64,000 nt of DNA from an uncultured Bacillota bacterium (GTDB taxonomy: Bacteria; Bacillota; Limnochordia; Limnochordales; ZCTH02-B6): the NCBI GenBank assembly GCA_937916565.1, contig CALFSR010000021.1, positions 122-64,121 on the forward strand. Reading direction: 5' to 3'. A program made the translations under genes and the position numbers. Positions 1 through 64,000 of the stretch are shown piece after piece (within the stretch, counting starts at the first letter, position 1; each line of letters begins with the position of its first letter). The notes below the pieces were generated by a model, which saw nothing but the letters and a program-made list of their open reading frames with translations, had not been told where the DNA came from and did no database searches.

Positions 1-162
1 CTCGCCCTCGGCGGCAAAGATCGCAGGGATCGTACTCCCCGCCGCGTCCTCGATCACCGCGTCCAGATCGACGAAGGGCCAGCCGAGCCGGGCCGCAAGG
101 CGGCGGCCGACGGTGGTCTTGCCCGCTCCCATGAAACCAGTGAGGATCACATTATTTGCCAC
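1..162 (-). CDS. aroK: shikimate kinase, N-terminal part (gene runs off the window edge)
   Basis: Minus-strand translation from GTG at 162: [54 protein letters not shown]. It has the P-loop GxMGAGKT and the LA..LG..F.D.D..IE pattern of AroK. Absent from the ORF track because it is truncated. Confidence 0.8.
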
Positions 163-406
163 TTGCCAGTGGTTCTGCGTGCTCGGGCTGATTCCTGCGC
201 AGAGGCACGAAAGCGAGGACGACCCGCAAGTCCGGGCCGGCAGCTCGGAGGGCTATATCCGCGAGTTCATAATCGGCGAGGAACGGTCGCTCCCGCCGCA
301 CGCGAGCCACGAGCCTGCGCAGTTGGTTCAACACGCCGGCGGCTCGGGCCGGCCGGGGAATCCGTTCGATGACGGCGATCGTCCGGATACGGGAGCGCTT
401 GTCCAC
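152..406 (-). CDS. hypothetical 84-aa protein between yqeH and aroK
   Basis: ORF with SD AAGGAGGAGG, 8 nt, then GTG at 406. Its stop overlaps the aroK GTG by 11 nt, suggesting coupling. No family recognised. Confidence 0.3.
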
Positions 407-413
407 GGGCTGC

Positions 414-460
414 GCCTCCTCCTTGCCACGCTGTACTCCAGTCTATGGCAAGGAGGCGGC
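414..460 (-). promoter_or_regulatory. stem-loop whose 3' arm contains the SD of the 152..406 ORF
   Basis: On the minus strand, GCCGCCTCCTTGCCA, a 17-nt loop, then TGGCAAGGAGGAGGC. There are 11 perfect bp (CCTCCTTGCCA/TGGCAAGGAGG) plus 3 more after one mismatch. No T tract follows. Confidence 0.35.
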
Positions 461-492
461 GCGCTATTCAGGCCGGCTGTTCCCTTGTCCCA

Positions 493-1650
493 TTAGAGAG
501 GGGCGCTGAGGAGCTCTCCGGACCGACCTTTGGGTCCAAGCAGGTTGTTCCGGACGGTCAGCCTCGCGCCTTGGGGCACTTGCACCGCCAGGGTGAGCGG
601 CCCGCCCCGCAGCGTCAGCCAGCCGAGACCATGGATCACAAGGTCTTGGGCGTGAGCAAGCGGGACCCTGTGTTCCACAGCGCCTTCCGCCGCGAGCTGG
701 ACGCGGCAGCGGGAGCAGGGCGCCCCGGACAAGGGCCGCGGCGGCTCCCGCAAAAGCTCGCGGACCCGTTCGGACCGGGTGCGATGGAGGGGCAGGCCTT
801 GGGCGCCATACGCGATGAGCACGGATCCGTCAGGCACCGGCCCGCGCACCTCCACGGCCGCAAAACCGCCGAGCAGAAGGGCTTGTCCTGGCTTCACCGT
901 CCAGAGCCGGCCCTCAAGACGCCGGTCGGGCACCACCCGCCGGGCGCAGTCAGGACAAAGGCGGTCACTCAACCGGCCCCGGGGCGGGATGCCCGGGGTG
1001 TCCAAGAGGGTGAAACCTTCAGGAGTCAGGCGCAGGCGCAAAAGGCTGTACGTGGTGCCGGGCACCGGGGAGACGGTGGGCTCCAGAGTCCCGCCGCCGA
1101 GTACTCGGCTCCAGTGGGCCAGCAGAGCCGACTTGCCCACATTGGTCACGCCGATGGCCGCGACCGTACCCCGGCCCGCGCGCTCCTCCAGCCGTTCCCA
1201 CAGAGCGCGGGTCCCCCAGCCGGTGCGGGCGCTGACGGCGTACACATCCGCCTTGGCAACGCCAAGCTCCGCCAGCCGCCGTCGAACCCACTGCTGCACC
1301 TCCGCCGCCGGTGTGCGCGGCGGCAGCAGATCGACTTTGTTGACCGCCACCACCAGCGGCTTGCTCCTCAGCTCCTCCAGCGGCACGGAGATACTAGCCT
1401 CGAAATCAAAGGCATCAGTGACCAGCAAGAGGCAGCTGGAGGCCTTCACAGCCTGCCGTACGGCTGTCCACGCAAGCGTTGCGTCGGGGGGCCCGCCGAC
1501 AACATCACCGTAGTGGCGGAGCCGAAAGCAGCGACGGCAGATCGCGGGTTCGCCGTCGCGGGCAAGCACCTCCGCCGGGACAAACCCGGGCTGCGCCGGA
1601 TCGCCGCTGTGCAGCGGGGCCCCGCACCCCGGGCACGTTCGCTCACCCAT
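493..1650 (-). CDS. yqeH: ribosome biogenesis GTPase YqeH (circularly permuted GTPase with N-terminal Zn finger)
   Basis: MGERTCPGCGAPL...CRRCFRLRHYG zinc-ribbon, then GTPase motifs (NKVDLL, GVTNVGKS). Start reset to the ATG at 1650, giving an ATGGGTGA overlap with the yqeG stop. The ORF-track start at 1734 lies inside yqeG. Confidence 0.9.
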   Translation of the reverse strand: MGERTCPGCGAPLHSGDPAQPGFVPAEVLARDGEPAICRRCFRLRHYGDVVGGPPDATLAWTAVRQAVKASSCLLLVTDAFDFEASISVPLEELRSKPLVVAVNKVDLLPPRTPAAEVQQWVRRRLAELGVAKADVYAVSARTGWGTRALWERLEERAGRGTVAAIGVTNVGKSALLAHWSRVLGGGTLEPTVSPVPGTTYSLLRLRLTPEGFTLLDTPGIPPRGRLSDRLCPDCARRVVPDRRLEGRLWTVKPGQALLLGGFAAVEVRGPVPDGSVLIAYGAQGLPLHRTRSERVRELLREPPRPLSGAPCSRCRVQLAAEGAVEHRVPLAHAQDLVIHGLGWLTLRGGPLTLAVQVPQGARLTVRNNLLGPKGRSGELLSAPL

Positions 1651-2191
1651 CGCCCGTCGCTCCCTCCCGCAGCCGCAGGTGCATCTCCTCGAGCATTCCC
1701 CGGCGCACCAACTGCCGAAGAACCCGGCGTTCAAGCCGCCGCATAAGGCGCGTCGTCCCGAGCTCCGCCGTGCTCAAAGGGTTGACCAGCACCGTAAACA
1801 TCCCCATGCGGTTGCCGCCCAGGACGTCCGTGAAAACCTGATCCCCGATGACCGCCGTTTGCTCCGGCGCCGTCCCGAGGAGCCTCAGCGCCTTGCGGAA
1901 CGAGCGCCGACGCGGCTTGATGGCGTAGGCGATGCCGGGGATGCCGAGGCTGTCAGCGAACGCCTTGACCCGGGCGGGGCGGGCGTTGGAGGTTATGCAG
2001 ACACGAAAGCCGCGCCGCTGCGCCTCCTGAACCCACTCGCGGGTGCGCGCCGGCACGGTCGCGTTGCCATACTCGGCCAACGTATTGTCAAGGTCGAGGA
2101 TGAGGGCGCGGATCCCCCGGGCGGCCAAATCCTCGAGATCAACTTCGTAAAGCGAGGCGTAGCAGGCATCGGGCGCGAGCAGGCGCAGCAC
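1643..2191 (-). CDS. yqeG: HAD-IIIA family phosphatase YqeG
   Basis: ILDLDNTL HAD motif I. SD GGAGGA, 6 nt, then GTG at 2191. Conserved yqeG-yqeH adjacency. Confidence 0.85.
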   Translation of the reverse strand: MLRLLAPDACYASLYEVDLEDLAARGIRALILDLDNTLAEYGNATVPARTREWVQEAQRRGFRVCITSNARPARVKAFADSLGIPGIAYAIKPRRRSFRKALRLLGTAPEQTAVIGDQVFTDVLGGNRMGMFTVLVNPLSTAELGTTRLMRRLERRVLRQLVRRGMLEEMHLRLREGATGDG

Positions 2192-2243
2192 GGCGTGTCC
2201 TCCATCCCGGACGGCGTTCGTTTGCGGCCGTGTGTCTCACCGG

Positions 2244-2254
2244 ATTATACCACA
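2244..2254 (-). promoter_or_regulatory. extended -10 element (TGTGGTATAAT) upstream of yqeG
   Basis: Minus strand reads ...CGCATGTGGTATAATCCGG... about 50 nt before the yqeG GTG. No good -35 was seen. Confidence 0.4.
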
Positions 2255-2336
2255 TGCGTTGCCGTCGCACCGCCTGGCCCAGCCGAAAGAGGGACTTTGC
2301 GCCTATTGCCCTGCGGCACCGGCCCCGGAGCGCCCG

Positions 2337-3038
2337 TCAACCATCGGCCAGCATCTCCCGCTGCAGCTTGGTGAGGGCACGCTTTTCGATGCGGGAAACG
2401 TAGGAGCGGGAAATACCCAGAAGGCGTGAAATGTCCCGCTGCGTCTGGCGCACGCCGTCGAGCAGCCCGTAGCGCAGTTCCAGTATGCGGCGTTCCCGCC
2501 GCGTCAACTGCCGCATGGTCCTCCGCAGCTTTTCGTGCTCAAGCTGCCACTCGACCTTCTCGACGACCGCGTCGGGTTCCGTGCCCAAAATGTCCAGCAG
2601 GGTGATCTCGTTCCCTTCTTTGTCGGCGCCGATGGGATCGTACAGAAGCACCTCGCTGCGGGTCTTTTTGCTCGAACGCAGGTGCATGAGGATCTCGTTC
2701 TCGATGCAGCGGGCCGCGTAGGTGGCAAGGCGCGTCTTCTTGCCGCGGTCGAACGTGTTAATGGCTTTGATCAACCCGATGGTGCCGATGGAGATCAAGT
2801 CGTCGGCGTCTTCGCCGGTATTGTCGAACTTCTTGACGATGTGGGCGACAAGGCGCAGGTTTCGCTCGACGAGGATGTTGCGGGCCTCCCGGTCGCCTGA
2901 GCTCATGCGCTCCAGCAGTTCCGCCTCCTCTTCAGGGGAGAGGGGCTGGGGAAAGACGCTGTTGCTGATGTAGGCCGCGACCAGCATGAGACCGTCCACG
3001 AAGGACGCGATCAGGGCGACCAAGAGGGATACCAGCAC
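2337..3038 (-). CDS. sigK: sporulation sigma factor SigK (pro-sigma-K), uninterrupted
   Basis: Close match to B. subtilis SigK blocks: FPQPLS, NLRLVAHIVKKFxNTGEDAxDLISIGTIGLIK, DPIGxDKEGNEI, ISRSYVSRIEKRAL. It has a hydrophobic pro-sequence. SD GGAGG then GTG at 3038; the ORF-track start is 3071. Confidence 0.9.
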   Translation of the reverse strand: MLVSLLVALIASFVDGLMLVAAYISNSVFPQPLSPEEEAELLERMSSGDREARNILVERNLRLVAHIVKKFDNTGEDADDLISIGTIGLIKAINTFDRGKKTRLATYAARCIENEILMHLRSSKKTRSEVLLYDPIGADKEGNEITLLDILGTEPDAVVEKVEWQLEHEKLRRTMRQLTRRERRILELRYGLLDGVRQTQRDISRLLGISRSYVSRIEKRALTKLQREMLADG

Positions 3039-3086
3039 GGGGCACGCACCTCCTGCAGGATTCGGCGGCAAAGGCCGTGCTCCGCC

Positions 3087-3116
3087 AATCTATGAGGCGG
3101 GGGTGCGCCGCGTGCC
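3087..3116 (-). promoter_or_regulatory. candidate mother-cell (sigma-E/K type) promoter of sigK
   Basis: Minus strand GGCAC-N17-CATAGATT, about 45 nt upstream of the sigK start. It resembles AC-N17-CATAnnnTA. Confidence 0.3.
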
Positions 3117-3120
3117 AGTA

Positions 3121-4212
3121 CTAGCGCTGCACTTGCTGGCGGGCTCTTACGTGCTCGTTGAAAGTGCGGGTGAAGATGTGGGTGCCGTCGCCCCGGGCAA
3201 CGAAGTAGTAGTAGTCGGTGTTGGCGGGCTCGAGTACCCCGCGGATGGCGCTCAGGCCCGGGCTGCCGATGGGACCGGGAGGCAGGCCGCGATAGAGATA
3301 AGTGTTGTACGGGGAATCGATGGCCAAGTCGGCGTAGAGAATGCGGCTGCGATGTTCGTCAAAGAGGTAGTTGATGGTCGGGTCCGCCTGCAGCGGCATG
3401 TTGACCCGCAGCCTGTTCAGAAACACGGAGGCGATGATAGGATGCTCCCGGGCGTAAAGGGCCTCGGCCTCCACGATGGAGGCCAGCGTCACGACCTCAT
3501 GCGGGCTGAGGCCCAGCGGCGCCGTGGTGCTGTTGATGACGGGCATCGCTACTTCGAGAAACCGGCTCACCATGCGCCGGATAATCTGCTCCTCGGTCAT
3601 GGAGGGCGACAGGAGATACGTGTCGGGGAACAAGTATCCCTCCAGCGACCGAACGGGCTTGTCGATGGGCGGGTGGCTGCCGTAGATGAGGCTCTCGTCG
3701 GAGGCGAGGGCGAGAAACCGCTCGCGGTCCACAAGACCCTGGTGCGCCAAGAGGTCGGCGATTTGGCGCAGGTGCAGACCTTCGGGGACCGTCACCCGCA
3801 CGGTATGCACCTGCCCGGCCTCCAGACGCCTGACGATGGTCAAAAGATCCATATCGGCGCTGAGCAGGTAGTCGCCCGCCTGCAGGCGCGCATCAAGCCC
3901 CATGATGCGGCTGACGAGCTCGAAATGGCGGCCGTTGCGGATAAGACCCGATTCCTGGAGTAGGCGGCCGATGTCGGCTGCGCTGCTCCCCGCAGGCACG
4001 GCAAAGAGAACCGCCTCGGCGTTCCGAGGCGCGGCGGCCGGCACGAGGATCGGCACGAGCACGAGGCCGGCCGCCAGGGCGGCGAACCCAGTCAACCCGA
4101 GGGCATAGGCGATGAGCCGGCACACGTAAGCGGCCACGCTCTCGCCCGTAAACCGGATGGGCCGTCGCAAGAAGGGGCGCGGCCGGGCGATCCCGGCCAG
4201 CGAACGCTCCAT
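3121..4212 (-). CDS. mltG: endolytic murein transglycosylase MltG (YceG-like)
   Basis: N-terminal TM segment and YceG domain with the signature YNTYxxxGLPPGPIxxPG. SD AAGGAGGA, 6 nt, then ATG at 4212; the ORF-track start is 4248. Confidence 0.9.
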   Translation of the reverse strand: MERSLAGIARPRPFLRRPIRFTGESVAAYVCRLIAYALGLTGFAALAAGLVLVPILVPAAAPRNAEAVLFAVPAGSSAADIGRLLQESGLIRNGRHFELVSRIMGLDARLQAGDYLLSADMDLLTIVRRLEAGQVHTVRVTVPEGLHLRQIADLLAHQGLVDRERFLALASDESLIYGSHPPIDKPVRSLEGYLFPDTYLLSPSMTEEQIIRRMVSRFLEVAMPVINSTTAPLGLSPHEVVTLASIVEAEALYAREHPIIASVFLNRLRVNMPLQADPTINYLFDEHRSRILYADLAIDSPYNTYLYRGLPPGPIGSPGLSAIRGVLEPANTDYYYFVARGDGTHIFTRTFNEHVRARQQVQR

Positions 4213-4233
4213 CGCTCGTCCTCCTTGCGACCA

Positions 4234-4262
4234 ATTATACCCGGACACGCCGCCGCTGGCAA
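4234..4262 (-). promoter_or_regulatory. sigma-A type promoter for mltG
   Basis: Minus strand TTGCCA, 17 nt, TATAAT, located about 20 nt upstream of the mltG ATG. Confidence 0.55.
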
Positions 4263-4284
4263 ACCCCGCCGCCGAAACCCCGGA

Positions 4285-4662
4285 CTAGGCGTCGCCTTCC
4301 TCCGACTCCTCGTCTTCGAGCTGCTCCAGGGCTTCCCAGACGAGGTCCAACTCCTCGTCGTCGTCCACGAAGTGGAGCACCAGCTCCCCGCTGTCGTCCG
4401 GCTCCGCCCGGAAGACGGCTACGCCCTCTTCCTCCCCCTCCTCGAGCTCGGCGGGTTCCAGCACCAGGTACGAGGCGGCATCGAGGCTGACGACCGCGCA
4501 GACGACGAACTCTCTGGACTCGCCGTCCTCGTTCAACAGGGTGATGCGCTCGGGCAGCCCGTCCAGGTGGTCGTGCTCGTGGTCATGGTCATGGCCGTGG
4601 TCGTGATCATGGTGATGCTCGTGGTCATGGCCGTGGTGTTCGTGCCCGTGCTTGTGCGTCAT
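4285..4662 (-). CDS. DUF1292/UPF0473 protein (YrzB-like) with His-rich N-terminus
   Basis: Core ITLLNEDGESREF...YLVLEP...GELVLHFVDDDEELDLVWEAL fits DUF1292. Position between ruvX and mltG matches B. subtilis yrzB. 17 of the first 32 residues are His. Confidence 0.75.
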   Translation of the reverse strand: MTHKHGHEHHGHDHEHHHDHDHGHDHDHEHDHLDGLPERITLLNEDGESREFVVCAVVSLDAASYLVLEPAELEEGEEEGVAVFRAEPDDSGELVLHFVDDDEELDLVWEALEQLEDEESEEGDA

Positions 4663-5123
4663 GATTGTTGCCCCTCTCGGTTTTCGATTTCCTTCCGCCG
4701 GCGGTCCAGGTAGGCCTGGAGGATGACGCTGGCGGCCACCTGGTCGATGACCTGCCGGCGCCGGGCCCGTGACACCCCGGCTTGCAGCAAAGTATGCTCC
4801 GCCTGAGCCGTGGAGAAACGCTCGTCCCAGTAGACGATGGGTACGCCCGCGGCTTGGGCCAACCGGCGGCCGAATGCTTGCACGGCCTCGGCCTCGGGCC
4901 CGATCCGCCCGTCCGTGCGCCGTGGCAAGCCGACGACCACTTGCCCGCAGGAGTGCTCGCGGACCAAGGCGACGAGCCGCCGCACGTCCTCGGCGACGTT
5001 GCGCCGTTCGATGACCGTTAGACCCTGGGCCGTCCAGCCTAGCTCGTCGCTGAGGGCAACGCCGATACGCCGTTCGCCGACGTCCAGCCCGAGGATGCGC
5101 TTGTCACAACTTTCCGACACCAC
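4659..5123 (-). CDS. ruvX: Holliday junction resolvase-like nuclease RuvX/YqgF
   Basis: ILGLDVGERRIGVALSD N-terminal motif and YqgF family length. 4-nt overlap with the downstream gene. Confidence 0.9.
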   Translation of the reverse strand: MVSESCDKRILGLDVGERRIGVALSDELGWTAQGLTVIERRNVAEDVRRLVALVREHSCGQVVVGLPRRTDGRIGPEAEAVQAFGRRLAQAAGVPIVYWDERFSTAQAEHTLLQAGVSRARRRQVIDQVAASVILQAYLDRRRKEIENREGQQS

Positions 5124-5159
5124 GCTTCACCCCACGTAAGCACGGCCAACGAGACTGAA

Positions 5160-5181
5160 GGCCGGCCCATCCGGGCCGGCC
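5160..5181 (-). terminator. GC hairpin after ireB
   Basis: Minus strand GGCCGGCCC-GGAT-GGGCCGGCC followed by TTCAGTCTCGTT. Confidence 0.4.
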
Positions 5182-5222
5182 GCCCATCTGCACGTTGCCC
5201 CCGGTCGCGGCTTGCTTGCGGC

Positions 5223-5486
5223 TCACCCCACCTGCCGGTCGTCCAAATACGCCTTGACGAGTTCTTCGAGAAGCTCGGAGCGCTCGACGCTGCGCACAAG
5301 GCTGCGGGCGTGGCGATGGCTGGTGATGTAGGTGGGGTCGCCCGACAGGAGGTAGCCGACGATCTGGCTGACGGGATCGTAGCCCTTCTCCTCCAGCGCT
5401 TGATACACCTCTCGGAGGATGCGCCCGGCGCGCGGCAGCCGATCGGGATCAAACCGGAACAGCATCGTGCGGTCCATGCCGGCCAT
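5223..5486 (-). CDS. ireB: UPF0297 protein IreB (YrzL-like)
   Basis: MAGMDRTMLFRF...VYQALEEKGYDPVSQIVGYLLSGDPTYITSHRHARSLV matches IreB. SD GGGAGGGGGG lies upstream of the ATG at 5486. The ORF-track 172-aa version is an artefactual extension. Confidence 0.85.
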   Translation of the reverse strand: MAGMDRTMLFRFDPDRLPRAGRILREVYQALEEKGYDPVSQIVGYLLSGDPTYITSHRHARSLVRSVERSELLEELVKAYLDDRQVG

Positions 5487-5565
5487 GATCGGCCACCCCC
5501 CTCCCCGCCGGTGATGAAGCCTGGATTCGGTGCGCACCGCCTGTTTTCCTCCACGGGCGCACGCC

Positions 5566-8226
5566 TTAGGCCTTGGAGCGGGCCGCGGCCAACTGGGAGC
5601 GGACGATTTCCTTTGCCCGTTCCAAGGCTTCAGGCAACTTGGCGGGATTGCGGCCGCCGGCCCGGGCCATATGCGGCTGCCCGCCGCCGCCGCCCTCCAC
5701 CACCTTGGCTGCCTCCCGGACGATGTTGCCCGCGTGCACACCTTCGCTCACAAGGTCCCGGCTGGCCATGGCCACCAGGCTCACTTTGCCGTCCCGAGCC
5801 GTTGCCAGCACGACGGCGCCGCTGCCAAGCCGATCCCGCAGCAGATCGCCCAAAGCCACCAGGTCGTCGGGCTCGATGTCGCTGACGCCGGCCACCAGTA
5901 CCCGAGCGCTGCCCGCCGTCTCCGCCCGGGCGAGCAGCGTATCGACTCGCAGGGCAAGGAGCTGGCCCTTGAGCGCATCGCGCTCTTTCTCCAGCCGCCG
6001 CAGCTGCGAGAGCAGCCCGTCCAACTGCTGCGGGACCTGCGCCGGCGGCGTGCGCAATCTCTCGCTGACTTCCCGCACGAGGGCTTCCTGAGCGGCCACG
6101 TGCCGCCACGCCGCGTCTCCGGCCACCGCTTCGATGCGGCGCACGCCCGCCGCGACGCTGCCTTCCGAAACGATCTTAAAGAACCCGAGCTCGCCTGTGC
6201 GCTGCACATGGGTGCCGCCGCAGAGCTCAAGGCTGTAGTCGCCGACGCGCACGACCCGCACCTGCTCGCCGTACTTTTCCCCAAAGAGCGCCTTGGCACC
6301 GAGACGGCGGGCATCGGCCAAGCTCATCTCGGTCCAGGTGACGGGCACGTCGGCAACGACCAGCTGATTGACCCGCTTCTCGAGGGCCGCAAGCTGCTCC
6401 GAGGAAACCGGTTCAAAGTGCGTGAAATCAAATCGCAGGCGATCGGGCGCGACGAGAGACCCGGCTTGATTCGCGTGTTCGCCCAGGATCTCGCCCAAAG
6501 CGGCATGCAACAAGTGCGTGGCCGTGTGGTGGCGCTGGGTTGCGGCCCGAGTCTTGCCGTCCACCGTCGCCAGCACCCGCTCGCCCACCGCCAAGCGCCC
6601 GCTGGCAACCTTGCCCTTGTGCAGGATAAGTCCAGCCTCCGTGCGCTGGGCGTCCGCGACCTCGAGCTGGCCGTCGGCGCCGGTCAGCGTGCCGGTGTCG
6701 CCCACCTGACCGCCGCCCGCGGCATAAAACGGCGTCCGGTCCAGGACGACCTCCACTTCTTGCCCGCGCGTGACCGCCGGCACGCTTTCGCCGTTGACCA
6801 AAAGAGCCAGCACCCTTGCTTCGCTCTCGAGGCGGTCGTAGCCGAGGAACTCGGTGCGCGGCAGTTGGGCGAGGGCCGGAGCCGCCTGCGTATCGCGGCC
6901 CAAGTACCCTTCCTCGCCCCGGGCGGCCCGGGCCCGCTCACGCTGCTGCTCCATCGCGGCGGCGAAGCCCTCTTCGTCGACGGTGAAGCCCCGGTCGGCC
7001 GCGATCTCCCGGCTGAGCTCCAACGGGAACCCGTACGTATCGTAGAGACGGAATACGTCGACGCCCGGCAGCACCGTCCGGCCTTCGCGCCCTGCGGCCT
7101 CCATGACTTCTTCAAGGATGGCAAGGCCCTGGTCGAGCGTCTGGTGGAAGCGCTGCTCCTCTACCTCGATGACGCGGCGGATGTAAGACTCCCGCTGCAC
7201 GATGTCGGGATAGCCGCGGCGCATCTGCTGGACGACGGTGCGGGCGATTTCGCCGAGGAACGGTTCGGTGATGCCCAAAAGCCGCGCATGTCGCACAGCC
7301 CGGCGAAGAAGGCGCCGAAGCACATACCCGCGGCCCTCGTTGCCGGGCAGGACGCCGTCGTGAATCAGGAAAGTGACCGCGCGCATGTGGTCCGTGATTA
7401 CCCGCAGCGAAACGTCGGCCTGCGGGTCGGCCTTGTAGGCTACGCCCGCCCGGGCGGCTACATGCTCAAGGATCGGCCGGACGATGTCGATCTCGAAGTT
7501 GCTGCCGACCCCCTGCAGCAGGGCCGCGGCGCGCTCAAGCCCCATGCCGGTGTCGATGCCCTTGCGCTCCAGGGGGGTGTAGTTGCCGCTCTCGTCCTTG
7601 AAGAACTGGATGAACACGAGGTTCCAGATCTCCACGAACCGTTCGCACCGCTCGCACCCCGGGCGGCAGTCGGGATGCCCGCACCCCCGTTCCGGGCCGC
7701 GGTCCACGTGGATTTCGGAACACGGCCCGCACGGGCCGACGCCGATTTCCCAGAAGTTGTCGGCCTTGCCCATGCGCACGATCCGCTCCGGAGGAAGGCC
7801 GATTTCCTTTTCCCAGATGTCAGCGGCCTCATCGTCCTCCAGGTAGACGCTGGCCCAGAGGCGGTCGGGCGCAATACCCATGCGCTCGGTGACGAACTCC
7901 CACGCCCAGGCGATAGCTTCGCGCTTAAAGTAGTCGCCGAACGAGAAGTTGCCCAGCATCTCAAAGAATGTGTTGTGCCGATCGGTCAGGCCCACCTGGT
8001 CGATGTCGGGCGTGCGCACGCACCGCTGGCACGTCGTGATGCGCGGGTGCTCGGGCACCGCTTTGCCCAGGAAGTACGGCTTAAAGGGTACCATCCCGGC
8101 CGCGGTCAATAGGAGCGTCGGGTCCCCGTGGGGCACCAGCGACGCGCTGGGCAGCCGCTTGTGATTCTTCTCCTCAAAAAAGCGCAGAAACTCCTCGCGC
8201 AGTTGGTCCCCGCTCCACTGCCGCAT
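5566..8226 (-). CDS. alaS: alanine--tRNA ligase
   Basis: 886 aa, full-length AlaRS: FFEMLGNFSFGDYFK, editing-domain HTATHLLH, and C-terminal DHHA1. Confidence 0.97.
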   Translation of the reverse strand: MRQWSGDQLREEFLRFFEEKNHKRLPSASLVPHGDPTLLLTAAGMVPFKPYFLGKAVPEHPRITTCQRCVRTPDIDQVGLTDRHNTFFEMLGNFSFGDYFKREAIAWAWEFVTERMGIAPDRLWASVYLEDDEAADIWEKEIGLPPERIVRMGKADNFWEIGVGPCGPCSEIHVDRGPERGCGHPDCRPGCERCERFVEIWNLVFIQFFKDESGNYTPLERKGIDTGMGLERAAALLQGVGSNFEIDIVRPILEHVAARAGVAYKADPQADVSLRVITDHMRAVTFLIHDGVLPGNEGRGYVLRRLLRRAVRHARLLGITEPFLGEIARTVVQQMRRGYPDIVQRESYIRRVIEVEEQRFHQTLDQGLAILEEVMEAAGREGRTVLPGVDVFRLYDTYGFPLELSREIAADRGFTVDEEGFAAAMEQQRERARAARGEEGYLGRDTQAAPALAQLPRTEFLGYDRLESEARVLALLVNGESVPAVTRGQEVEVVLDRTPFYAAGGGQVGDTGTLTGADGQLEVADAQRTEAGLILHKGKVASGRLAVGERVLATVDGKTRAATQRHHTATHLLHAALGEILGEHANQAGSLVAPDRLRFDFTHFEPVSSEQLAALEKRVNQLVVADVPVTWTEMSLADARRLGAKALFGEKYGEQVRVVRVGDYSLELCGGTHVQRTGELGFFKIVSEGSVAAGVRRIEAVAGDAAWRHVAAQEALVREVSERLRTPPAQVPQQLDGLLSQLRRLEKERDALKGQLLALRVDTLLARAETAGSARVLVAGVSDIEPDDLVALGDLLRDRLGSGAVVLATARDGKVSLVAMASRDLVSEGVHAGNIVREAAKVVEGGGGGQPHMARAGGRNPAKLPEALERAKEIVRSQLAAARSKA

Positions 8227-8282
8227 GAGAAGGATGGCCTCCCCTGTTGTGCCGCTGTCTAGAGGCGTAAAATCGTTATTTT

Positions 8283-8312
8283 ATGGTAACAAGCTGGGCC
8301 GGAGCGTGTCAA
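8283..8312 (-). promoter_or_regulatory. sigma-A type promoter for alaS
   Basis: Minus strand TTGACA, 18 nt, TG-T-TACCAT. The leader to the ATG is only about 50 nt. Confidence 0.45.
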
Positions 8313-8347
8313 GAAAGGGAAAAGGCGGGCACGGCGCCGTGCCCGCC
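8313..8347 (-). terminator. rho-independent terminator after the small ORF 8358..8561
   Basis: Minus strand GGCGGGCACGG-CG-CCGTGCCCGCC followed by TTTTCCCTTTC. Confidence 0.6.
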
Positions 8348-8357
8348 CCGCGGGCGC

Positions 8358-8561
8358 TCACCCGCTGGTCAGGCCTTGAACCTTGTCGGTCACCCATTGC
8401 ACGCCCCGCATTCCCATGGCCCGGGAAGCGGCCCGCTCCATGCGGCGGCCCATGCGCCGGGCGCCCCGCATCCACGCCCGCCGCGTCCGGTTGTCGGCGC
8501 GCGCCATGACCAGCGCTCCTAGGGCAAACCCCAAGAGGCCCCAGCCCATTGCCCGCATCAT
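8358..8561 (-). CDS. small membrane protein (one Gly-rich TM helix plus basic tail), hypothetical
   Basis: MMRAMGWGLLGFALGALVMA then an Arg-rich tail. SD GGAAGGAG overlaps the mnmA stop. A terminator follows immediately. Confidence 0.45.
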   Translation of the reverse strand: MMRAMGWGLLGFALGALVMARADNRTRRAWMRGARRMGRRMERAASRAMGMRGVQWVTDKVQGLTSG

Positions 8562-8567
8562 GGCCGT

Positions 8568-9782
8568 TCAACTCCTTCCCGCCGTCGTCGGCTCTCGATC
8601 CGGCACGGGGTTAGTATACCCCGCGGCCTGGTCCGCGCCCGGACGCAGGGGACCTTGGATAATGCCGCCGCCCACCAGGTAGTCGCCATCGTACCAGACG
8701 ACCGCCTGTCCGGGGCTGATGGCCCACTGGGGCTCGTGAAACCGAGTGACGACGCCGTCGCCCGCGGGCTCAATGACGGCCGGCGCCGGCTGGGCGTTGT
8801 AGCGGATCTGCGTCTCTACCGGCGTGGGTCCGTCGATGCCGGGTACACTCACCCAGTTGACGTCCCGTACCGCCAGGCCCCACTCGCGCACCTCCTCGGC
8901 GCGGCCTACGATGACCGCATTGCGGGCCGGGTCGATGGCAACCACGTACAGCCGCTGGCCTGCGGCGAGGCCGAGCCCCTTGCGCTGGCCGACGGTGTAG
9001 AAGGCGATCCCCTGGTGCTCGCCCAGGCGGTTGCCGTGCACGTCCAGGATCGGCCCCGGCCTGTGCGCCTCCGGCCGGTACTCCCGCAGGAACCGCCGGT
9101 AGTCATTGTCGGGAATGAAGCAGATCTCCTGGGAGTCGGGCTTGGCGGCAACGCCCAGGCCCAGCTCGCCCGCGATCCTGCGGATCTCGTCTTTGGTGTA
9201 ATCCCCGCACGGTGTCAACGTATGCCGCAGCTGCGCCTGGGTCTGGCCGTAGAACGTATAGGTCTGATCCTTGCGGGGGTCGGCGGACCTGCGCACGACG
9301 TACCGCTCCCGCTCGGGATCCCATCCGATCCGGGCATAGTGGCCGGTGGCCACGTAGTCGGCGCCCAGCTCCAGGGCCTTCTCGAGCAGTGTACCGAACT
9401 TCACGGTCTGGTTGCACAACAAGCACGGATTGGGCGTCAGCCCCCGCAGATAGTCGTCCGCGAACCGATCGATTACGCTTTCCTGGAACGGCTCCTGAAG
9501 ATTGACGACGTAGTACGGAATGCCCAGGCGATGGGCGACCCGCCGCGCGTCCTCCACCGCCGTCAGGCTGCAGCAGCCGCTTTCGGAGCGATGCCCGAGC
9601 GGCAGGTCGTCCGGCCACAGCTGCATCGTTATGCCGATGACGTCAAAGCCTTCCCGCTTGAGCAAGGCGGCTGCGACGGAGCTATCCACTCCGCCGCTCA
9701 TGGCGACGACCACCCGGATCTCGGACTTGGGCGGCGCGTCCGGCGGCAGCGGCCACACCGCTCCCCTGTTCGCGCTCGGCAT
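8568..9782 (-). CDS. mnmA: tRNA 2-thiouridine(34) synthase MnmA
   Basis: VVAMSGGVDSSVAA PP-loop and CSLxAVEDARRVA. Start reset to the ATG at 9782, downstream of the iscS stop. The ORF-track start at 9995 overlaps iscS. Confidence 0.93.
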   Translation of the reverse strand: MPSANRGAVWPLPPDAPPKSEIRVVVAMSGGVDSSVAAALLKREGFDVIGITMQLWPDDLPLGHRSESGCCSLTAVEDARRVAHRLGIPYYVVNLQEPFQESVIDRFADDYLRGLTPNPCLLCNQTVKFGTLLEKALELGADYVATGHYARIGWDPERERYVVRRSADPRKDQTYTFYGQTQAQLRHTLTPCGDYTKDEIRRIAGELGLGVAAKPDSQEICFIPDNDYRRFLREYRPEAHRPGPILDVHGNRLGEHQGIAFYTVGQRKGLGLAAGQRLYVVAIDPARNAVIVGRAEEVREWGLAVRDVNWVSVPGIDGPTPVETQIRYNAQPAPAVIEPAGDGVVTRFHEPQWAISPGQAVVWYDGDYLVGGGIIQGPLRPGADQAAGYTNPVPDREPTTAGRS

Positions 9783-9796
9783 ACACGTCACTCTCT

Positions 9797-10975
9797 CTAT
9801 CGCCTCGGTCCGAGAGAAACCCGCGGTTTCTCCTTTAGGCGCGCCACCGTCGCCGCGATAAGCTCGACGGCCGCGTCCACGTCGGACTCGGTGTTGTCTT
9901 TTCCCAGCGTCAGCCGCAGGGAGCTGCGGGCTAGCTCCCGGGACAATCCCATCGCCACCAGCACGTGGGACGGCGACAACGACCCGGACGTGCACGCCGA
10001 CCCGCTGGAGGCGGCAAGCCCCGCCAAATCCAGGTTAAGGAGGAGCGACTCCCCGTCGATGCCCGGAAAAGATACGTGCACGTTGTTGGGCAAGCGATGC
10101 CGCGGATGGCCATTCGGTCTAGCATCCGGGATCCGCGCCAGGATCCCGGATAACAGCCGCTCCCGCAGCCTCACTAGACGCGGCACGACCCCGTCCATCT
10201 CGGCGACGGCGAGGGCCAGCGCCTCCGCCAGCCCCACAATGCCCGCCACGTTCTCCGTGCCCGCCCGCAGGCCCCGCTCTTGACCGCCGCCGTGCAGGAG
10301 CGGCTCGATGGGCGTCCCCCGCCGCACGTACACCGCCCCGGCGCCTTTCGGCCCGTTGAACTTGTGAGCGGAGATGATGAGCACATCGCAGCCGAGCTGA
10401 TCGACGTCCAAGGGATAAAACCCGGCCGCCTGCACGGCGTCGACTATCAGGGGCACGCCGCGGGCCCGCGTGAGCGCGGCAATGTCCCGGATCGGCTGCA
10501 GGGTGCCCACCTCATTGTTCGCGTACATGACGGCCACCAGCGCGGTATCGGGGCGCAGCGCTGCGGCCACCGCGTCCGGATGGACGCAAGCATACTCGTC
10601 CACGGGCACGATGGTCAGCTCCCAGCCGTGCCGGGAGAGGAACTTGGCGGTTTCGAGAACCGCCTGGTGCTCGACCGCCGACACCACAAGGTGACGGCCG
10701 TGGGCTTGCCTGGCCCATGCGACGCCCTTGACAGCCAGGTTGTCCCCTTCCGTCCCGCCGGAGGTGAAATAGACCTCGGACGGGCGGGCGGAAAGCAGAG
10801 CCGCCACCCGCTCCCGGGCTTCGTCGATGGCGGCCCGGGCTTGTCTCGCCAGGGCGTACGGGGACGAAGGGTTTCCGTGCCACCGCTCCAGCCAAGGTGC
10901 CATCGCTGCGCGCACGCGCGGGTCCATAGGGGTCGTGGCCGCGTGATCCATGTAGATTGTGCCCATGCGCCGCAC
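9797..10975 (-). CDS. iscS: cysteine desulfurase (NifS/IscS, YrvO-like)
   Basis: YMDHAATTP, SAHKFxGPKG (PLP lysine) and SSGSACTSG (active Cys). Order cymR-iscS-mnmA as in B. subtilis. Confidence 0.93.
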   Translation of the reverse strand: MRRMGTIYMDHAATTPMDPRVRAAMAPWLERWHGNPSSPYALARQARAAIDEARERVAALLSARPSEVYFTSGGTEGDNLAVKGVAWARQAHGRHLVVSAVEHQAVLETAKFLSRHGWELTIVPVDEYACVHPDAVAAALRPDTALVAVMYANNEVGTLQPIRDIAALTRARGVPLIVDAVQAAGFYPLDVDQLGCDVLIISAHKFNGPKGAGAVYVRRGTPIEPLLHGGGQERGLRAGTENVAGIVGLAEALALAVAEMDGVVPRLVRLRERLLSGILARIPDARPNGHPRHRLPNNVHVSFPGIDGESLLLNLDLAGLAASSGSACTSGSLSPSHVLVAMGLSRELARSSLRLTLGKDNTESDVDAAVELIAATVARLKEKPRVSLGPRR

Positions 10976-10979
10976 CCGC

Positions 10980-11432
10980 TCAGATGTGATAGATATACTC
11001 GCCTTCCTGGGCTTGGGCGGCTTCGGCGGCCGCGAGGAGGTCGGCCAAGGTCATCGTCTCGAGGACCTCCCCCACGCGAGCGGTCAATGTCTGCCACAGA
11101 TGACGCGTCCCAAAGCGGGGCAGCTGCCACCGGTCCCGGCCAAGCGCAGCACCGTCGTCAAAGCGGATCTCAAGCTCCCCCTCCAGCGCCCGCAGCACCG
11201 CCGCAGCGGTCGTCTCCTGGGGCGACCTGGCCAGCTGGTACCCGCCTTGTGCGCCCCGCACGCTGGAGACGAGGCCGGCCTTGCGCAGGCTGCCCATCAG
11301 CTGCTCAAGATAATGCTCCGAGATGTCCTGCCGCTCCGCGATCTGCTTGAGGGCGATGGGACCTTCCCCGTAGTGGAGCGCCAGGTCCAGCATGGCCCGC
11401 AGGCCGTACTCGCCCCGGGTCGAGATCCGCAC
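10980..11432 (-). CDS. cymR: Rrf2 family transcriptional regulator (CymR-like, no Cys cluster)
   Basis: RISTRGEYGLRAMLDLA...GPIALKQIAERQDISEHYLEQL...GLVSSVRGAQGGYQLA. SD AAGGAGG, 9 nt, then GTG at 11432. Confidence 0.85.
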   Translation of the reverse strand: MRISTRGEYGLRAMLDLALHYGEGPIALKQIAERQDISEHYLEQLMGSLRKAGLVSSVRGAQGGYQLARSPQETTAAAVLRALEGELEIRFDDGAALGRDRWQLPRFGTRHLWQTLTARVGEVLETMTLADLLAAAEAAQAQEGEYIYHI

Positions 11433-11466
11433 TACCTTCCGCCTCCTTGGATCCCAGCTGCACCTC

Positions 11467-11487
11467 GGAAAATCCGACTGGATTTCC
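11467..11487 (-). promoter_or_regulatory. inverted repeat in the cymR leader (possible operator)
   Basis: Minus strand GGAAATCC-AGTC-GGATTTTCC, just downstream of the predicted promoter. Confidence 0.3.
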
Positions 11488-11502
11488 AGGGTATGCGCAC
11501 CC

Positions 11503-11531
11503 ATCTTAGCACGGGTGTTTGCCCCCGTCAA
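11503..11531 (-). promoter_or_regulatory. sigma-A type promoter for cymR-iscS-mnmA
   Basis: Minus strand TTGACG, 17 nt, TG-C-TAAGAT. The -35 overlaps the rarA stop codon. Confidence 0.55.
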
Positions 11532-12889
11532 CCAGCCGGCGGCTCGTGGCTCGCGCTCGCCCGCCAGCGGCGAAGCCGCTCCCCGAGCACAGCCTCATAA
11601 CCGTGCTCGGACGGTTCATAGAAGCGCCGGCCAGCCACGTTGTCCGGCAAATACTGCTGGGGGACGTGGTGGCCCGGAAAGTCGTGCGGGTATAAGTAAC
11701 CCTGCCCGTGGCCCAGGCGCTGCGCGCCGGGATAGGATGCGTCCCGCAGGTGCACCGGCACCGGCTCCCATCGCTCGCCGCGCACCGCCTCCAAGGCCGC
11801 CCCGATGGCCTTATAGGCCGCGTTGCTCTTAGGCGCGGTGGCGATGTAGATGGCCGCCTGCGCCAGCGGGATCCGGCCTTCGGGCAATCCCACATGCTCA
11901 ACCGCCTGCGCAGCCGCGACGGCGACCAGCAGCGCCTGCGGGTCAGCGTTTCCGACGTCCTCGGCGGCATGAATGATAAGCCGCCGGGCGATCGTGCGCG
12001 GGTCTTCCCCGGCTTCCAGCATGCGGGCAAGCCAATAAACGGCGGCGTCGGGATCAGACCCCCGCATGCTCTTAATGAAAGCCGACAGCGTGTCGTAATG
12101 CTCGTCGCCGCTGCCGTCGTAGGCGACGTTGCGGGTCTGGAGCGCGGCGGCCGCGATGTCCGCCGTCACCCGAACCGGCTCTGGGCCTTGGGCACCGTCG
12201 CCTGCCGTCGCCTGGGCGACCTCGACAGCCAGCTCAAGCCCGTTGAGCACCGCTCGGGCGTCGCCGTTTCCCGCGCGGAGGAGAAGCGAGCGCGCCGCCG
12301 GTTCCAGTTCCACCGTCAAGCGGCCCAGTCCTCGCTCGGGGTCCGCCAGCGCCCGGTCGATAAGCTGCGAAAGGTGGTCGTCCGTTAAGGCTCGCAGCCT
12401 AAAGATCGGCGCACGGGACAACAGCGGCGCGTTGACGGAGAAGTACGGGTTTTGCGTGGTCGCACCGATGAGGATGATGGTGCCGTCCTCAACGGCAGGC
12501 AGCAGCGCATCCTGCTGGGAGCGGGTAAAGCGGTGGATCTCATCGATGAAGACGACGGTTCGCTGTCCGTGGTAGCGGAGGCGGTCCCGCGCCTCATCAA
12601 TGACCCGGCGCACGTCGGCGACGCCGGCGGTCACCGCGTTGAGAGGGCTGAAAGCTGCGCGGCTTTGCGCGGCGATGAGGCGAGCGAGGGTCGTCTTGCC
12701 GGATCCGGGCGGTCCAAACAGGATCATGGAGCGCAGCCGGTCCCGCTCCACCAGGACCCGCAAGGGCCGTCCAGGACCCAGGAGGTCCTCTTGGCCGAGC
12801 ACTTCTTCAAGGCTGCGCGGCCGCATTCGTTCCGCAAGCGGAGCGTTCGCCTTCCGGGCACTGTCTTCCGCCGCCGCAAACAGATCCAC
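11528..12889 (-). CDS. rarA: replication-associated recombination protein A (MgsA/RarA AAA+ ATPase)
   Basis: PLAERMRPRSLEEVLGQ, Walker A GPPGSGKTTLARLIA, and the MgsA C-terminal domain. SD GGAGGTG, 7 nt, then GTG at 12889. The ORF-track 551-aa version runs through a noncoding RNA region. Confidence 0.9.
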   Translation of the reverse strand: MDLFAAAEDSARKANAPLAERMRPRSLEEVLGQEDLLGPGRPLRVLVERDRLRSMILFGPPGSGKTTLARLIAAQSRAAFSPLNAVTAGVADVRRVIDEARDRLRYHGQRTVVFIDEIHRFTRSQQDALLPAVEDGTIILIGATTQNPYFSVNAPLLSRAPIFRLRALTDDHLSQLIDRALADPERGLGRLTVELEPAARSLLLRAGNGDARAVLNGLELAVEVAQATAGDGAQGPEPVRVTADIAAAALQTRNVAYDGSGDEHYDTLSAFIKSMRGSDPDAAVYWLARMLEAGEDPRTIARRLIIHAAEDVGNADPQALLVAVAAAQAVEHVGLPEGRIPLAQAAIYIATAPKSNAAYKAIGAALEAVRGERWEPVPVHLRDASYPGAQRLGHGQGYLYPHDFPGHHVPQQYLPDNVAGRRFYEPSEHGYEAVLGERLRRWRASASHEPPAG

Positions 12890-12916
12890 CTGGCCCCACC
12901 TCCGTGCTGCAGGCAT

Positions 12917-12941
12917 AAGAAAACGGGAGGTCGCCCTCCCG
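12917..12941 (-). terminator. rho-independent terminator ending the candidate ncRNA unit
   Basis: Minus strand CGGGAGG-GCGA-CCTCCCG followed by TTTTCTT. Confidence 0.65.
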
Positions 12942-12944
12942 CTT

Positions 12945-13147
12945 CGGCCAAATACCCCGCCGTGCCGCCATATCCGGCTGTTGGTGAACCTGCGCTCAGG
13001 CAGGTGGGTGTCCTCCTGGGCGCTTTTGGGCTTCCCCGCTGCCGGGGCATGCACGCCACGTCCAGAGCCGAACTCCCGGATGTGAAGGTGTTGGCTCACA
13101 ACACTGCCGGATTCGTCGCGAACACAGCAGGGCGTCGGTTCCCTGCC
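12945..13147 (-). ncRNA. ssrS: candidate 6S RNA (SsrS/BsrA-like)
   Basis: Own promoter and terminator. About 180-nt core (12955..13132) folds into a long irregular hairpin: CCCTGCTGTG pairs with CACGGCGGGG, and ATCCGGC/TGTTG/TGAGCC pair with GGTTCA/CAACA/GCCGGAT. There is a central unpaired region, an apical hairpin CCCCG-GCAG-CGGGG, and a 3'-bubble hairpin ACCTGC-CTGAGC-GCAGGT. Position between aspS and rarA matches B. subtilis bsrA as I recall it. Confidence 0.5.
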
Positions 13148-13153
13148 GAACCC

Positions 13154-13183
13154 ATCATACCACAGCCCCCTTGGCCGCGGCAA
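13154..13183 (-). promoter_or_regulatory. sigma-A type promoter of the candidate 6S RNA
   Basis: Minus strand TTGCCG, 18 nt, TG-G-TATGAT. Confidence 0.45.
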
Positions 13184-13252
13184 CCGGGCGCCCGCTGGCA
13201 GCGGCGGATAAGTGCCCCTCTGCTTCGCGTGGATGATACGCCCGGATGTGCG

Positions 13253-15031
13253 CTAGCTGCGGACGCGAATATGCAGCTCCCGCAACTGTTCCTCCGTGAC
13301 GGGCGACGGCGCGCCCGTCAGCAGGCAGCTCGCGCTCTGGGTCTTGGGGAACGCGATGACGTCCCGGATGTTGTCGGTCCCCGCGAGGAGCATCACGAGG
13401 CGGTCCAGGCCAAACGCGACGCCTCCGTGGGGCGGTGTTCCGTACTCAAAGGCCTCAAGGAGGAAGCCGAACTTCTCCTGCGCTTCCTCTTGCGTCAGAC
13501 CGATGGCTCGGAACACCGTCTCCTGGACGTCCCGCCGGTGAATCCGGATGCTGCCGCCGCCAAGCTCATAGCCGTTGATGACGAGATCGTACGCCTTGGC
13601 CCTCACCTTGAGGGGCTCGCTCTCAAGCAGCGGCACGTCCTCATCGACCGGCGACGTGAACGGGTGGTGGGCCGGGTCAGGCCGGCCTGTCTCGGGATTC
13701 TCATGGAAAAGGGGCCAGTCCACGATCCACGCGCAAGCAAACTGCCGCGGGTTCAGCTCGAGCCGCTGGCGACCGAGGCGCACCCGCAGCCGGCCCAGGA
13801 TCTCGGCGGCGACGGCCCGGCGATCGGCGGCAAAGAGCAGTAGGTCGCCCGCGCCCGCACCGGTCGTTTCCCGCAGGCGGGCGATTTCCTCCTCCGAGAG
13901 GAACTTGGCGATGGGCGAGCGGACGCCGTCCTCCTGGATCGCCATCCATGCAAGCCCCTTGGCGCCCCACAGGACGGCCAGTTCGACAAGCTCGTCGATC
14001 TCCCGCCGCGCCATCGACGCCCCGCCCGGCACCCTGAGGACTTTGACCCGGCCGCCCTCCTGGACAGCTCTGGCGAACACCTGGAAACCGCTTGCGGCAA
14101 CGACGTCGGACACGTCGGCTAGTTCCATGCCGAACCGGAGATCCGGCTTGTCGCTGCCGTAGCGGTCGATGGCGTCGTCATAGCGCAGGCGCGGGAACGG
14201 CTGAGGCAGCTCGATCCCGGCCGCCTCCCGGAACACGTGCACGATGAGCCGCTCCATGACGTCCAGGACGTCCTCTACGTCAACAAAGGACATCTCGACG
14301 TCGATCTGGGTAAACTCCGGCTGCCGGTCGGCCCGCAGATCCTCATCCCGGAAGCAGCGCGCGATCTGGAAGTAGCGCTCCATTCCGGCGACCATCAAGA
14401 GCTGCTTGAACAGCTGCGGAGACTGGGGCAAGGCAAAAAACTTGCCCGGATGGACCCGGCTTGGCACGAGGTAGTCGCGAGCGCCCTCCGGGGTACTGCG
14501 AGTCAGCATGGGCGTCTCGATCTCGAGAAATCCTTCCTGGTCCAAGAAGCGGCGCACGGCCGTCGCGGCCTTGTGGCGCATCATGAGAATGCGCTGCATG
14601 GACGGCCGGCGCAAGTCAAGCGCGCGGTAGCGCAGCCGCACCGTCTCATCCACGTCGGCCCGGTCGTCAAGGCCGAAGGGCAACGGCTTGGCGCGGCTCA
14701 ACACCTGGACGTCCAGGCCGTCCACCTCAATCTCGCCCGTAGCGAGCTGAGGGTTTTCCGCCCCCGGGACGCGGCGGCGCACCTGGCCCCGCACCGACAC
14801 GACGTATTCGTTGCGCAGGCTGTCGGCGACCGCGTACGCCTCAGGATGCACCTGGGGACTGAACACCACCTGCACGATGCCGCTGCGATCCCGCAAGTCG
14901 ACGAAAATGAGCCCACCGTGGTCCCGCCGGCGGTGGACCCACCCGTTGAGGACGACCTCTTGTCCTGTGTGGGCCGGCCTCAGCTCCCCGCACCAGTGGC
15001 TGCGCTGCCAGCGCTTCTTGGACGCCTCCAT
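13253..15031 (-). CDS. aspS: aspartate--tRNA ligase
   Basis: 592 aa with an OB-fold N-terminus, class II motifs ([26 protein letters not shown]) and the GAD insertion. Confidence 0.97.
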
Positions 15032-15038
15032 GTGGCCA

Positions 15039-16301
15039 TCAGCCGCCTTTCCTCATCAAGAACTGCTGCACATCCGTTGCCCGCATTTCCCGCTCTTCCC
15101 CGGTGGCCATCTCCCGCATGCGCACAACGCCGCGGGCGGCTTCATCCTCACCGATAATCACGACGACCCGGGCGCCCAAGCGGTCGGCCTGCTTCATCTG
15201 GGCCCTCAGGCTTCGATCCATGTAGTCAATCTCCACCCGCAAGCCCGCATCCCGCCAATCGCCCGCCAAGCGCACGGCGACCCGCCGGCCGGCCGCGCCG
15301 TGGTGGGCGATGACCGCGTCCACCGCAGCCGCCGCCGGTGCCTCACGGTGCTTAGCCATGACCAGCAGAATTCGCTCCATACCGGCGGCAAACCCGACGC
15401 CGGGCATAGACGGGCCGCCCAGCGTCTCGATGAGACCGTCGTACCGTCCGCCGCCTCCCAGGGCGTCCTGCGCGCCCAGGTCCGCAGAGACGAACTCGAA
15501 GACGGTCTTAGTGTAGTAATCGAGGCCGCGGACGAGGCGCGGCGCCATGTCATACGTGATCCCGGCATCCTTGAGGTACGCCCGCACCTCGGCGAAGTGG
15601 CCCGCGCACTCCTCGCACAGGCCGTCCACCAGCAAGGGCACATCCCCCGTCTGCCGCCGGCATTCTTCCCGCTTGCAGTCGAGCAGCCGCAAAGGATTGC
15701 GTTCAAAGCGCTCCTGGCAGCTTGTGCACAAGCTTTCCCGGCGGTCCGCCAGGTGCGCCCGCAGCCGCTCGACGTAGGCGGGCCGGCACCGCGGGCAGCC
15801 GATGCTGTTTAGCAGCACCCGGAAATCCGGCACGCCGAGGCGCCGGAGCAAGGTGGCAAACATCCGGATCATCTCGGCGTCTGCCGCCGGATCCTGGGTA
15901 CCCAAGCACTCGACGCCCAGCTGGTGGAACTGCCGGGCCCGCCCGGCCTGGGGCCTTTCGTAGCGAAACATGGGGCCCATGTAATACAGCTTGGCCGGCA
16001 AAGCCCCTTTGTCCATCCGGTGCTCGAGAAACGCCCGCACCACTCCGGCCGTCCCCTCAGGCCGCAGCGTCAGGCTGCGCTCACCCCGGTCGAGAAAGGT
16101 GTACATTTCCTTGTCCACGACGTCCGTGGCTTCGCCGATGCCCCGCTGGAACAACTCGGTGTGCTCGAAGATGGGCGTGCGGATCTCACCGTAGCCATAA
16201 GCCTCGAACACGGCCCGCGTGGCCGCCTCCAACTCCTGCCAGCGCCGGGCTTCGGCGGGCAAAATGTCCGCCGTACCCCGCGGCGCCGTGATCCCTGCCA
16301 A
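15039..16301 (-). CDS. hisS: histidine--tRNA ligase
   Basis: PRGTADILP, [22 protein letters not shown] and the C-terminal anticodon-binding domain. Start uncertain: TTG at 16301 with SD GGGGTGA, versus the ORF-track GTG at 16328. Confidence 0.95.
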
Positions 16302-16329
16302 CCGAATCACCCCGTTCTCGATGCACACG

Positions 16330-16357
16330 GGCGGAACCCCGAAGCCGAGGTTCCGCC
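16330..16357 (-). terminator. strong GC hairpin after the PPIase gene (no T tract)
   Basis: Minus strand GGCGGAACCTCG-GCTT-CGGGGTTCCGCC, a stem of about 12 bp. Confidence 0.4.
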
Positions 16358-16428
16358 GTCGTCACCGCAGCCCGCGGCCCGGCGCCTAACCGCCCCGGGC
16401 CGCCCCTCAGTTGGAAACGGCGGGCATG

Positions 16429-17955
16429 TCAGTCTTGTCCGCCGTCGTTCACGCCGTCGCCTGTACCGCCGGCCTCGGCGCCCGGCTCGCCCTCGGCCGC
16501 GCCGCCGGCCTCGTCCGCCTGCGCTCCAGCCCCGTCGCCCGATGCGGAACTGCCGTACAGTTGCTCCAACAAAGCCGCCTGCTGCTCCAGCATGGCGTTC
16601 TGGATCGCGACCAAACGGTCGTTGACCACGATCACGTCTTCGGCCAGTTCCATCTCGTCAAAGAGCTGCAGCAGCGTGTACTGGAGCTGCACGTCCCACG
16701 GGTTGAGCTCACCCGCCTTGCGCAGGCTCGCGGCCGCGTCCTCGTCCCGGCCCACCTCCCGGTAGGCGAGGGCGAGCTGCACGTGCAGGTCCGGGTCCGT
16801 CTCCGCCTTGGAGACCGCCTGCTCGTACTCGCGCACCGCGTCGTCCATGCGGCCGAGCCGCTCGTAGACGCCCGCCAAGGACACATGCAAGTACGGGTTG
16901 AACGGATCATCGAGCATCGCTTCCTGGTATGTGACGGCCGCCGCGTCGTAGCGCCCGTTGAGGGCCTGATCGTAAGCCAAGAGCGCCCGATCGTGGATGA
17001 CAATCTGCGCTGCGCCGCGCCGCTGGCTGAGCCACTCCGACCATTGCCGGTCGCCCGCGGCCCGCTCAAGCTCGACCCGAAGGGTGTCCTTCCGCTCGGC
17101 GAACTCCTCATCGGTGGGCTCCCGCCGTTCCGTCACCTGGATAATGTGCCAGCCGTAGACGCTCCGGACAGGGGCGCTGACCTCGCCTTCACCCAGGGCC
17201 AGGGCCGCCTCCTTGAACTCCTCCACAAACGGCGTCGACCAATCGACCCAGCCCACATCGCCGCCGACGACCGCCGAAGCGACGTCCGCCGAATGCTGAA
17301 CGGCCAGATCCTCAAAGGACGCTCCCGCCAAAATCTCCGCCCGCACGGCCTCCGCCCGGGCGCGGGCCGCCTGCCAGGCGTCCTCGGTTTCTCCTTCGGG
17401 CTCGATCAGGATGTGCCGGGCGTGCACTTCGGCCATGGCCGCCCGCACTTCTTCGTCGGTAAACTCCGCCCGGCGCACCTGTTCCTGGAGCTTGCGCACC
17501 ATGACGTCCTCCCGGATCAGGTCCCGCAGGCGCGCCTCCGTGAGCCCGCTCGCCGTCAAGGCCTGGCGGTACGTGGCGTCATCGGGGAACGATGCCTTGA
17601 TCTGCTGCAGCGTCTCGTCGATCTCCGCGCTCGTCACCGGGAAATTAGCCTCCCGGGCCGCGTCCAGCGCCAAGTAGCTGTCGATCAAGCTGCTCAGGGA
17701 GTAGTAGCGCAACTCCTCGGCCATCGTCCCGCGGATGGCGCCGAAATACTGGCTGTAAATCTGCAGGTTGTTCAAGTACACCTGCTGCAGTTCGGCATAG
17801 GAAATCGCACGGCCGTTAACCTCGGCCACGGGTGCGGCCGCCTCCGTCGCCTGCTGACCCACGTTGAAGCCCAGGTACAGGCTTCCCGCGACGAATGCCA
17901 CGACGACGACGACGATGATCCAGCGCATTTGCTTGCGCAGGGTGGCGAAAAACAT
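16429..17955 (-). CDS. membrane-anchored parvulin-type peptidyl-prolyl isomerase (SurA-N/PpiC) with C-terminal TPR repeats
   Basis: N-terminal TM helix (WIIVVVVVAFVAG). PpiC domain (HARHILI...GGDVGWV...YGWHIIQV). TPR-like repeats (YQEAMLDDPFNPYLHVSLAGVYERLGRMDDAVREYEQAV...). Confidence 0.8.
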   Translation of the reverse strand: MFFATLRKQMRWIIVVVVVAFVAGSLYLGFNVGQQATEAAAPVAEVNGRAISYAELQQVYLNNLQIYSQYFGAIRGTMAEELRYYSLSSLIDSYLALDAAREANFPVTSAEIDETLQQIKASFPDDATYRQALTASGLTEARLRDLIREDVMVRKLQEQVRRAEFTDEEVRAAMAEVHARHILIEPEGETEDAWQAARARAEAVRAEILAGASFEDLAVQHSADVASAVVGGDVGWVDWSTPFVEEFKEAALALGEGEVSAPVRSVYGWHIIQVTERREPTDEEFAERKDTLRVELERAAGDRQWSEWLSQRRGAAQIVIHDRALLAYDQALNGRYDAAAVTYQEAMLDDPFNPYLHVSLAGVYERLGRMDDAVREYEQAVSKAETDPDLHVQLALAYREVGRDEDAAASLRKAGELNPWDVQLQYTLLQLFDEMELAEDVIVVNDRLVAIQNAMLEQQAALLEQLYGSSASGDGAGAQADEAGGAAEGEPGAEAGGTGDGVNDGGQD

Positions 17956-17999
17956 GGGCGATGAGGCCGCCTCCTTGAGTCGAAATCGCTCTGATAATT

Positions 18000-18452
18000 T
18001 TACTTTAGGGCCTCCGCGGTGTCAAACCAAAGCGTCACCGGCCCATCGTTCTCCAGCTGCACCAGCATCCGCGCGCCGAACACGCCGGAAGCGACGCGAA
18101 ACCCTCTCTCCGCAAGAAGCTCCTGCACCCGCTCATAAAGCGCCCGGGCCGTTTCCGGCGGCGCCGCACCGGTGAAACTTGGCCGGCGGCCTTTCCGGAT
18201 GTCGCCGTAGAGCGTAAACTGCGACACAATCAAAAACTCCGCGCCAACCTCCGCCGGCCCCAGGTTCATCTTCCCGTGCTCGTCCTCGAAAACCCGCAAG
18301 CCTGCCAGCTTGTCGGCCACAAGGCGCGCTTCGGCTTCGCCGTCGCCGTGGCCGACGCCGAGGAGGACCAGAAAGCCCCGGCCGATGTTGCCCACGACCT
18401 GCCCGTCCACCTGGACGCTGGCAGATCGCACCCGTTGGATGACGGCCCGCAC
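18000..18452 (-). CDS. dtd: D-aminoacyl-tRNA deacylase
   Basis: RAVIQRV...GLLVLLGV...SQFTLYGD...GxRPSF motifs, 150 aa from the GTG at 18452. The ORF-track 254-aa form overlaps relA. Confidence 0.9.
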   Translation of the reverse strand: MRAVIQRVRSASVQVDGQVVGNIGRGFLVLLGVGHGDGEAEARLVADKLAGLRVFEDEHGKMNLGPAEVGAEFLIVSQFTLYGDIRKGRRPSFTGAAPPETARALYERVQELLAERGFRVASGVFGARMLVQLENDGPVTLWFDTAEALK

Positions 18453-18499
18453 GACCCCACCCCAACCCCTTTCGGATATGGCGTCCTGCGCTGCCCGCT

Positions 18500-20671
18500 T
18501 TAACTCGACCCGGAGCGGTGGACCGTCAGAACGCCCTCGACCTGCGTTATCCTCTTGATGACCGACTGGAGATGCTCCACGTCGTGGATGTCCACGGTGA
18601 GATGGATGGTGGCCCGCTTGTGCCGGGTCGTGCGGGCCTGGACGGCGCCGATGTTGGTCTTTCCGTCGGAGACGCTGGCCATGATGTTGGTCAGCAGGTT
18701 GACCCGGTCGACTGCCTCGACCTCGATGTCCACCGGATAGGTGGCCTGCGGCGTCTTTTCCCACTGCACCTCCAGTTGCCGCCCCTGCTCGGCGATGGCA
18801 AGCAGGTTGGGGCAGTCCCGCCGGTGCACCGACACGCCGCGCCCGCGGGTGATGTACCCGACGATGGGATCGCCCGGCACGGGATTGCAGCAGCGGGAAA
18901 ACCGGATCAAGACGTTGTCTACGCCCAGCACCCGCACACCTTGGGCCTGCTGGCCCCCCCGGTGCTCGCCATTGCTCCGGCTGCGCTCCCGCACTTGCCG
19001 GCGGCGGGCCTCAAGCTCTTCCCTGCCTAAGAGCCGCGCCAGTACCTGTGAGGCCGTGACCTGGCCGAAACCGATACCCGCCAAGACGTCATCGACGTCG
19101 GCGAAGCCGTAGCGCTTCACCACTTCGTGCATGCGCTCTGAGCGCAACAGCTCCGCGGGGTCCAGCCCGAGGCGTCGCGCCTCGCGCTCGAGCACCTCAC
19201 GGCCGCGGGCAAGACCCTCTTCTCGGCGCACTTCCTTGAGCCACCCGCGGATCTTGGTACGGGCTTTGGACGTCTTGACGAGCCCAAGCCAGTCCCGGGA
19301 CGGCGTCGCGTTTTTAGACGTAAGGATCTCAACGATGTCGCCGTTTTGCAGCCGGTGATCCAGGGAAACCATCTTGCCGTTGACCTTGGCGCCCACGCAG
19401 TGCATGCCGATGTCTGTGTGCACCGTAAACGCGAAGTCGATGGGCGTAGCGCCCGCCGGCAGGCTCTTCACGTCTCCCCGGGGCGTAAAGACGAACACCT
19501 CGTCCTCGAAGAGGTCAATCTTGAGGGTTTCCATGAACTCCTGCGGGTCTTTCATTTCCCGCAGCCATTCCATCACTTGGCGCAGCCAGGCGACCTTCTC
19601 CTCAAACTCGCTCGTCGTCCGGCCTTCCTTGTACAGCCAGTGGGCGGCGATGCCCATTTCGGCGATCCGGTGCATGTCGTGGGTGCGGATTTGGATCTCT
19701 AGCGGCTCGCCGCGGGGCCCGATGACCGTCGTGTGCAGCGACTGGTACAGGTTCGACTTGGGCATGGCGATGTAGTCCTTGAATCGACCGGGAACCGGCT
19801 TCCACAACGTGTGCACAAGCCCGAGCACCCCGTAACAGTCCTTGACGCTGTCGACGATGACCCGCACCGCCATCAAGTCGTAGATTTCGCTCAAGTCCTT
19901 TTGCTGGCGCTGGGTCTTCTGCCAGATGCTGTAAAGGTGCTTCGGCCGGCCTTGCATGACGCCGCGGATCCCGACCTCCGCGAGGCGCGCCTGCAAGGTG
20001 TCGATGACTTCCTTGAGCTCCTTTTCCCGCTCTTCCCGGCGGCGAGCGAGCCGCCGGGCCAACTCCGCGTACTCCTCTGGATGAAGGGCCCGGAAGGCGA
20101 GGTCCTCCATCTCCCACTTCATGGACCACATGCCAAGGCGGTGGGCCAAAGGCGCGTAGATCTCCAGCGTTTCCGTGGCGATGCGGCGCTGGCGCTCCAC
20201 CGACAGGTGGCGCAGTGTGCGCATGTTGTGCAGCCGGTCGGCAAGCTTGATGACGATGACCCGCAGGTCGTCCGCCATCGCCAGGAACATCTTGCGCAGC
20301 GACTGGGCCTGCTGCTCTTCTTTCGTTTGAAAAGTCAGCTTGTCGAGTTTGGTGACGCCGTCGACGAGGCGCACAACTTCCGCGCCGAACTCCTCGGTCA
20401 GCTGCTCCCGCGTCACCGGCGTGTCCTCGAGGACGTCATGCAAAAGCCCCGCCACGATGGTGGTGACGTCCATCTGAAGGTCCGCAAGGATGCAGGCGAC
20501 ATCGTAGGGGTGCTGGAAAAAGTCCTCTCCCGAGTCGCGGTACTGCCCGGCGTGGGCCTCGCGGGCGCGCGCGATCGCCTTCTGAACGCGCGCGACGTCC
20601 GCGTCCGGGTTATAGGCCAGGATCTTCTCGATCAGCACATCTCGCTGCGGCACCGCACCTACCGTCGCCAC
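18500..20671 (-). CDS. relA: bifunctional (p)ppGpp synthetase/hydrolase RelA/SpoT (Rel)
   Basis: 723 aa with HD hydrolase (HPYDVA...LHDVLEDT), synthetase (YRSLHTTV), TGS and ACT domains. Confidence 0.95.
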   Translation of the reverse strand: MATVGAVPQRDVLIEKILAYNPDADVARVQKAIARAREAHAGQYRDSGEDFFQHPYDVACILADLQMDVTTIVAGLLHDVLEDTPVTREQLTEEFGAEVVRLVDGVTKLDKLTFQTKEEQQAQSLRKMFLAMADDLRVIVIKLADRLHNMRTLRHLSVERQRRIATETLEIYAPLAHRLGMWSMKWEMEDLAFRALHPEEYAELARRLARRREEREKELKEVIDTLQARLAEVGIRGVMQGRPKHLYSIWQKTQRQQKDLSEIYDLMAVRVIVDSVKDCYGVLGLVHTLWKPVPGRFKDYIAMPKSNLYQSLHTTVIGPRGEPLEIQIRTHDMHRIAEMGIAAHWLYKEGRTTSEFEEKVAWLRQVMEWLREMKDPQEFMETLKIDLFEDEVFVFTPRGDVKSLPAGATPIDFAFTVHTDIGMHCVGAKVNGKMVSLDHRLQNGDIVEILTSKNATPSRDWLGLVKTSKARTKIRGWLKEVRREEGLARGREVLEREARRLGLDPAELLRSERMHEVVKRYGFADVDDVLAGIGFGQVTASQVLARLLGREELEARRRQVRERSRSNGEHRGGQQAQGVRVLGVDNVLIRFSRCCNPVPGDPIVGYITRGRGVSVHRRDCPNLLAIAEQGRQLEVQWEKTPQATYPVDIEVEAVDRVNLLTNIMASVSDGKTNIGAVQARTTRHKRATIHLTVDIHDVEHLQSVIKRITQVEGVLTVHRSGSS

Positions 20672-20681
20672 GGGAACACCG

Positions 20682-21200
20682 CTACTCCTCGTAGGTCACC
20701 AGCGCCAAGATGTCGTCATGCCCAAGCCGAGCGCGGCCACCCAAGAACGCGAGCTCGATCAAGAACCCAAAGCCGACGATGTCGCCCTCAAGCTGCTTCA
20801 CGAGGCGCGATGCCGCCTCCATGGTGCCGCCCGTCGCCAGCAGGTCGTCCACGATGAGCACCCGCTGCCCCGGCTTGATGGCGTCGACGTGGATCTCGAG
20901 GGCATCCGTGCCGTATTCCAGCTCGTACTCGACCCGAATCTTTGCCGCCGGGAGCTTGTTGGGCTTGCGGATGAGCACAAAGCCGACGCCCAACTCGTAC
21001 GCGAGGGGCGCGCCCAAGAGAAACCCGCGGGATTCGACGCCAACGATGAGCTCCGGTTTCTTGTCGCGGAAGTGGTCGGCCATGCGCTGCACCACCTCGC
21101 GCAGCGCGTCGCCGTTGGCCAGCACTGGGGTAATGTCTTTAAAGCTGATCCCCGCCTTAGGAAAGTCGGGCACCTCGCGGATCAAGGACCGCAAGTCCAT
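20682..21200 (-). CDS. apt: adenine phosphoribosyltransferase
   Basis: IREVPDFPKAGISFKDITP and the PRPP motif VLIVDDLLATGGT. SD GAGAGGAG, 8 nt, then ATG at 21200. Confidence 0.93.
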   Translation of the reverse strand: MDLRSLIREVPDFPKAGISFKDITPVLANGDALREVVQRMADHFRDKKPELIVGVESRGFLLGAPLAYELGVGFVLIRKPNKLPAAKIRVEYELEYGTDALEIHVDAIKPGQRVLIVDDLLATGGTMEAASRLVKQLEGDIVGFGFLIELAFLGGRARLGHDDILALVTYEE

Positions 21201-23781
21201 CCAATTCGCTCCTCTCAGCAGCCAAGGCAATCAAACGGGCCGGAGTGGCCCCAAGGGCCATCCGGCTCAGCTCAGCAAACGCCTGTTTCCTCCGAACACC
21301 GTCATTATATCGCGCCGACGCGCCCACGTCCACCTTGCCGTCGGGCGGCTTAACCAGGCGCCACGGCCCGGGCGGCCGCCCGGCGACGAGGCCGAGCTCC
21401 CCGAACACCGCCAAGGCGTGTTCAACCCCCGCGGCCGAGACGAGCCCCGGCCAGCGCTCGTGAATCCGCGCCGCGACGGTCGCGGCCGCAGGCACGATGC
21501 CCCCGGCGCGGTCCGCCAAGGCCGCCACGGCCCGGTACACCCACCTCAGGCTGTCGTGGCCAGGGTAGCACCGCTCGAGGTGCGCGGCGGCTTCCTGAAG
21601 TACCGCGTCGCTGTAGGCGAGGTGGATCGTCCAACCGGGCGCGATGGCCGCCGCGGCCAAGAGCCGCCACAAAGCAGCCGTTTCCCACGGCAGGCCAAAC
21701 AGCACCAAATGCCCCCGTCCCGGCCACGGGCCTGAGCCCGTGCTTCCGGCCGCGCAGGCGGCGCCGTCGATCACCGTGATGCGCTTATCGGGCACCACGG
21801 GTGGTTCCACTGCCACGGCGGCCTCATCCCGCATCATCGCGCCGGCCGCCCAGGCGAGAGAACGGGCTTCATCGCTCGCGCCGGTAACAGCGACGATGCG
21901 GGCGCCGGTGGCGGCCAGGGCCGCCAGGTACGCGGTGCGGGCCAGCGGGTGCCGCGGCGGGTCGGCCCGCCGGTCGGCCACGGGTACGGGACCCGGGCGC
22001 ACGGCCATCACCGGCGGTACCGGCAACGGCTCGGGCCTCGCCTCCAAGGCTGCGGCCACCTCGTCGCCGGCCTGCGGGGCGCGGATTGACTTGAGCACGA
22101 GGTCCACCCGGGGCCGGCCAAAGCCCTCGTTGATCTGGGGCGTGAACGCTACGTCGAGCTCCGTACCCGGCGTCGCGGCCTCAAGCAGGGGCCCGCCCCC
22201 AAAACCGATGGCCTCCTGAACTTGGCCCGTCTGCGGACATCGCAGGCTGAGCTTCAGGTGGTTGCCGCTGCCGCCCACCGTCCGGGCGCCCACCACGCGC
22301 ACGGCGCGGGCCGCCAACACGGGCGTAGGATTGCCGGGGCCAAAGGGCGCAAGCCCCTCCAGCTCCCGCACAAACCGTTCGTCCACGTCCCCGAGCGCCA
22401 CCTCAAGATCGACCTGCACCTGCGGGAGCAGGTCCGCGGGACCCAGTAGAGCCGCGGCGATGTCGTTGAGCCGGGCCCGCAAGGCCGCCAGGTTGGCCCG
22501 GGAGACGGTGAGGCCGGCGGCCATCGCGTGACCGCCGAAGCGCACCAGAAGGTCACTGCACCGGCTCAAGGCACCGAAGAGATCAAAGCCGCGGATGCTG
22601 CGGGCCGAACCCTTACCCTCCTCGCCCTCGAGAGCCACGACGACCGCCGGGCGGGCGTACCGCTCGACGAGGCGCGCGGCGACGATGCCGATGACGCCCG
22701 GGTGCCAGCCCTCCGCCGCCACTACCAGCACCCACTCGGCCAGCAGACCGCCCGCCTCCACCTGGGCCACCGCCTCCGCCAGGATATCGGACTCGGTCTG
22801 CTGCCGGCTCCGGTTCGCGTCATCCAGCGCCTCGGCCAGCTGCCGGGCAGCCGCCTCGTTGTCGCAGAGCAAAAGCTCGACGCCGAGGCGCGCGTGGCTC
22901 ATGCGCCCGGAGGCGTTGAGCCGCGGCGCCAGGACAAATGCGGCCTGGGTAGCCGTCACGCGTCGCAGGTCCAACCCGGCTGCTTCCGCGAGTTTCGCCA
23001 CCCCGAGCAAAGGTCGCCGCTGCATGCCATCGAGACCGAGCCGCACCAAGATGCGGTTTTCATCCACCAGCGGGCACACGTCGGCGATGGTCCCAAGCGC
23101 CACCAGCTCAAGGCCGTCGTCCGCGGGAAGGCGCTGCCCGAGAGCGCGGCCTAGGGCGGTCAGAAGCTTGTAGGCGACTCCGACGCCGGCCAGGTCCCGG
23201 AACGGATAACGGCTGCCTGCGCGCTTCGGATTGACGACGGCCACGGCCTCCGGCAGGACCGGGCCCGGCTCGTGGTGGTCGGTGATGATCACGTCCATCC
23301 CGAGTTCCCGCGCCCGCGCCACCTCCTGCACGGACTGCGTGCCGCAGTCAACGGTGACCAGCAGGTCGACGCCGGCGGCCGCCAGACGGTCGACGGCGTC
23401 GACGTTTAGTCCATAACCTTCGGTTTGGCGGTCGGGGATGTACCACGCAGGATCAAGGCCTAGACGCCTAAGCTCCCGAACCATGAGGGCGACGCTCGTC
23501 TGCCCGTCCACGTCGTAGTCGCCGTAGATCGCGACCTTCTCCCCGGCCGCGACGGCTCGGGCCAGGCGCGCGGCGGCCGGCTCCATGTCCGGCAAAAGGA
23601 GCGGGTCGTGGAGCGTTGCGGGGTCCGCGCGCAGCATGGCGCGGACCGCTGCCGGATCCGCCATTCCCCGGGCCGCCAATAAGCGCGCCAGCGTGTCCGA
23701 CACGCCCGCTTCCCGCACAAGTCGGGCAACGGCGGCCGCATCGGGCGCCGGGGCCACTTTCCAGATAGTATGCAGCTGCAT
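21157..23781 (-). CDS. recJ: single-stranded-DNA-specific exonuclease RecJ (long form)
   Basis: DHH motifs (YGDYDVDG, DCG, ITDHH), DHHA1, and a C-terminal extension. 874 aa. Confidence 0.9.
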   Translation of the reverse strand: MQLHTIWKVAPAPDAAAVARLVREAGVSDTLARLLAARGMADPAAVRAMLRADPATLHDPLLLPDMEPAAARLARAVAAGEKVAIYGDYDVDGQTSVALMVRELRRLGLDPAWYIPDRQTEGYGLNVDAVDRLAAAGVDLLVTVDCGTQSVQEVARARELGMDVIITDHHEPGPVLPEAVAVVNPKRAGSRYPFRDLAGVGVAYKLLTALGRALGQRLPADDGLELVALGTIADVCPLVDENRILVRLGLDGMQRRPLLGVAKLAEAAGLDLRRVTATQAAFVLAPRLNASGRMSHARLGVELLLCDNEAAARQLAEALDDANRSRQQTESDILAEAVAQVEAGGLLAEWVLVVAAEGWHPGVIGIVAARLVERYARPAVVVALEGEEGKGSARSIRGFDLFGALSRCSDLLVRFGGHAMAAGLTVSRANLAALRARLNDIAAALLGPADLLPQVQVDLEVALGDVDERFVRELEGLAPFGPGNPTPVLAARAVRVVGARTVGGSGNHLKLSLRCPQTGQVQEAIGFGGGPLLEAATPGTELDVAFTPQINEGFGRPRVDLVLKSIRAPQAGDEVAAALEARPEPLPVPPVMAVRPGPVPVADRRADPPRHPLARTAYLAALAATGARIVAVTGASDEARSLAWAAGAMMRDEAAVAVEPPVVPDKRITVIDGAACAAGSTGSGPWPGRGHLVLFGLPWETAALWRLLAAAAIAPGWTIHLAYSDAVLQEAAAHLERCYPGHDSLRWVYRAVAALADRAGGIVPAAATVAARIHERWPGLVSAAGVEHALAVFGELGLVAGRPPGPWRLVKPPDGKVDVGASARYNDGVRRKQAFAELSRMALGATPARLIALAAERSELDGLAVLDPRGARLS

Positions 23782-23839
23782 GGAGACTCACCTGGTCAAG
23801 GAGTTCGCGCGGCTCAAGGACTCAACAGAGACCGAGGGG

Positions 23840-24169
23840 CTAGGCCGGCGGGGACGCGGCGGGCCGCTCGCCGTCCCGCTCGCTGCCTTCGAGGACGGGC
23901 CTTTCCTTCTCGAGTTGCTGCAGGCGCCGCTCCAGCTTGTGGATGTGGCCTTGCAGCTGGCGGATGCGCCACGAGGACTGGATCTGCCGGATGAGGCCGA
24001 TCAGGCCGGCCACCATCGCCCCGGCGGCCGCCGAGCCGACGACGACCACCACGAGCGACGTCTCCAGCTGCCAGCGGATTAGATTGACGGTGATGGGCGC
24101 AGCGTTCTGTACGGCAAAGACGGCCACGCCCAGGGCAAAGAGCAACGCGACAATGAGCAATAACTGCAC
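23840..24169 (-). CDS. LapA-domain (DUF1049) membrane protein, YrvD-like
   Basis: LLLIVALLFALGVAVFAVQNAAPITVNL...W, a second TM helix, then a coiled tail. Sits between the sec genes and recJ, as yrvD does. Start uncertain: GTG at 24169 with SD GGGGGGA, or 24211. Confidence 0.6.
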   Translation of the reverse strand: MQLLLIVALLFALGVAVFAVQNAAPITVNLIRWQLETSLVVVVVGSAAAGAMVAGLIGLIRQIQSSWRIRQLQGHIHKLERRLQQLEKERPVLEGSERDGERPAASPPA

Positions 24170-24244
24170 GGTTCTGGTCCCCCCGGCCGCGCGACTGGCA
24201 TCACGTGGCACTTCTCCCCCGGCGCGGCGGTTCCCTCCCCGGCT

Positions 24245-25912
24245 CTAGAAGCGCCCCGACCGCAGGATCCCGATGACAAGCCCGAGCCCGATGAAACCAG
24301 CCAGCACGAATCCGATGAGCCCCAAAGCCGGCACGCCCCACCAGGAAGGACCGGATGTCTGCAGCACGATGCCGGATCCAATGATCAGCGCGGCGAGCAC
24401 GATGGCCATGGCCACCCGGTTGCTGGTGCGCTCGAGGCGCTGGACGGTGCGGTCAAGCCCCTCGTGTACGAAGCGCACCTGGAGCTCGCCCCGGAGCAGG
24501 CGCGTCAAGGATTGGTCCATCTTCTCCGGAAGCCGGGCGAGCAGCCGCCCGTAGTCGCCGCCTTCGGCCAAGGCGCGCCGCACAAGCCGCGCCGGATCCG
24601 CCTGGTGCCGCATGAGCTCCCTGGCAAACGGCTGGGCCAGCTCAAGAGCGTTGAACTCGGGGTCTAGCGCTTTACCGACGCCCTCAATGGTGACGAGCGC
24701 CTTGCTGAGGAGCAGCAAGTCCGAGGGCAGCCGAAGGCGGTGGCGATGCGCGAGCTGCAGGATCTCCTGCACAACGGGCCCGAGTTCGATCTGCCGCAGC
24801 GATTTGCCGTAGTGACGGTCGATGAGGTCTTCCAGGTCCCGCCGCACCGGGCGGAAATCCGCGTCCGGGTCCAGCGCCCCCAGGCGCACAAGCCCCCGCA
24901 CGACCCGGTCCGTGTCCCGCCGGGTGACCCCGATGAACAGGTCGACGACCGCCCCCATGGTCTCTTCATCGAGGCGGCCCACCATACCAAAGTCGATGAT
25001 GGCCAGGCGGCCGTCCTCCGTGATGAACAAGTTCCCCGGATGGGGATCGCCGTGGAAAACGCCGTCGATGAGAACCATGCGCAAGAAGACTTCCGCGCCT
25101 AACTGCGCCACGGCTTTCGGGTCCTGCCCGATACGCTCGAGACCCTCCCGGTCGTCGACTTTGACGCCTTCCAGGTACTCCATGACGAGCACGCGCGATG
25201 TGGTGAGATCCCAATACACCTTGGGAATGCGCACGCGCGCATCATCCGCCCACGCCCTTCGAAAGCGTTCGATGTTGCCGGCCTCAAGCCGGTAGTCCAT
25301 TTCCCTGCGCAACACCCGGGAAAACTCGTCGACGAACTCCCGGGGGCTAAACCGCTCGACCCGCCAGCGGTCCTCGACGACAGCGGCCAAGTTTTCCAGG
25401 ATCTCGAGATCGGTGTCGACCACTTTCTCAATGCCCGGCCGGCGCACCTTGACGACTACCTGGGTACCGTCGTGAAGCACGGCGCGGTGAACTTGTCCGA
25501 TGGACGCCGCGCCGATCGGTTCGGCGTCGAAGGAGGCAAACGTCTCCTCCACGGAGCGGCCGAACTCCCGCTCGATTTCTACCTTGATCGCGCTCACGTC
25601 TACGGCGGGTACGTGATCTTGCAGCCGCGACAGTTCATCGGCCACGTCTTGGGGGACGATGTCGGGGCGAGTGCTCAAGATCTGCCCGAGCTTAACGAAG
25701 GTGGGGCCAAGCAGCTCCAGAGCCGTCCGGAGCCGTACGCCGCGGGTGTGCTCGGGCGGCTCGGGGGCGAGGACGCGACGCCGGAACGGCACGAGATCCT
25801 GGAGGTCCAATTGGTCCAGGGCATAACCGAAGCCCTGGCGCAATAGGACCTCCACGATCTGCCGGTAACGGCGCAAGTGCCGGTAACGCCGGTTGACAAA
25901 GCTGATGGCCAC
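24245..25912 (-). CDS. ABC1/UbiB-family atypical kinase with C-terminal TM helices
   Basis: LGPTFVKLGQILSTRPD, ASIGQVHRA, HGDPHPGN and IDFG motifs. 555 aa. Confidence 0.85.
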   Translation of the reverse strand: MAISFVNRRYRHLRRYRQIVEVLLRQGFGYALDQLDLQDLVPFRRRVLAPEPPEHTRGVRLRTALELLGPTFVKLGQILSTRPDIVPQDVADELSRLQDHVPAVDVSAIKVEIEREFGRSVEETFASFDAEPIGAASIGQVHRAVLHDGTQVVVKVRRPGIEKVVDTDLEILENLAAVVEDRWRVERFSPREFVDEFSRVLRREMDYRLEAGNIERFRRAWADDARVRIPKVYWDLTTSRVLVMEYLEGVKVDDREGLERIGQDPKAVAQLGAEVFLRMVLIDGVFHGDPHPGNLFITEDGRLAIIDFGMVGRLDEETMGAVVDLFIGVTRRDTDRVVRGLVRLGALDPDADFRPVRRDLEDLIDRHYGKSLRQIELGPVVQEILQLAHRHRLRLPSDLLLLSKALVTIEGVGKALDPEFNALELAQPFARELMRHQADPARLVRRALAEGGDYGRLLARLPEKMDQSLTRLLRGELQVRFVHEGLDRTVQRLERTSNRVAMAIVLAALIIGSGIVLQTSGPSWWGVPALGLIGFVLAGFIGLGLVIGILRSGRF

Positions 25913-25925
25913 GGGGTATCACCAC

Positions 25926-26840
25926 CTAAGGGGTGGGTGCCGGATTCGCCTCCCCCCGTGCCCGTTCCTCCCGCTCCTTAAGCAGCCACCACAATGGATT
26001 GGCCACCATCAACGACGAGTAGGTGCCAACGGTCAAGCCGACGAGCAGCACAAGGATGAAGTCCCGCAACGTGCTGCCGCCAAAGACGAACAGCGTCACG
26101 AGCACGAGCAGCGTCGTGGCGGTCGTATGAATCGTGCGCGCCAGCGTCTCGTTCAGGCTGCGGTTGAGCAGCTCAACCAGCGACTTCTCCTTGCCCCGCT
26201 GCAAGTTCTCCCGCACCCGGTCAAAGATGACGATCGTGGCGTTGAGGGAGTAGCCGACGACCGTAAGGATCGCCGCGATGAATGGACTGTTGACCTCGAC
26301 GCCGAGCACCGAGACGACGCCTGTCGCGATGATCGCGTCATGAAGCAGCGCCGCGACGGCCGCAACCGCGAACTTGAACTGAAACCGTACCGAAACGTAG
26401 ATCAGGATACCAATGGAGGCAAGCGCCACCGCCAGCAGTGCCCGCCGCAGGAGTTCCGCACCGATGACAGGCCCGACGAGCTCGGTGCGCAGCACCTCCA
26501 CCCCGCCGAAAGCCGCCGCCAGGGCAGCGTCCACCCTTTCGATCTCCGCGCTACTCAAAGGCCGCGTCCGGATGAGCACGTCCCGGGGATTATCCAGCGG
26601 CTGGATGACGGCTCCCGCGACATCCAAGTCGGCGAGATCGGCCCCGGACAACACCTGCCGCACCTCATCGGCTGTCGCAGCACGGCCTAGCTGCCGCTCA
26701 ATCAGGGTTCCGCCGGTGAAGTCGATGCCTAGGTTGAGCCCGCGCACGCCGAGGCTGAGCAGGCTCAACATAACCAGCACCGCGGACACGGCCAGAGTCG
26801 CTTTGCCGTAGCGCATAAAGTTGAAGCGAGTCTGTCCCAT
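25926..26840 (-). CDS. secF: protein translocase subunit SecF
   Basis: GIDFTGGT motif and six-TM SecF topology, adjacent to secD. Confidence 0.93.
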   Translation of the reverse strand: MGQTRFNFMRYGKATLAVSAVLVMLSLLSLGVRGLNLGIDFTGGTLIERQLGRAATADEVRQVLSGADLADLDVAGAVIQPLDNPRDVLIRTRPLSSAEIERVDAALAAAFGGVEVLRTELVGPVIGAELLRRALLAVALASIGILIYVSVRFQFKFAVAAVAALLHDAIIATGVVSVLGVEVNSPFIAAILTVVGYSLNATIVIFDRVRENLQRGKEKSLVELLNRSLNETLARTIHTTATTLLVLVTLFVFGGSTLRDFILVLLVGLTVGTYSSLMVANPLWWLLKEREERARGEANPAPTP

Positions 26841-26843
26841 GGG

Positions 26844-28052
26844 TCAGGCTGCCTCCTGGACACCGAAGTAGCGGGCCGCGCCCTTGGGGTTGGCCTCCAC
26901 CGCCGCCACCAGCAGCCACCGGGTGACGACGATGGCCGTCAACATACTGGCGAGCACGCCCAAGCTCAAGGTGACGGCAAACCCCTTGATGGGCCCGGTG
27001 CCCAGCCAAAAAAGGACGCCCGCCGCGATGAGCGTCGTCACGTTGGCGTCCAAGATAGCCGTGAACGCCCGGTGAAATCCGGCCCGGACGGCGCCCCGGA
27101 TCTTGCTTCCGCTGCGCAGCTCGTCCTTGATTCGCTCATAGATAATGACGTTCGCGTCGACGGCCATGCCCACCGAGAGGATTAGGCCAGCGATGCCGGG
27201 CAAAGTCAGCGTGGCATGCAGTCCCGCTAGGAGCGCCAGGACAAGCATGATGTACACGCCCAGGGCGATGTCGGCCAAAAGCCCCGGCAGGCGATAAAAC
27301 ATGATCATGTACAAAACCACCAGCACGAGGCCGGCGATGCCAGCCTTGAGGCTCCGGTCGATGGACTCTTGGCCCAAGGTCGGCCCGACGTTGCGCATCT
27401 CCACGACGTCCAGGGGCACCGGCAGGGAACCCGCCTTGAGCAGGATCGCCAGGTTTCTCGCCTCGTCATGGGTGAAACTGCCGGTGATCTGGCCCTGGCC
27501 CGAGGTGATCGGCTCCTGCACCACCGGCGCCACGAGCAGCTCGCCGTCCAACCGGTGCGGGATCGGCTGTCCGACATACAACGTCGTCAGCTGGGCAAAG
27601 CGGGCAGCTCCCTCCGGCGTGAACTGCACGTCGACGGCGGGCCGCCCGAACCTGTCCACGCCCAGGCGGGCATCCGCGAGGTCAGCGCCCGTCAGTACCG
27701 TTCTGCCGAATGGGTCCTGGATCTCCAACTGCGCCGTACGGCCGATGACGTCGATGGCCTGCTGCTGGTCGGACACGCCGGGCAGCTCGACGACTATCCG
27801 CCGGGACCCTTCCCTCTGAATAACGGGCTCCGCCACGCCTAGCCCGTTGACGCGCCGGTCGATGATGGCCATCGCCCGCTCCATCACCTCATCGGTCACC
27901 GCGGCGGCGCTGATCTGCCGGGCCTCCAAGACGATGTGCACGCCGCCCTGGAGGTCCAGGCCTAGCTGCATTGGAAACCGGTACAAGACCACGCCCGTGG
28001 CGGCGAGGATGAGTAAGATGACGACAATGCGCACGATGTTTCCCCGGGGCAA
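26844..28052 (-). CDS. secD: protein translocase subunit SecD
   Basis: LGLDLQGG motif, periplasmic domain and C-terminal TM bundle. SD GGGAGGAA, 6 nt, then TTG at 28052. The ORF-track GTG at 28133 sits 8 nt after the -10. Confidence 0.93.
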   Translation of the reverse strand: MPRGNIVRIVVILLILAATGVVLYRFPMQLGLDLQGGVHIVLEARQISAAAVTDEVMERAMAIIDRRVNGLGVAEPVIQREGSRRIVVELPGVSDQQQAIDVIGRTAQLEIQDPFGRTVLTGADLADARLGVDRFGRPAVDVQFTPEGAARFAQLTTLYVGQPIPHRLDGELLVAPVVQEPITSGQGQITGSFTHDEARNLAILLKAGSLPVPLDVVEMRNVGPTLGQESIDRSLKAGIAGLVLVVLYMIMFYRLPGLLADIALGVYIMLVLALLAGLHATLTLPGIAGLILSVGMAVDANVIIYERIKDELRSGSKIRGAVRAGFHRAFTAILDANVTTLIAAGVLFWLGTGPIKGFAVTLSLGVLASMLTAIVVTRWLLVAAVEANPKGAARYFGVQEAA

Positions 28053-28141
28053 ACTACGTTCCTCCCTCGCCAACAAGTGGACGCCCGTGCCGTCATAAGG
28101 CACAAGACGGCCGTTGGGCTCGCCTTTAGACACACGGAACG

Positions 28142-28170
28142 ATTATAATCCCGTCGCCAGGACTTGTCAA
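28142..28170 (-). promoter_or_regulatory. consensus sigma-A promoter for secDF
   Basis: Minus strand TTGACA, 17 nt, TATAAT: perfect hexamers with optimal spacing. Confidence 0.65.
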
Positions 28171-28215
28171 TTTCGACAACTTTCCGGCACCGCGCCCGCG
28201 GCGCCGCGCCAGAAC

Positions 28216-28707
28216 TTAAGCTTCGCCCTTTGCCGCCGGCGCCTCCACACGGAACATCGTGGCGAGCATGGTGGCTATTGCCGTCTCTTGCCCGTCGGCT
28301 CCGCGGGCCCAAACATCGCCGATGCAGACCGTCACCGTGCGCCCGGGCCGCAGCACCCGGCCCCGGGCAAGGAAGGACTGGCCCCGGGCCGGCGCCATCA
28401 GGTTGATCTTGAACTCTACGCTGAGCACTTCGCAGCCCGGAGGCATGAGGGACAACGCCGCGTACCCACAGGCGCTGTCCACGATGGCGGTTACGGCCGC
28501 CGCGTGCAGGTACCCGTGTTGCTGGGTCAGTTCGGGCCGGAACGCCAGCTCGATATCCACCAAGCCCGGCTCGACGCGCACGAGCCGGGCGCCGAACAAC
28601 TCCATGATGCGCTGGCGAGCAAAGCTCGCACGCACGCGCTCCGCGTAGTTGGGATCCTTGGGCTGCCATGCAGCCGGGGCCTGGGAGAACGCTGTCATCT
28701 CGTGCAC
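28216..28707 (-). CDS. PaaI-family hotdog thioesterase
   Basis: HGGxxxxLxDxxxG-like core (QQHGYLHAAAVTAIVDSACGYA), then SVEFKINLMAP...GRTVTV. Confidence 0.8.
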   Translation of the reverse strand: MHEMTAFSQAPAAWQPKDPNYAERVRASFARQRIMELFGARLVRVEPGLVDIELAFRPELTQQHGYLHAAAVTAIVDSACGYAALSLMPPGCEVLSVEFKINLMAPARGQSFLARGRVLRPGRTVTVCIGDVWARGADGQETAIATMLATMFRVEAPAAKGEA

Positions 28708-28758
28708 CTCTCAAGCAGGCAGGCCCGGGCGGGCCAGGTGATGGGCGCGGCCGGCGGC

Positions 28759-29448
28759 TCACGCCAGCCGGGCGCCGTTGATCACGAGATGAAACCGGCA
28801 GTCGAGAAACTCCGCGGCGCGGCGGGACATGATCATGCGCTGCAGAAAGATCTCGAAATACTCGAGGACGGAAGTGGCCTCACGTTCGATGGTCAACTCC
28901 AGCGTAATCGTGCGGGCCGTGCCGTCCACCGACAGGAACGACCGTACGACCGCATAGTTGACCCGATCGTGAATGTCGAAGGTGGCCGGGTCGCGGTTAC
29001 GCACCCGCGTCCGGTGTACGTCGGACTTGTCGGCCAAGATGAGAGCCGCCGACACCCGGTTTACCGGATGGCCGTGAGCTTCCTCGTGGTTGCCGATGGC
29101 GCCCAAAATGGTGGCCGCCTCCTGGGGCGGCATGCCCAGTTCGTCCAAGATGGGCGCCATCAGCACCGCGCCCGTCAGCGCGTGGCCGGCTCGGCCGACC
29201 ACGTTGCCGATGTCGTGGGTGTAGCCGGCGATGGCCGCGAGCTCCGCTTCCCGGGCCGGGCACCCCAGGCGCGTGAGGACGTTATAGGCGATTTTGGCCA
29301 CAAGTCCGCAGTGGCGTTCGCCGTGTTCGGTAAAACCGATGGCCGCCAGGTGCGCGTCCGCCTGCTTGACGAACGCGGCGACCTTTGGGTGCGCCCGCAC
29401 CACCTCAAGGGTAACCGGCGTCGCGCCGTTGCCGGACCCGCCTGTCAC
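28759..29448 (-). CDS. HD-domain phosphohydrolase
   Basis: H...HD metal-ligand pattern (HGERH ... YTHDIGN ... GNHEE ... ADKSD). 229 aa. Confidence 0.7.
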   Translation of the reverse strand: MTGGSGNGATPVTLEVVRAHPKVAAFVKQADAHLAAIGFTEHGERHCGLVAKIAYNVLTRLGCPAREAELAAIAGYTHDIGNVVGRAGHALTGAVLMAPILDELGMPPQEAATILGAIGNHEEAHGHPVNRVSAALILADKSDVHRTRVRNRDPATFDIHDRVNYAVVRSFLSVDGTARTITLELTIEREATSVLEYFEIFLQRMIMSRRAAEFLDCRFHLVINGARLA

Positions 29449-29451
29449 CGC

Positions 29452-29748
29452 TTAATCCCGGCCCTTCACATGGCCGACGCCCTGGCGGCTTAACCGGATC
29501 TCGACTTTGTCAGCGACCCGCAGGTGCACCTCGTCGTCCTTCACGCCGGTGATCTCGCCGTGGATACCGCCGACGGTGATGACCTTGTCGCCGACCTTGA
29601 GGCTGTCGAGCATCTCCTTGCGCTTGCGCTGCTGCTGCTGCTGGGGGCGGATGAGCAGGAAATAGAACACGGCGAACATCAAGATCAGGGGCAAAAGCGA
29701 CCCCAGGAGACCTGCGCTCCCTGGGGCTGCGGCCTGCAGTAGCACCAT
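29452..29748 (-). CDS. yajC: preprotein translocase subunit YajC
   Basis: FYFLLIRPQQQQQRKRKEMLDSLKVGDKVITVGGIHG. Confidence 0.9.
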   Translation of the reverse strand: MVLLQAAAPGSAGLLGSLLPLILMFAVFYFLLIRPQQQQQRKRKEMLDSLKVGDKVITVGGIHGEITGVKDDEVHLRVADKVEIRLSRQGVGHVKGRD

Positions 29749-29784
29749 CCGTGGTTCACTCCTCGCTTTCGGGCATAAGCACTT

Positions 29785-31991
<2,207 letters not shown>

Positions 31992-32033
31992 CGGATTCGC
32001 TCCTTGACGGGTGCGGTCACGGGCGGGCCCCGC

Positions 32034-32924
32034 TCAGCGGTACCCCAGCTCCTGGAGGGCGCCGGGCCGGTCCCGCCAGCCCGGTTTCGTCTTGACCCAC
32101 AGCTGCAGGTTGATCTGGCTGCCGAGCAGCGCCTCGATCTCCATGCGGGCGAGCCGCCCGATCTCCTTCAGCATGCGGCCTCCCTGACCGATGATGATGC
32201 CCTTTTGGCTGTCGCGCTCCACGATGATGGTGGCATGAATGTCCACCAGGTCCCGGTCGGGCCGCCGGCGCATCTGCTCCACCGTCACCGCGACGGAATG
32301 GGGCACTTCCTCCTGGGTCTGGTGGAACACTTGCTCCCGGATAAGTTCGGCGACGAGAAACTCCTCGGGCCTGTCCGTGACCCACTCGTCGGGGAAAAAC
32401 TTCGGGCCCTCGGGCAGCTGCGCCACGATCCAGTCCACAAGCTCTGCGGTCCCCTGGCCCGTCACCGCCGATACGGGCGCCACATGGGCAAAGTCGCCCA
32501 GCTCGGCAAAGGCCGCCACCGCGGCCGCGCTTTCCTGGACCAGGTCCATCTTGTTGACGACTAGTACGACCGGCGTGTCCACACTCGATAGCTCCTTGGC
32601 AATGAGCCGATCACCCGCACGCACGCCGGCGGCGCCGTCGACGACGAACAGGATGACATCCACCTCGTTCCAGGTGGTGCGCGCCGTTTGCACCATGTAG
32701 TCTCCCAGCAGGTGCTTGGGCTTGTGTACACCGGGCGTGTCGATGAAGACCACTTGGGCGTCGGGCCGGGTCAAGACGGCTTGGATGCGGTGCCGGGTCG
32801 TCTGCGGCTTGTCGGAAACGATAGCCACTTTGGCGCCGACGACCGCATTGAGCAGCGTCGACTTGCCGACGTTGGGACGACCGATGAGGCTTGCGAAACC
32901 GGAACGGAACGCGCCTGCGTCCAC
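32034..32924 (-). CDS. era: GTPase Era
   Basis: GRPNVGKSTL, DTPG and NKxD motifs plus a C-terminal KH domain. Confidence 0.95.
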   Translation of the reverse strand: MDAGAFRSGFASLIGRPNVGKSTLLNAVVGAKVAIVSDKPQTTRHRIQAVLTRPDAQVVFIDTPGVHKPKHLLGDYMVQTARTTWNEVDVILFVVDGAAGVRAGDRLIAKELSSVDTPVVLVVNKMDLVQESAAAVAAFAELGDFAHVAPVSAVTGQGTAELVDWIVAQLPEGPKFFPDEWVTDRPEEFLVAELIREQVFHQTQEEVPHSVAVTVEQMRRRPDRDLVDIHATIIVERDSQKGIIIGQGGRMLKEIGRLARMEIEALLGSQINLQLWVKTKPGWRDRPGALQELGYR

Positions 32925-32927
32925 GCT

Positions 32928-33836
32928 CTACCCTTCCCTGGACGGCAGGTGAAACACGCCGGGGATCAGCTCCGCAAGCGCCACCACTCGCCGCTTGCCC
33001 TTGAGATTGGCCAAGATGACGGGCATGTCGGGTGCAAACTCGCTCAGCGTCTGCCGGCAAATGCCGCACGGCGGAGCGGGGTCGTCCACGTCCGTGACAA
33101 CCGCCAACGCCCGGAAGGCCCGCTGTCCATGCGCCACGGCGCTTCCCAGAGCCACCCGCTCGGCGCAGATGGTCGCGCCATACGACGCGTTTTCCATGTT
33201 GCAGCCCGTGAAGATCTCGCCGCTTTCGCCCATGAGCGCGGCACCCACGAGGAACCCGGAGTAAGGCGCGTAAGCCCGTTCCCGCGCTTCCCGCGCCGCG
33301 GCGACGAGCTTATCGACTTCCGCCTCGGAAAGCCCAAACGGGCCTTCGCTCGCCATGTCCACAGCCATCACCTTCCTTGGTGCCGCCTGCGCCAGGGCCA
33401 GCGCCGCGGCCAAGCCGCCCGAAGACAGCGCAGCCAAGAGCGGCGGCAAGTAAGGGACGAACACGATGTACCCGATGACCGCCGCCGCGCATGCGACGAC
33501 GAGGACGCCGCCCGCGGCGACGTTTTTCGCGACAGCGGCCAGGGGGTGGTACGCCGGCGTCACCAGGTCCACGACCGTTTCCACGGCGGTGTTGAGGAGC
33601 TCCGCGGCCAACACCGCGCCGATGGCCAGGACGAGTACGGCCAGCTCCACACCCTTCAACCCAACCGCCCACGCCAGCAGCGTCACCGCAGCCGCCGCGA
33701 GGACGTGAACGCGCACGTTGCGCTGGGTGCGAAACGCGTACGCGACACCTGCAAACGCAAAGCGGAAGCTCTCGATCAGCGTGCGGGCGCGCATGGGACG
33801 CCCGTGCTCCTCTCCCGCGGCCGCCTCAGGCCTCAC
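32928..33836 (-). CDS. fused diacylglycerol/undecaprenol kinase (DgkA) and cytidine deaminase (Cdd)
   Basis: One 302-aa ORF. Residues about 15-130 match DgkA ([29 protein letters not shown]). Residues about 165-302 match Cdd ([28 protein letters not shown]). No stop lies between them. Confidence 0.85.
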
Positions 33837-34312
33837 CGCACGAGGCCCGCCTCGGACAAAATGGCTTCCTCCCGCTCCCGCATGGCGGCCCGGTCGGTTT
33901 CCTCCTCATGATCATAGCCCAGCAGGTGCAATACCCCGTGCACGCACAAGTAGGCCAGCTCCCGCTCGAGGCTATGACCGTAGTCTTGTGCCTGACGGGC
34001 CGCCGTCTCCACGGAGATGACGACGTCGCCGACGAGAAGGGGCCGCTCCGGGAAGCGTTCCGGGTGCTCCCGCACAAGGGCAAGCTCCTCCGGTTCCCAG
34101 ATGGGAAATGACAAGACGTCGGTAGGCGCGTCCTTGTCCCGGTAGTCGCGGTTGAGCTGCCGGATCTCCTCATCGTCCACAAGGGTCACGTCCACCTGAG
34201 CGTGATCGGGCATGCCTTCGGCCGCCAACGCGGCCCGGGCGACGGCGACGAGCTGGTCCGTCATGGCCTCGGTCACGGACAGGCGGGTGCGATTGATCAA
34301 TAAAACGTCCAT
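33833..34312 (-). CDS. ybeY: rRNA maturation RNase YbeY
   Basis: [11 protein letters not shown] zinc motif. 159 aa. Confidence 0.93.
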
Positions 34313-34370
34313 GCGGCTCCTCCTTGGGCGACCGGGCCTTCTCCGGTCCAGACGTGCCCGCCCGCCGGGA

Positions 34371-36680
34371 TCACGCGCGGCGGGCCTCCTGTTCCTTCAG
34401 CCGCTTCAGCTCCTGCTCCCGTACGGCCATCTCCGGATACTCGACCCGCTTGTGGAAAATGCCGGTCAAGACCCGTACAAAGGCTTCGGCGATCTTGTCC
34501 AGATCCCGCAAGGTCAGGTCGCTCTCATCGAGCTCGCCGGCTTCCAAGCGGTCCCTGATGATCCGCCGAACAAAACCCTCAATGCGCCCGGGGGTCGGCC
34601 GCCCCAGCGACCGCACGGCTGCTTCCACCGCGTCGGCCAGCATGACAAGGGCGGTCTCCTTGGACTGCGGGCGGGGTCCGGGATAGCGGAAGTCTTTTTC
34701 GTCGACGGACTCGCCCTTAGCGTTTTCCACGGCCTTTTGGTAGAAGTACTTGACCAGGTCCGTACCGTGATGCTCCCGGATGAAGTTCACGATAACGTCG
34801 GGCAGATGGTACTCCTTGGCGAGCTCGAGGCCGTCCCGCACGTGCGAGATGATGATCAGGGTGCTCAGCGTCGGCGACAGCTTGTCGTGGGGGTTTTCCC
34901 CGCCAAACTGGTTCTCCACGAAAAAGTACGGGCGCTTCGTCTTGCCGATGTCGTGGTACTGGGCCCCGACCCGCACCAGAAGCTGGTCGGCGCCGATGGC
35001 CTCCGCGGCCGCCTCGGCCAAGTTGCCCACGAGAATGCTGTGGTGGTACGTGCCCGGCGCCTCCATCAGCAGTTTGCGCAGCAACGGGTGATTGGGATTG
35101 GACAGCTCAAGGAGCCGGATCGACGACGTGATGCCAAAAAGCGTCTCCAAGTACGGCAAGAGGCCGATGGTGCCCACCGCGGACACGATGCCGTTGACGA
35201 TGCCCAGAAACGAGTATTGGACCAGGAACACTTCGCTGCGGATGAGTCCAAGGGCGATCATCGCCAAAAAGCACGCCCCGCCCACGATGAAACCGGCCCG
35301 CGTGAGATCCGAGCGCTGGCTCACCTTGGAAACGCTGTATACGGCCGCGATGCCGCCGGCAAGACCGAGCAGCAGCCAGCGCCCGTCGAAGCCAAACAGG
35401 GCTGCCAGCATCGTCGACAAGACGATGCTGACCACGACGGCAAGTCGCGAATCCAACAGGAGCGTGACCAAAAGGCCCGCCAATCCCACCGGCACTAGAA
35501 TGGCGGTGCCGTCCCAATCGATGAAGCTGCCCACCTTGGCCAAGCCGGCGACAAGCAGCACGATGAGCCCCAGCAGCGCGAGCTGCCGTTCGCTCATGAG
35601 GATATCTCGCCGGTGCTGGTATAGGTACACTCCCACCACGCCAAACAGGAGCAACAGCAAGAGCGCGCTGCCGGCCAACTGGCCGTAGCTGAACCCGCCC
35701 TCCAAGAGTCCGAGGTCCTGCAGCAGGGTGACGTGCTCGGGGCCGACCTGATCGCCCCGGCGGATGATGATCTGGCCTTCCACCACCCGTACCTCGGCCA
35801 CGGAGCGTATCGCGTCCTGCCGAGCCCGCTCCATCCGCTCAGGGCTCGGGATCAGGTTCGGGCGGATGACCGCCTGCACAACCTCGGCCACCAGTTCCCG
35901 CTCTCCTGCAGGCAACGCGGCGATCTGCGCCTGGGTCAAGACCGCCTCCCGCTCCCGCTCCAGGTCGTCGGTGCCAATGCGGCGGCGCTGCATGAAGTCG
36001 GCCGCGAAGCGTGCCGTCCGGTCCGCGAGCGCCGTGCGCGCCTCGTCAGGGAGCGCCAAGGCGTAGGCCAGTACGTCCGCCGCCAGCTCCACTCCCTGGT
36101 CGGCCAACAGCGCCTGCGCCCGGGCCACCATGTCGTCAATGGGCAGAGGCGGCGGTGCCGGGGCTTGCAACTCCTCCGGCTGTTCACCCGCGTCCTGTGA
36201 CGCCCCGGACGGCGACTCCGCGGGCAGATCAGTCTCCGCGAGGGCATCCACCGCGCCCTTGCGCACTTCGGCAAGGACGCCGAAGATTGCTTTCACACGC
36301 TCTTCGGAGCGCAGCGCTTCCGCGGGGTTGATCTCCCAGTTGACCGGGTCGAGCTCGGCGTCGCGCACCGCCTGCCGTGCCGCCTGTTCCCGCAGCTGTT
36401 CCGTCCGGTACCTGTCGACCACGTCCCGGGGTGCGACCACGTCGTGGGTGGCCACATCCCCCACTTTCCAGTCCACCGCGTCCGGCCCGGCGCTAGCCGT
36501 CATAAGGACCAGGAGAACCACATACAGCGATCCTGCAAGCAGCAGGCGCCGGGCGCGGCTGGGCCGCGTAAAGAAACCGGCGATGGGTGCCCATACGGAT
36601 GCGCGCAAAGACGCCCACGCGCCGTGGGCGCCCCCGCGACGGCCCTGGCCCGAACCGTTGCCGTCAGTTCTCCTGAACAT
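34371..36680 (-). CDS. pgpH: 7TM-receptor HD-domain phosphodiesterase PgpH (YqfF-like, c-di-AMP PDE family)
   Basis: Extracellular domain, 7 TM helices and HD domain ([14 protein letters not shown]...QYHDIGK). Start set at the ATG at 36680 after GGGAG; the ORF-track start at 36902 lies inside phoH. Confidence 0.85.
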
Positions 36681-37692
36681 GCCGGTCATCTCCCGCCGCT
36701 TCCGCCCGCTGTCCGTTGCGAGCCTGGGCGCGGCGCTGCTCGTCCCGCTCGTAGGCGCGCACGATGGTCTGCACCAGTTCGTGCCGGACGACGTCCGCGT
36801 CCGACAGCTCGATGAAGGGGATTCCCGTTTCCGCCAGCACCATGCGTGCGTGCGCGAGACCCGACACTTGCCCCGGCGGCAGGTCGATCTGGGTGAGATC
36901 ACCCGTCACTACCATCCGGGAACGCAGGCCCATGCGGGTCAGAAACATCTTCATCTGCTCGGGCGTGGTGTTTTGCGCCTCATCCAGAATGACGAAGGCA
37001 TCCTCCAGCGTCCGGCCCCGCATGTACGCCAAGGGGGCGACTTCGATGACGCCCCGCTCCACATGGCGCTGGTACGTCTCGGCGCCGACAATATCGTACA
37101 AAGCATCGTACAGTGGCCGCAAGTACGGGTCGACCTTCTCCTGCAGGTCGCCTGGGAGAAATCCCAGCCGCTCACCGGCTTCCACCGCCGGCCGGCACAG
37201 GACGATGCGCGAGACCACCCTCTCCTTGAGGGCGGAAACCGCCACCGCCACGGCCAGGTACGTCTTGCCCGTGCCGGCCGGGCCGATGGCAAACACGAGG
37301 CTGTGGCGCTGCATAGCGTCCACATACAGCTTCTGCCCGAGCGTCCGCGGCGTTACCGGCCGGCCCCGGGCGGTCAGCACCACGGCTTCCTTTTGAATGT
37401 CCGAGAGCCTGGCACCGTTGCCATGGGTCGCCAGGCGCAACGCATAGCGAACCTCCTGAGACGTCAAGTACGGGCGCCGGCGGGCTAGCTCGGTCAAGTC
37501 GCGCAGCACCCGCAGGGCCTTGTCCACCGCAGGCGCATCTCCGCTGATGGCCAGCGTATTGCCGCGCGGGACGATGCTCACGCCCAGCTCCCGCGCGATC
37601 GCCCGCAGGTGCTCGTCGCGCTCGCCAAACACCCCCAAGGCCGCCGCATTATCGTCGACGACGAACTTCGCTTCTGCCACCGCGTTGCCCAA
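36664..37692 (-). CDS. phoH: PhoH-like ATPase
   Basis: Walker A GPAGTGKTYLAVA, and DEAQN. Confidence 0.93.
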   Translation of the reverse strand: MGNAVAEAKFVVDDNAAALGVFGERDEHLRAIARELGVSIVPRGNTLAISGDAPAVDKALRVLRDLTELARRRPYLTSQEVRYALRLATHGNGARLSDIQKEAVVLTARGRPVTPRTLGQKLYVDAMQRHSLVFAIGPAGTGKTYLAVAVAVSALKERVVSRIVLCRPAVEAGERLGFLPGDLQEKVDPYLRPLYDALYDIVGAETYQRHVERGVIEVAPLAYMRGRTLEDAFVILDEAQNTTPEQMKMFLTRMGLRSRMVVTGDLTQIDLPPGQVSGLAHARMVLAETGIPFIELSDADVVRHELVQTIVRAYERDEQRRAQARNGQRAEAAGDDRHVQEN

Positions 37693-37754
37693 GCTCGCGG
37701 GTACCCCTCCTCATAAAGTCAACGCGCCCGTGCTCACCGCCGGAACGCCGTGGG

Positions 37755-38966
37755 CTATCCGGGGCCGCCCGCCGGGCCGCCGATGGGCTCAAAGCGCCCC
37801 AGTTCCTGCCGGACTTCGATAGTTACCGCGGCCCGCACGACTCCGGCCGCCGTGTCGTCCCACACGGACACCTGCTCGTCCAAGACTTCCGCCGCCGGCG
37901 GGAGTTGCGCCAGCGCCTGTGTCCTGGCTTGTGCCAGCGCTTCCTCCCGGGCGGCAACGGGATCCGGCGGCGCCTGCGTGCGCCGCACCTCCCGGGCGAC
38001 GCGCCAGGTGACCGCAAGACCCGGGAACCAGCCTGGCGACCACTCCCACAGTTCCCACCGGGCATCGGCAAAGGGCGGCTCCGGACTGCCCATCTCGACC
38101 CGCCGCTCACCGACGCTGATCACCAGTTGCCGGTGCACCCGGCCCGTTTCTGTTTCGGACGAATGCGCCAGCGCCGCCTCGGCCAGACCACGGTACCAGG
38201 TACGCCCCTGAACGGTGCCCGCGGCCCGGACATACGGCAGCTCCCCTTGCGCGACCCGCTCTTCGTACTCGGCGCTGCCCGGCGGGAGCATGCCGCTGAT
38301 GAGCGGCTGTCCTTCCCGCACCGTCTCGCCGGGAGCGACCAGCGCCTCGCCCCGGACGAGGGCGATCCGTTCCACAACGCCGTCCCGGGACGCCACGATG
38401 TGGCCCGGCCGGCGGACGTCGTCGCCAAGCACCGTCCGTTCGACGACCCGCACCGTGGCGGCCGCTCCCCGGACGTCCACCGCGACCCACGCAAGACGGG
38501 GAATCGCCAAGTGGAGCCGCCGCTCGACGACGTCCCGCTGCACCCGCTCGCGCAGGACGCCCGGGCGCAAGCCCGCCTCCGCAGCGACGGCCAAGATCTC
38601 GTCGGCAGGGACCGTCCCCGCCCCATCCACCTGGACGAACCAGACGAACTGGGCGAGGACATACAAGAGCGCCGCGAACAGGGCACCGCCGGCGACAAAC
38701 GCCTGCCGGCGCCCGGCGCGGATCAGTACGAAGGGAAGCCCCTCCTTGCGCAGAATGGAGACGTCGACCCCGAGCCCCCTGGCCGCTCGCGCCAGCGCCG
38801 GAAAGTCGCCGGCGTGCACGCGCGCCACCAACAGCTCAGGCCCGGCCCTCTCCAACTGCCACAGGCCGATCCCTTGCGCGACCGCGCGGTTGACAAGCGC
38901 CTCCAGGCGCCCGCCCCGCGCTCTGATTATAACATATCCCCTGAATAGCGACGATAAGGCGCGCAA
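37755..38966 (-). CDS. yqfD: sporulation protein YqfD (stage IV)
   Basis: N-terminus MRALSSLFRGYVIIRARGG aligns with B. subtilis YqfD (MKNKWLSFFSGKVQLELTGRG). It has a central TM helix and follows yqfC. TTG start at 38966; the ORF-track extension overlaps yqfC. Confidence 0.85.
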   Translation of the reverse strand: MRALSSLFRGYVIIRARGGRLEALVNRAVAQGIGLWQLERAGPELLVARVHAGDFPALARAARGLGVDVSILRKEGLPFVLIRAGRRQAFVAGGALFAALLYVLAQFVWFVQVDGAGTVPADEILAVAAEAGLRPGVLRERVQRDVVERRLHLAIPRLAWVAVDVRGAAATVRVVERTVLGDDVRRPGHIVASRDGVVERIALVRGEALVAPGETVREGQPLISGMLPPGSAEYEERVAQGELPYVRAAGTVQGRTWYRGLAEAALAHSSETETGRVHRQLVISVGERRVEMGSPEPPFADARWELWEWSPGWFPGLAVTWRVAREVRRTQAPPDPVAAREEALAQARTQALAQLPPAAEVLDEQVSVWDDTAAGVVRAAVTIEVRQELGRFEPIGGPAGGPG

Positions 38967-38985
38967 CGGCGAGGCCGGGCCCTCC

Positions 38986-39264
38986 CTACCGGCGCAGCTG
39001 CACCTGGAGGATGCGCCCGTCCACCACCAGTTCCTGCGGCAAGATACTGCCGATGCGCAAGCGGCTGCCCGACACCACCAGCTCCCCCCGGGCCGTTCGC
39101 ACCCGCACCTCCCGGGGACTGTAGTGAAGCAGCCCCTGGTGATTTTCCACCAGCACCTGCACATCGCCGATGAGCGTCGTTTTGGGCAGGTTGAACGCGA
39201 TGTCGAGGGGCAGGTCCAGCGCCCGGACAAGCCGCCCGACCAGCGTGCCGCGCTCGGGTTCCAC
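38986..39264 (-). CDS. yqfC: sporulation protein YqfC
   Basis: LDLPLDIAFNLPKTTLIGDVQVLVENHQGLLHYS...ILPQELVVDGRI aligns with B. subtilis YqfC. SD GGGAGGGA then GTG. Confidence 0.85.
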   Translation of the reverse strand: MEPERGTLVGRLVRALDLPLDIAFNLPKTTLIGDVQVLVENHQGLLHYSPREVRVRTARGELVVSGSRLRIGSILPQELVVDGRILQVQLRR

Positions 39265-39305
39265 GGACGTCCCTCCCGGGACACCCTATGCGGGCGGCAG
39301 CTGCG

Positions 39306-39971
39306 CTAGACCCGCGGCCACACCCGGTACGGCCGCGCCGCCCGGGGGGCATCGAGCACCTCCCTTAGGATCACGGCCGCACGCCACGGATTGTCGCCCG
39401 AAAGCAGCGCAGCGACTGCCGGCGTAGCACCACCGCCCGCCCTGTAAGCTTGCGGCCGCTGTGTCCGCTCAGGCGGCGCGCCCGGCGCCGCGTCCCAATC
39501 CTCGCCCAACGAGGACTCAAAATCGACGCCTCGCAGCCGCGGCGCGATAGTCGACGGGTGTATCGTCGGCTTGGCCGCCTGCGTCGCCGCGCTCTGGCGC
39601 CTTGTGGGTTCAGGCCGGCTCCAGGCCGGCCGTTCGCCTGGTCGCTCGGTGCCCGGGCCACGGCGGGAAGAGCCACGCTGCCCGGAGGGACGGCGAGCAG
39701 CCGGAGCGGAATCGCGCTCCGCCCCCTGCAGCACGACGGGCTGCGGCCCTTCTCCCCCGCCGGCGGCGGGCGGCGCGGCCGTCGCCTCTCTCGCCCGCCG
39801 CAACCGGCGCTCGAGCTCCTCCATATCGAGGACTATGGGGCCTAGCTCCCCGTCGCTCGGCGAGTCCTGCGCCCGTCGGCCGCCAGGAGCACCCCGGCGC
39901 ACGAGGCCGCTCAAGACCGACGAGAGGACGTAGAGCAGAAAGAGCACGACAAAAATATCATCAAAGCTCAA
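39306..39971 (-). CDS. hypothetical membrane-anchored protein with Arg/Ala/Pro-rich low-complexity body
   Basis: SD GGGAGGTGA, 6 nt, then TTG at 39971. N-terminal TM helix (IFVVLFLLYVLSSVLSGLV). No recognisable domain. Confidence 0.5.
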   Translation of the reverse strand: MSFDDIFVVLFLLYVLSSVLSGLVRRGAPGGRRAQDSPSDGELGPIVLDMEELERRLRRAREATAAPPAAGGGEGPQPVVLQGAERDSAPAARRPSGQRGSSRRGPGTERPGERPAWSRPEPTRRQSAATQAAKPTIHPSTIAPRLRGVDFESSLGEDWDAAPGAPPERTQRPQAYRAGGGATPAVAALLSGDNPWRAAVILREVLDAPRAARPYRVWPRV

Positions 39972-40007
39972 TCGCCCTCACCTCCCGCCCGCGGTACCAC
40001 GTGGTCC

Positions 40008-41021
40008 TCATTGCCCGCGCTTTGTCGGCTCGCCGCTCCCCTGGCCCTCGGCAGCCTCCCCGCCGCGGCCGATGGCCTGGCGCATTTCGGTGTCGGCAAT
40101 AAGGTTGCGCATGGCGTAGTAATCCATAACGCCTAGACGGCCTTCGCGCAGGGCCGAGGCCAGCGCCTTGGGTACTTCCGCCTCGGCCTCGACGACCCGG
40201 GCCCGCATCTCTTCGACCATGGCCCGCATCTCCTGCTCGCGGGCGAGAGCTGCGAACCGGCGTTCGGCCGCCTTGGCCTGGGCGATGTTCTTGTCGGCTT
40301 CGGCCTGGTCCATCTGCAGCTGCGCACCGATGTTGCGCCCTACGTCCACGTCAGCGATATCGATGGACAATATCTCATAGGCTGTTCCCGCGTCCAGGCC
40401 TTTGTCCAACACCGTCTTGGAAATGCGATCCGGGTTCTCCAGCACTTCTTCGTGGCTCTCCGCCGAACCAACCGTCGTCACGATGCCTTCGCCGACGCGG
40501 GCAACGATCGTCTCCTCACCGGCGCCGCCGACCAGCCGCTCGATGTTGGCCCGCACCGTAACGCGCGCCTTGACCTTGAGTTCGATGCCGTTTTTGGCCA
40601 CCGCGGAGATGACCGGCGTCTCGATCACCCGCGGGTTGACGCTCACCTGCACGGCTTCCAGGACGTTCCGGCCGGCGAGGTCGATGGCAGCCGCCCGCTC
40701 GAACGTAAGCTCGATCTGCGCCCGGTGGGCGGCGATCAAGGCGTCGACGACCCGGTCCACGTTGCCGCCCGCCAAATAGTGAGCCTCCAATTTGTCAATG
40801 GCAACGTCCATTCCGGCTTTCATCGCCTTGATAAGGGGCAGGACGATCTTTTGGGGCGGCACCCGGCGCAGCCGCATGCCGACAAGCTGCAGGATGCCCA
40901 CCCGCACGCCCGCCGCCCAAGAGGATATCCACAAGCCTACCGGGATGAAGTTGAAGAACACGATCACAAAGATTACCGCGAGCACAAAGATGAACAGACC
41001 TGTAAACGTCGCCAGTTCCAT
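40008..41021 (-). CDS. floA: flotillin-like protein FloA (YqfA, SPFH domain)
   Basis: Near-collinear identity to B. subtilis FloA blocks: [68 protein letters not shown]. Confidence 0.92.
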
Positions 41022-41062
41022 CGTCTCAGCCTCCCGCTCGATTGTTGCGGTGCTGCGTTTCC

Positions 41063-42367
41063 CTACCCTTCCTTGGCCTGCCGGACCGTAACACGGCCCC
41101 CGATCACCTTGGTGACTTTGACCGGAGTACCGGCCGGGAGAAACTCACCCTCCGAGACGGCGTCAACCCGCAAACCGCCGATCTCGACGGTGCCCGCCGG
41201 GCGGAGCGGCGTGAGCGCCTGACCTTGAGCGCCTACGTGTACCACCGGGTCCTGAGGATCGTCCCCGGGAACGCCTAGTTCCTCAAGGCGCGTTTCCAGC
41301 GCGATGCGCCGCCATATTCCCGTCTTTGGCACGCGCCGGATCAGGAAAGCGCCAAAGACAACGGTGGCCAACGTCGCAAGGCCGATGACTGTAAAGGCGG
41401 ACGAGGCGTCCGGGAACGACAGGTAAAGGCTGGCAAAAATCGCGGCCAACCCGCCGACTCCGGCCACGCCAAAGCCCGGGAGGACGAGCGCCTCCAAAAG
41501 GAGCAGCCCGATCCCCAGCAGGAACAGGAGAACGATCTCCAGCCCGGCGAGGCCGGCAATGAGCCGCGCCCCAAAGAAAAGCGCGAGCGCGGTTAGGCCC
41601 GCGGTGCCTGGCACGCCCCAGCCAGGACTCGTCACCTCTGCCAAGAGCCCCAGGAAACCGAGCGTCAGGAGCAAGGAACTGACGGTGGGATCCGTGAAGA
41701 AGCGGGCGATCCGCTCCGCCCAGTTGGGGCTGAGCTCCGCCACGACGGCGCCGGACAGTCCGAACGCGGCCAGCACGTCCTGGCGGCTTTCGGCGACCAG
41801 ATCAACAAAGCCCAGCTCGCCCGCGCGGGCCGCCGTCAGAGTCAAGATCTCCCCCTCCGCCACCAGCCCCTCGATGGCGATGCGCTTGTCCACCATGGCC
41901 GCCGCCACCTTGGGATCCCGGCCGTGACGCTGGGCCGTCGCCTCAAACTCTGCCCGCAGCGCGGAAATGGTCTTCTCCTCGGCGGGCTGCGGCTCGGCGG
42001 CTCCGATGCTCGCCCCCGGCGCCATGGCGATCTTGTCGGCCGCCAGCGTGATCAGCGCGCCCGCGGACCACGCCCGCTCCCGGACAAAGGCCAGCACCGG
42101 CCGCCCGGCCGCGAGCAGGCTGTCGCGGATCGCGGTGGCCGAGTCGACCCGGCCGCCGAAGGTGTTTACCTCGAGCAATATCGCATCGGCCCGCTCCTCG
42201 CGCGCGAGGGCGACCGATCGCTCCACGAAGGCCGCCAGCCCCTCGTCGATCGTACCCACGACGGGGATGACGTACACCCTAGCTGCGCCTTGCGCCAAGA
42301 CCCCGTTGCCCCATACGGCGGCCAGCAGCAGGAATAGGAGCAATCCCACCCAGCGGTGTCTCGTCAC
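41063..42367 (-). CDS. nfeD: NfeD-family membrane-bound serine protease (YqeZ-like)
   Basis: ClpP-like N-terminal domain, TM bundle and C-terminal OB (NfeD) domain. Sits upstream of floA. SD GGGAGGAA then GTG at 42367. Confidence 0.85.
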
Positions 42368-42402
42368 GCTTCCTCCCTCGCTTGCCGCAGTTCGGCGCCG
42401 AC

Positions 42403-42429
42403 AAAAAGGGAGGCCCACCCCGGCCTCCC
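42403..42429 (-). terminator. rho-independent terminator after rpsU
   Basis: Minus strand GGGAGGCC-GGGGTG-GGCCTCCC followed by TTTTTG. Confidence 0.7.
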
Positions 42430-42456
42430 CTCCATCGTCCCAGTCACTGCCGCCGC

Positions 42457-42630
42457 CTACTTGCGCCGCTTGCGCGCGGCGGCCGACTTCTTCTTCCGCC
42501 TGACACTGGGCTTGTCGTAGTGTTCCCGCTTACGCAGCTCTGACTGAATCCCTTCGCGGCGGCTAAGCTTCTTGAACCGGCGCAAGGCCCGATCCAAGCT
42601 CTCGTTCTTGCCGACTCTTACCTCGGCCAT
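42457..42630 (-). CDS. rpsU: 30S ribosomal protein S21
   Basis: Not in the ORF track (57 aa). Minus-strand translation: [57 protein letters not shown]. Confidence 0.93.
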
Positions 42631-42677
42631 AGCTCCGGGCTACCCCCTCTCTGGCGCCAGATGTGCACCGCGGGCCC

Positions 42678-43022
42678 TCATGCAAACCGCCCCAGGGGTT
42701 TGCCGCCGACGAGGTGGAAGTGCAGGTGAAAGACGACCTGTCCTCCATCGCGGCCACAGTTGGTCAAGACGCGATAGCCCGTGTCGCGGATCCCCAGCTG
42801 CTCTGCCAGCTGCTGCGCGACGCGCAACAGGTGCCCAGCCAGTTCCGTATCGCCGGGACCGAGATCGGCCAGAGACGCGATGTGCTGCCGAGGAATGATC
42901 AGCACATGTACCGGGGCTTGGGGGTTGATGTCGCGAAACGCGATGACGCGGTCGTCTTCGTAAACGCGGTCGCTGGGCAGTTCTCCCCGCACGATCCGAC
43001 AGAAGACGCAGGTTTCACTCAC
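42678..43022 (-). CDS. HIT-family (Hint-like) nucleotide hydrolase
   Basis: CVFCRI N-terminus and histidine triad HLHFHLVGG. Confidence 0.9.
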   Translation of the reverse strand: MSETCVFCRIVRGELPSDRVYEDDRVIAFRDINPQAPVHVLIIPRQHIASLADLGPGDTELAGHLLRVAQQLAEQLGIRDTGYRVLTNCGRDGGQVVFHLHFHLVGGKPLGRFA

Positions 43023-43139
43023 CCGCGCTCCACCCCCTTCCCGCAGGTCTTTCCGTAATGGTTCGACGAATCCACGGCCCTTCCTTCTGGCTAAAGCGCC
43101 TTTCGCCCACGGTTTCCGCGGCCTCGGCCACCGGGCGCT

Positions 43140-44291
43140 TCAGTTCCTCGCCCCGGCCGTAGGAACAAGACCGAGCCGCCGGGCGATGATCTCCTTTTGA
43201 ATTTCCGACGTCCCGCCGCCGATGGTGTACACCCGCGCGTCCCGGTAGTACCGCTCCACGGGGTGGTCCGCCACGAACCCGTACCCTCCGTGTATCTGCA
43301 CCGCTTGGGCCGTGACCCGGTTGATCATCTCCGACGCGAACCACTTGGCCATGGAAGCGGCCAACACCGGATCGCCATCCTCGTAGGCGGCGCACGCCTG
43401 GTGCAAGAGAAGCCGGGCCTGCTCGACTTGGGCATACATCTCGACCAACTGGTGGCGTACCGCCTGGAAGTCGGCGATGGCGCGGCCAAACTGCCGGCGT
43501 GCCAGCGCGTAATCCCGGGCCGCCTCATAGGCGGCTTCCCCCATGCCGACGCATTGGGCCGCAAGAAAGACCCGCTCGAGGTTGAAATCCTCCATCACGT
43601 AGTAGAAGCCCCGATTCTCCTGGCCCACCATCTGCGCTACCCCGATGCGGCAGCCCTCAAACACGAGCTCGGCGGTTTCGGAGGTGTGCCAGCCCATCTT
43701 GTCGAGCTTACGCGCGACGGAAAACCCCGGCGTGCCCTTATCCACGAGAAACAGGGAGATGCCCCGGTGCCCGGCACCCGGGCTCGTGCGCGCGGCCAGC
43801 ACCACGAAGTCGGCCACCGGACCATTGGTAATGAACGTCTTGCGGCCGTCAATCACGAACGCGTCGCCGTCCCGGGTCGCCCGGGTCTGGATGGAAGCGA
43901 AATCCGAGCCTGCATCCGGTTCCGTCATGCCAATGCAGCCGATGAGCTCGCCCCTCAGCCCCGCCGGCAAGTACCGTCGCTTTTGCTCCTCGGTGCCATG
44001 CCGCAAGATCGGATAGAGGGCCAGCACCTGTACGAGGAGCGTGACGCCGACGCCGGCGTCGACCTTTGAGATCTCTTGCACCGCGAGGGCTTGGGACAGG
44101 ATGTCTCCCCCCGCCCCGCCGTACTCCGGCGGAAACATGATGCCGATGAGCCCCTGCTCCCCCATGCGGCGCACGATGCCGGGAGGCAGTTGCCGCCGCC
44201 GCTGGTACTCCTCGGACACGGGCGCCACCTCTTGCCGGGCGAACTCCCGGGCCATCGCCTGGATCGCTTGCTGATCCGCCGTCAGCCTCAT
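43140..44291 (-). CDS. acyl-CoA dehydrogenase
   Basis: 383 aa from the ATG at 44291 (ATGA overlap with the tetR stop). Motifs GMTEPDAGSD, GxxWHTSETAELxF and YEGTSEIQ-like GGGTSEIQ. Confidence 0.9.
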   Translation of the reverse strand: MRLTADQQAIQAMAREFARQEVAPVSEEYQRRRQLPPGIVRRMGEQGLIGIMFPPEYGGAGGDILSQALAVQEISKVDAGVGVTLLVQVLALYPILRHGTEEQKRRYLPAGLRGELIGCIGMTEPDAGSDFASIQTRATRDGDAFVIDGRKTFITNGPVADFVVLAARTSPGAGHRGISLFLVDKGTPGFSVARKLDKMGWHTSETAELVFEGCRIGVAQMVGQENRGFYYVMEDFNLERVFLAAQCVGMGEAAYEAARDYALARRQFGRAIADFQAVRHQLVEMYAQVEQARLLLHQACAAYEDGDPVLAASMAKWFASEMINRVTAQAVQIHGGYGFVADHPVERYYRDARVYTIGGGTSEIQKEIIARRLGLVPTAGARN

Positions 44292-44884
44292 CCCGCCTGG
44301 ACCTCCTCCCGGCTCTCCAACCCGCGCAGCAGGATATTCGCAAACACCTCCGCCAGTTCGCGGGGCCGCTTGTCCCCCGTGGCCCTGTACCACTGGTACG
44401 GCCAGTTCATCACGGCCAGCACGACGAATCCGGCCAGCTTGGGTGAGGCTACGTCGAACACCCCCATCGCGGCGCCCTCGGCCAGGATTCGCCGTATCCC
44501 AGCCTCATACTCGTCCCGCAAAGCGACAATCTCGCGCTGCCGCTCGGGCGACAGGGACTTGATCTCGTGCAGGAGCACCGCGACGGCGTCGATGCGCTCC
44601 GACAGGACGCTTAGATGCGTCTCGACGGCGCGCCGGAGCTTTTCCCGCGGCTCGAGCGGCGCCGCCACGACCGGCGCCAATGCGTCGATGAAGCTTTGCA
44701 TGGCCGCCTGCATGAGACGGTAGAGCAGATCTTCCTTTGTACGGATGTAGTAGTAGAAACTGCCCCGGTTCATGCCCACAGCCTCCGCCAAGTCCTGCAT
44801 GGACGTGGCGTGGTAGCCTTTCTCCCGGAACAGGCGGGCGGCAGCCGCCAAGATTTCGGCCTCCCGCACGGCAGCGTTGGACAT
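44288..44884 (-). CDS. TetR/AcrR-family regulator (FadR/YsiA-like by context)
   Basis: N-terminal HTH: ILAAAARLFREKGYHATSMQDLAEAVGMNRGSFYYYIRTKEDLL. Co-operonic with the acyl-CoA dehydrogenase. Confidence 0.9.
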   Translation of the reverse strand: MSNAAVREAEILAAAARLFREKGYHATSMQDLAEAVGMNRGSFYYYIRTKEDLLYRLMQAAMQSFIDALAPVVAAPLEPREKLRRAVETHLSVLSERIDAVAVLLHEIKSLSPERQREIVALRDEYEAGIRRILAEGAAMGVFDVASPKLAGFVVLAVMNWPYQWYRATGDKRPRELAEVFANILLRGLESREEVQAG

Positions 44885-44931
44885 AGTCCGCCAGCACTCC
44901 CCGCTGTCGCGAGAGTTTCGTCTTCACGATC

Positions 44932-44951
44932 ATTCAAACGTTTGATTGAAT
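44932..44951. promoter_or_regulatory. palindromic candidate TetR operator
   Basis: ATTCAAACGTTTGATTGAAT contains a perfect 12-bp palindrome TCAAACGTTTGA with nested ATTCAA/TTGAAT. It lies about 50 bp upstream of the tetR start. A half-site TCAAACGT recurs at 44989. Confidence 0.4.
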
Positions 44952-44987
44952 CCCTTCGTCCACTTGGCACTATTTCCTTCAAACGTC

Positions 44988-45011
44988 GAAAGAAGGCCCG
45001 CAAGCGGCGGG
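44988..45011 (-). terminator. terminator after the metallophosphoesterase gene
   Basis: Minus strand CCCGC-CGCTT-GCGGG followed by CCTTCTTTCG. It is preceded by the GC palindrome AGGAGGGCCCTCCT. Confidence 0.4.
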
Positions 45012-45079
45012 AGGAGGGCCCTCCTGCCGTACCAGCCGGGGCCTGCGGCTTGACGCATGCCTCGTATGGCTCCCACGGC

Positions 45080-45787
45080 CTACGCGGCGATGGTTTCAAT
45101 GAGGACGGGGCGAAACTGGATTGCGTCGCAGGCGACGAGATGGTAGCGGACCCCGCCCATGAGGCCGGTGAGCGCATGGCGCCGGGCAGCGCCGTGCAGG
45201 TGCCCGTAGACGCAATGAACGACGGGGTACGCATCGAGCAGGCGGGTGAAGCCCGATGGCTCGCGGCGTTCGTTGGTGGGCGGGTAGTGGAGCATGCAGA
45301 GGATGCGCTCGGCGCCCGCCTGGACAGCGCTCTTCAGGGACAGTTCCAGCCGCTGCAGTTCTCGAAGGTAGATCTTCATGTCCTCATCGGGGTGAAACGC
45401 GGATGAGCCAGGTACGGTCCAGCCGCGGGTACCGCAGACAGCCCACCCCTGCCCGAGCACCAAGTGGTCGTTTTGAAGCGCGACGACGTTGGGCGGCAAG
45501 GCGCTGCGGACTTTGCTGATGCTGCTCCACCAGTAATCGTGGTTGCCGCGGATGAGCACAATCCGCCCTGGGAGGGTACCTAAGTAGGAAAAATCCGTGC
45601 GGGCCTGCTCGAGCGTCATGGCCCAGGACAAATCCCCCGGCATGAGCACGACGTCGCCGGGAGCGACGAGCTCCAGCCAGGCGCGGCGAATCTTTTCGGG
45701 GTGGTGCGTCCAGCCGGCGCCAAACACGTCCATGGGCTTGTCCTGTCCACCGGGAAGGTGCAGATCGCCGATCGCGAATATCCTCAC
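45080..45787 (-). CDS. calcineurin-like metallophosphoesterase
   Basis: IFAIGDLHL, GDLSW, GNHDYWW and a C-terminal GHLH motif. SD GGAGGGG, 7 nt, then GTG at 45787. Confidence 0.8.
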   Translation of the reverse strand: MRIFAIGDLHLPGGQDKPMDVFGAGWTHHPEKIRRAWLELVAPGDVVLMPGDLSWAMTLEQARTDFSYLGTLPGRIVLIRGNHDYWWSSISKVRSALPPNVVALQNDHLVLGQGWAVCGTRGWTVPGSSAFHPDEDMKIYLRELQRLELSLKSAVQAGAERILCMLHYPPTNERREPSGFTRLLDAYPVVHCVYGHLHGAARRHALTGLMGGVRYHLVACDAIQFRPVLIETIAA

Positions 45788-45885
45788 AGCCGCGCCCCTC
45801 CGGTCAGACGAGCACGCCCCGGGCCGAGCCGGATCTTGAGAAGGCGTGGGCGTCATCTACATGCGCCGGCCGCCGGCGCAGCGGT

Positions 45886-46101
45886 CTATGAAGAGGCAGC
45901 GTCGTCCTTGGCGACCGCCGGGCGATCCGCCTTGACCGCCGGCTTGTCCTCGTCGTCATCAACGGCGGAGTTGGTAGCCTTCTTGAACTCCCGGATGCCT
46001 TTGCCGATCGCCTTGCCGACCTCAGGCAGCTTGCCGGGGCCAAAGATGATAAGTGCCAGGACGAGGATGATGACCAGCTCGGTGGCGCCGATCCCGAACA
46101 T
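45886..46101 (-). CDS. tatA: twin-arginine translocase subunit TatA/E
   Basis: [42 protein letters not shown]. 71 aa from the ATG at 46101 with SD GGAGAAGGGGGAG. The rest of the 194-aa track ORF is spurious. Confidence 0.9.
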
Positions 46102-46149
46102 CGCCTCGCTCCCCCTTCTCCGGGTGGATGTGCAACCCAGACCGGTTTC

Positions 46150-46178
46150 AGTATATCGTACGCCGCCGTAAACGTAAA
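46150..46178 (-). promoter_or_regulatory. candidate sigma-A promoter for tatA
   Basis: Minus strand TTTACG, 17 nt, TATACT. Confidence 0.35.
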
Positions 46179-46218
46179 GAAGTGCGACCCGGACCCTTGT
46201 CCACGGGCCCGGGTCGCA
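46171..46218 (-). terminator. rho-independent terminator after the repeat-protein gene
   Basis: Minus strand TGCGACCCGGG...CCGGGTCGCA stem followed by CTTCTTTACGTTT. Confidence 0.6.
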
Positions 46219-46273
46219 AGACCCAGGTAACAGCATCGGTTGGCGGGAGCCGCGTCCCGACCGGGAGCGAGCG

Positions 46274-46603
46274 TTAGCAGAACCTGTTCCTGACGGCGAT
46301 CGTCCGCAGGCCGTTCGCGAAGATCGTCCGGACCCGGATAGGGCTGACAAACACCCTCCGCACAAGCACCGGACGGACCGCGACCGTGCGCACGCACACC
46401 GGCCGGACGGCAACTGTCCGGACAAACGCGGTGCGCAGGAACACCGGCCGCACTGCGACCGTGCGCACAAACACCGGACGCACCGCCACCGTCCGCAGTG
46501 CGATCGTCCTCAGTGCGATGGGCTGCACCGCAATCGTCCGAACAAAGTTCGGGCAGACCGCGATAGTCCGGACCGCCACCGTCTTCACACCGTTGCAAGC
46601 CAT
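46274..46603 (-). CDS. orphan hyper-basic tandem pentapeptide-repeat protein (109 aa)
   Basis: SD AGAAGGAGGTG, 6 nt, then ATG at 46603. Product is MACNG, then 18 units of [VL]-[RKQCS]-[TPR]-[VIAN]-x, then [14 protein letters not shown]. 19 Arg and 1 Lys, no Asp or Glu. Flanked by its own promoter-like element and terminator. Confidence 0.6.
46319..46588 (-). repeat. coding tandem repeat, 15-nt unit with a 30-nt super-period
   Basis: CGN-ACN-GTN-GCN-GTN / CGN-CCG-GTG-TTY-GTG units are repeated with synonymous variation. They encode [10 protein letters not shown]. Confidence 0.8.
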
Positions 46604-46635
46604 GCTCGGCACCTCCTTCTCACTGGCTTCACTGC

Positions 46636-46665
46636 TACGGTATGTGGGCCCGTCCGGCCCCGTCC
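46636..46665 (-). promoter_or_regulatory. candidate sigma-K-type promoter of the repeat-protein gene
   Basis: Minus strand GGAC-N17-CATACCGTA, about 30 nt upstream of the SD. It fits AC-N17-CATAnnnTA. Confidence 0.3.
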
Positions 46666-46855
46666 TAGGAACCGGTTCGCATTTGCGCCCGCGGTGGGAC
46701 TAGGCCGCGGCCGTCCGCATAAGGGCCCGTGCGTGCGGCCGGCGTCGACGCTCCATCCATTCCCATTGTACTGGCGGCAGGGTTTGGGACGGCCCGTCCA
46801 GGATTCCTTGACCACTGCGGCATGCATTTGACGACTGAGGAGGAATCCACCGCTC

Positions 46856-47341
46856 GTGAGATCCCTTGCCAAAGCCAGACGGACGCTGCGGCCCAGGCTG
46901 GCGCTGCCTGTGAGCCTCGCCCTGTTGGCGGCGCTCGTGACGGGGTGCTTTGGGTCCCCCATCGGCGGGGGCGGCCTCAACAACGACCAGCGCTTTTCCC
47001 TGCAGGGGACGGTCGTCGACGCGGGTCCCGCCGCCGCCCCGGTGGCCGGGGCCATCGTCCAAGCAGCCGGCCACGAAACGGAGACTGGTCCAGACGGTGC
47101 GTTCAGCCTCGGGAACTTGCCCGTGCAAGGCCCCAGCATGCCCGTCACCGTGTCGGCGCCGGGCTACGAAACCGCCACGTTCCTTATCCAGCCAGTAGCC
47201 GGCGAAGTGCTGGTGCTTGACGTCATCTTGGCGCCTACCGGCGCCGGCGAGCCCGGCGACGGCGGAACGCCCGGGGACGGCGGCGACGAGCCCGGCAATG
47301 GCGGCGACCCCGGCGATGGCGGCAGCGGCGGCGAACCGTAA
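46856..47341 (+). CDS. lipoprotein with CarboxypepD_reg-like beta-sandwich domain and Gly/Asp/Pro-rich tail
   Basis: SD GAGGAGGAA then GTG. Signal peptide with lipobox LVTGC. Domain GTVVD...PVAGAIV...TGPDGAFSLGNLP...VSAPGYE. Ends at TAA 47339..47341. Confidence 0.7.
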   Translation: MRSLAKARRTLRPRLALPVSLALLAALVTGCFGSPIGGGGLNNDQRFSLQGTVVDAGPAAAPVAGAIVQAAGHETETGPDGAFSLGNLPVQGPSMPVTVSAPGYETATFLIQPVAGEVLVLDVILAPTGAGEPGDGGTPGDGGDEPGNGGDPGDGGSGGEP

Positions 47342-47437
47342 GACCCGGTCTATAGCGGCGTCGTCGAAGCGCGCATCCGGCTGGTCAACGCCTCGGCCGG
47401 CGCGTCCGTATCGACGGCCAGCGCTGGCCCAGCGGAC

Positions 47438-48925
47438 TTGCTGACCCGTCCGGTCGCCCGCCGGCCGCAGGCCGCGACGGTCGACGCCTCCGTCCCCGGG
47501 GAGTGGATTGTGCAGTTGAACGGCGACTACCCCGTCCAGGCGGTCAACACCACATGGGCGGCGGCAGGCGTGCAGATCGTCGAGCACCTCGCCGACAACT
47601 TCTACCTCGTGGCTGCGACCGGCGGCGCGTCCGACGCCGAAACAGAAGATAGGCTCGCGCGGCTGCCCAACGTGGTATCCGTGGAACCTAACCGGCCCGT
47701 GCACCCGGTGGCCGTCGCCTACAACCCCAACGACACGTACTTCGCCCGCCAGTGGGGCTTGACCATGGTCAGCGTGCCGCAGGCGTGGAACGTCACCAGG
47801 GGCAGCCGCAACGTCGTGGTGGCGGTGCTGGATACGGGCCTTCTTCCCAACCACCCCGACATCCAGGGAATCTCCATCGTCAATGGGCGCAACTTCGCCA
47901 GCGGCCAGTCCGCGACGAACTACACGGATGACGCCACGAACTTGAGCCACGGAACGATGGTGACCGGCATCATCGGGGCGATGACGAACAACGGCAGTGG
48001 AATGGCCGGCATCAACTGGTCGGTGTCCATCATGCCCGTGCGGGTCATGAGCTCCCGCTCGGGCGGAACGGTCGCGGCCGTCGGCCAGGGTATCCGGTGG
48101 GCGGTTGACAACGGCGCCCACATCATCAACATGAGTCTTGCGTGGGACGCGTCCTACAACGATACCTTCGTCAACCAGCAGATCGAGTACGCTGCGAGCC
48201 GCGGCGTCGTGCTGGTGGCCGGAGCAGGCAACGACAGCGGCCGGATCACCATGCCCGCCGCCCACCCCGACGTCATCGCAGTCGGGGCCGTGGACCGCAA
48301 CAAGCGGGTAGCCTGGTATTCCAACTACGGCCCACAGCTGGACGTCGTGGCGCCGGGCGGCGACACCCGCAGCGGGCAGGCGGGCGGCATCCTCAGCACG
48401 GACATCGTCAGCGGGCGGCTGGGCTATTCGTACCAGCAGGGAACGTCGTTCGCCTCCCCTCACGTCGCCGGCATTGCGGCTCTCATGTACAGCGCCGGGA
48501 TCACCGACGCCCAGGAGATTCGCGAACTGCTTCGCCATACGGCCGAAGACCTGGGCACGCCAGGGTTTGACAACTACTACGGCTACGGCCTGGTGAACGC
48601 GTACGCGGCCGTGACGCGGTCCGACCCCGTACGCGCCCAAGTCAGCGTGGCGGCGGAGGATGGCCGGGTGACCGGCCCCGCGCTCCCTCAGCGTATGGGA
48701 GGGCAGACCATAGCCAGGATCGAGGGCGTTGCGCCCGGCGCCCAAGCGGTGTTTGCGTGGATCGACACCGTTCCCGACGGAGTCTTGGGCGAAGGCGATT
48801 TCGCGGGCCTTGCCGCCGTTAACGTGCCCGCCGAGGGCACGGTCGCCGCGGACCTGGTCCTCGCGCTGTGGGAGACGCTGCCGAGCAACGACCGGGCGCG
48901 GCTTGACGCGCTCGTCAACCGGTGA
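47438..48925 (+). CDS. S8 (subtilisin-family) serine peptidase with I9-like propeptide
   Basis: Catalytic triad contexts VAVLDTG, HGTMVTGIIGA and GTSFASPHVAG. N-terminal propeptide-like WIVQLNGDY...VVSVEPNRPV. No signal peptide and no SD before the TTG at 47438; an alternative GTG is at 47510, after GGGGAG. Confidence 0.9.
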   Translation: MLTRPVARRPQAATVDASVPGEWIVQLNGDYPVQAVNTTWAAAGVQIVEHLADNFYLVAATGGASDAETEDRLARLPNVVSVEPNRPVHPVAVAYNPNDTYFARQWGLTMVSVPQAWNVTRGSRNVVVAVLDTGLLPNHPDIQGISIVNGRNFASGQSATNYTDDATNLSHGTMVTGIIGAMTNNGSGMAGINWSVSIMPVRVMSSRSGGTVAAVGQGIRWAVDNGAHIINMSLAWDASYNDTFVNQQIEYAASRGVVLVAGAGNDSGRITMPAAHPDVIAVGAVDRNKRVAWYSNYGPQLDVVAPGGDTRSGQAGGILSTDIVSGRLGYSYQQGTSFASPHVAGIAALMYSAGITDAQEIRELLRHTAEDLGTPGFDNYYGYGLVNAYAAVTRSDPVRAQVSVAAEDGRVTGPALPQRMGGQTIARIEGVAPGAQAVFAWIDTVPDGVLGEGDFAGLAAVNVPAEGTVAADLVLALWETLPSNDRARLDALVNR

Positions 48926-48939
48926 AAGGGGTGAACCGC

Positions 48940-49461
48940 ATGCGCGATCAGTGGTGGCTGGCTCTTCTGTTGGTAGCGGGTGCCGTAATGGTGGTGGCCG
49001 GCCTCGGCGCAACGGGCGGCGCCCCGAATGCTCCGGGTTCTGAACCCCCTGATTACCCCGGGATGGAGCCAAGCGGCAGCCCGGCCCACTCGCAGGCGCG
49101 GGTGCATCTTGGGGTCGCCGCCCAGGAGCTGGAACTCGACGGCCGTTCGGGTTATGTGATGAGCCTCGGTGTAATGGCGTCGGGGGACGACGATGCGGTG
49201 TTGACGTTCCGCAGCGGCCAGATGTGGGACTTCGTGGTGACGCAGGCCGGCCGCGAGGTGTGGCGCTGGTCGTGGGGCCGCGTCTTTCCCGCCACCGTCA
49301 CCGAGCACGTGTTCCGTCCCGGGAAACTCGCCGTCTTCACGGCCACGTGGGACGGCCGGGACCCGACGGGCGCGCCCGTCTCCGGGGCCGTAGAGGTCCG
49401 GGCTGTGCTGACGGCTGACCCCCCGCTGGAAACCGACCCGGTCGTGCTGCACCTGCCCTAG
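48940..49461 (+). CDS. membrane/signal-anchored BsuPI-like (intracellular proteinase inhibitor family) protein
   Basis: LTFRSGQMWDFVVTQAGREVWRWSWGRVFPATVTEHVFRPGKLAVFTATW follows the BsuPI pattern F.F.TGQ.F.L.V.D...W.YS....F.Q......L..GE......W. N-terminal hydrophobic helix WWLALLLVAGAVMVVAG. SD AAGGGGTG, 6 nt, then ATG at 48940. The track start GTG at 48922 overlaps the protease stop. Confidence 0.7.
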   Translation: MRDQWWLALLLVAGAVMVVAGLGATGGAPNAPGSEPPDYPGMEPSGSPAHSQARVHLGVAAQELELDGRSGYVMSLGVMASGDDDAVLTFRSGQMWDFVVTQAGREVWRWSWGRVFPATVTEHVFRPGKLAVFTATWDGRDPTGAPVSGAVEVRAVLTADPPLETDPVVLHLP

Positions 49462-50270
49462 CAGGAGCCTGAAGCCTGCGGCCTGGGCGGGCCGGATGAC
49501 GGCGCCTCCGGCCCGCCGAGGTCGCCCCACTCGTACAAGAGGATGGAGGCGGCGACCAAACCGGCAGTCTCCGTGCGCAACACCCGCGGCCCCAGGGTCA
49601 CCGGTTGCGCGCCGCGCGCTCGAGCCACCTCCACTTCCGCTGGGTCAAAGCCGCCCTCCGGTCCGATCGCGATGGCGACCGGCCCCGGGGAGAGCGCGCG
49701 GGCGACGGCACGCAAGCCTACGCTCGTCTCCTCCTCCCACGGGAGAAGGACACGGCCCAGGGACTCGTGCTCCGTGCGCCACAGCTCCTCCCACGATACG
49801 GGACACTCCACGACGGGAACGCGGCCGCGCCCGCACTGCTTGGCCGCCTCGTAGGCAATACGCTGCCAGCGCCGCCGGCGGGCCTGGGCCTTGGCGGCGT
49901 CCCACTCGACGACGGTGCGGGACGTGAACACAGGGACAATGCGTCCCACGCCTACCTCCACGGCCTTTTGAACGATGAGATCCATCTTCTCGCCTTTGGG
50001 AACGCCTTGCAGGAGCGTCACCGTGAGAGGCGGCTCGCCCCGGGAAGGGCGGCGCTGCACGACGTGGGCCACGGTGCGGGACGGGTGCACCGCCACCAGA
50101 ACGGCCTCGTAGTCTGAGCCCCGGCCGTCGCAAAGGACGATGCGCTCGCCTGCCCGCAGGCGCAGCACGCGCGCGACGTGTTGCGCGTCGGTTTCCAAAA
50201 GGTCCACGGCGTCGCCGGCGGCGAGCTCCGGCACCCCCGCCGGGTCATCCGTCACGAAGAAGCGGTGCAT
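49458..50270 (-). CDS. rsmE: 16S rRNA (uracil1498-N3)-methyltransferase RsmE
   Basis: MHRFFV N-terminus, PUA-like domain and SPOUT C-terminus (IGPEGGF...LGPRVLRTETA). Start ATG at 50270; the ORF-track extension overlaps prmA. Confidence 0.9.
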   Translation of the reverse strand: MHRFFVTDDPAGVPELAAGDAVDLLETDAQHVARVLRLRAGERIVLCDGRGSDYEAVLVAVHPSRTVAHVVQRRPSRGEPPLTVTLLQGVPKGEKMDLIVQKAVEVGVGRIVPVFTSRTVVEWDAAKAQARRRRWQRIAYEAAKQCGRGRVPVVECPVSWEELWRTEHESLGRVLLPWEEETSVGLRAVARALSPGPVAIAIGPEGGFDPAEVEVARARGAQPVTLGPRVLRTETAGLVAASILLYEWGDLGGPEAPSSGPPRPQASGSC

Positions 50271-51142
50271 CCGTTGTCCCGCGCCGCCAACAGGCAGCGC
50301 CATTCGCCGCGCGCCCGCTCGTCCAAGAGAGTGAACCCGGCGGCCGCAAGACGGGTGCGCACGCTTTCGCTGGCGTGGTCGATGATACCGCTCGCGACCA
50401 GCGTCCCACCGGGCACGAGCAGGCTGTGGAGGTCCACCGCCATTTCCGCGATGACGTCCGCCAAAATGTTGGCTACAACGACTTGGGCACGCCGGCCCGC
50501 CAGGAGCGCCCGGGCCGAACCCGCGCTGCCGGCGGCCACCCACACCCGGTCATCCACCCCGTTGCGCCGGCAGTTTTGCCTTGCGGCCTCCACGGCCTGC
50601 GGGTCGATGTCCACCGCCACCACGGAGCCCGCGCCCAGCAGGGCGGCCGCGATAGCCAGGATCCCCGAGCCCGTGCCGACGTCCACGACGGTCACGCCGG
50701 GCGCGACGACTTCCTCCAGGGCTTCCAGGCACAGGGCGGTGGTCGGGTGGTAGCCGGTGCCAAAGGCCATGCCCGGATCGAGCTCGATGACATGCCGGTC
50801 GGTCCGTGGCACCTCCACCCACGCCGGTTTCACCAGCAACCGCCTGCCGATGGGCAACGGTTTGTAATGGCGCTTCCAGCTCTCCGCCCAGTCTTCATCC
50901 TGCACCCATTCGATGGAAACCCGCGCGTCTCCGGCCGAAAGGCCGTAGCGGCCAAGGTCCCGCACCTGCCGCTCAAGTTGTGCCGCGGACAGCTCGGCTT
51001 GCTCGGGCAAGTAAGCGATGACGGTGCGCGCCGGTCCGGCGCCCTCGAGCATCACCCCTTGGGCACCCACGGCCAGGAGGATCTGCGTAATCGCTTCCTC
51101 GCACTCCGCGGCCGCCTGGACCGCGACCTTCATCCACCGCAT
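50252..51142 (-). CDS. prmA: ribosomal protein L11 methyltransferase
   Basis: FGTGxHPTT and VDVGTGSGILAIAA SAM motifs. SD GGGAGGA, 8 nt, then ATG. Confidence 0.93.
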   Translation of the reverse strand: MRWMKVAVQAAAECEEAITQILLAVGAQGVMLEGAGPARTVIAYLPEQAELSAAQLERQVRDLGRYGLSAGDARVSIEWVQDEDWAESWKRHYKPLPIGRRLLVKPAWVEVPRTDRHVIELDPGMAFGTGYHPTTALCLEALEEVVAPGVTVVDVGTGSGILAIAAALLGAGSVVAVDIDPQAVEAARQNCRRNGVDDRVWVAAGSAGSARALLAGRRAQVVVANILADVIAEMAVDLHSLLVPGGTLVASGIIDHASESVRTRLAAAGFTLLDERARGEWRCLLAARDNGCTASS

Positions 51143-51205
51143 CTTTTTATCCTCCCAGCCCTCTCGCCGGCGCCCGCCAAGGCATCCGCGCCCCGGCGCC
51201 GGGAA

Positions 51206-52408
51206 CTACCGCTCCCGGCGCCGGCGGCCGAACTTGTCCCGCATCCAGTCACCTAGGCCGCGGCCCTCCTGGGACGCCTCGCCGCCTGTCTCCTTGTGCG
51301 CGGCCGCCGTCGCGTCCTGTGCCTGTTCAAACTCCCGCAAGAGCTCCTTCTGGCGCTCGGTGAGGCGGCGAGGAATCTCCACCTTGATCCGGACGATCTC
51401 GTCGCCGCGCCCGTACCCTCCGACCCGCGGTATCCCTTTGCCCGGCAGGCGAAACTCCGCTCCGGGCTGCGTGCCCGGGCGGATCGTCAGCTTGTGGGTG
51501 CCTTCCAAGGTCGGCACCTCGATCTCCGCCCCAAGGGCGGCCTGGACAAAGCTGATGGGCACCTCGCACAACACGTCGGCTCCGTCCCGAACGAACACCG
51601 GGTGCGGCCGCACCCGCACGTACAGGTACAGGTCGCCCGGCGGCCCGCCCCGCTGGCCCGCGTGACCTTCGCCGCTCAGGCGGATGCGGGTGCCGTTGTC
51701 CACTCCGGCCGGAACCTTGACGCTGATGCGCCGCTGCCGCTGAACGTGGCCTTGGCCGCGGCATTCACGGCACGGCGTAGCCGCCCACCGGCCCTCGCCC
51801 CCGCAGCGGGAGCACACCGTTACATTGACGAACTGGCCAAAGGCGGTGCGGCGCACGTGGCGTACTTCGCCCGTGCCCTGGCAGTCGGGGCACGTTTGAA
51901 TGGGCGTGCCGGGCTCGGCACCGGTCCCGCTGCAGTGACCGCATAGTTCTACCCGCGGGATGCTCACCGTCTTTTCGGCGCCGAAGGCGGCCTCGTGAAA
52001 CTCCACCTCGAGCTCGGCCTGCATGTCCTGGCCCCGAACCGGGCCCCGCGAACGTTGCCTCCGCCCGCCGGTAAATACGCCAAACAGGTCAAACAGGTCA
52101 CCAAAGGGATCAAAGCCGCCCTCGCCGAACGGCCCAAAGGGGCCGAAGCCGCCCGGGCCCGGACCGGCGCCGTTCGCGCCGCCGAAGGCATCGTGACCGA
52201 AGCGGTCGTACTGCTCCCGTGTCTTGGGGTCGCTCAGGACGCGGTACGCTTCATTAATCTCCTTGAACTTTTCTTCGGCCTGCGGGTCGTCTTTGTTGAC
52301 GTCGGGGTGGTACTGGCGCGCGAGCTTGCGATAGGCGCGCTTGATGTCCTCCGCCGACGCGTCGCGCCCGACCCCTAGAACCTCATAGTAGTCCCGCTTT
52401 GTCGCCAA
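51206..52408 (-). CDS. dnaJ: molecular chaperone DnaJ
   Basis: J domain (DYYEVLGV...HPD), G/F region and four CxxCxGxG zinc motifs. Confidence 0.97.
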
Positions 52409-52444
52409 TCACTACACCGCCCTCGTGCCCCGGGGCCTAAGGCT

Positions 52445-52475
52445 GAAAGAGGGCGGCGGGTTTGCCCCGCCGCTC
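52445..52475 (-). terminator. hairpin between dnaK and dnaJ (possible attenuating terminator)
   Basis: Minus strand GCGGCGGG-GCAAA-CCCGCCGC followed by CCTCTTTC. Confidence 0.4.
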
Positions 52476-52476
52476 C

Positions 52477-54312
52477 TCAGCCGTTGACCGTGTACTCGCC
52501 TTCGACCGTCGGGCCGCCTTGGCCGCTGCCGCCCGGAGCGCTCCCGCCGCCCGAGCCCGGAGCCGAATCGCCCGCCGGGCCGGCTGCCTGGTATGCGCGG
52601 GTCGTCACGTCGTGCAGCGCCTTGCTCAAGGCGTCCAAGCCGTCCTTGATGGCCTGGGCGTCGCTGCCGTCAAGGGCCGCCTGCAAGCGCTTTTTGGCCT
52701 GCTCGATGTTGTCCCGTTCTTGCGCCGTCACCTTGTCGCCGAAGTCCTTGAGGGTCCGGTCGACGCTGTAGATAAGGCTGTCGGCCTGGTTGCGCAGCTC
52801 GGCCAGCTCCTTGCGCTTGCGGTCCTCCTCCGCGTACTTTTCCGCCTCCTGGACCATGCGGCTTATGTCCGCGGAGGTCAGGCCGGTGGAGGCGGTCAGC
52901 GTCACCTGCTGGGACCGGCCCGTCGCCAGGTCCTTGGCGGACACTTTGACGATGCCGTTAACGTCGATGTCGAAGCTGACCTCGATCTGGGGAATGCCCC
53001 GGGGCGCCGGCGGGATGCCGTCAAGGCGGAAGCGTCCGAGGGTAACGTTGTCCGCCGCCATGGGCCGTTCGCCCTGGAGAACGTGGATTTCGACCGAAGT
53101 CTGGTTGTCGGCCGCGGTTGTAAAGACCTGCTTGGCGGACGTCGGGATCGTGGTATTGCGCTCGATTAGCTTGGTGAACACCCCGCCCAAGGTTTCGATG
53201 CCCAGGGAAAGCGGGGTGACGTCCAGCAGCACCAGGCTCTTCATCTCGCCGGCGAGCACCGCCGCCTGGATCGCGGCGCCGACCGCGACGCATTCGTCGG
53301 GATTGATGCCCTTGTGGGGCTCCTTGCCGATGAGACGCCGGATGGCCTCTTGGACCGCCGGGATCCGGGTGGACCCGCCCACGAGGATGACCTTGTCAAT
53401 CTGGTGCGGCTCAAGCCCCGCGTCCTTGAGCGCTTGACGCGTCGGCCCCATGGTCGCCTCTACCAAGTCCCGGGTCAGTTCTTCAAACTTGGCCCGGGTC
53501 AAGGTGACGTCGATGTGCAGCGGTCCCTGCGGCCCCATGGAGATAAACGGCAGGCTGATATTGGTGGTCGTGACGCCCGATAGCTCGATCTTCGCCTTTT
53601 CGGCGGCCTCCTTGAGCCGCTGCATCGCCTGGCGATCCCGGCCCAGGTCGATGCCGTGGTCCAACTTGAACTGCTCGATGAGCCACCGGATGATGCGCTC
53701 GTCAAAGTCGTCGCCGCCCAGGTGGTTGTTGCCGCTGGTCGCCTTAACCTCAAAGACGCCGTCGCCGATCTCAAGGATCGACACGTCGAAGGTCCCGCCG
53801 CCAAGGTCGAAAACGAGAATCGTCTGGTTGCCTTCCTTGTCGAGCCCGTACGCGAGGGACGCAGCCGTGGGCTCGTTGATGATACGGAGCACCTCCAAGC
53901 CCGCGATCGTGCCCGCGTCCTTGGTAGCCTGGCGCTGGGCGTCCGTGAAGTAGGCCGGAACCGTGATGACCGCCTTCGTCACAGGCTGACCCAGGTAGTT
54001 TTCGGCCTCGGCCTTGAGCTTTTGCAGGATCATGGCCGAGATCTCCTGGGGCGTGTACTCCTTGTCGTCGATCCGCACCTTGTGATTGGTGCCCATCTTG
54101 CGCTTGATGGACATGATGGTCCGATCCGGGTTGAGCACCGCCTGCCGTTTGGCGGCTTGGCCCACGAGCCGCTCGCCGTCCTTGCTGAACGCGACCACCG
54201 ACGGCGTCGTGCGACCGCCCTCGCTGTTGGGAATGACAACGGGCTCGCCGCCCTCCACCACTGCGACCACCGAGTTGGTCGTACCTAGGTCAATGCCGAT
54301 GACCTTGCTCAT
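52477..54312 (-). CDS. dnaK: molecular chaperone DnaK (Hsp70)
   Basis: [18 protein letters not shown] and [11 protein letters not shown]. 611 aa. Confidence 0.98.
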
Positions 54313-54345
54313 CCGTGGATTCCTCCCGTCGCTGTGTGCCGCGGC

Positions 54346-54975
54346 TCACTGCGCCGACTTGACTTTCACGAGGCTTGGGCGAAGCACCTTGCCGTGCAGC
54401 CGGTAGCCCCGGCGCAGCTCTTCCACGACGTGGCCGGGCGGCGTCCCATCGTCCGCCTCGACCTGCGCCACGGCTTCCATAAGGTTGGGGTCAAACGGCT
54501 GGCCCACCGCGTCGATGACGTCCACGCCGTGGCGAGCCAGCACATCGGCAAGCTGCTGGCGAATAAGGCGGACGCCTTGGCCCAAGGGACTCGCGGCGTC
54601 CTCGCCGGCTGCGGCCAAAGCGTGATCCAGGCTGTCCAACACGGGCAGCACGTCCGTGATAAGCCGCTCCGCAGCGGCAAGACGAAGCGAATCCATTTCC
54701 TGCCGGGTGCGGCGCCGGTAGTTGTCGAACTCCGCCAGGAGACGCACGTACTGGTCCGACAACTCCCGCTCCCGGGTTTCAAGGGCGGCGACGCGTTCCC
54801 GAAGTAGGGTCACGTCCGCAGCCGGCTCCATCGCCGGACCGTCCAGGACGGCCGCCGGCTCCGCTTCTCCCCCCGTCCCCGCGCCGCCGGCCCCTTGCGA
54901 TGGCGCCCCGGCATCCGTACCGCCCTGCACCTCCGGCGCCGGCTCTGCTGTCGATCCATCCTTGTTGCGCGGCAA
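54346..54975 (-). CDS. grpE: nucleotide exchange factor GrpE
   Basis: Coiled-coil then the GrpE core (RLLAEFDNYRRR...FDPNLMEAV). SD AAGGGGAG then TTG. Confidence 0.93.
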   Translation of the reverse strand: MPRNKDGSTAEPAPEVQGGTDAGAPSQGAGGAGTGGEAEPAAVLDGPAMEPAADVTLLRERVAALETRERELSDQYVRLLAEFDNYRRRTRQEMDSLRLAAAERLITDVLPVLDSLDHALAAAGEDAASPLGQGVRLIRQQLADVLARHGVDVIDAVGQPFDPNLMEAVAQVEADDGTPPGHVVEELRRGYRLHGKVLRPSLVKVKSAQ

Positions 54976-55039
54976 CGGCCTCGACTCCCCTTAACAAAGA
55001 AAAGTCCCTCGCGGCGCACACGCCTCAAGGGCCCTGCCC

Positions 55040-55069
55040 ATTATAATGGCCGCGGCGCGGCCGTGTCCA
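55040..55069 (-). promoter_or_regulatory. candidate internal sigma-A promoter for grpE-dnaK-dnaJ
   Basis: Minus strand TGGACA, 18 nt, TATAAT, in the hrcA-grpE spacer. Confidence 0.45.
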
Positions 55070-55091
55070 CGCCGGCAACGCCGGCGCGTGC

Positions 55092-56123
55092 TCAGCCGCG
55101 CACAAGACCCAGCAAGGCTTCGCTCAAATGGTCGGCCACGTATTGGACCATGCCCACCGCCTTGGAATAGTCCATGCGGGTCGGTCCTAAAACCCCGATG
55201 GCACCGATCACCTCATCGCCGAGCCGGTATGCGGCCGACACGACGCTGCATTCCCGCAAGGCGACCACCGGGTTTTCCTGGCCGATGATGACGGTCGTCC
55301 CGCTGGTGCGGGCCGCCATACTCAGCACCTGGTTGAGGATCTCCCGGGCCTCCAAAAGGGCCAGCAGCGAGCGGGCCCGTTCGATGTCCCGGAACTCGGG
55401 TTGGTTAAGGATGTTGAGAGTGCCCTCGAGATACACTTTATCGGACTGCCGGTCCCCCAGGGATCCCGTCAGCAGGTCCGCAACCGCATCGTACAGCTCC
55501 CCTTGTCCTGTCTCCTCCCGCAGACCTGCCAGCAGATCGCGGCCGATGTCGCCGTAGCGCAGCCCGATCAACCGCCGGTTAAGCCGCTCGGCAGCCGCGT
55601 CGCACTGCTCCTGGCTCACCGGGCAGCCGACCTCCACGATGCGATGCTGTACGAAACCGGGATCCGCCACGACAACGGCTACGATGCGGGTTTCATCGAG
55701 CGCGATGAGGTCCAGCCGGCGGAAGACGCTGGCCTCCAACCTCGGGGCGGCCACCACCGACGCGTATTGGGTTGCCCGGGCTAAAAGCCGCGCCGCCTCG
55801 TGCACCATCTCCTCCATCGCGCGGCGGACGGCGACGACTTCCCGGTAGACAGCGGAGCGCTCGGCCGGACCTGGTTCCCAGCGCACCATCAGTTCGTCGA
55901 CGTAGTACCGGTAGCCTTTGTCCGACGGGATGCGGCCCGCTGAGGTGTGCGGCTGATGCAGGTAGCCTTCTTCCTCGAGGTCGGCCATCTCGTTGCGGAT
56001 AGTCGCCGGGCTGACGCCCAGGTTGTACTTCCGGGCCAAGTTGCGGGACCCGACGGGCTCGGCCGTTTGAATGTAATCGTCGGTCAACGCCTGCAGCACC
56101 CTTCGCTTGCGTTCGTCCAGCAC
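55092..56123 (-). CDS. hrcA: heat-inducible transcription repressor HrcA
   Basis: LDERKRRVLQALTDDYIQTAEPVGSRNL winged-helix N-terminus. SD GGAGG, 8 nt, then GTG at 56123; the track start is 56132. Confidence 0.93.
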   Translation of the reverse strand: MLDERKRRVLQALTDDYIQTAEPVGSRNLARKYNLGVSPATIRNEMADLEEEGYLHQPHTSAGRIPSDKGYRYYVDELMVRWEPGPAERSAVYREVVAVRRAMEEMVHEAARLLARATQYASVVAAPRLEASVFRRLDLIALDETRIVAVVVADPGFVQHRIVEVGCPVSQEQCDAAAERLNRRLIGLRYGDIGRDLLAGLREETGQGELYDAVADLLTGSLGDRQSDKVYLEGTLNILNQPEFRDIERARSLLALLEAREILNQVLSMAARTSGTTVIIGQENPVVALRECSVVSAAYRLGDEVIGAIGVLGPTRMDYSKAVGMVQYVADHLSEALLGLVRG

Positions 56124-56141
56124 GCGCTCCACCTCCTTCCC

Positions 56142-56168
56142 TTAGCACTCCTCGCCGGAGAGTGCTAA
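56142..56168. promoter_or_regulatory. CIRCE operator (HrcA binding site)
   Basis: Perfect TTAGCACTC-N9-GAGTGCTAA, immediately upstream of hrcA. Confidence 0.92.
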
Positions 56169-56180
56169 CTCTTCCCCTCC

Positions 56181-56210
56181 AACATAGCACCGGGCCGGAA
56201 GTGTTGTCAA
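56181..56210 (-). promoter_or_regulatory. sigma-A promoter of the hrcA operon
   Basis: Minus strand TTGACA, 18 nt, TG-C-TATGTT, 12 nt upstream of CIRCE. Confidence 0.5.
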
Positions 56211-56226
56211 TCTTCACGGATTCCCG

Positions 56227-56255
56227 TTGACACCGTCCGGAGCGCCCGGTAGGCT
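56227..56255 (+). promoter_or_regulatory. candidate sigma-A promoter of pyrD (leaderless geometry)
   Basis: TTGACA, 17 nt, TAGGCT, then 7 nt to the ATG at 56263. No SD is present. Confidence 0.4.
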
Positions 56256-56262
56256 GTTTGCG

Positions 56263-57375
56263 ATGGACGCCTACTCCTTCATCCGACCGCTGCTTTTGGC
56301 CATGGACCCTGAGCGGGCTCACCGTTTGGCCATGAAGCTCTTGGCCGCGGCCAGCCGGCGGCCGCTCCTGTCGGGCAGCCTCGCGGCAAAAGTGCGGGTC
56401 GCGGCTCCCCGGCTTGCGACAGACGCCTTTGGACTGCGGTTTCCCAACTGCGTGGGCCTCGCGGCCGGGTTTGACAAGGACGGCGAGGCTTTGCCCGCCC
56501 TCGCGGCCATCGGCTTCGGGTTTCTCGAGGCGGGTACGGTGACTCCTCGCCCGCAGCCGGGAAACCCTCCCGTGCGGCTCTGGCGCGTGCCCGATCAGCG
56601 GGCGCTCATCAACCGCATGGGATTCAACAACGGCGGCGCCGCGGCGCTCACGGCACGCCTTTCGGCCGACCGCCCCCTCCTGCCCGTTCCCGTGGGCGTG
56701 AACATCGGCAAAAACCGGGACACCCCCGCGGAGCGGGCAGCCGACGACTACGTCCGCTGCCTCGAGATGGTCTACCCGGTCGCCGACTTTGTGGTCGTCA
56801 ACGTCAGTTCCCCCAACACGCCCGGCCTGCGCGCTCTCCAGGACGCGGCCGCCCTGGATGAGCTGCTCGCCGCGGTAGCTGCGGCGCGCCGGCGCCTGGC
56901 CGCGGCACCTGGAAGTGGGCCGCGGCCGCTGTTGGTGAAAATCTCACCCGATCTCGGGCCGGCCGAGCTCGATGCCGTTATCGAGGCCGCCGTGCGCCGG
57001 GGGGTGGACGGCATCGTCGCCACCAACACGACCGTTCGCCGTCCGGGCCTGGCCGGTCCGGCGGCAGCGCGGCCGGGGGGCCTGAGCGGCGCTCCCCTCC
57101 TCCACCTTTCCAACCGGGTCGTCGCCGCCGTACACCGGCGCACCGGCGGGCGGCTGCCCGTCATCGGCGTCGGCGGTATCATGTCGGCGCAAGATGCTTA
57201 TGCCAAAATCAAGGCGGGGGCATCGCTGGTGCAAGTGTACACCGGGTTCGTGTACGGCGGACCGGGGTTCGTAGGGCGGCTTGTCCGGGAACTCGACGTC
57301 CTGCTGGCACGAGACGGTTTCCAACACGTGAAGGAGGCCGTCGGGGTCGAAGCAGGCCGCTGGCCCGAACCGTAG
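56263..57375 (+). CDS. pyrD: dihydroorotate dehydrogenase, class 2 (quinone-dependent) type
   Basis: N-terminus MDAYSFIRPLLLAMDPERAHRL parallels E. coli PyrD ([21 protein letters not shown]). Also GFNNxG, NxSSPNTPGLR and GVGGI motifs. Confidence 0.9.
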   Translation: MDAYSFIRPLLLAMDPERAHRLAMKLLAAASRRPLLSGSLAAKVRVAAPRLATDAFGLRFPNCVGLAAGFDKDGEALPALAAIGFGFLEAGTVTPRPQPGNPPVRLWRVPDQRALINRMGFNNGGAAALTARLSADRPLLPVPVGVNIGKNRDTPAERAADDYVRCLEMVYPVADFVVVNVSSPNTPGLRALQDAAALDELLAAVAAARRRLAAAPGSGPRPLLVKISPDLGPAELDAVIEAAVRRGVDGIVATNTTVRRPGLAGPAAARPGGLSGAPLLHLSNRVVAAVHRRTGGRLPVIGVGGIMSAQDAYAKIKAGASLVQVYTGFVYGGPGFVGRLVRELDVLLARDGFQHVKEAVGVEAGRWPEP

Positions 57376-57403
57376 CCGCGCTGGCTTCCTTCGGGGCCGC
57401 GGC

Positions 57404-58552
57404 CTAGCGGGCGCGCAGAAAAGCCTGGAAAACCTGGTTGGCCACGGGCAGGCCGCGGCTTGTAAGGCGCAGGCGCTCCCCATCCCACCGGACCAGCCCA
57501 AGGTCGACGAGGCGGGCGATTTCCGGGCCGAAGGCGTCGTCGAGCGGCCGGCCAAACCGGTGCTCGAAGGCGGCCGCGTCGACACCTTCGAGCAGGCGCA
57601 ATCCAAGGATGACCGTATCTTCCTCGGCTGTCGCCTCGTCGACCGCTTCCCGCCTGGCGATGGGCAGTTCCCCCGCGGCAAGGCGGCGGGCGTAATCATG
57701 GGGCAGCCGCTCGTTGGAAAACCGCTCCCCGCGCCAGTGGGAGTGGGCCCCGGGTCCGAGGCCGAGCCATTCGCCGTTCAACCAATAGATCCGGTTGTGC
57801 CCCGACTGAAAGCCCGGGCGTGCCCAGTTGGATATCTCGTAATGCTCGTAGCCCGCGGCGCCGAGCTCCTCCATGGCAAGCTCATACATCGCCAGTTCCG
57901 CGTCGTCGCCGGGGAGCGGCAGGGCGTTTTGGGCGTGCAGATCGCCAAACGGCGTGCCTTCCTCGATGATAAGGCTGTAGCAGGAGATGTGCTCCGGTCC
58001 CCAGGCGATGATCTCCCGCAAGGTGCGCCGCCAGTCCGAAACGTCCTGCCCCGGCAAGCCGAACATGAGGTCGACGTTGATGTTGCCAAAACCCATCCGC
58101 CGGGCCCGGTCGAAACAGTCGGCCGCGTGGCGCGCGCCGTGGATTCGCCCTAGGCGCTCGAGCAGGCTGTCGTTTAGGGTCTGCACCCCGAGGCTGATGC
58201 GGTTGACGCCTCCCGCCCTCAGCGCGGCCAAGCGTGCGTCGGTGAGCGTACCGGGATTGGCCTCGACCGTCACTTCCGCTCCCGGGCGCAGGGCGAGCGG
58301 CCTGAGAACGGCAAACAAGCGGTCGAGCTGCCCGGGCCCTAGCGCCGTCGGCGTGCCGCCGCCGATGTAGAGGGTGTCAAAAGGGTCGCCGGGCGGCGCT
58401 GCGCCGGCAGCATACAGATGCGCCTCCCGCCCGAGGGCGTCTAGGTAGTCCTCGACGCCCCCGTCGCGGAGCAGGTAGGTGTTGAAGTCGCAGTAGTGGC
58501 AGCGCTTCTCGCAGAATGGAACGTGCACGTACAGCCCGCGCCCAGGCCGCAT
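57404..58552 (-). CDS. hemW: radical SAM heme chaperone HemW (HemN-like, oxygen-independent coproporphyrinogen oxidase family)
   Basis: YVHVPFCEKRCHYCDF radical-SAM cluster. Start ATG at 58552 shares one nt with the lepA TGA (TGATG). Confidence 0.9.
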   Translation of the reverse strand: MRPGRGLYVHVPFCEKRCHYCDFNTYLLRDGGVEDYLDALGREAHLYAAGAAPPGDPFDTLYIGGGTPTALGPGQLDRLFAVLRPLALRPGAEVTVEANPGTLTDARLAALRAGGVNRISLGVQTLNDSLLERLGRIHGARHAADCFDRARRMGFGNINVDLMFGLPGQDVSDWRRTLREIIAWGPEHISCYSLIIEEGTPFGDLHAQNALPLPGDDAELAMYELAMEELGAAGYEHYEISNWARPGFQSGHNRIYWLNGEWLGLGPGAHSHWRGERFSNERLPHDYARRLAAGELPIARREAVDEATAEEDTVILGLRLLEGVDAAAFEHRFGRPLDDAFGPEIARLVDLGLVRWDGERLRLTSRGLPVANQVFQAFLRAR

Positions 58553-60348
58553 CAGTCGATCCGCAGGACGGCCATAAAGGCTTCCTGGGGCACCTCGACG
58601 CGGCCGAGCTGCTTCATGCGCTTCTTGCCTTCCTTTTGCTTCTCCAGCAGCTTGCGCTTGCGGGTTACGTCGCCGCCGTAGCATTTGGCCAGCACGTCCT
58701 TACGGAGGGCGCGCACGGTTTCCCGGGCGATGACTTTGCGACCGATGGCCGCCTGGATGGGAACTTCAAAAAGCTGGCGCGGGATGACTTCCTTGAGCTT
58801 CTCCGCCAGTTGCCGTCCCCGGGCGTACGCCTTGTCCCGGTGGACGATGCAGGAAAGCGCGTCCACGGGTTCGCCGAGGAGCAGGATGTCCATTTTCACC
58901 AGGTCGCTGGCGCGATAGCCGATGAGCTCGTAATCCAGGGAAGCATAACCGCGGCTGCGGGTCTTAAGCTTGTCAAAGAAGTCCATCAAGATTTCGCTTA
59001 GCGGGAGCTCATAGGTGAGCTGCACCCGCTCTTGGGTGGTGTATTCCATGTTGACGAACGTTCCCCGCCGGTCCTGGCACAGCTCCATCAAGGGCCCCAC
59101 GTACTCCGCGGGCGACATGATGGTCGCGCGGACGTACGGCTCCTCCACGTGCTCGATGTACTGCGGCTCGGGGAAACGGGCAGGGTTGTCCACCTCGACC
59201 ACGTCGCCGCTGGTCAAAAGCACCCGGTAGACGACGCTCGGCGCGGTCGTGATGAGATTGAGGCCGAACTCCCGTTCCAGCCGCTCCTGGACGATCTCCA
59301 TGTGCAGGAGGCCCAAAAAACCGCAGCGGAAGCCGAAACCCAGGGCTGTGGACGTCTCGGCCTCAAACGTGAGGGCGGCGTCGTTGAGCCTCAGCTTTTC
59401 CAAGGCGTCCCGCAGGTCGGCGTAATCCTCGTTGTCGACGGGGTACAGGCCGCAAAACACCATCGGTTTCACCGGGCGGTACCCGGGCAGCGGCTCCGCC
59501 GCAGGACGGCCGGCTTCCGTAATCGTGTCGCCGATACGGGTGTCCCGCACATTGCGGATCGTCGCCAGGATGCAGCCGACCTCCCCCGCGGACAGCTGCG
59601 GCACGGGCGTCTCGCGGGGCAGGAACACGCCCACCTGGTCCACCTCGAACGTCTTGCCCGAGCTCATCATCTTGATGGTCATTCCCGGGCGGACGGTCCC
59701 CTCGACGATGCGGACGTACGCAACGACGCCGCGGTAGGAGTCAAAGTGGGAGTCAAAGATGAGGGCGCGCAGCGGCGCCTCCGGATCGCCCTTGGGCGGC
59801 GGCACGCGCTGGATAATCGCCTCCAGGATCTCGTCGACGCCCTGGCCGGTCTTGGCGCTGGCCAAAATCGCCGTGGCCGGGTCAAGGCCGATCGTGTCCC
59901 GGATCTCCCGCAGCACCCGGTCTGGATCAGCGTTGGGCAAGTCAATCTTGTTGACGACCGGAATGATCTCGAGATCGTGCTCGAGCGCGAGGTAGCAATT
60001 GGCCAGCGTCTGGGCTTCCACGCCCTGGGTGGCGTCCACGACGAGCAGCGCGCCCTCGCACGCGGCCAAACTCCGGGAGACCTCATAGGAAAAGTCCACA
60101 TGGCCCGGGGTGTCGATCAGGTTGAGGACGTACTCCTGCCCGTCCCGCGCCCGGTACTGCAGGCGCACGGCGGTGAGCTTGATGGTGATTCCCCGCTCGC
60201 GCTCCAGATCCATGCTGTCAAGGATCTGGTCCTTCATCTCCCGCTGGGACAGATGGCCCGCCCGCTCCAGCAGCCGGTCGGCCAAGGTCGACTTCCCGTG
60301 ATCGATGTGGGCGATGATGCAGAAGTTGCGTATGCGCCGCTGATGCAT
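58552..60348 (-). CDS. lepA: translation elongation factor 4 (LepA)
   Basis: [34 protein letters not shown] and the LepA C-terminal domain. Start ATG at 60348 gives MHQRRIRNF. Confidence 0.95.
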
Positions 60349-60354
60349 GGACCC

Positions 60355-60363
60355 ATTATAGCA
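60355..60363 (-). promoter_or_regulatory. extended -10 (TGCTATAAT) 6 nt upstream of the lepA ATG
   Basis: Minus strand TGCTATAAT-GGGTCC-ATG. There is no SD between them. Confidence 0.4.
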
Positions 60364-60440
60364 GAAATATGGTGCACCGCACCAGGACACGACGTTGCCA
60401 AGGGCGAAGCTCTTGCCTTTGGTTCTACGGAGGACAGCTC

Positions 60441-62012
60441 ATGTCAAGCTCCCGCTCGGTGGCCCGCAATGCGGGCGTCGTCATGCTCCTCATCCTCATC
60501 TCCCGCCTGTTGGGCTTCGTCCGCGAGCGGGCCATCGCCGACGTGTTTGGCCTCACCTGGGAAACCGACGCGTTCCGCGCCGCGTTCAACATCCCGGACC
60601 TCATGTACTTCCTCCTGGTCGGCGGGGCGATCAGCTCCGCGTTCATCCCCGTGTTCAGCACCTACCTCGCCCGGGGCCAAGAAGACGAAGCGTGGCGCAT
60701 GGCCTCCACGTTCATCACCTTCATCAGCGGCGGGCTCGTGCTCCTCACCGTTCTCGGCGTCGTCTTTTCGCCGTGGCTCGCACCGCTGGTCGCCCCCGGA
60801 TTCGGTGACCAGCAGATGGCGCTCCTCGTGGTGCTCATGCGGGCCATGTTCCCGGCGGTGCTCTTTACGGCCCTCGCCGGCGTCGGCATGGGCGTGCACA
60901 ACGCCTACCAGCGCTTTGCCGTGCCCCTGCTCGGCCCCATCTTCTACAACGTCGCCATCACCTTGGGCGCGTACCTGCTCGGCCCCGTCATGGGCATCAT
61001 GGGGATGGCCGCCGGCACGGTGGCGGGCGCGATCGGAAACTTCCTCATCCAGGCGCCCTTCGTGGCCCGCACGGCCTGCCGGTTTCCGTGGCGCATGGAT
61101 TGGCGGCACCCGGGGCTGCGCAAGGTCGGGCGGCTGATGGTTCCCACCATCATCGGGCTCTCCATCGTGCAGCTCAACACCATCATCCTGACCGCCCTGG
61201 CGTCGACGCTGGCGGAAGGCCACATTACGGCCCTGAATCTCGCGAACCGGCTCGTGCAGCTCCCCTTGGGCGTGTTCGGCATGGGAATGTCCATGGTCAT
61301 TTTCCCGGTGATGGCGCGCCTTGCGGCGCTCGGCGACATGCAGGAGTTCGGCCGCACGTTGAGTACGGGACTGCGAACGGTGCTCTTTGTGACGGTGCCG
61401 TCCGCGGCGGGGCTCGTCGCCTTGGGAGAACCCATCGTGAGGCTCCTGTTTGAGGTGGGGGCCTTTGGCCCCGACGACACCCGGACGACCGCCTACGCCC
61501 TTTGGTTTTTCTCTGCCGGCGTGTTCGCCCTCTCATCGGTGCAGGTGCTGACGCGGGCGTTTTATTCGCTCCAGGACACGGTAACGCCGGTCAAGATCGG
61601 GCTGCTCAGCGTGGTGACCAACACCGGCCTGAGCCTTGTCTTCCTGCGCTGGACCGCCCTTCAGCACGGCGGGCTCGCCTTGGCGTTTTCCGTTGCGGCG
61701 GTAGTGCAAATGCTCGCGCAGATCGCCGCGCTCCGCCCCAAGCTGGGCGGGCGGCTCGAGCTTAAGGCCGTGGCCGGAACCTTCGCTCGGTCGTGCTTGG
61801 CCGCGGCCGTCCTGTTTCCCGCTGCACGCTGGACCGGTACCGTAATCGGCGCCCACGTGGACCTGGTCCTCGTCCCGGGGCGGCTCCTGCAGGTCCTGGC
61901 AGGCGTTGCGGCGGGCGTCTTGGCCTACGGAGTCGTAGCGCTCCTTCTGCGCATGGAGGAGCTAGGGTTCGTCCTGTCCGCCCTCCGCCGCATGGTCCGC
62001 CGCTCATCCTAG
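60441..62012 (+). CDS. murJ: lipid II flippase MurJ (MviN)
   Basis: SRLLGFVRERAIADVFG N-terminal signature and a polytopic MOP-family profile. SD GGAGGA, 6 nt, then ATG at 60441. Confidence 0.9.
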   Translation: MSSSRSVARNAGVVMLLILISRLLGFVRERAIADVFGLTWETDAFRAAFNIPDLMYFLLVGGAISSAFIPVFSTYLARGQEDEAWRMASTFITFISGGLVLLTVLGVVFSPWLAPLVAPGFGDQQMALLVVLMRAMFPAVLFTALAGVGMGVHNAYQRFAVPLLGPIFYNVAITLGAYLLGPVMGIMGMAAGTVAGAIGNFLIQAPFVARTACRFPWRMDWRHPGLRKVGRLMVPTIIGLSIVQLNTIILTALASTLAEGHITALNLANRLVQLPLGVFGMGMSMVIFPVMARLAALGDMQEFGRTLSTGLRTVLFVTVPSAAGLVALGEPIVRLLFEVGAFGPDDTRTTAYALWFFSAGVFALSSVQVLTRAFYSLQDTVTPVKIGLLSVVTNTGLSLVFLRWTALQHGGLALAFSVAAVVQMLAQIAALRPKLGGRLELKAVAGTFARSCLAAAVLFPAARWTGTVIGAHVDLVLVPGRLLQVLAGVAAGVLAYGVVALLLRMEELGFVLSALRRMVRRSS

Positions 62013-63433
62013 CGAGCGTTGCTTGCCGCCACAAGCTCGGCCACGATTTCCGCCAGCACATCCGCCACCAGTTCGGCCGACCGTACGGCCTCCTCCAGAT
62101 GATTGTCGTAGGATCCGATCTCCACCAGGACGGCCCGGGGGTGCAGGTCTTGGTTGAGGCGGGAGTCGGGGCGCTCGATGACGCGCCGGAACATTCCCGG
62201 GTAACGAGCGCTGATGCGGGCCGCAAGCGCCTGGGCAAAGGCAAGGTTCGTTGGCCAGCCAGGGTGCATGGCGGTGTTGGTGCCGACAACGAGAGCAACC
62301 TGGGCAACCCGCTGCCCGGCGACGGTGGCCACCAAGCCCTCCGGGGCATCCCGGTGGATGTCCAGCACGACTTCGATTTGGGGGTTGCGCGCCAGCGCCC
62401 GCTGCACGGTGGCGCGGGATTCGATGTACGCCCGGGGATGGGACGGCCAGTCGTGGATGTCCACCTCATGGCACACCGGAATGCCGTACACGTCCGTCAA
62501 GCGGCGGCTCAACGCCCGGCCGACAGCCACGATCCCCGTCTCGGTCGTGTTCCATAGGTGGTAGGCGTCCGCTTGCGCCGGCGCGAACGATCCGGTCCGG
62601 TACGTCTCCGACGTGTGGGTGTGGTAGATGAGGACGCGGCATCCGTCACCCCATTGAACGGCCAACAAACGCTCCCGCCAATCCGGTGCGCTCGTCCCCC
62701 CGGAAGGCCGTGCAGGGTCGGACTGGGTCGAACCCAGGAGATCTTCCTGCGCGGAAGGAGCAGCCGCGGAGGGCGGAAGCCCCTGCGGCACACCGGCATC
62801 TCCGTCGCGGGCAAGCGGCGGGCGGACTCGCGGATCTTCGCCCGCGCCCTCATCGAGCGCCCCTGCGCCCTGAAAGCCCGGCCCGTCACCGGCCGGAGCG
62901 ACGATGACCGACGGGCGTGGAAAGCTCGCGGTAGGCGGCGCAGCAGCAGCGGCGCGCTCGTGGTTGTACTCGCCCAAGACCGGGATACCCGCCGACAGCA
63001 GCGTCGCGGGATCGTGCAAGTCATAGCGGGTCAAAGCGTAGACGACCGCACCGACGTCTCCCCTCCAGCCGGCAGCGGGAGTATCCGCGGGCGACCTGTC
63101 GTCCCCCGCCCACACGCCCATGGGCAACCCCTGCCGCAAGGCGGCGCTGCCGAGCGCCCCGTCCACGTCGGCCAAGGCGGCGACCGCCGGGAGCCACGCG
63201 TTCACGGCGCCCGCCGCGCTCTCCCATGCCGCGGTGAACCACCGGATGGCGCGGACCTTCGCCTGTGGGTAGGTGCGATCGACGGCCACGGCGGCCGCCC
63301 CGATGGCGAGGAGCAGCCAGAAGGCAAGCAGGTAGCGCACCGGGCGCGTCAAGGATCGCCTGGCAAGGCGCGCGCAGCGCAACCGGTGGAGTCGGACGCG
63401 CCAGCGCAACCACGCCCAGAAACCCCTCCCCAC
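62009..63433 (-). CDS. spoIIP: stage II sporulation protein P
   Basis: C-terminal SpoIIP domain (IYHTHTSETY...DIHRD...LVEIGSYDN). N-terminal TM helix. SD AAGGAGGAGG, 6 nt, then GTG at 63433. Near lepA, as in B. subtilis. Confidence 0.85.
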   Translation of the reverse strand: MGRGFWAWLRWRVRLHRLRCARLARRSLTRPVRYLLAFWLLLAIGAAAVAVDRTYPQAKVRAIRWFTAAWESAAGAVNAWLPAVAALADVDGALGSAALRQGLPMGVWAGDDRSPADTPAAGWRGDVGAVVYALTRYDLHDPATLLSAGIPVLGEYNHERAAAAAPPTASFPRPSVIVAPAGDGPGFQGAGALDEGAGEDPRVRPPLARDGDAGVPQGLPPSAAAPSAQEDLLGSTQSDPARPSGGTSAPDWRERLLAVQWGDGCRVLIYHTHTSETYRTGSFAPAQADAYHLWNTTETGIVAVGRALSRRLTDVYGIPVCHEVDIHDWPSHPRAYIESRATVQRALARNPQIEVVLDIHRDAPEGLVATVAGQRVAQVALVVGTNTAMHPGWPTNLAFAQALAARISARYPGMFRRVIERPDSRLNQDLHPRAVLVEIGSYDNHLEEAVRSAELVADVLAEIVAELVAASNAR

Positions 63434-63570
63434 GGCACACCTCCTCCTTCGGCGGACGGACGCCGGTGTCACTGCCAGTCTATGGGACGACCCGGATGCG
63501 TTATGCCGCGGCCGGGACATATCGCGACACCGCCGCCCGTATGGATAGCGATCGGAGGGGGCGGGACACG

Positions 63571-64000
63571 GTGGCGCGGCGGGCTTGGCATCGGCTGCTC
63601 GTAATGGTGCTGGGCGCGGGGCTGGCCGCGGCCGGGACCGCCGGGTGGCTCCTGTGGCTCGGCCCCCGCTTTGACGCGGCCGGCATCTCGATTAACCCAA
63701 GGGCCCGGGTTGACCCAGCGCGCCGGTATGAGGTGGTGGTCTGGGAGGAAGAAATCGCCGCGCCATGGGCGCGCGAGTCCCAACAGGAGGTTCTTGCGGG
63801 CGCCATCGAGGCGTTTCGCCAGCGCTGGCCCAATGTGGACATCGTCGTCCACGTCATCGATGCCGGGGAGGGCCGGGCACGCCTCACCGAAGCGGTCGCC
63901 GCGGGCCGGCCCCCCGACATATACGGCACCGTGCGGGGGATGGTCTACCACCCGTCGCACCAGATTCCCGCGGGACCGTACCTCCCGGCGGCGGCGGAAG
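63571..64000 (+). CDS. membrane-anchored extracellular solute-binding-protein-like ORF (partial, runs off window)
   Basis: Not in the ORF track because no stop lies inside the window. SD GGAGGGGG, 9 nt, then GTG at 63571 (an in-frame ATG is at 63541). TM helix LLVMVLGAGLAAAG, then YEVVVWEEE...AIEAFRQRWPNVDIVVHVID...AVAAGRPPDIYG, typical of the N-terminus of family-1 SBPs. Confidence 0.45.
   Translation, partial: MARRAWHRLLVMVLGAGLAAAGTAGWLLWLGPRFDAAGISINPRARVDPARRYEVVVWEEEIAAPWARESQQEVLAGAIEAFRQRWPNVDIVVHVIDAGEGRARLTEAVAAGRPPDIYGTVRGMVYHPSHQIPAGPYLPAAAE

Follow-up and report, generated by a model that had tools for sequence, protein, structure and literature searches.

A lineage-restricted family of valine- and arginine-rich pentad-repeat proteins in Limnochordales-type Bacillota, with a candidate role in the spore envelope

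The repeat gene and its surroundings

We analysed a 64,000-nt stretch of contig CALFSR010000021.1 (hereafter the window) from an uncultured Bacillota bacterium of the Limnochordales, in which a minus-strand gene encodes a small, strongly basic protein of tandem five-residue repeats. Tandem pentads and basic repeat proteins are known elsewhere, and what is new here is a lineage-restricted family without a described relative. The gene and the features around it are as follows.

46274..46603, minus strand: coding sequence of the 109-aa V/R pentad-repeat protein (ATG at 46603, TAA stop at 46274..46276)
46610..46620, minus strand: Shine-Dalgarno site AGAAGGAGGTG, 6 nt 5' of the repeat-gene ATG
46636..46644, minus strand: -10-like box CATACCGTA, of mother-cell sigma (sigma-E/sigma-K) type
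46662..46665, minus strand: -35-like GGAC, 17 nt 5' of CATA
46665..46671, minus strand: conserved element TTCCTAG ([G/T]T[A/C]CTA[T/G/A]), always 20 nt 5' of CATA
46183..46218, minus strand: terminator hairpin with a 14-bp perfect stem and an 8-nt loop, followed by a weak T-tract CUUCUUUACGUUU
46150..46178, minus strand: promoter-like site of tatA, sigma-70-like TTTACG-17-TATACT
45886..46083, minus strand: tatA, the downstream neighbour (TatA_B_E, E = 2.9e-20), given as context and not claimed as a member of the same unit
46856..48925, plus strand: S8 subtilase (CarboxypepD_reg domain, lipoprotein-like N-terminus), the divergent upstream neighbour, given as context

The minus-strand 109-aa frame that the initial annotation had described, with a near-consensus Shine-Dalgarno site (GAAGGAGGTG) 6 nt from ATG 46603, was present as described. 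The ORF lister places the start at GTG 46612, a position that falls within the Shine-Dalgarno site, and ATG 46603 is the start kept in all orthologs, as M-[A/G/S]-C. The GAAGGAGGTG motif is likewise kept across the aligned orthologs, with GAGGGAGGTG in its place in one of them (L017).

In at least eight Limnochordales lineages, which share just ~70% DNA identity in their housekeeping genes, orthologs occupy a single slot between an S8 peptidase gene and tatA, and tatA was called downstream at every sufficiently long locus except the P0023 contigs, in which no TatA gene was called. The whole region from dnaK to floA is syntenic, and adjacency to the S8 peptidase and tatA therefore carries little information. 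No coat-assembly gene lies near the repeat gene, the neighbours being housekeeping genes with conserved order anyway, and no paralogs of the gene were found in the window or the fetched loci.

The terminator originally placed at 46171..46218 was recovered as the 14-bp stem at 46183..46218, though its T-tract is weak; the fold energy is -38 kcal/mol (z = -4.3). A GC-rich hairpin also lies 3' of the stop codon in two relatives, L032 and L044, and is followed by a T-run in the former. Two transcript-type contigs are without exactly 34 nt of the terminator hairpin.

The repeat gene is monocistronic and transcribed. One contig (L005), whose source JGI 3300003330 is a metatranscriptome (PMC5155067), starts 17 nt 5' of the repeat-gene ATG and 17 nt 3' of the CATA box, the sample being a mixed compost-derived community, which speaks for transcription as such. 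In another contig (L003) an Illumina adapter is fused at -13. The ends of the P0023 contigs were considered as transcript starts and set aside as uninformative, since they look like assembly break points.

A functional tie to the neighbours, with the protein as a substrate or regulator of the S8 subtilase/BsuPI pair or as cargo or partner of TatA, is one reading of this arrangement. It draws on a gene order held in nearly all lineages examined and on transcript-type contigs that continue from the repeat gene into tatA, and phoD preceding tatAd in Bacillus subtilis offers a precedent. We consider it quite improbable, however, as adjacency is a weak sign in a region that is syntenic throughout, tatA has its own promoter-like site with the hairpin terminator standing between the two genes, and the S8 gene of the window carries a premature stop (TAA at 47339..47341) while the repeat gene is intact. 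Nor is there a twin-arginine signal (S/T-R-R-x-F-L-K plus a hydrophobic region): an N-terminal RR is lacking both in the window protein and in the member that begins MGCVRTISLRP....

Repeat architecture, relatives and selection

Translation gives MACNG, 18 uninterrupted pentads (residues 6-95), all in register as first proposed, and a 14-residue tail. The consensus pentad is [V/L]-R-[T/P]-[V/I]-[A/F]: V or L fills position 1 in all 18 units, T or P position 3 in 17 and V or I position 4 in 16, and R or K at position 2 and A or F at position 5 are each found in 15 of the 18. A composition count agrees with the 19 Arg, single Lys, lack of Asp and Glu, and Cys near both ends reported earlier; the net charge is +20, 18% of the residues are basic, and the cysteines stand at residues 3, 17, 70 and 109, the last of these being the final residue. 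The protein is also hydrophobic (GRAVY +0.80), with V, I, A, F, L and P making up ~60% of its residues and Ser occurring once. A net charge of +20 joined to positive hydropathy, with an Arg every five residues and a Cys at both ends, is an unusual design.

The five-residue spacing of R/K yields 12 lag-5 pairs, a figure equalled in 0 of 20,000 shuffles, and R periodicity is significant across the family. Between the closest pair of 10-aa repeat units dN is 0.05 and dS 0.85, and the DNA repeats detected by TRF are just 80-81% and confined to the central third of the gene. Because the repeat units are well diverged synonymously and the DNA repeats are weak, the periodicity is kept at the protein level and does not reflect recent DNA duplication, which bears out the initial suggestion.

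About a dozen relatives of 93-119 aa were found, all of them in Limnochordales-type Bacillota and in the same genomic slot, so that the earlier label of "orphan" holds in the sense that no described family includes the protein and fails in the sense that it has relatives. Family members carry a net charge of +14 to +20, a computed pI of ~12 and a GRAVY of +0.3 to +0.8; all retain Cys3 and the terminal Cys, and those of one branch (clade B) contain repeated LRTIxV-(N/H)G-LRTIxV strand-turn-strand motifs. A scan of genomes with the back-translated VAVRPVFVR pattern returned nine matches, one of them true (L017), and a scan of metagenomes with a promoter-Shine-Dalgarno-start pattern returned six, of which three were true, including the new close relative L044. 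Variation within the species amounted to one synonymous difference among six contigs, which is too low for a selection test.

Among relatives the reading frame persists, the point on which the coding claim had been expected to turn: orthologs retain the frame, the M-x-C start, and the C-terminal Cys and stop, and the antisense frames are interrupted in three lineages (L008, L014, L025). GC content by codon position (0.63/0.52/0.83) is similar to that of neighbouring genes, and dN/dS is 0.13-0.27 in the closer ortholog pairs, two measures that cannot by themselves assign the strand because a codon-aligned antisense frame shares third positions. Amino-acid identity also exceeds nucleotide identity. 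Across the repeat region both strands have several open frames, which together with the shared third positions could suggest that the ORF arose by chance over a DNA repeat, the genome being GC-rich, and yields no functional protein. This explanation is close to refuted, given the conserved Shine-Dalgarno site, ATG, M-x-C start and Cys-stop end, the broken antisense frames, the excess of amino-acid over nucleotide identity and the fact that the gene is transcribed. Shine-Dalgarno site, GC3, ortholog synteny, dN/dS and the transcript contig thus concur with the original call of a real, stand-alone protein-coding unit, and the repeat ORF is almost certainly a protein gene under selection that belongs to a new family restricted to this lineage.

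Comparison with described families and folds

Scans of the window protein and 12 family members against Pfam and NCBIfam gave only sub-threshold compositional matches (Keratin_B2, HC2 and PspC), and a profile search of PDB sequences gave nothing at E <= 10, in agreement with the initial view that the protein lies outside the A(D/N)LXX pentapeptide family and any described family. When a family profile was run against 1.84 billion representative proteins, the sole homologs were the family's own cluster; nine other matches were rejected as unrelated pentad repeats (such as ALRSI, GLRTL and LALRD) within long proteins. The best Pfam match, to the keratin-associated high-sulfur B2 proteins (PF01500), is insignificant (E = 0.03, 14.7 bits against a cutoff of 28.7). 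These proteins share a pentapeptide periodicity with Pro, Val and Cys, but they form a eukaryotic Cys-rich family and the likeness is limited to periodicity and composition.

Classical pentapeptide-repeat proteins (PF00805/PF13599) offer a closer formal parallel, with uninterrupted five-residue tandem repeats and hydrophobics two positions apart. The repeat protein might be a divergent member of this class (Rfr, a right-handed quadrilateral beta-helix), as strict five-residue periodicity runs over ~100 residues and, in one register, V/I and V/L take the inward-facing i-2 and i positions. Membership is nonetheless very improbable: [V/L]R[T/P][V/I][A/F] differs from A(D/N)LXX in having Arg at position 2 and no D/N in the consensus, including at i-1, no pentapeptide Pfam model matched any of the 12 members at E <= 1, and there was no PDB sequence match. 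AlphaFold2 usually models Rfr folds confidently, whereas for the repeat protein it predicted no beta-helix; with alignments of 5 and 12 sequences, too shallow to exclude a fold, pLDDT was 30.0 and 29.5 and hardly any secondary structure was predicted. The solenoid proposed at the outset accordingly drew no support from either run.

That the protein does not fold autonomously in AlphaFold2 would be expected if ordering needs a partner, and this is one of the points in favour of a small basic polyanion binder, with nucleic acid, polyphosphate or an anionic envelope polymer as the substance it would coat or condense, in sporulating and non-sporulating cells alike. By analogy such a protein might resemble protamine-type, Hc2-type or ribosomal-protein-like RNA binders, an idea that we likewise regard as rather unlikely. 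All members have a net charge of +14 to +20 and a computed pI of ~12, and the chlamydial histone-like Hc2 (PF07382), which is made late in a developmental cycle, shares with them and with protamine-like condensers a hyper-basic composition and short tandem repeats. The match to HC2, found for the window member only, is nevertheless weak and compositional (E = 0.11) and far under threshold (13 bits against 40), and Hc2 is Lys/Ala-rich and hydrophilic where the repeat protein is Val/Arg-rich and hydrophobic. More generally, a GRAVY of +0.3 to +0.8 with more than half of the residues beta-branched or aromatic hydrophobics is unlike known nucleic-acid condensers, and the conserved terminal cysteines would be left unexplained.

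High Arg content alongside high hydrophobicity, conserved cysteines and the clade B strand-turn-strand motifs would also suit a membrane-active cationic beta-hairpin protein, namely a toxin, an antimicrobial or a mother-cell-lysis factor, in which Arg and V/I/F strands joined by NG/HG turns could act like concatenated protegrin- or tachyplesin-like hairpins. Against this improbable reading, the gene comes without a signal peptide, an immunity or antitoxin partner gene or export genes, it has stayed single-copy in a housekeeping-like position through long divergence, and a strong Shine-Dalgarno site would be costly for an intracellular membrane toxin.

The initial annotation had drawn an analogy with CotG, whose gene is under sigma-K control in the mother cell. 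Both CotG, a spore coat protein (PMC9765600), and the window protein are small, consist of short tandem repeats, carry a large net positive charge, have a narrow lineage distribution and arose by repeat expansion. CotG, however, has ~47% K/R/H and 9% hydrophobic residues, is Ser-rich, disordered and heavily phosphorylated by CotH, and is encoded beside cotH (PMC9765600), whereas the window protein is 18% basic and ~60% hydrophobic, with a GRAVY of +0.80 and one Ser. Its units are of five residues against 6-7 in CotG, and its gene lies between the S8 subtilase and tatA in nearly all lineages examined, not beside or divergent to cotH; the window proteins scanned, a subset of the window ORFs, included none with a CotH domain. 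The analogy is therefore loose: the positively charged tandem repeats support it, and the hydrophobic composition, the single Ser and the missing cotH neighbour do not, so that the repeat protein may act like CotG yet is no member of the CotG family.

The upstream region and a possible role in the spore envelope

Limnochordia are deep-branching, two-membraned (diderm), spore-forming Firmicutes, and Limnochordales-type Bacillota are high-GC. In B. subtilis the mother-cell promoter consensus sequences are AC-N16-17-CATAnnnTA and ATA-N16-18-CATAcAnT. Upstream of the repeat gene, the string GGAC-N17-CATACCGTA (46636..46665, minus strand) resembles sigma-E/sigma-K promoters, and CATAnCGT recurs in all orthologous loci (L008, L013, L014, L017, L025, L032, L044), at the same position and always equally far from the ribosome-binding site. 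The -35 AC, by contrast, occurs in the window only and is replaced by GC or CC in these seven orthologs, including the closest ortholog, L044. SigK is encoded (348.6 bits against a cutoff of 298.65), together with SpoIIP, YqfC (YabP family) and YqfD, and the window's spoIIP and yqfC have CATAGACT and CATAGGGT upstream. The sigK promoters of five Limnochordia have an invariant GGCAC-N17-CATAnAnT, matched by GGAC-N17-CATACCGT in the window, and the box of the repeat gene differs from these in having C rather than A at position 6. In the window as a whole, CATAnnnT is at chance frequency (20 observed against 20.2 expected).

A further difference from mother-cell promoters is the extra [G/T]T[A/C]CTA just 5' of the -35 position of the repeat gene, which matches no known sigma-E or sigma-K consensus and could be a regulator site or an UP-like element. 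The pattern KTMCT-N22-CATAnnnT, taken from the orthologs, matches only the repeat gene and sigK in the window (0.03 expected). KTMCT was rejected as an element shared with the sigK promoter, since it is not conserved 5' of sigK in other Limnochordia, and neither is [G/T]T[A/C]CTA as a whole. The region upstream of the repeat gene showed no sigma-70-type promoter, and readings of it as a sigma-G, sigma-F, sigma-H, sigma-A or sigma-54 promoter do not fit the respective consensus sequences. Near the S8 start in clade B there is a TGGCAC-N4-TTGC, one base short of sigma-54 spacing and missing from the window.

Of the sigma-K-like promoter first proposed, what stands is the conserved CATAnCGT box, the encoded SigK and the layout of the sigK promoter, and what speaks against it is the AC, present in the window but missing in all orthologs. 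From sequence alone, sigma-K and sigma-E are not separable here, and whether the gene belongs to the sporulation programme is, in our estimate, evenly balanced.

Taken together, our preferred reading, tentative and somewhat short of an even chance, is that the repeat protein, expressed from a sporulation promoter, self-associates as a structural part of the spore envelope. The gene would be transcribed from a mother-cell-type sporulation promoter of the sigma-E or sigma-K class, and the protein would be produced in quantity, as the near-perfect Shine-Dalgarno site and the hairpin terminator suggest. It would then form part of a coat-like layer, in which the beta-prone [V/L]R[T/P][V/I][A/F] pentads would pack on one another, the evenly spaced arginines would point toward anionic partners, and the terminal cysteines would cross-link subunits once the mother cell lyses. 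The narrower claim of a structural role in the coat or envelope is one we advance with slightly more caution still. We know of no structural or sequence precedent for an arginine-ladder pentad lattice, and the boldest version, a new Limnochordia envelope block in which a hydrophobic polycation would build a cross-beta or solenoid arginine-ladder lattice, its charge neutralised by an anionic partner and its subunits locked by head-to-tail disulfides, is speculative and unlikely.

To our knowledge, almost nothing is known of the outer layers of Limnochordia spores, and conservation of coat proteins does not extend across lineages. Spore coat proteins have been described as lineage-specific (bioRxiv 10.1101/2022.02.25.481979). 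If the protein were a general basic binder, the finding would shrink to one more lineage-restricted orphan family. As it stands, its sequence design might provide a new repeat architecture capable of self-assembly, and the protein, conserved, transcribed, apparently strongly translated and preceded by a mother-cell-type box, qualifies as a concrete candidate for a spore-envelope component peculiar to the lineage.

Coding evidence and repeat design

Long ORFs were open in several frames across the repeat region, as is usual at such high GC (~67% G+C in the window), so a spurious ORF had to be weighed and independent coding evidence was sought.

46274..46603, minus: coding sequence of the repeat gene, ATG 46603 to TAA 46274, 109 codons, with AGAAGGAGGTG 6 nt before the ATG

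The alternative GTG at 46612, first in the ORF listing, falls within the Shine-Dalgarno site, and the equivalent ATG is the start in every ortholog (giving M-[A/G/S]-C); ATG 46603 was therefore taken as the start. Translation gave MACNG, 18 in-register pentads and a 14-residue tail, which confirms the ORF, Shine-Dalgarno site and uninterrupted repeats of the initial annotation. Pentad positions 1 to 5 were V/L in 18/18 units, R/K in 15/18, T/P in 17/18, V/I in 16/18 and A/F in 15/18, respectively, and the protein contains 19 Arg, one Lys and no Asp or Glu (net charge +20; GRAVY +0.80), with Cys at residues 3, 17, 70 and 109. Basic residues formed 12 pairs at a lag of five, a count that 20,000 shuffles never attained. 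At the DNA level, Tandem Repeats Finder detected repeats of only 80-81% (period 30 or 45) confined to the central third, and the closest pair of 10-residue units showed dN 0.05 versus dS 0.85, so the periodicity is held at the protein level with no recent duplication, as had been proposed.

Codon-position GC (0.63/0.52/0.83) resembled that of the nearby tatA, metallophosphoesterase, subtilase and acyl-CoA dehydrogenase genes, and an identical protein was encoded on 13 public metagenome contigs. Divergent relatives were found by word-seeded HMMER searches, by scanning GTDB genomes with a back-translated motif and by a promoter-Shine-Dalgarno-start scan of JGI metagenomes; closer ortholog pairs showed dN/dS of 0.13-0.27 with amino-acid identity exceeding nucleotide identity, and the nearest relative of the window (locus L044) was 69% identical at dN/dS 0.24 with the pentad register kept. 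Because one antisense frame has third codon positions in common with the sense frame, GC3 and dN/dS alone are unable to assign the strand; it was settled by conservation of the Shine-Dalgarno site, the ATG, the M-x-C start and the Cys-stop end, together with stops breaking the antisense frames in three related loci (L008, L014 and L025). We regard the gene as almost certainly genuine, and its family as new and restricted to this lineage.

Family range and genomic setting

The Pfam scan returned sub-threshold compositional matches only (Keratin_B2, 14.7 bits; HC2, 13 bits), the NCBIfam scan of the protein and the comparison of the family profile with PDB sequences gave no match, and searching 1.84 billion representative proteins with the profile yielded the family's own cluster as the only family match; the remaining matches, pentad repeats within long proteins, were unrelated and not taken as homologs. 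By these sequence comparisons the protein belongs to no described family, in line with the initial annotation. A very divergent Rfr-type pentapeptide-repeat protein is a rival that the five-residue register would suit and that these scans do not favor. Named members are annotated "hypothetical protein" and come from Bacillota or Limnochordales MAGs, SigK of the window shares 90-94% identity with Limnochordales-annotated SigK proteins, and neither the window nor the fetched loci contain a paralog of the repeat gene.

The family splits into two clades. Members of clade A (the window, L044 and the fragment P0001) begin with MACNG or MSCNG and consist of nearly pure pentads. Those of clade B begin with M[G/S]CV[R/K]T and have LRTIxV strands with NG or HG turns between them; they also carry a conserved SFSDSFLARVRVTVTP core and the AVRPVFVR signature, and vary in the count of C-terminal VRPxxV units. 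All members are 93-119 aa long with a computed pI of ~12, net charge of +14 to +20 and positive GRAVY; each has Cys as its third residue and again as its last or last but one.

All loci long enough to tell share one slot, with dnaK-dnaJ-prmA-rsmE and the divergent S8 subtilase and BsuPI-like gene upstream, and tatA, metallophosphoesterase, acyl-CoA dehydrogenase, HIT, rpsU, nfeD and floA downstream; the exception on the tatA side is a set of short contigs (P0023), where the downstream gene called gives no TatA match. As the flanking housekeeping genes are just ~67-72% identical (DNA) between lineages carrying the repeat gene, it has persisted across substantial divergence. A functional link to the neighboring subtilase or TatA is a rival reading that would be compatible with this constant slot.

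The S8 subtilase (46856..48925, plus) carries an in-frame TAA at 47339..47341, which splits it into 161-aa and 495-aa ORFs in the window genome, where four independent metagenome contigs (L001, L002, L004 and L006) have GAA (Glu); this could be strain-specific pseudogenisation or sequencing error. Clade B loci contain, in the intergenic region beside the S8 start, a conserved block TGGCACTCCGTTGC[C/T]GCAGTGG (L008, about 5820..5845; L013; L017, 6493..6520; L025, 6735..6760), with no conservation in the window. This block is similar to the sigma-54 -24/-12 motif, but its GG-N9-GC spacing is one base short, and it may be a subtilase leader instead.

Transcription and the promoter region

46183..46218, minus: terminator hairpin, 14-bp stem, -38 kcal/mol, z = -4.3, weak T-tract

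The gene thus has the terminator first attributed to it, with a strong hairpin and a weak T-tract. Contig L005 belongs to a metatranscriptome (IMG taxon 3300003330; Wu et al. 2016, PMC5155067) sampled from the inoculum of a switchgrass-adapted thermophilic community, and begins 17 nt before the repeat-gene ATG (window 46620); in contig L003 (SRR5251624) an Illumina adapter is joined 13 nt upstream of the ATG. Both run past the repeat gene through tatA into the metallophosphoesterase gene, and both are without exactly 34 nt, the terminator hairpin (window 46185..46218, minus), between two GGGTC direct repeats. This gap fits cDNA in which reverse transcriptase skipped a stable hairpin, and on the cDNA reading the transcript would begin downstream of the CATA box (46636..46644, minus). 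The gap may otherwise be a genomic deletion variant, a real polymorphism between the direct repeats, or else reflect assembly breakage at the stable stem. Three DNA-type contigs (L002, L004 and L006) end within this hairpin. The repeat gene is transcribed, with some read-through past the terminator; timing is outside the reach of these contigs.

Sporulation genes in the genome include sigK (above the equivalog cutoff), spoIIP, yqfC and yqfD, and the features bearing on promoter assignment are as follows.

46665..46671, minus: [G/T]T[A/C]CTA[T/G/A] element, with equivalents in L008, L013, L014, L017, L025, L032 and L044
2337..3071, minus: sigK, intact and uninterrupted, directly downstream of mltG/yceG
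3087..3113, minus: sigK promoter, GGCAC-N17(16)-CATAnAnT, invariant in five Limnochordia
62009..63520, minus: spoIIP, with an upstream sigma-E-like ATA-N17-CATAGACT
37755..39284, minus: yqfD
38986..39264, minus: yqfC (YabP family), with CATAGGGT about 20 nt before its start

Four further Limnochordia sigK loci (L027-L030) were fetched and, together with the window's own, provide a usable lineage-specific template for mother-cell promoters, all 5/5 reading GGCAC-N17(16)-CATA[G/C]A[T/C/A]T. The string upstream of the window repeat gene, GGAC-N17-CATACCGTA, fits this architecture and also the B. subtilis sigma-K consensus, and no sigma-70-type promoter was detected in front of the gene. Across all lineages, the sequences preceding the gene align on three blocks, namely [G/T]T[A/C]CTA[T/G/A], CATAnCGT[A/G], and GAAGYC with the Shine-Dalgarno site, the first two exactly 20 nt apart in all orthologs. 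The window contains CATAnnnT no more often than expected by chance, and no ortholog, not even the closest (L044), keeps the A of the -35 AC. Of the sigma-K-like promoter initially proposed, the mother-cell-type -10 box is thus well supported as a conserved functional element, whereas the choice of sigma-K over sigma-E is not supported. The [G/T]T[A/C]CTA element lies directly upstream of the expected -35 and, to our knowledge, fits no promoter or regulator consensus; its spacing recurs 5' of the window sigK (GTACT), and it was not found upstream of sigK in other Limnochordia lineages.

Two further features concern the host genome.

12950..13136, minus: 6S (SsrS) RNA, 102 bits, full length
23840..24211, minus: gene for a LapA-domain (lipopolysaccharide assembly) protein, adjoining recJ

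The longest ORF listed for the MgsA-like ATPase (11528..13183) contains the 6S RNA in its 5' part and is therefore over-extended; the ATPase itself must start further downstream. The LapA-domain gene agrees with reports that Limnochordia have a diderm envelope.

Structure and candidate role

AlphaFold2 gave mean pLDDT of 30.0 and 29.5 (5- and 12-sequence alignments, respectively) with virtually no secondary structure, so the solenoid suggested earlier is unsupported, within the limits of shallow alignments and of monomer prediction, which would miss an assembly-dependent fold. From a composition rich in V, I, T and F and the NG and HG turns of clade B, we infer that the protein may self-associate through a beta-strand-rich assembly.

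The gene is selected, transcribed and monocistronic; its ribosome-binding site is close to ideal, a hairpin terminator follows it, and its product is a hydrophobic polycation of strict pentad periodicity with terminal cysteines in a spore-forming lineage. Under putative mother-cell expression, the protein would self-assemble and be disulfide-cross-linked as a component of the spore envelope, a reading that we hold tentatively, at somewhat below even chances. It agrees with the lineage-specific character known for coat proteins (bioRxiv 10.1101/2022.02.25.481979) and with the precedent of CotG as a repeat-built, highly cationic coat protein (PMC9765600). CotG itself is a hydrophilic, Ser-rich phosphoprotein paired with cotH, whereas the repeat protein has none of these traits, and the CotG analogy as family membership was rejected on that family's own criteria. 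The high charge would also suit a general polyanion or nucleic-acid binder, and charge together with hydrophobicity and clade B turns a membrane-active cationic beta-hairpin protein.

Lineage-restricted low-complexity orphans are common, and the role proposed here is so far a candidate only. The family is undescribed and unusual in sequence design, and the known kind to which it is likened is that of repeat-built basic sporulation-associated proteins. A bolder and rather unlikely reading is that it would be a new arginine-ladder beta assembly forming the coat of diderm spore formers.
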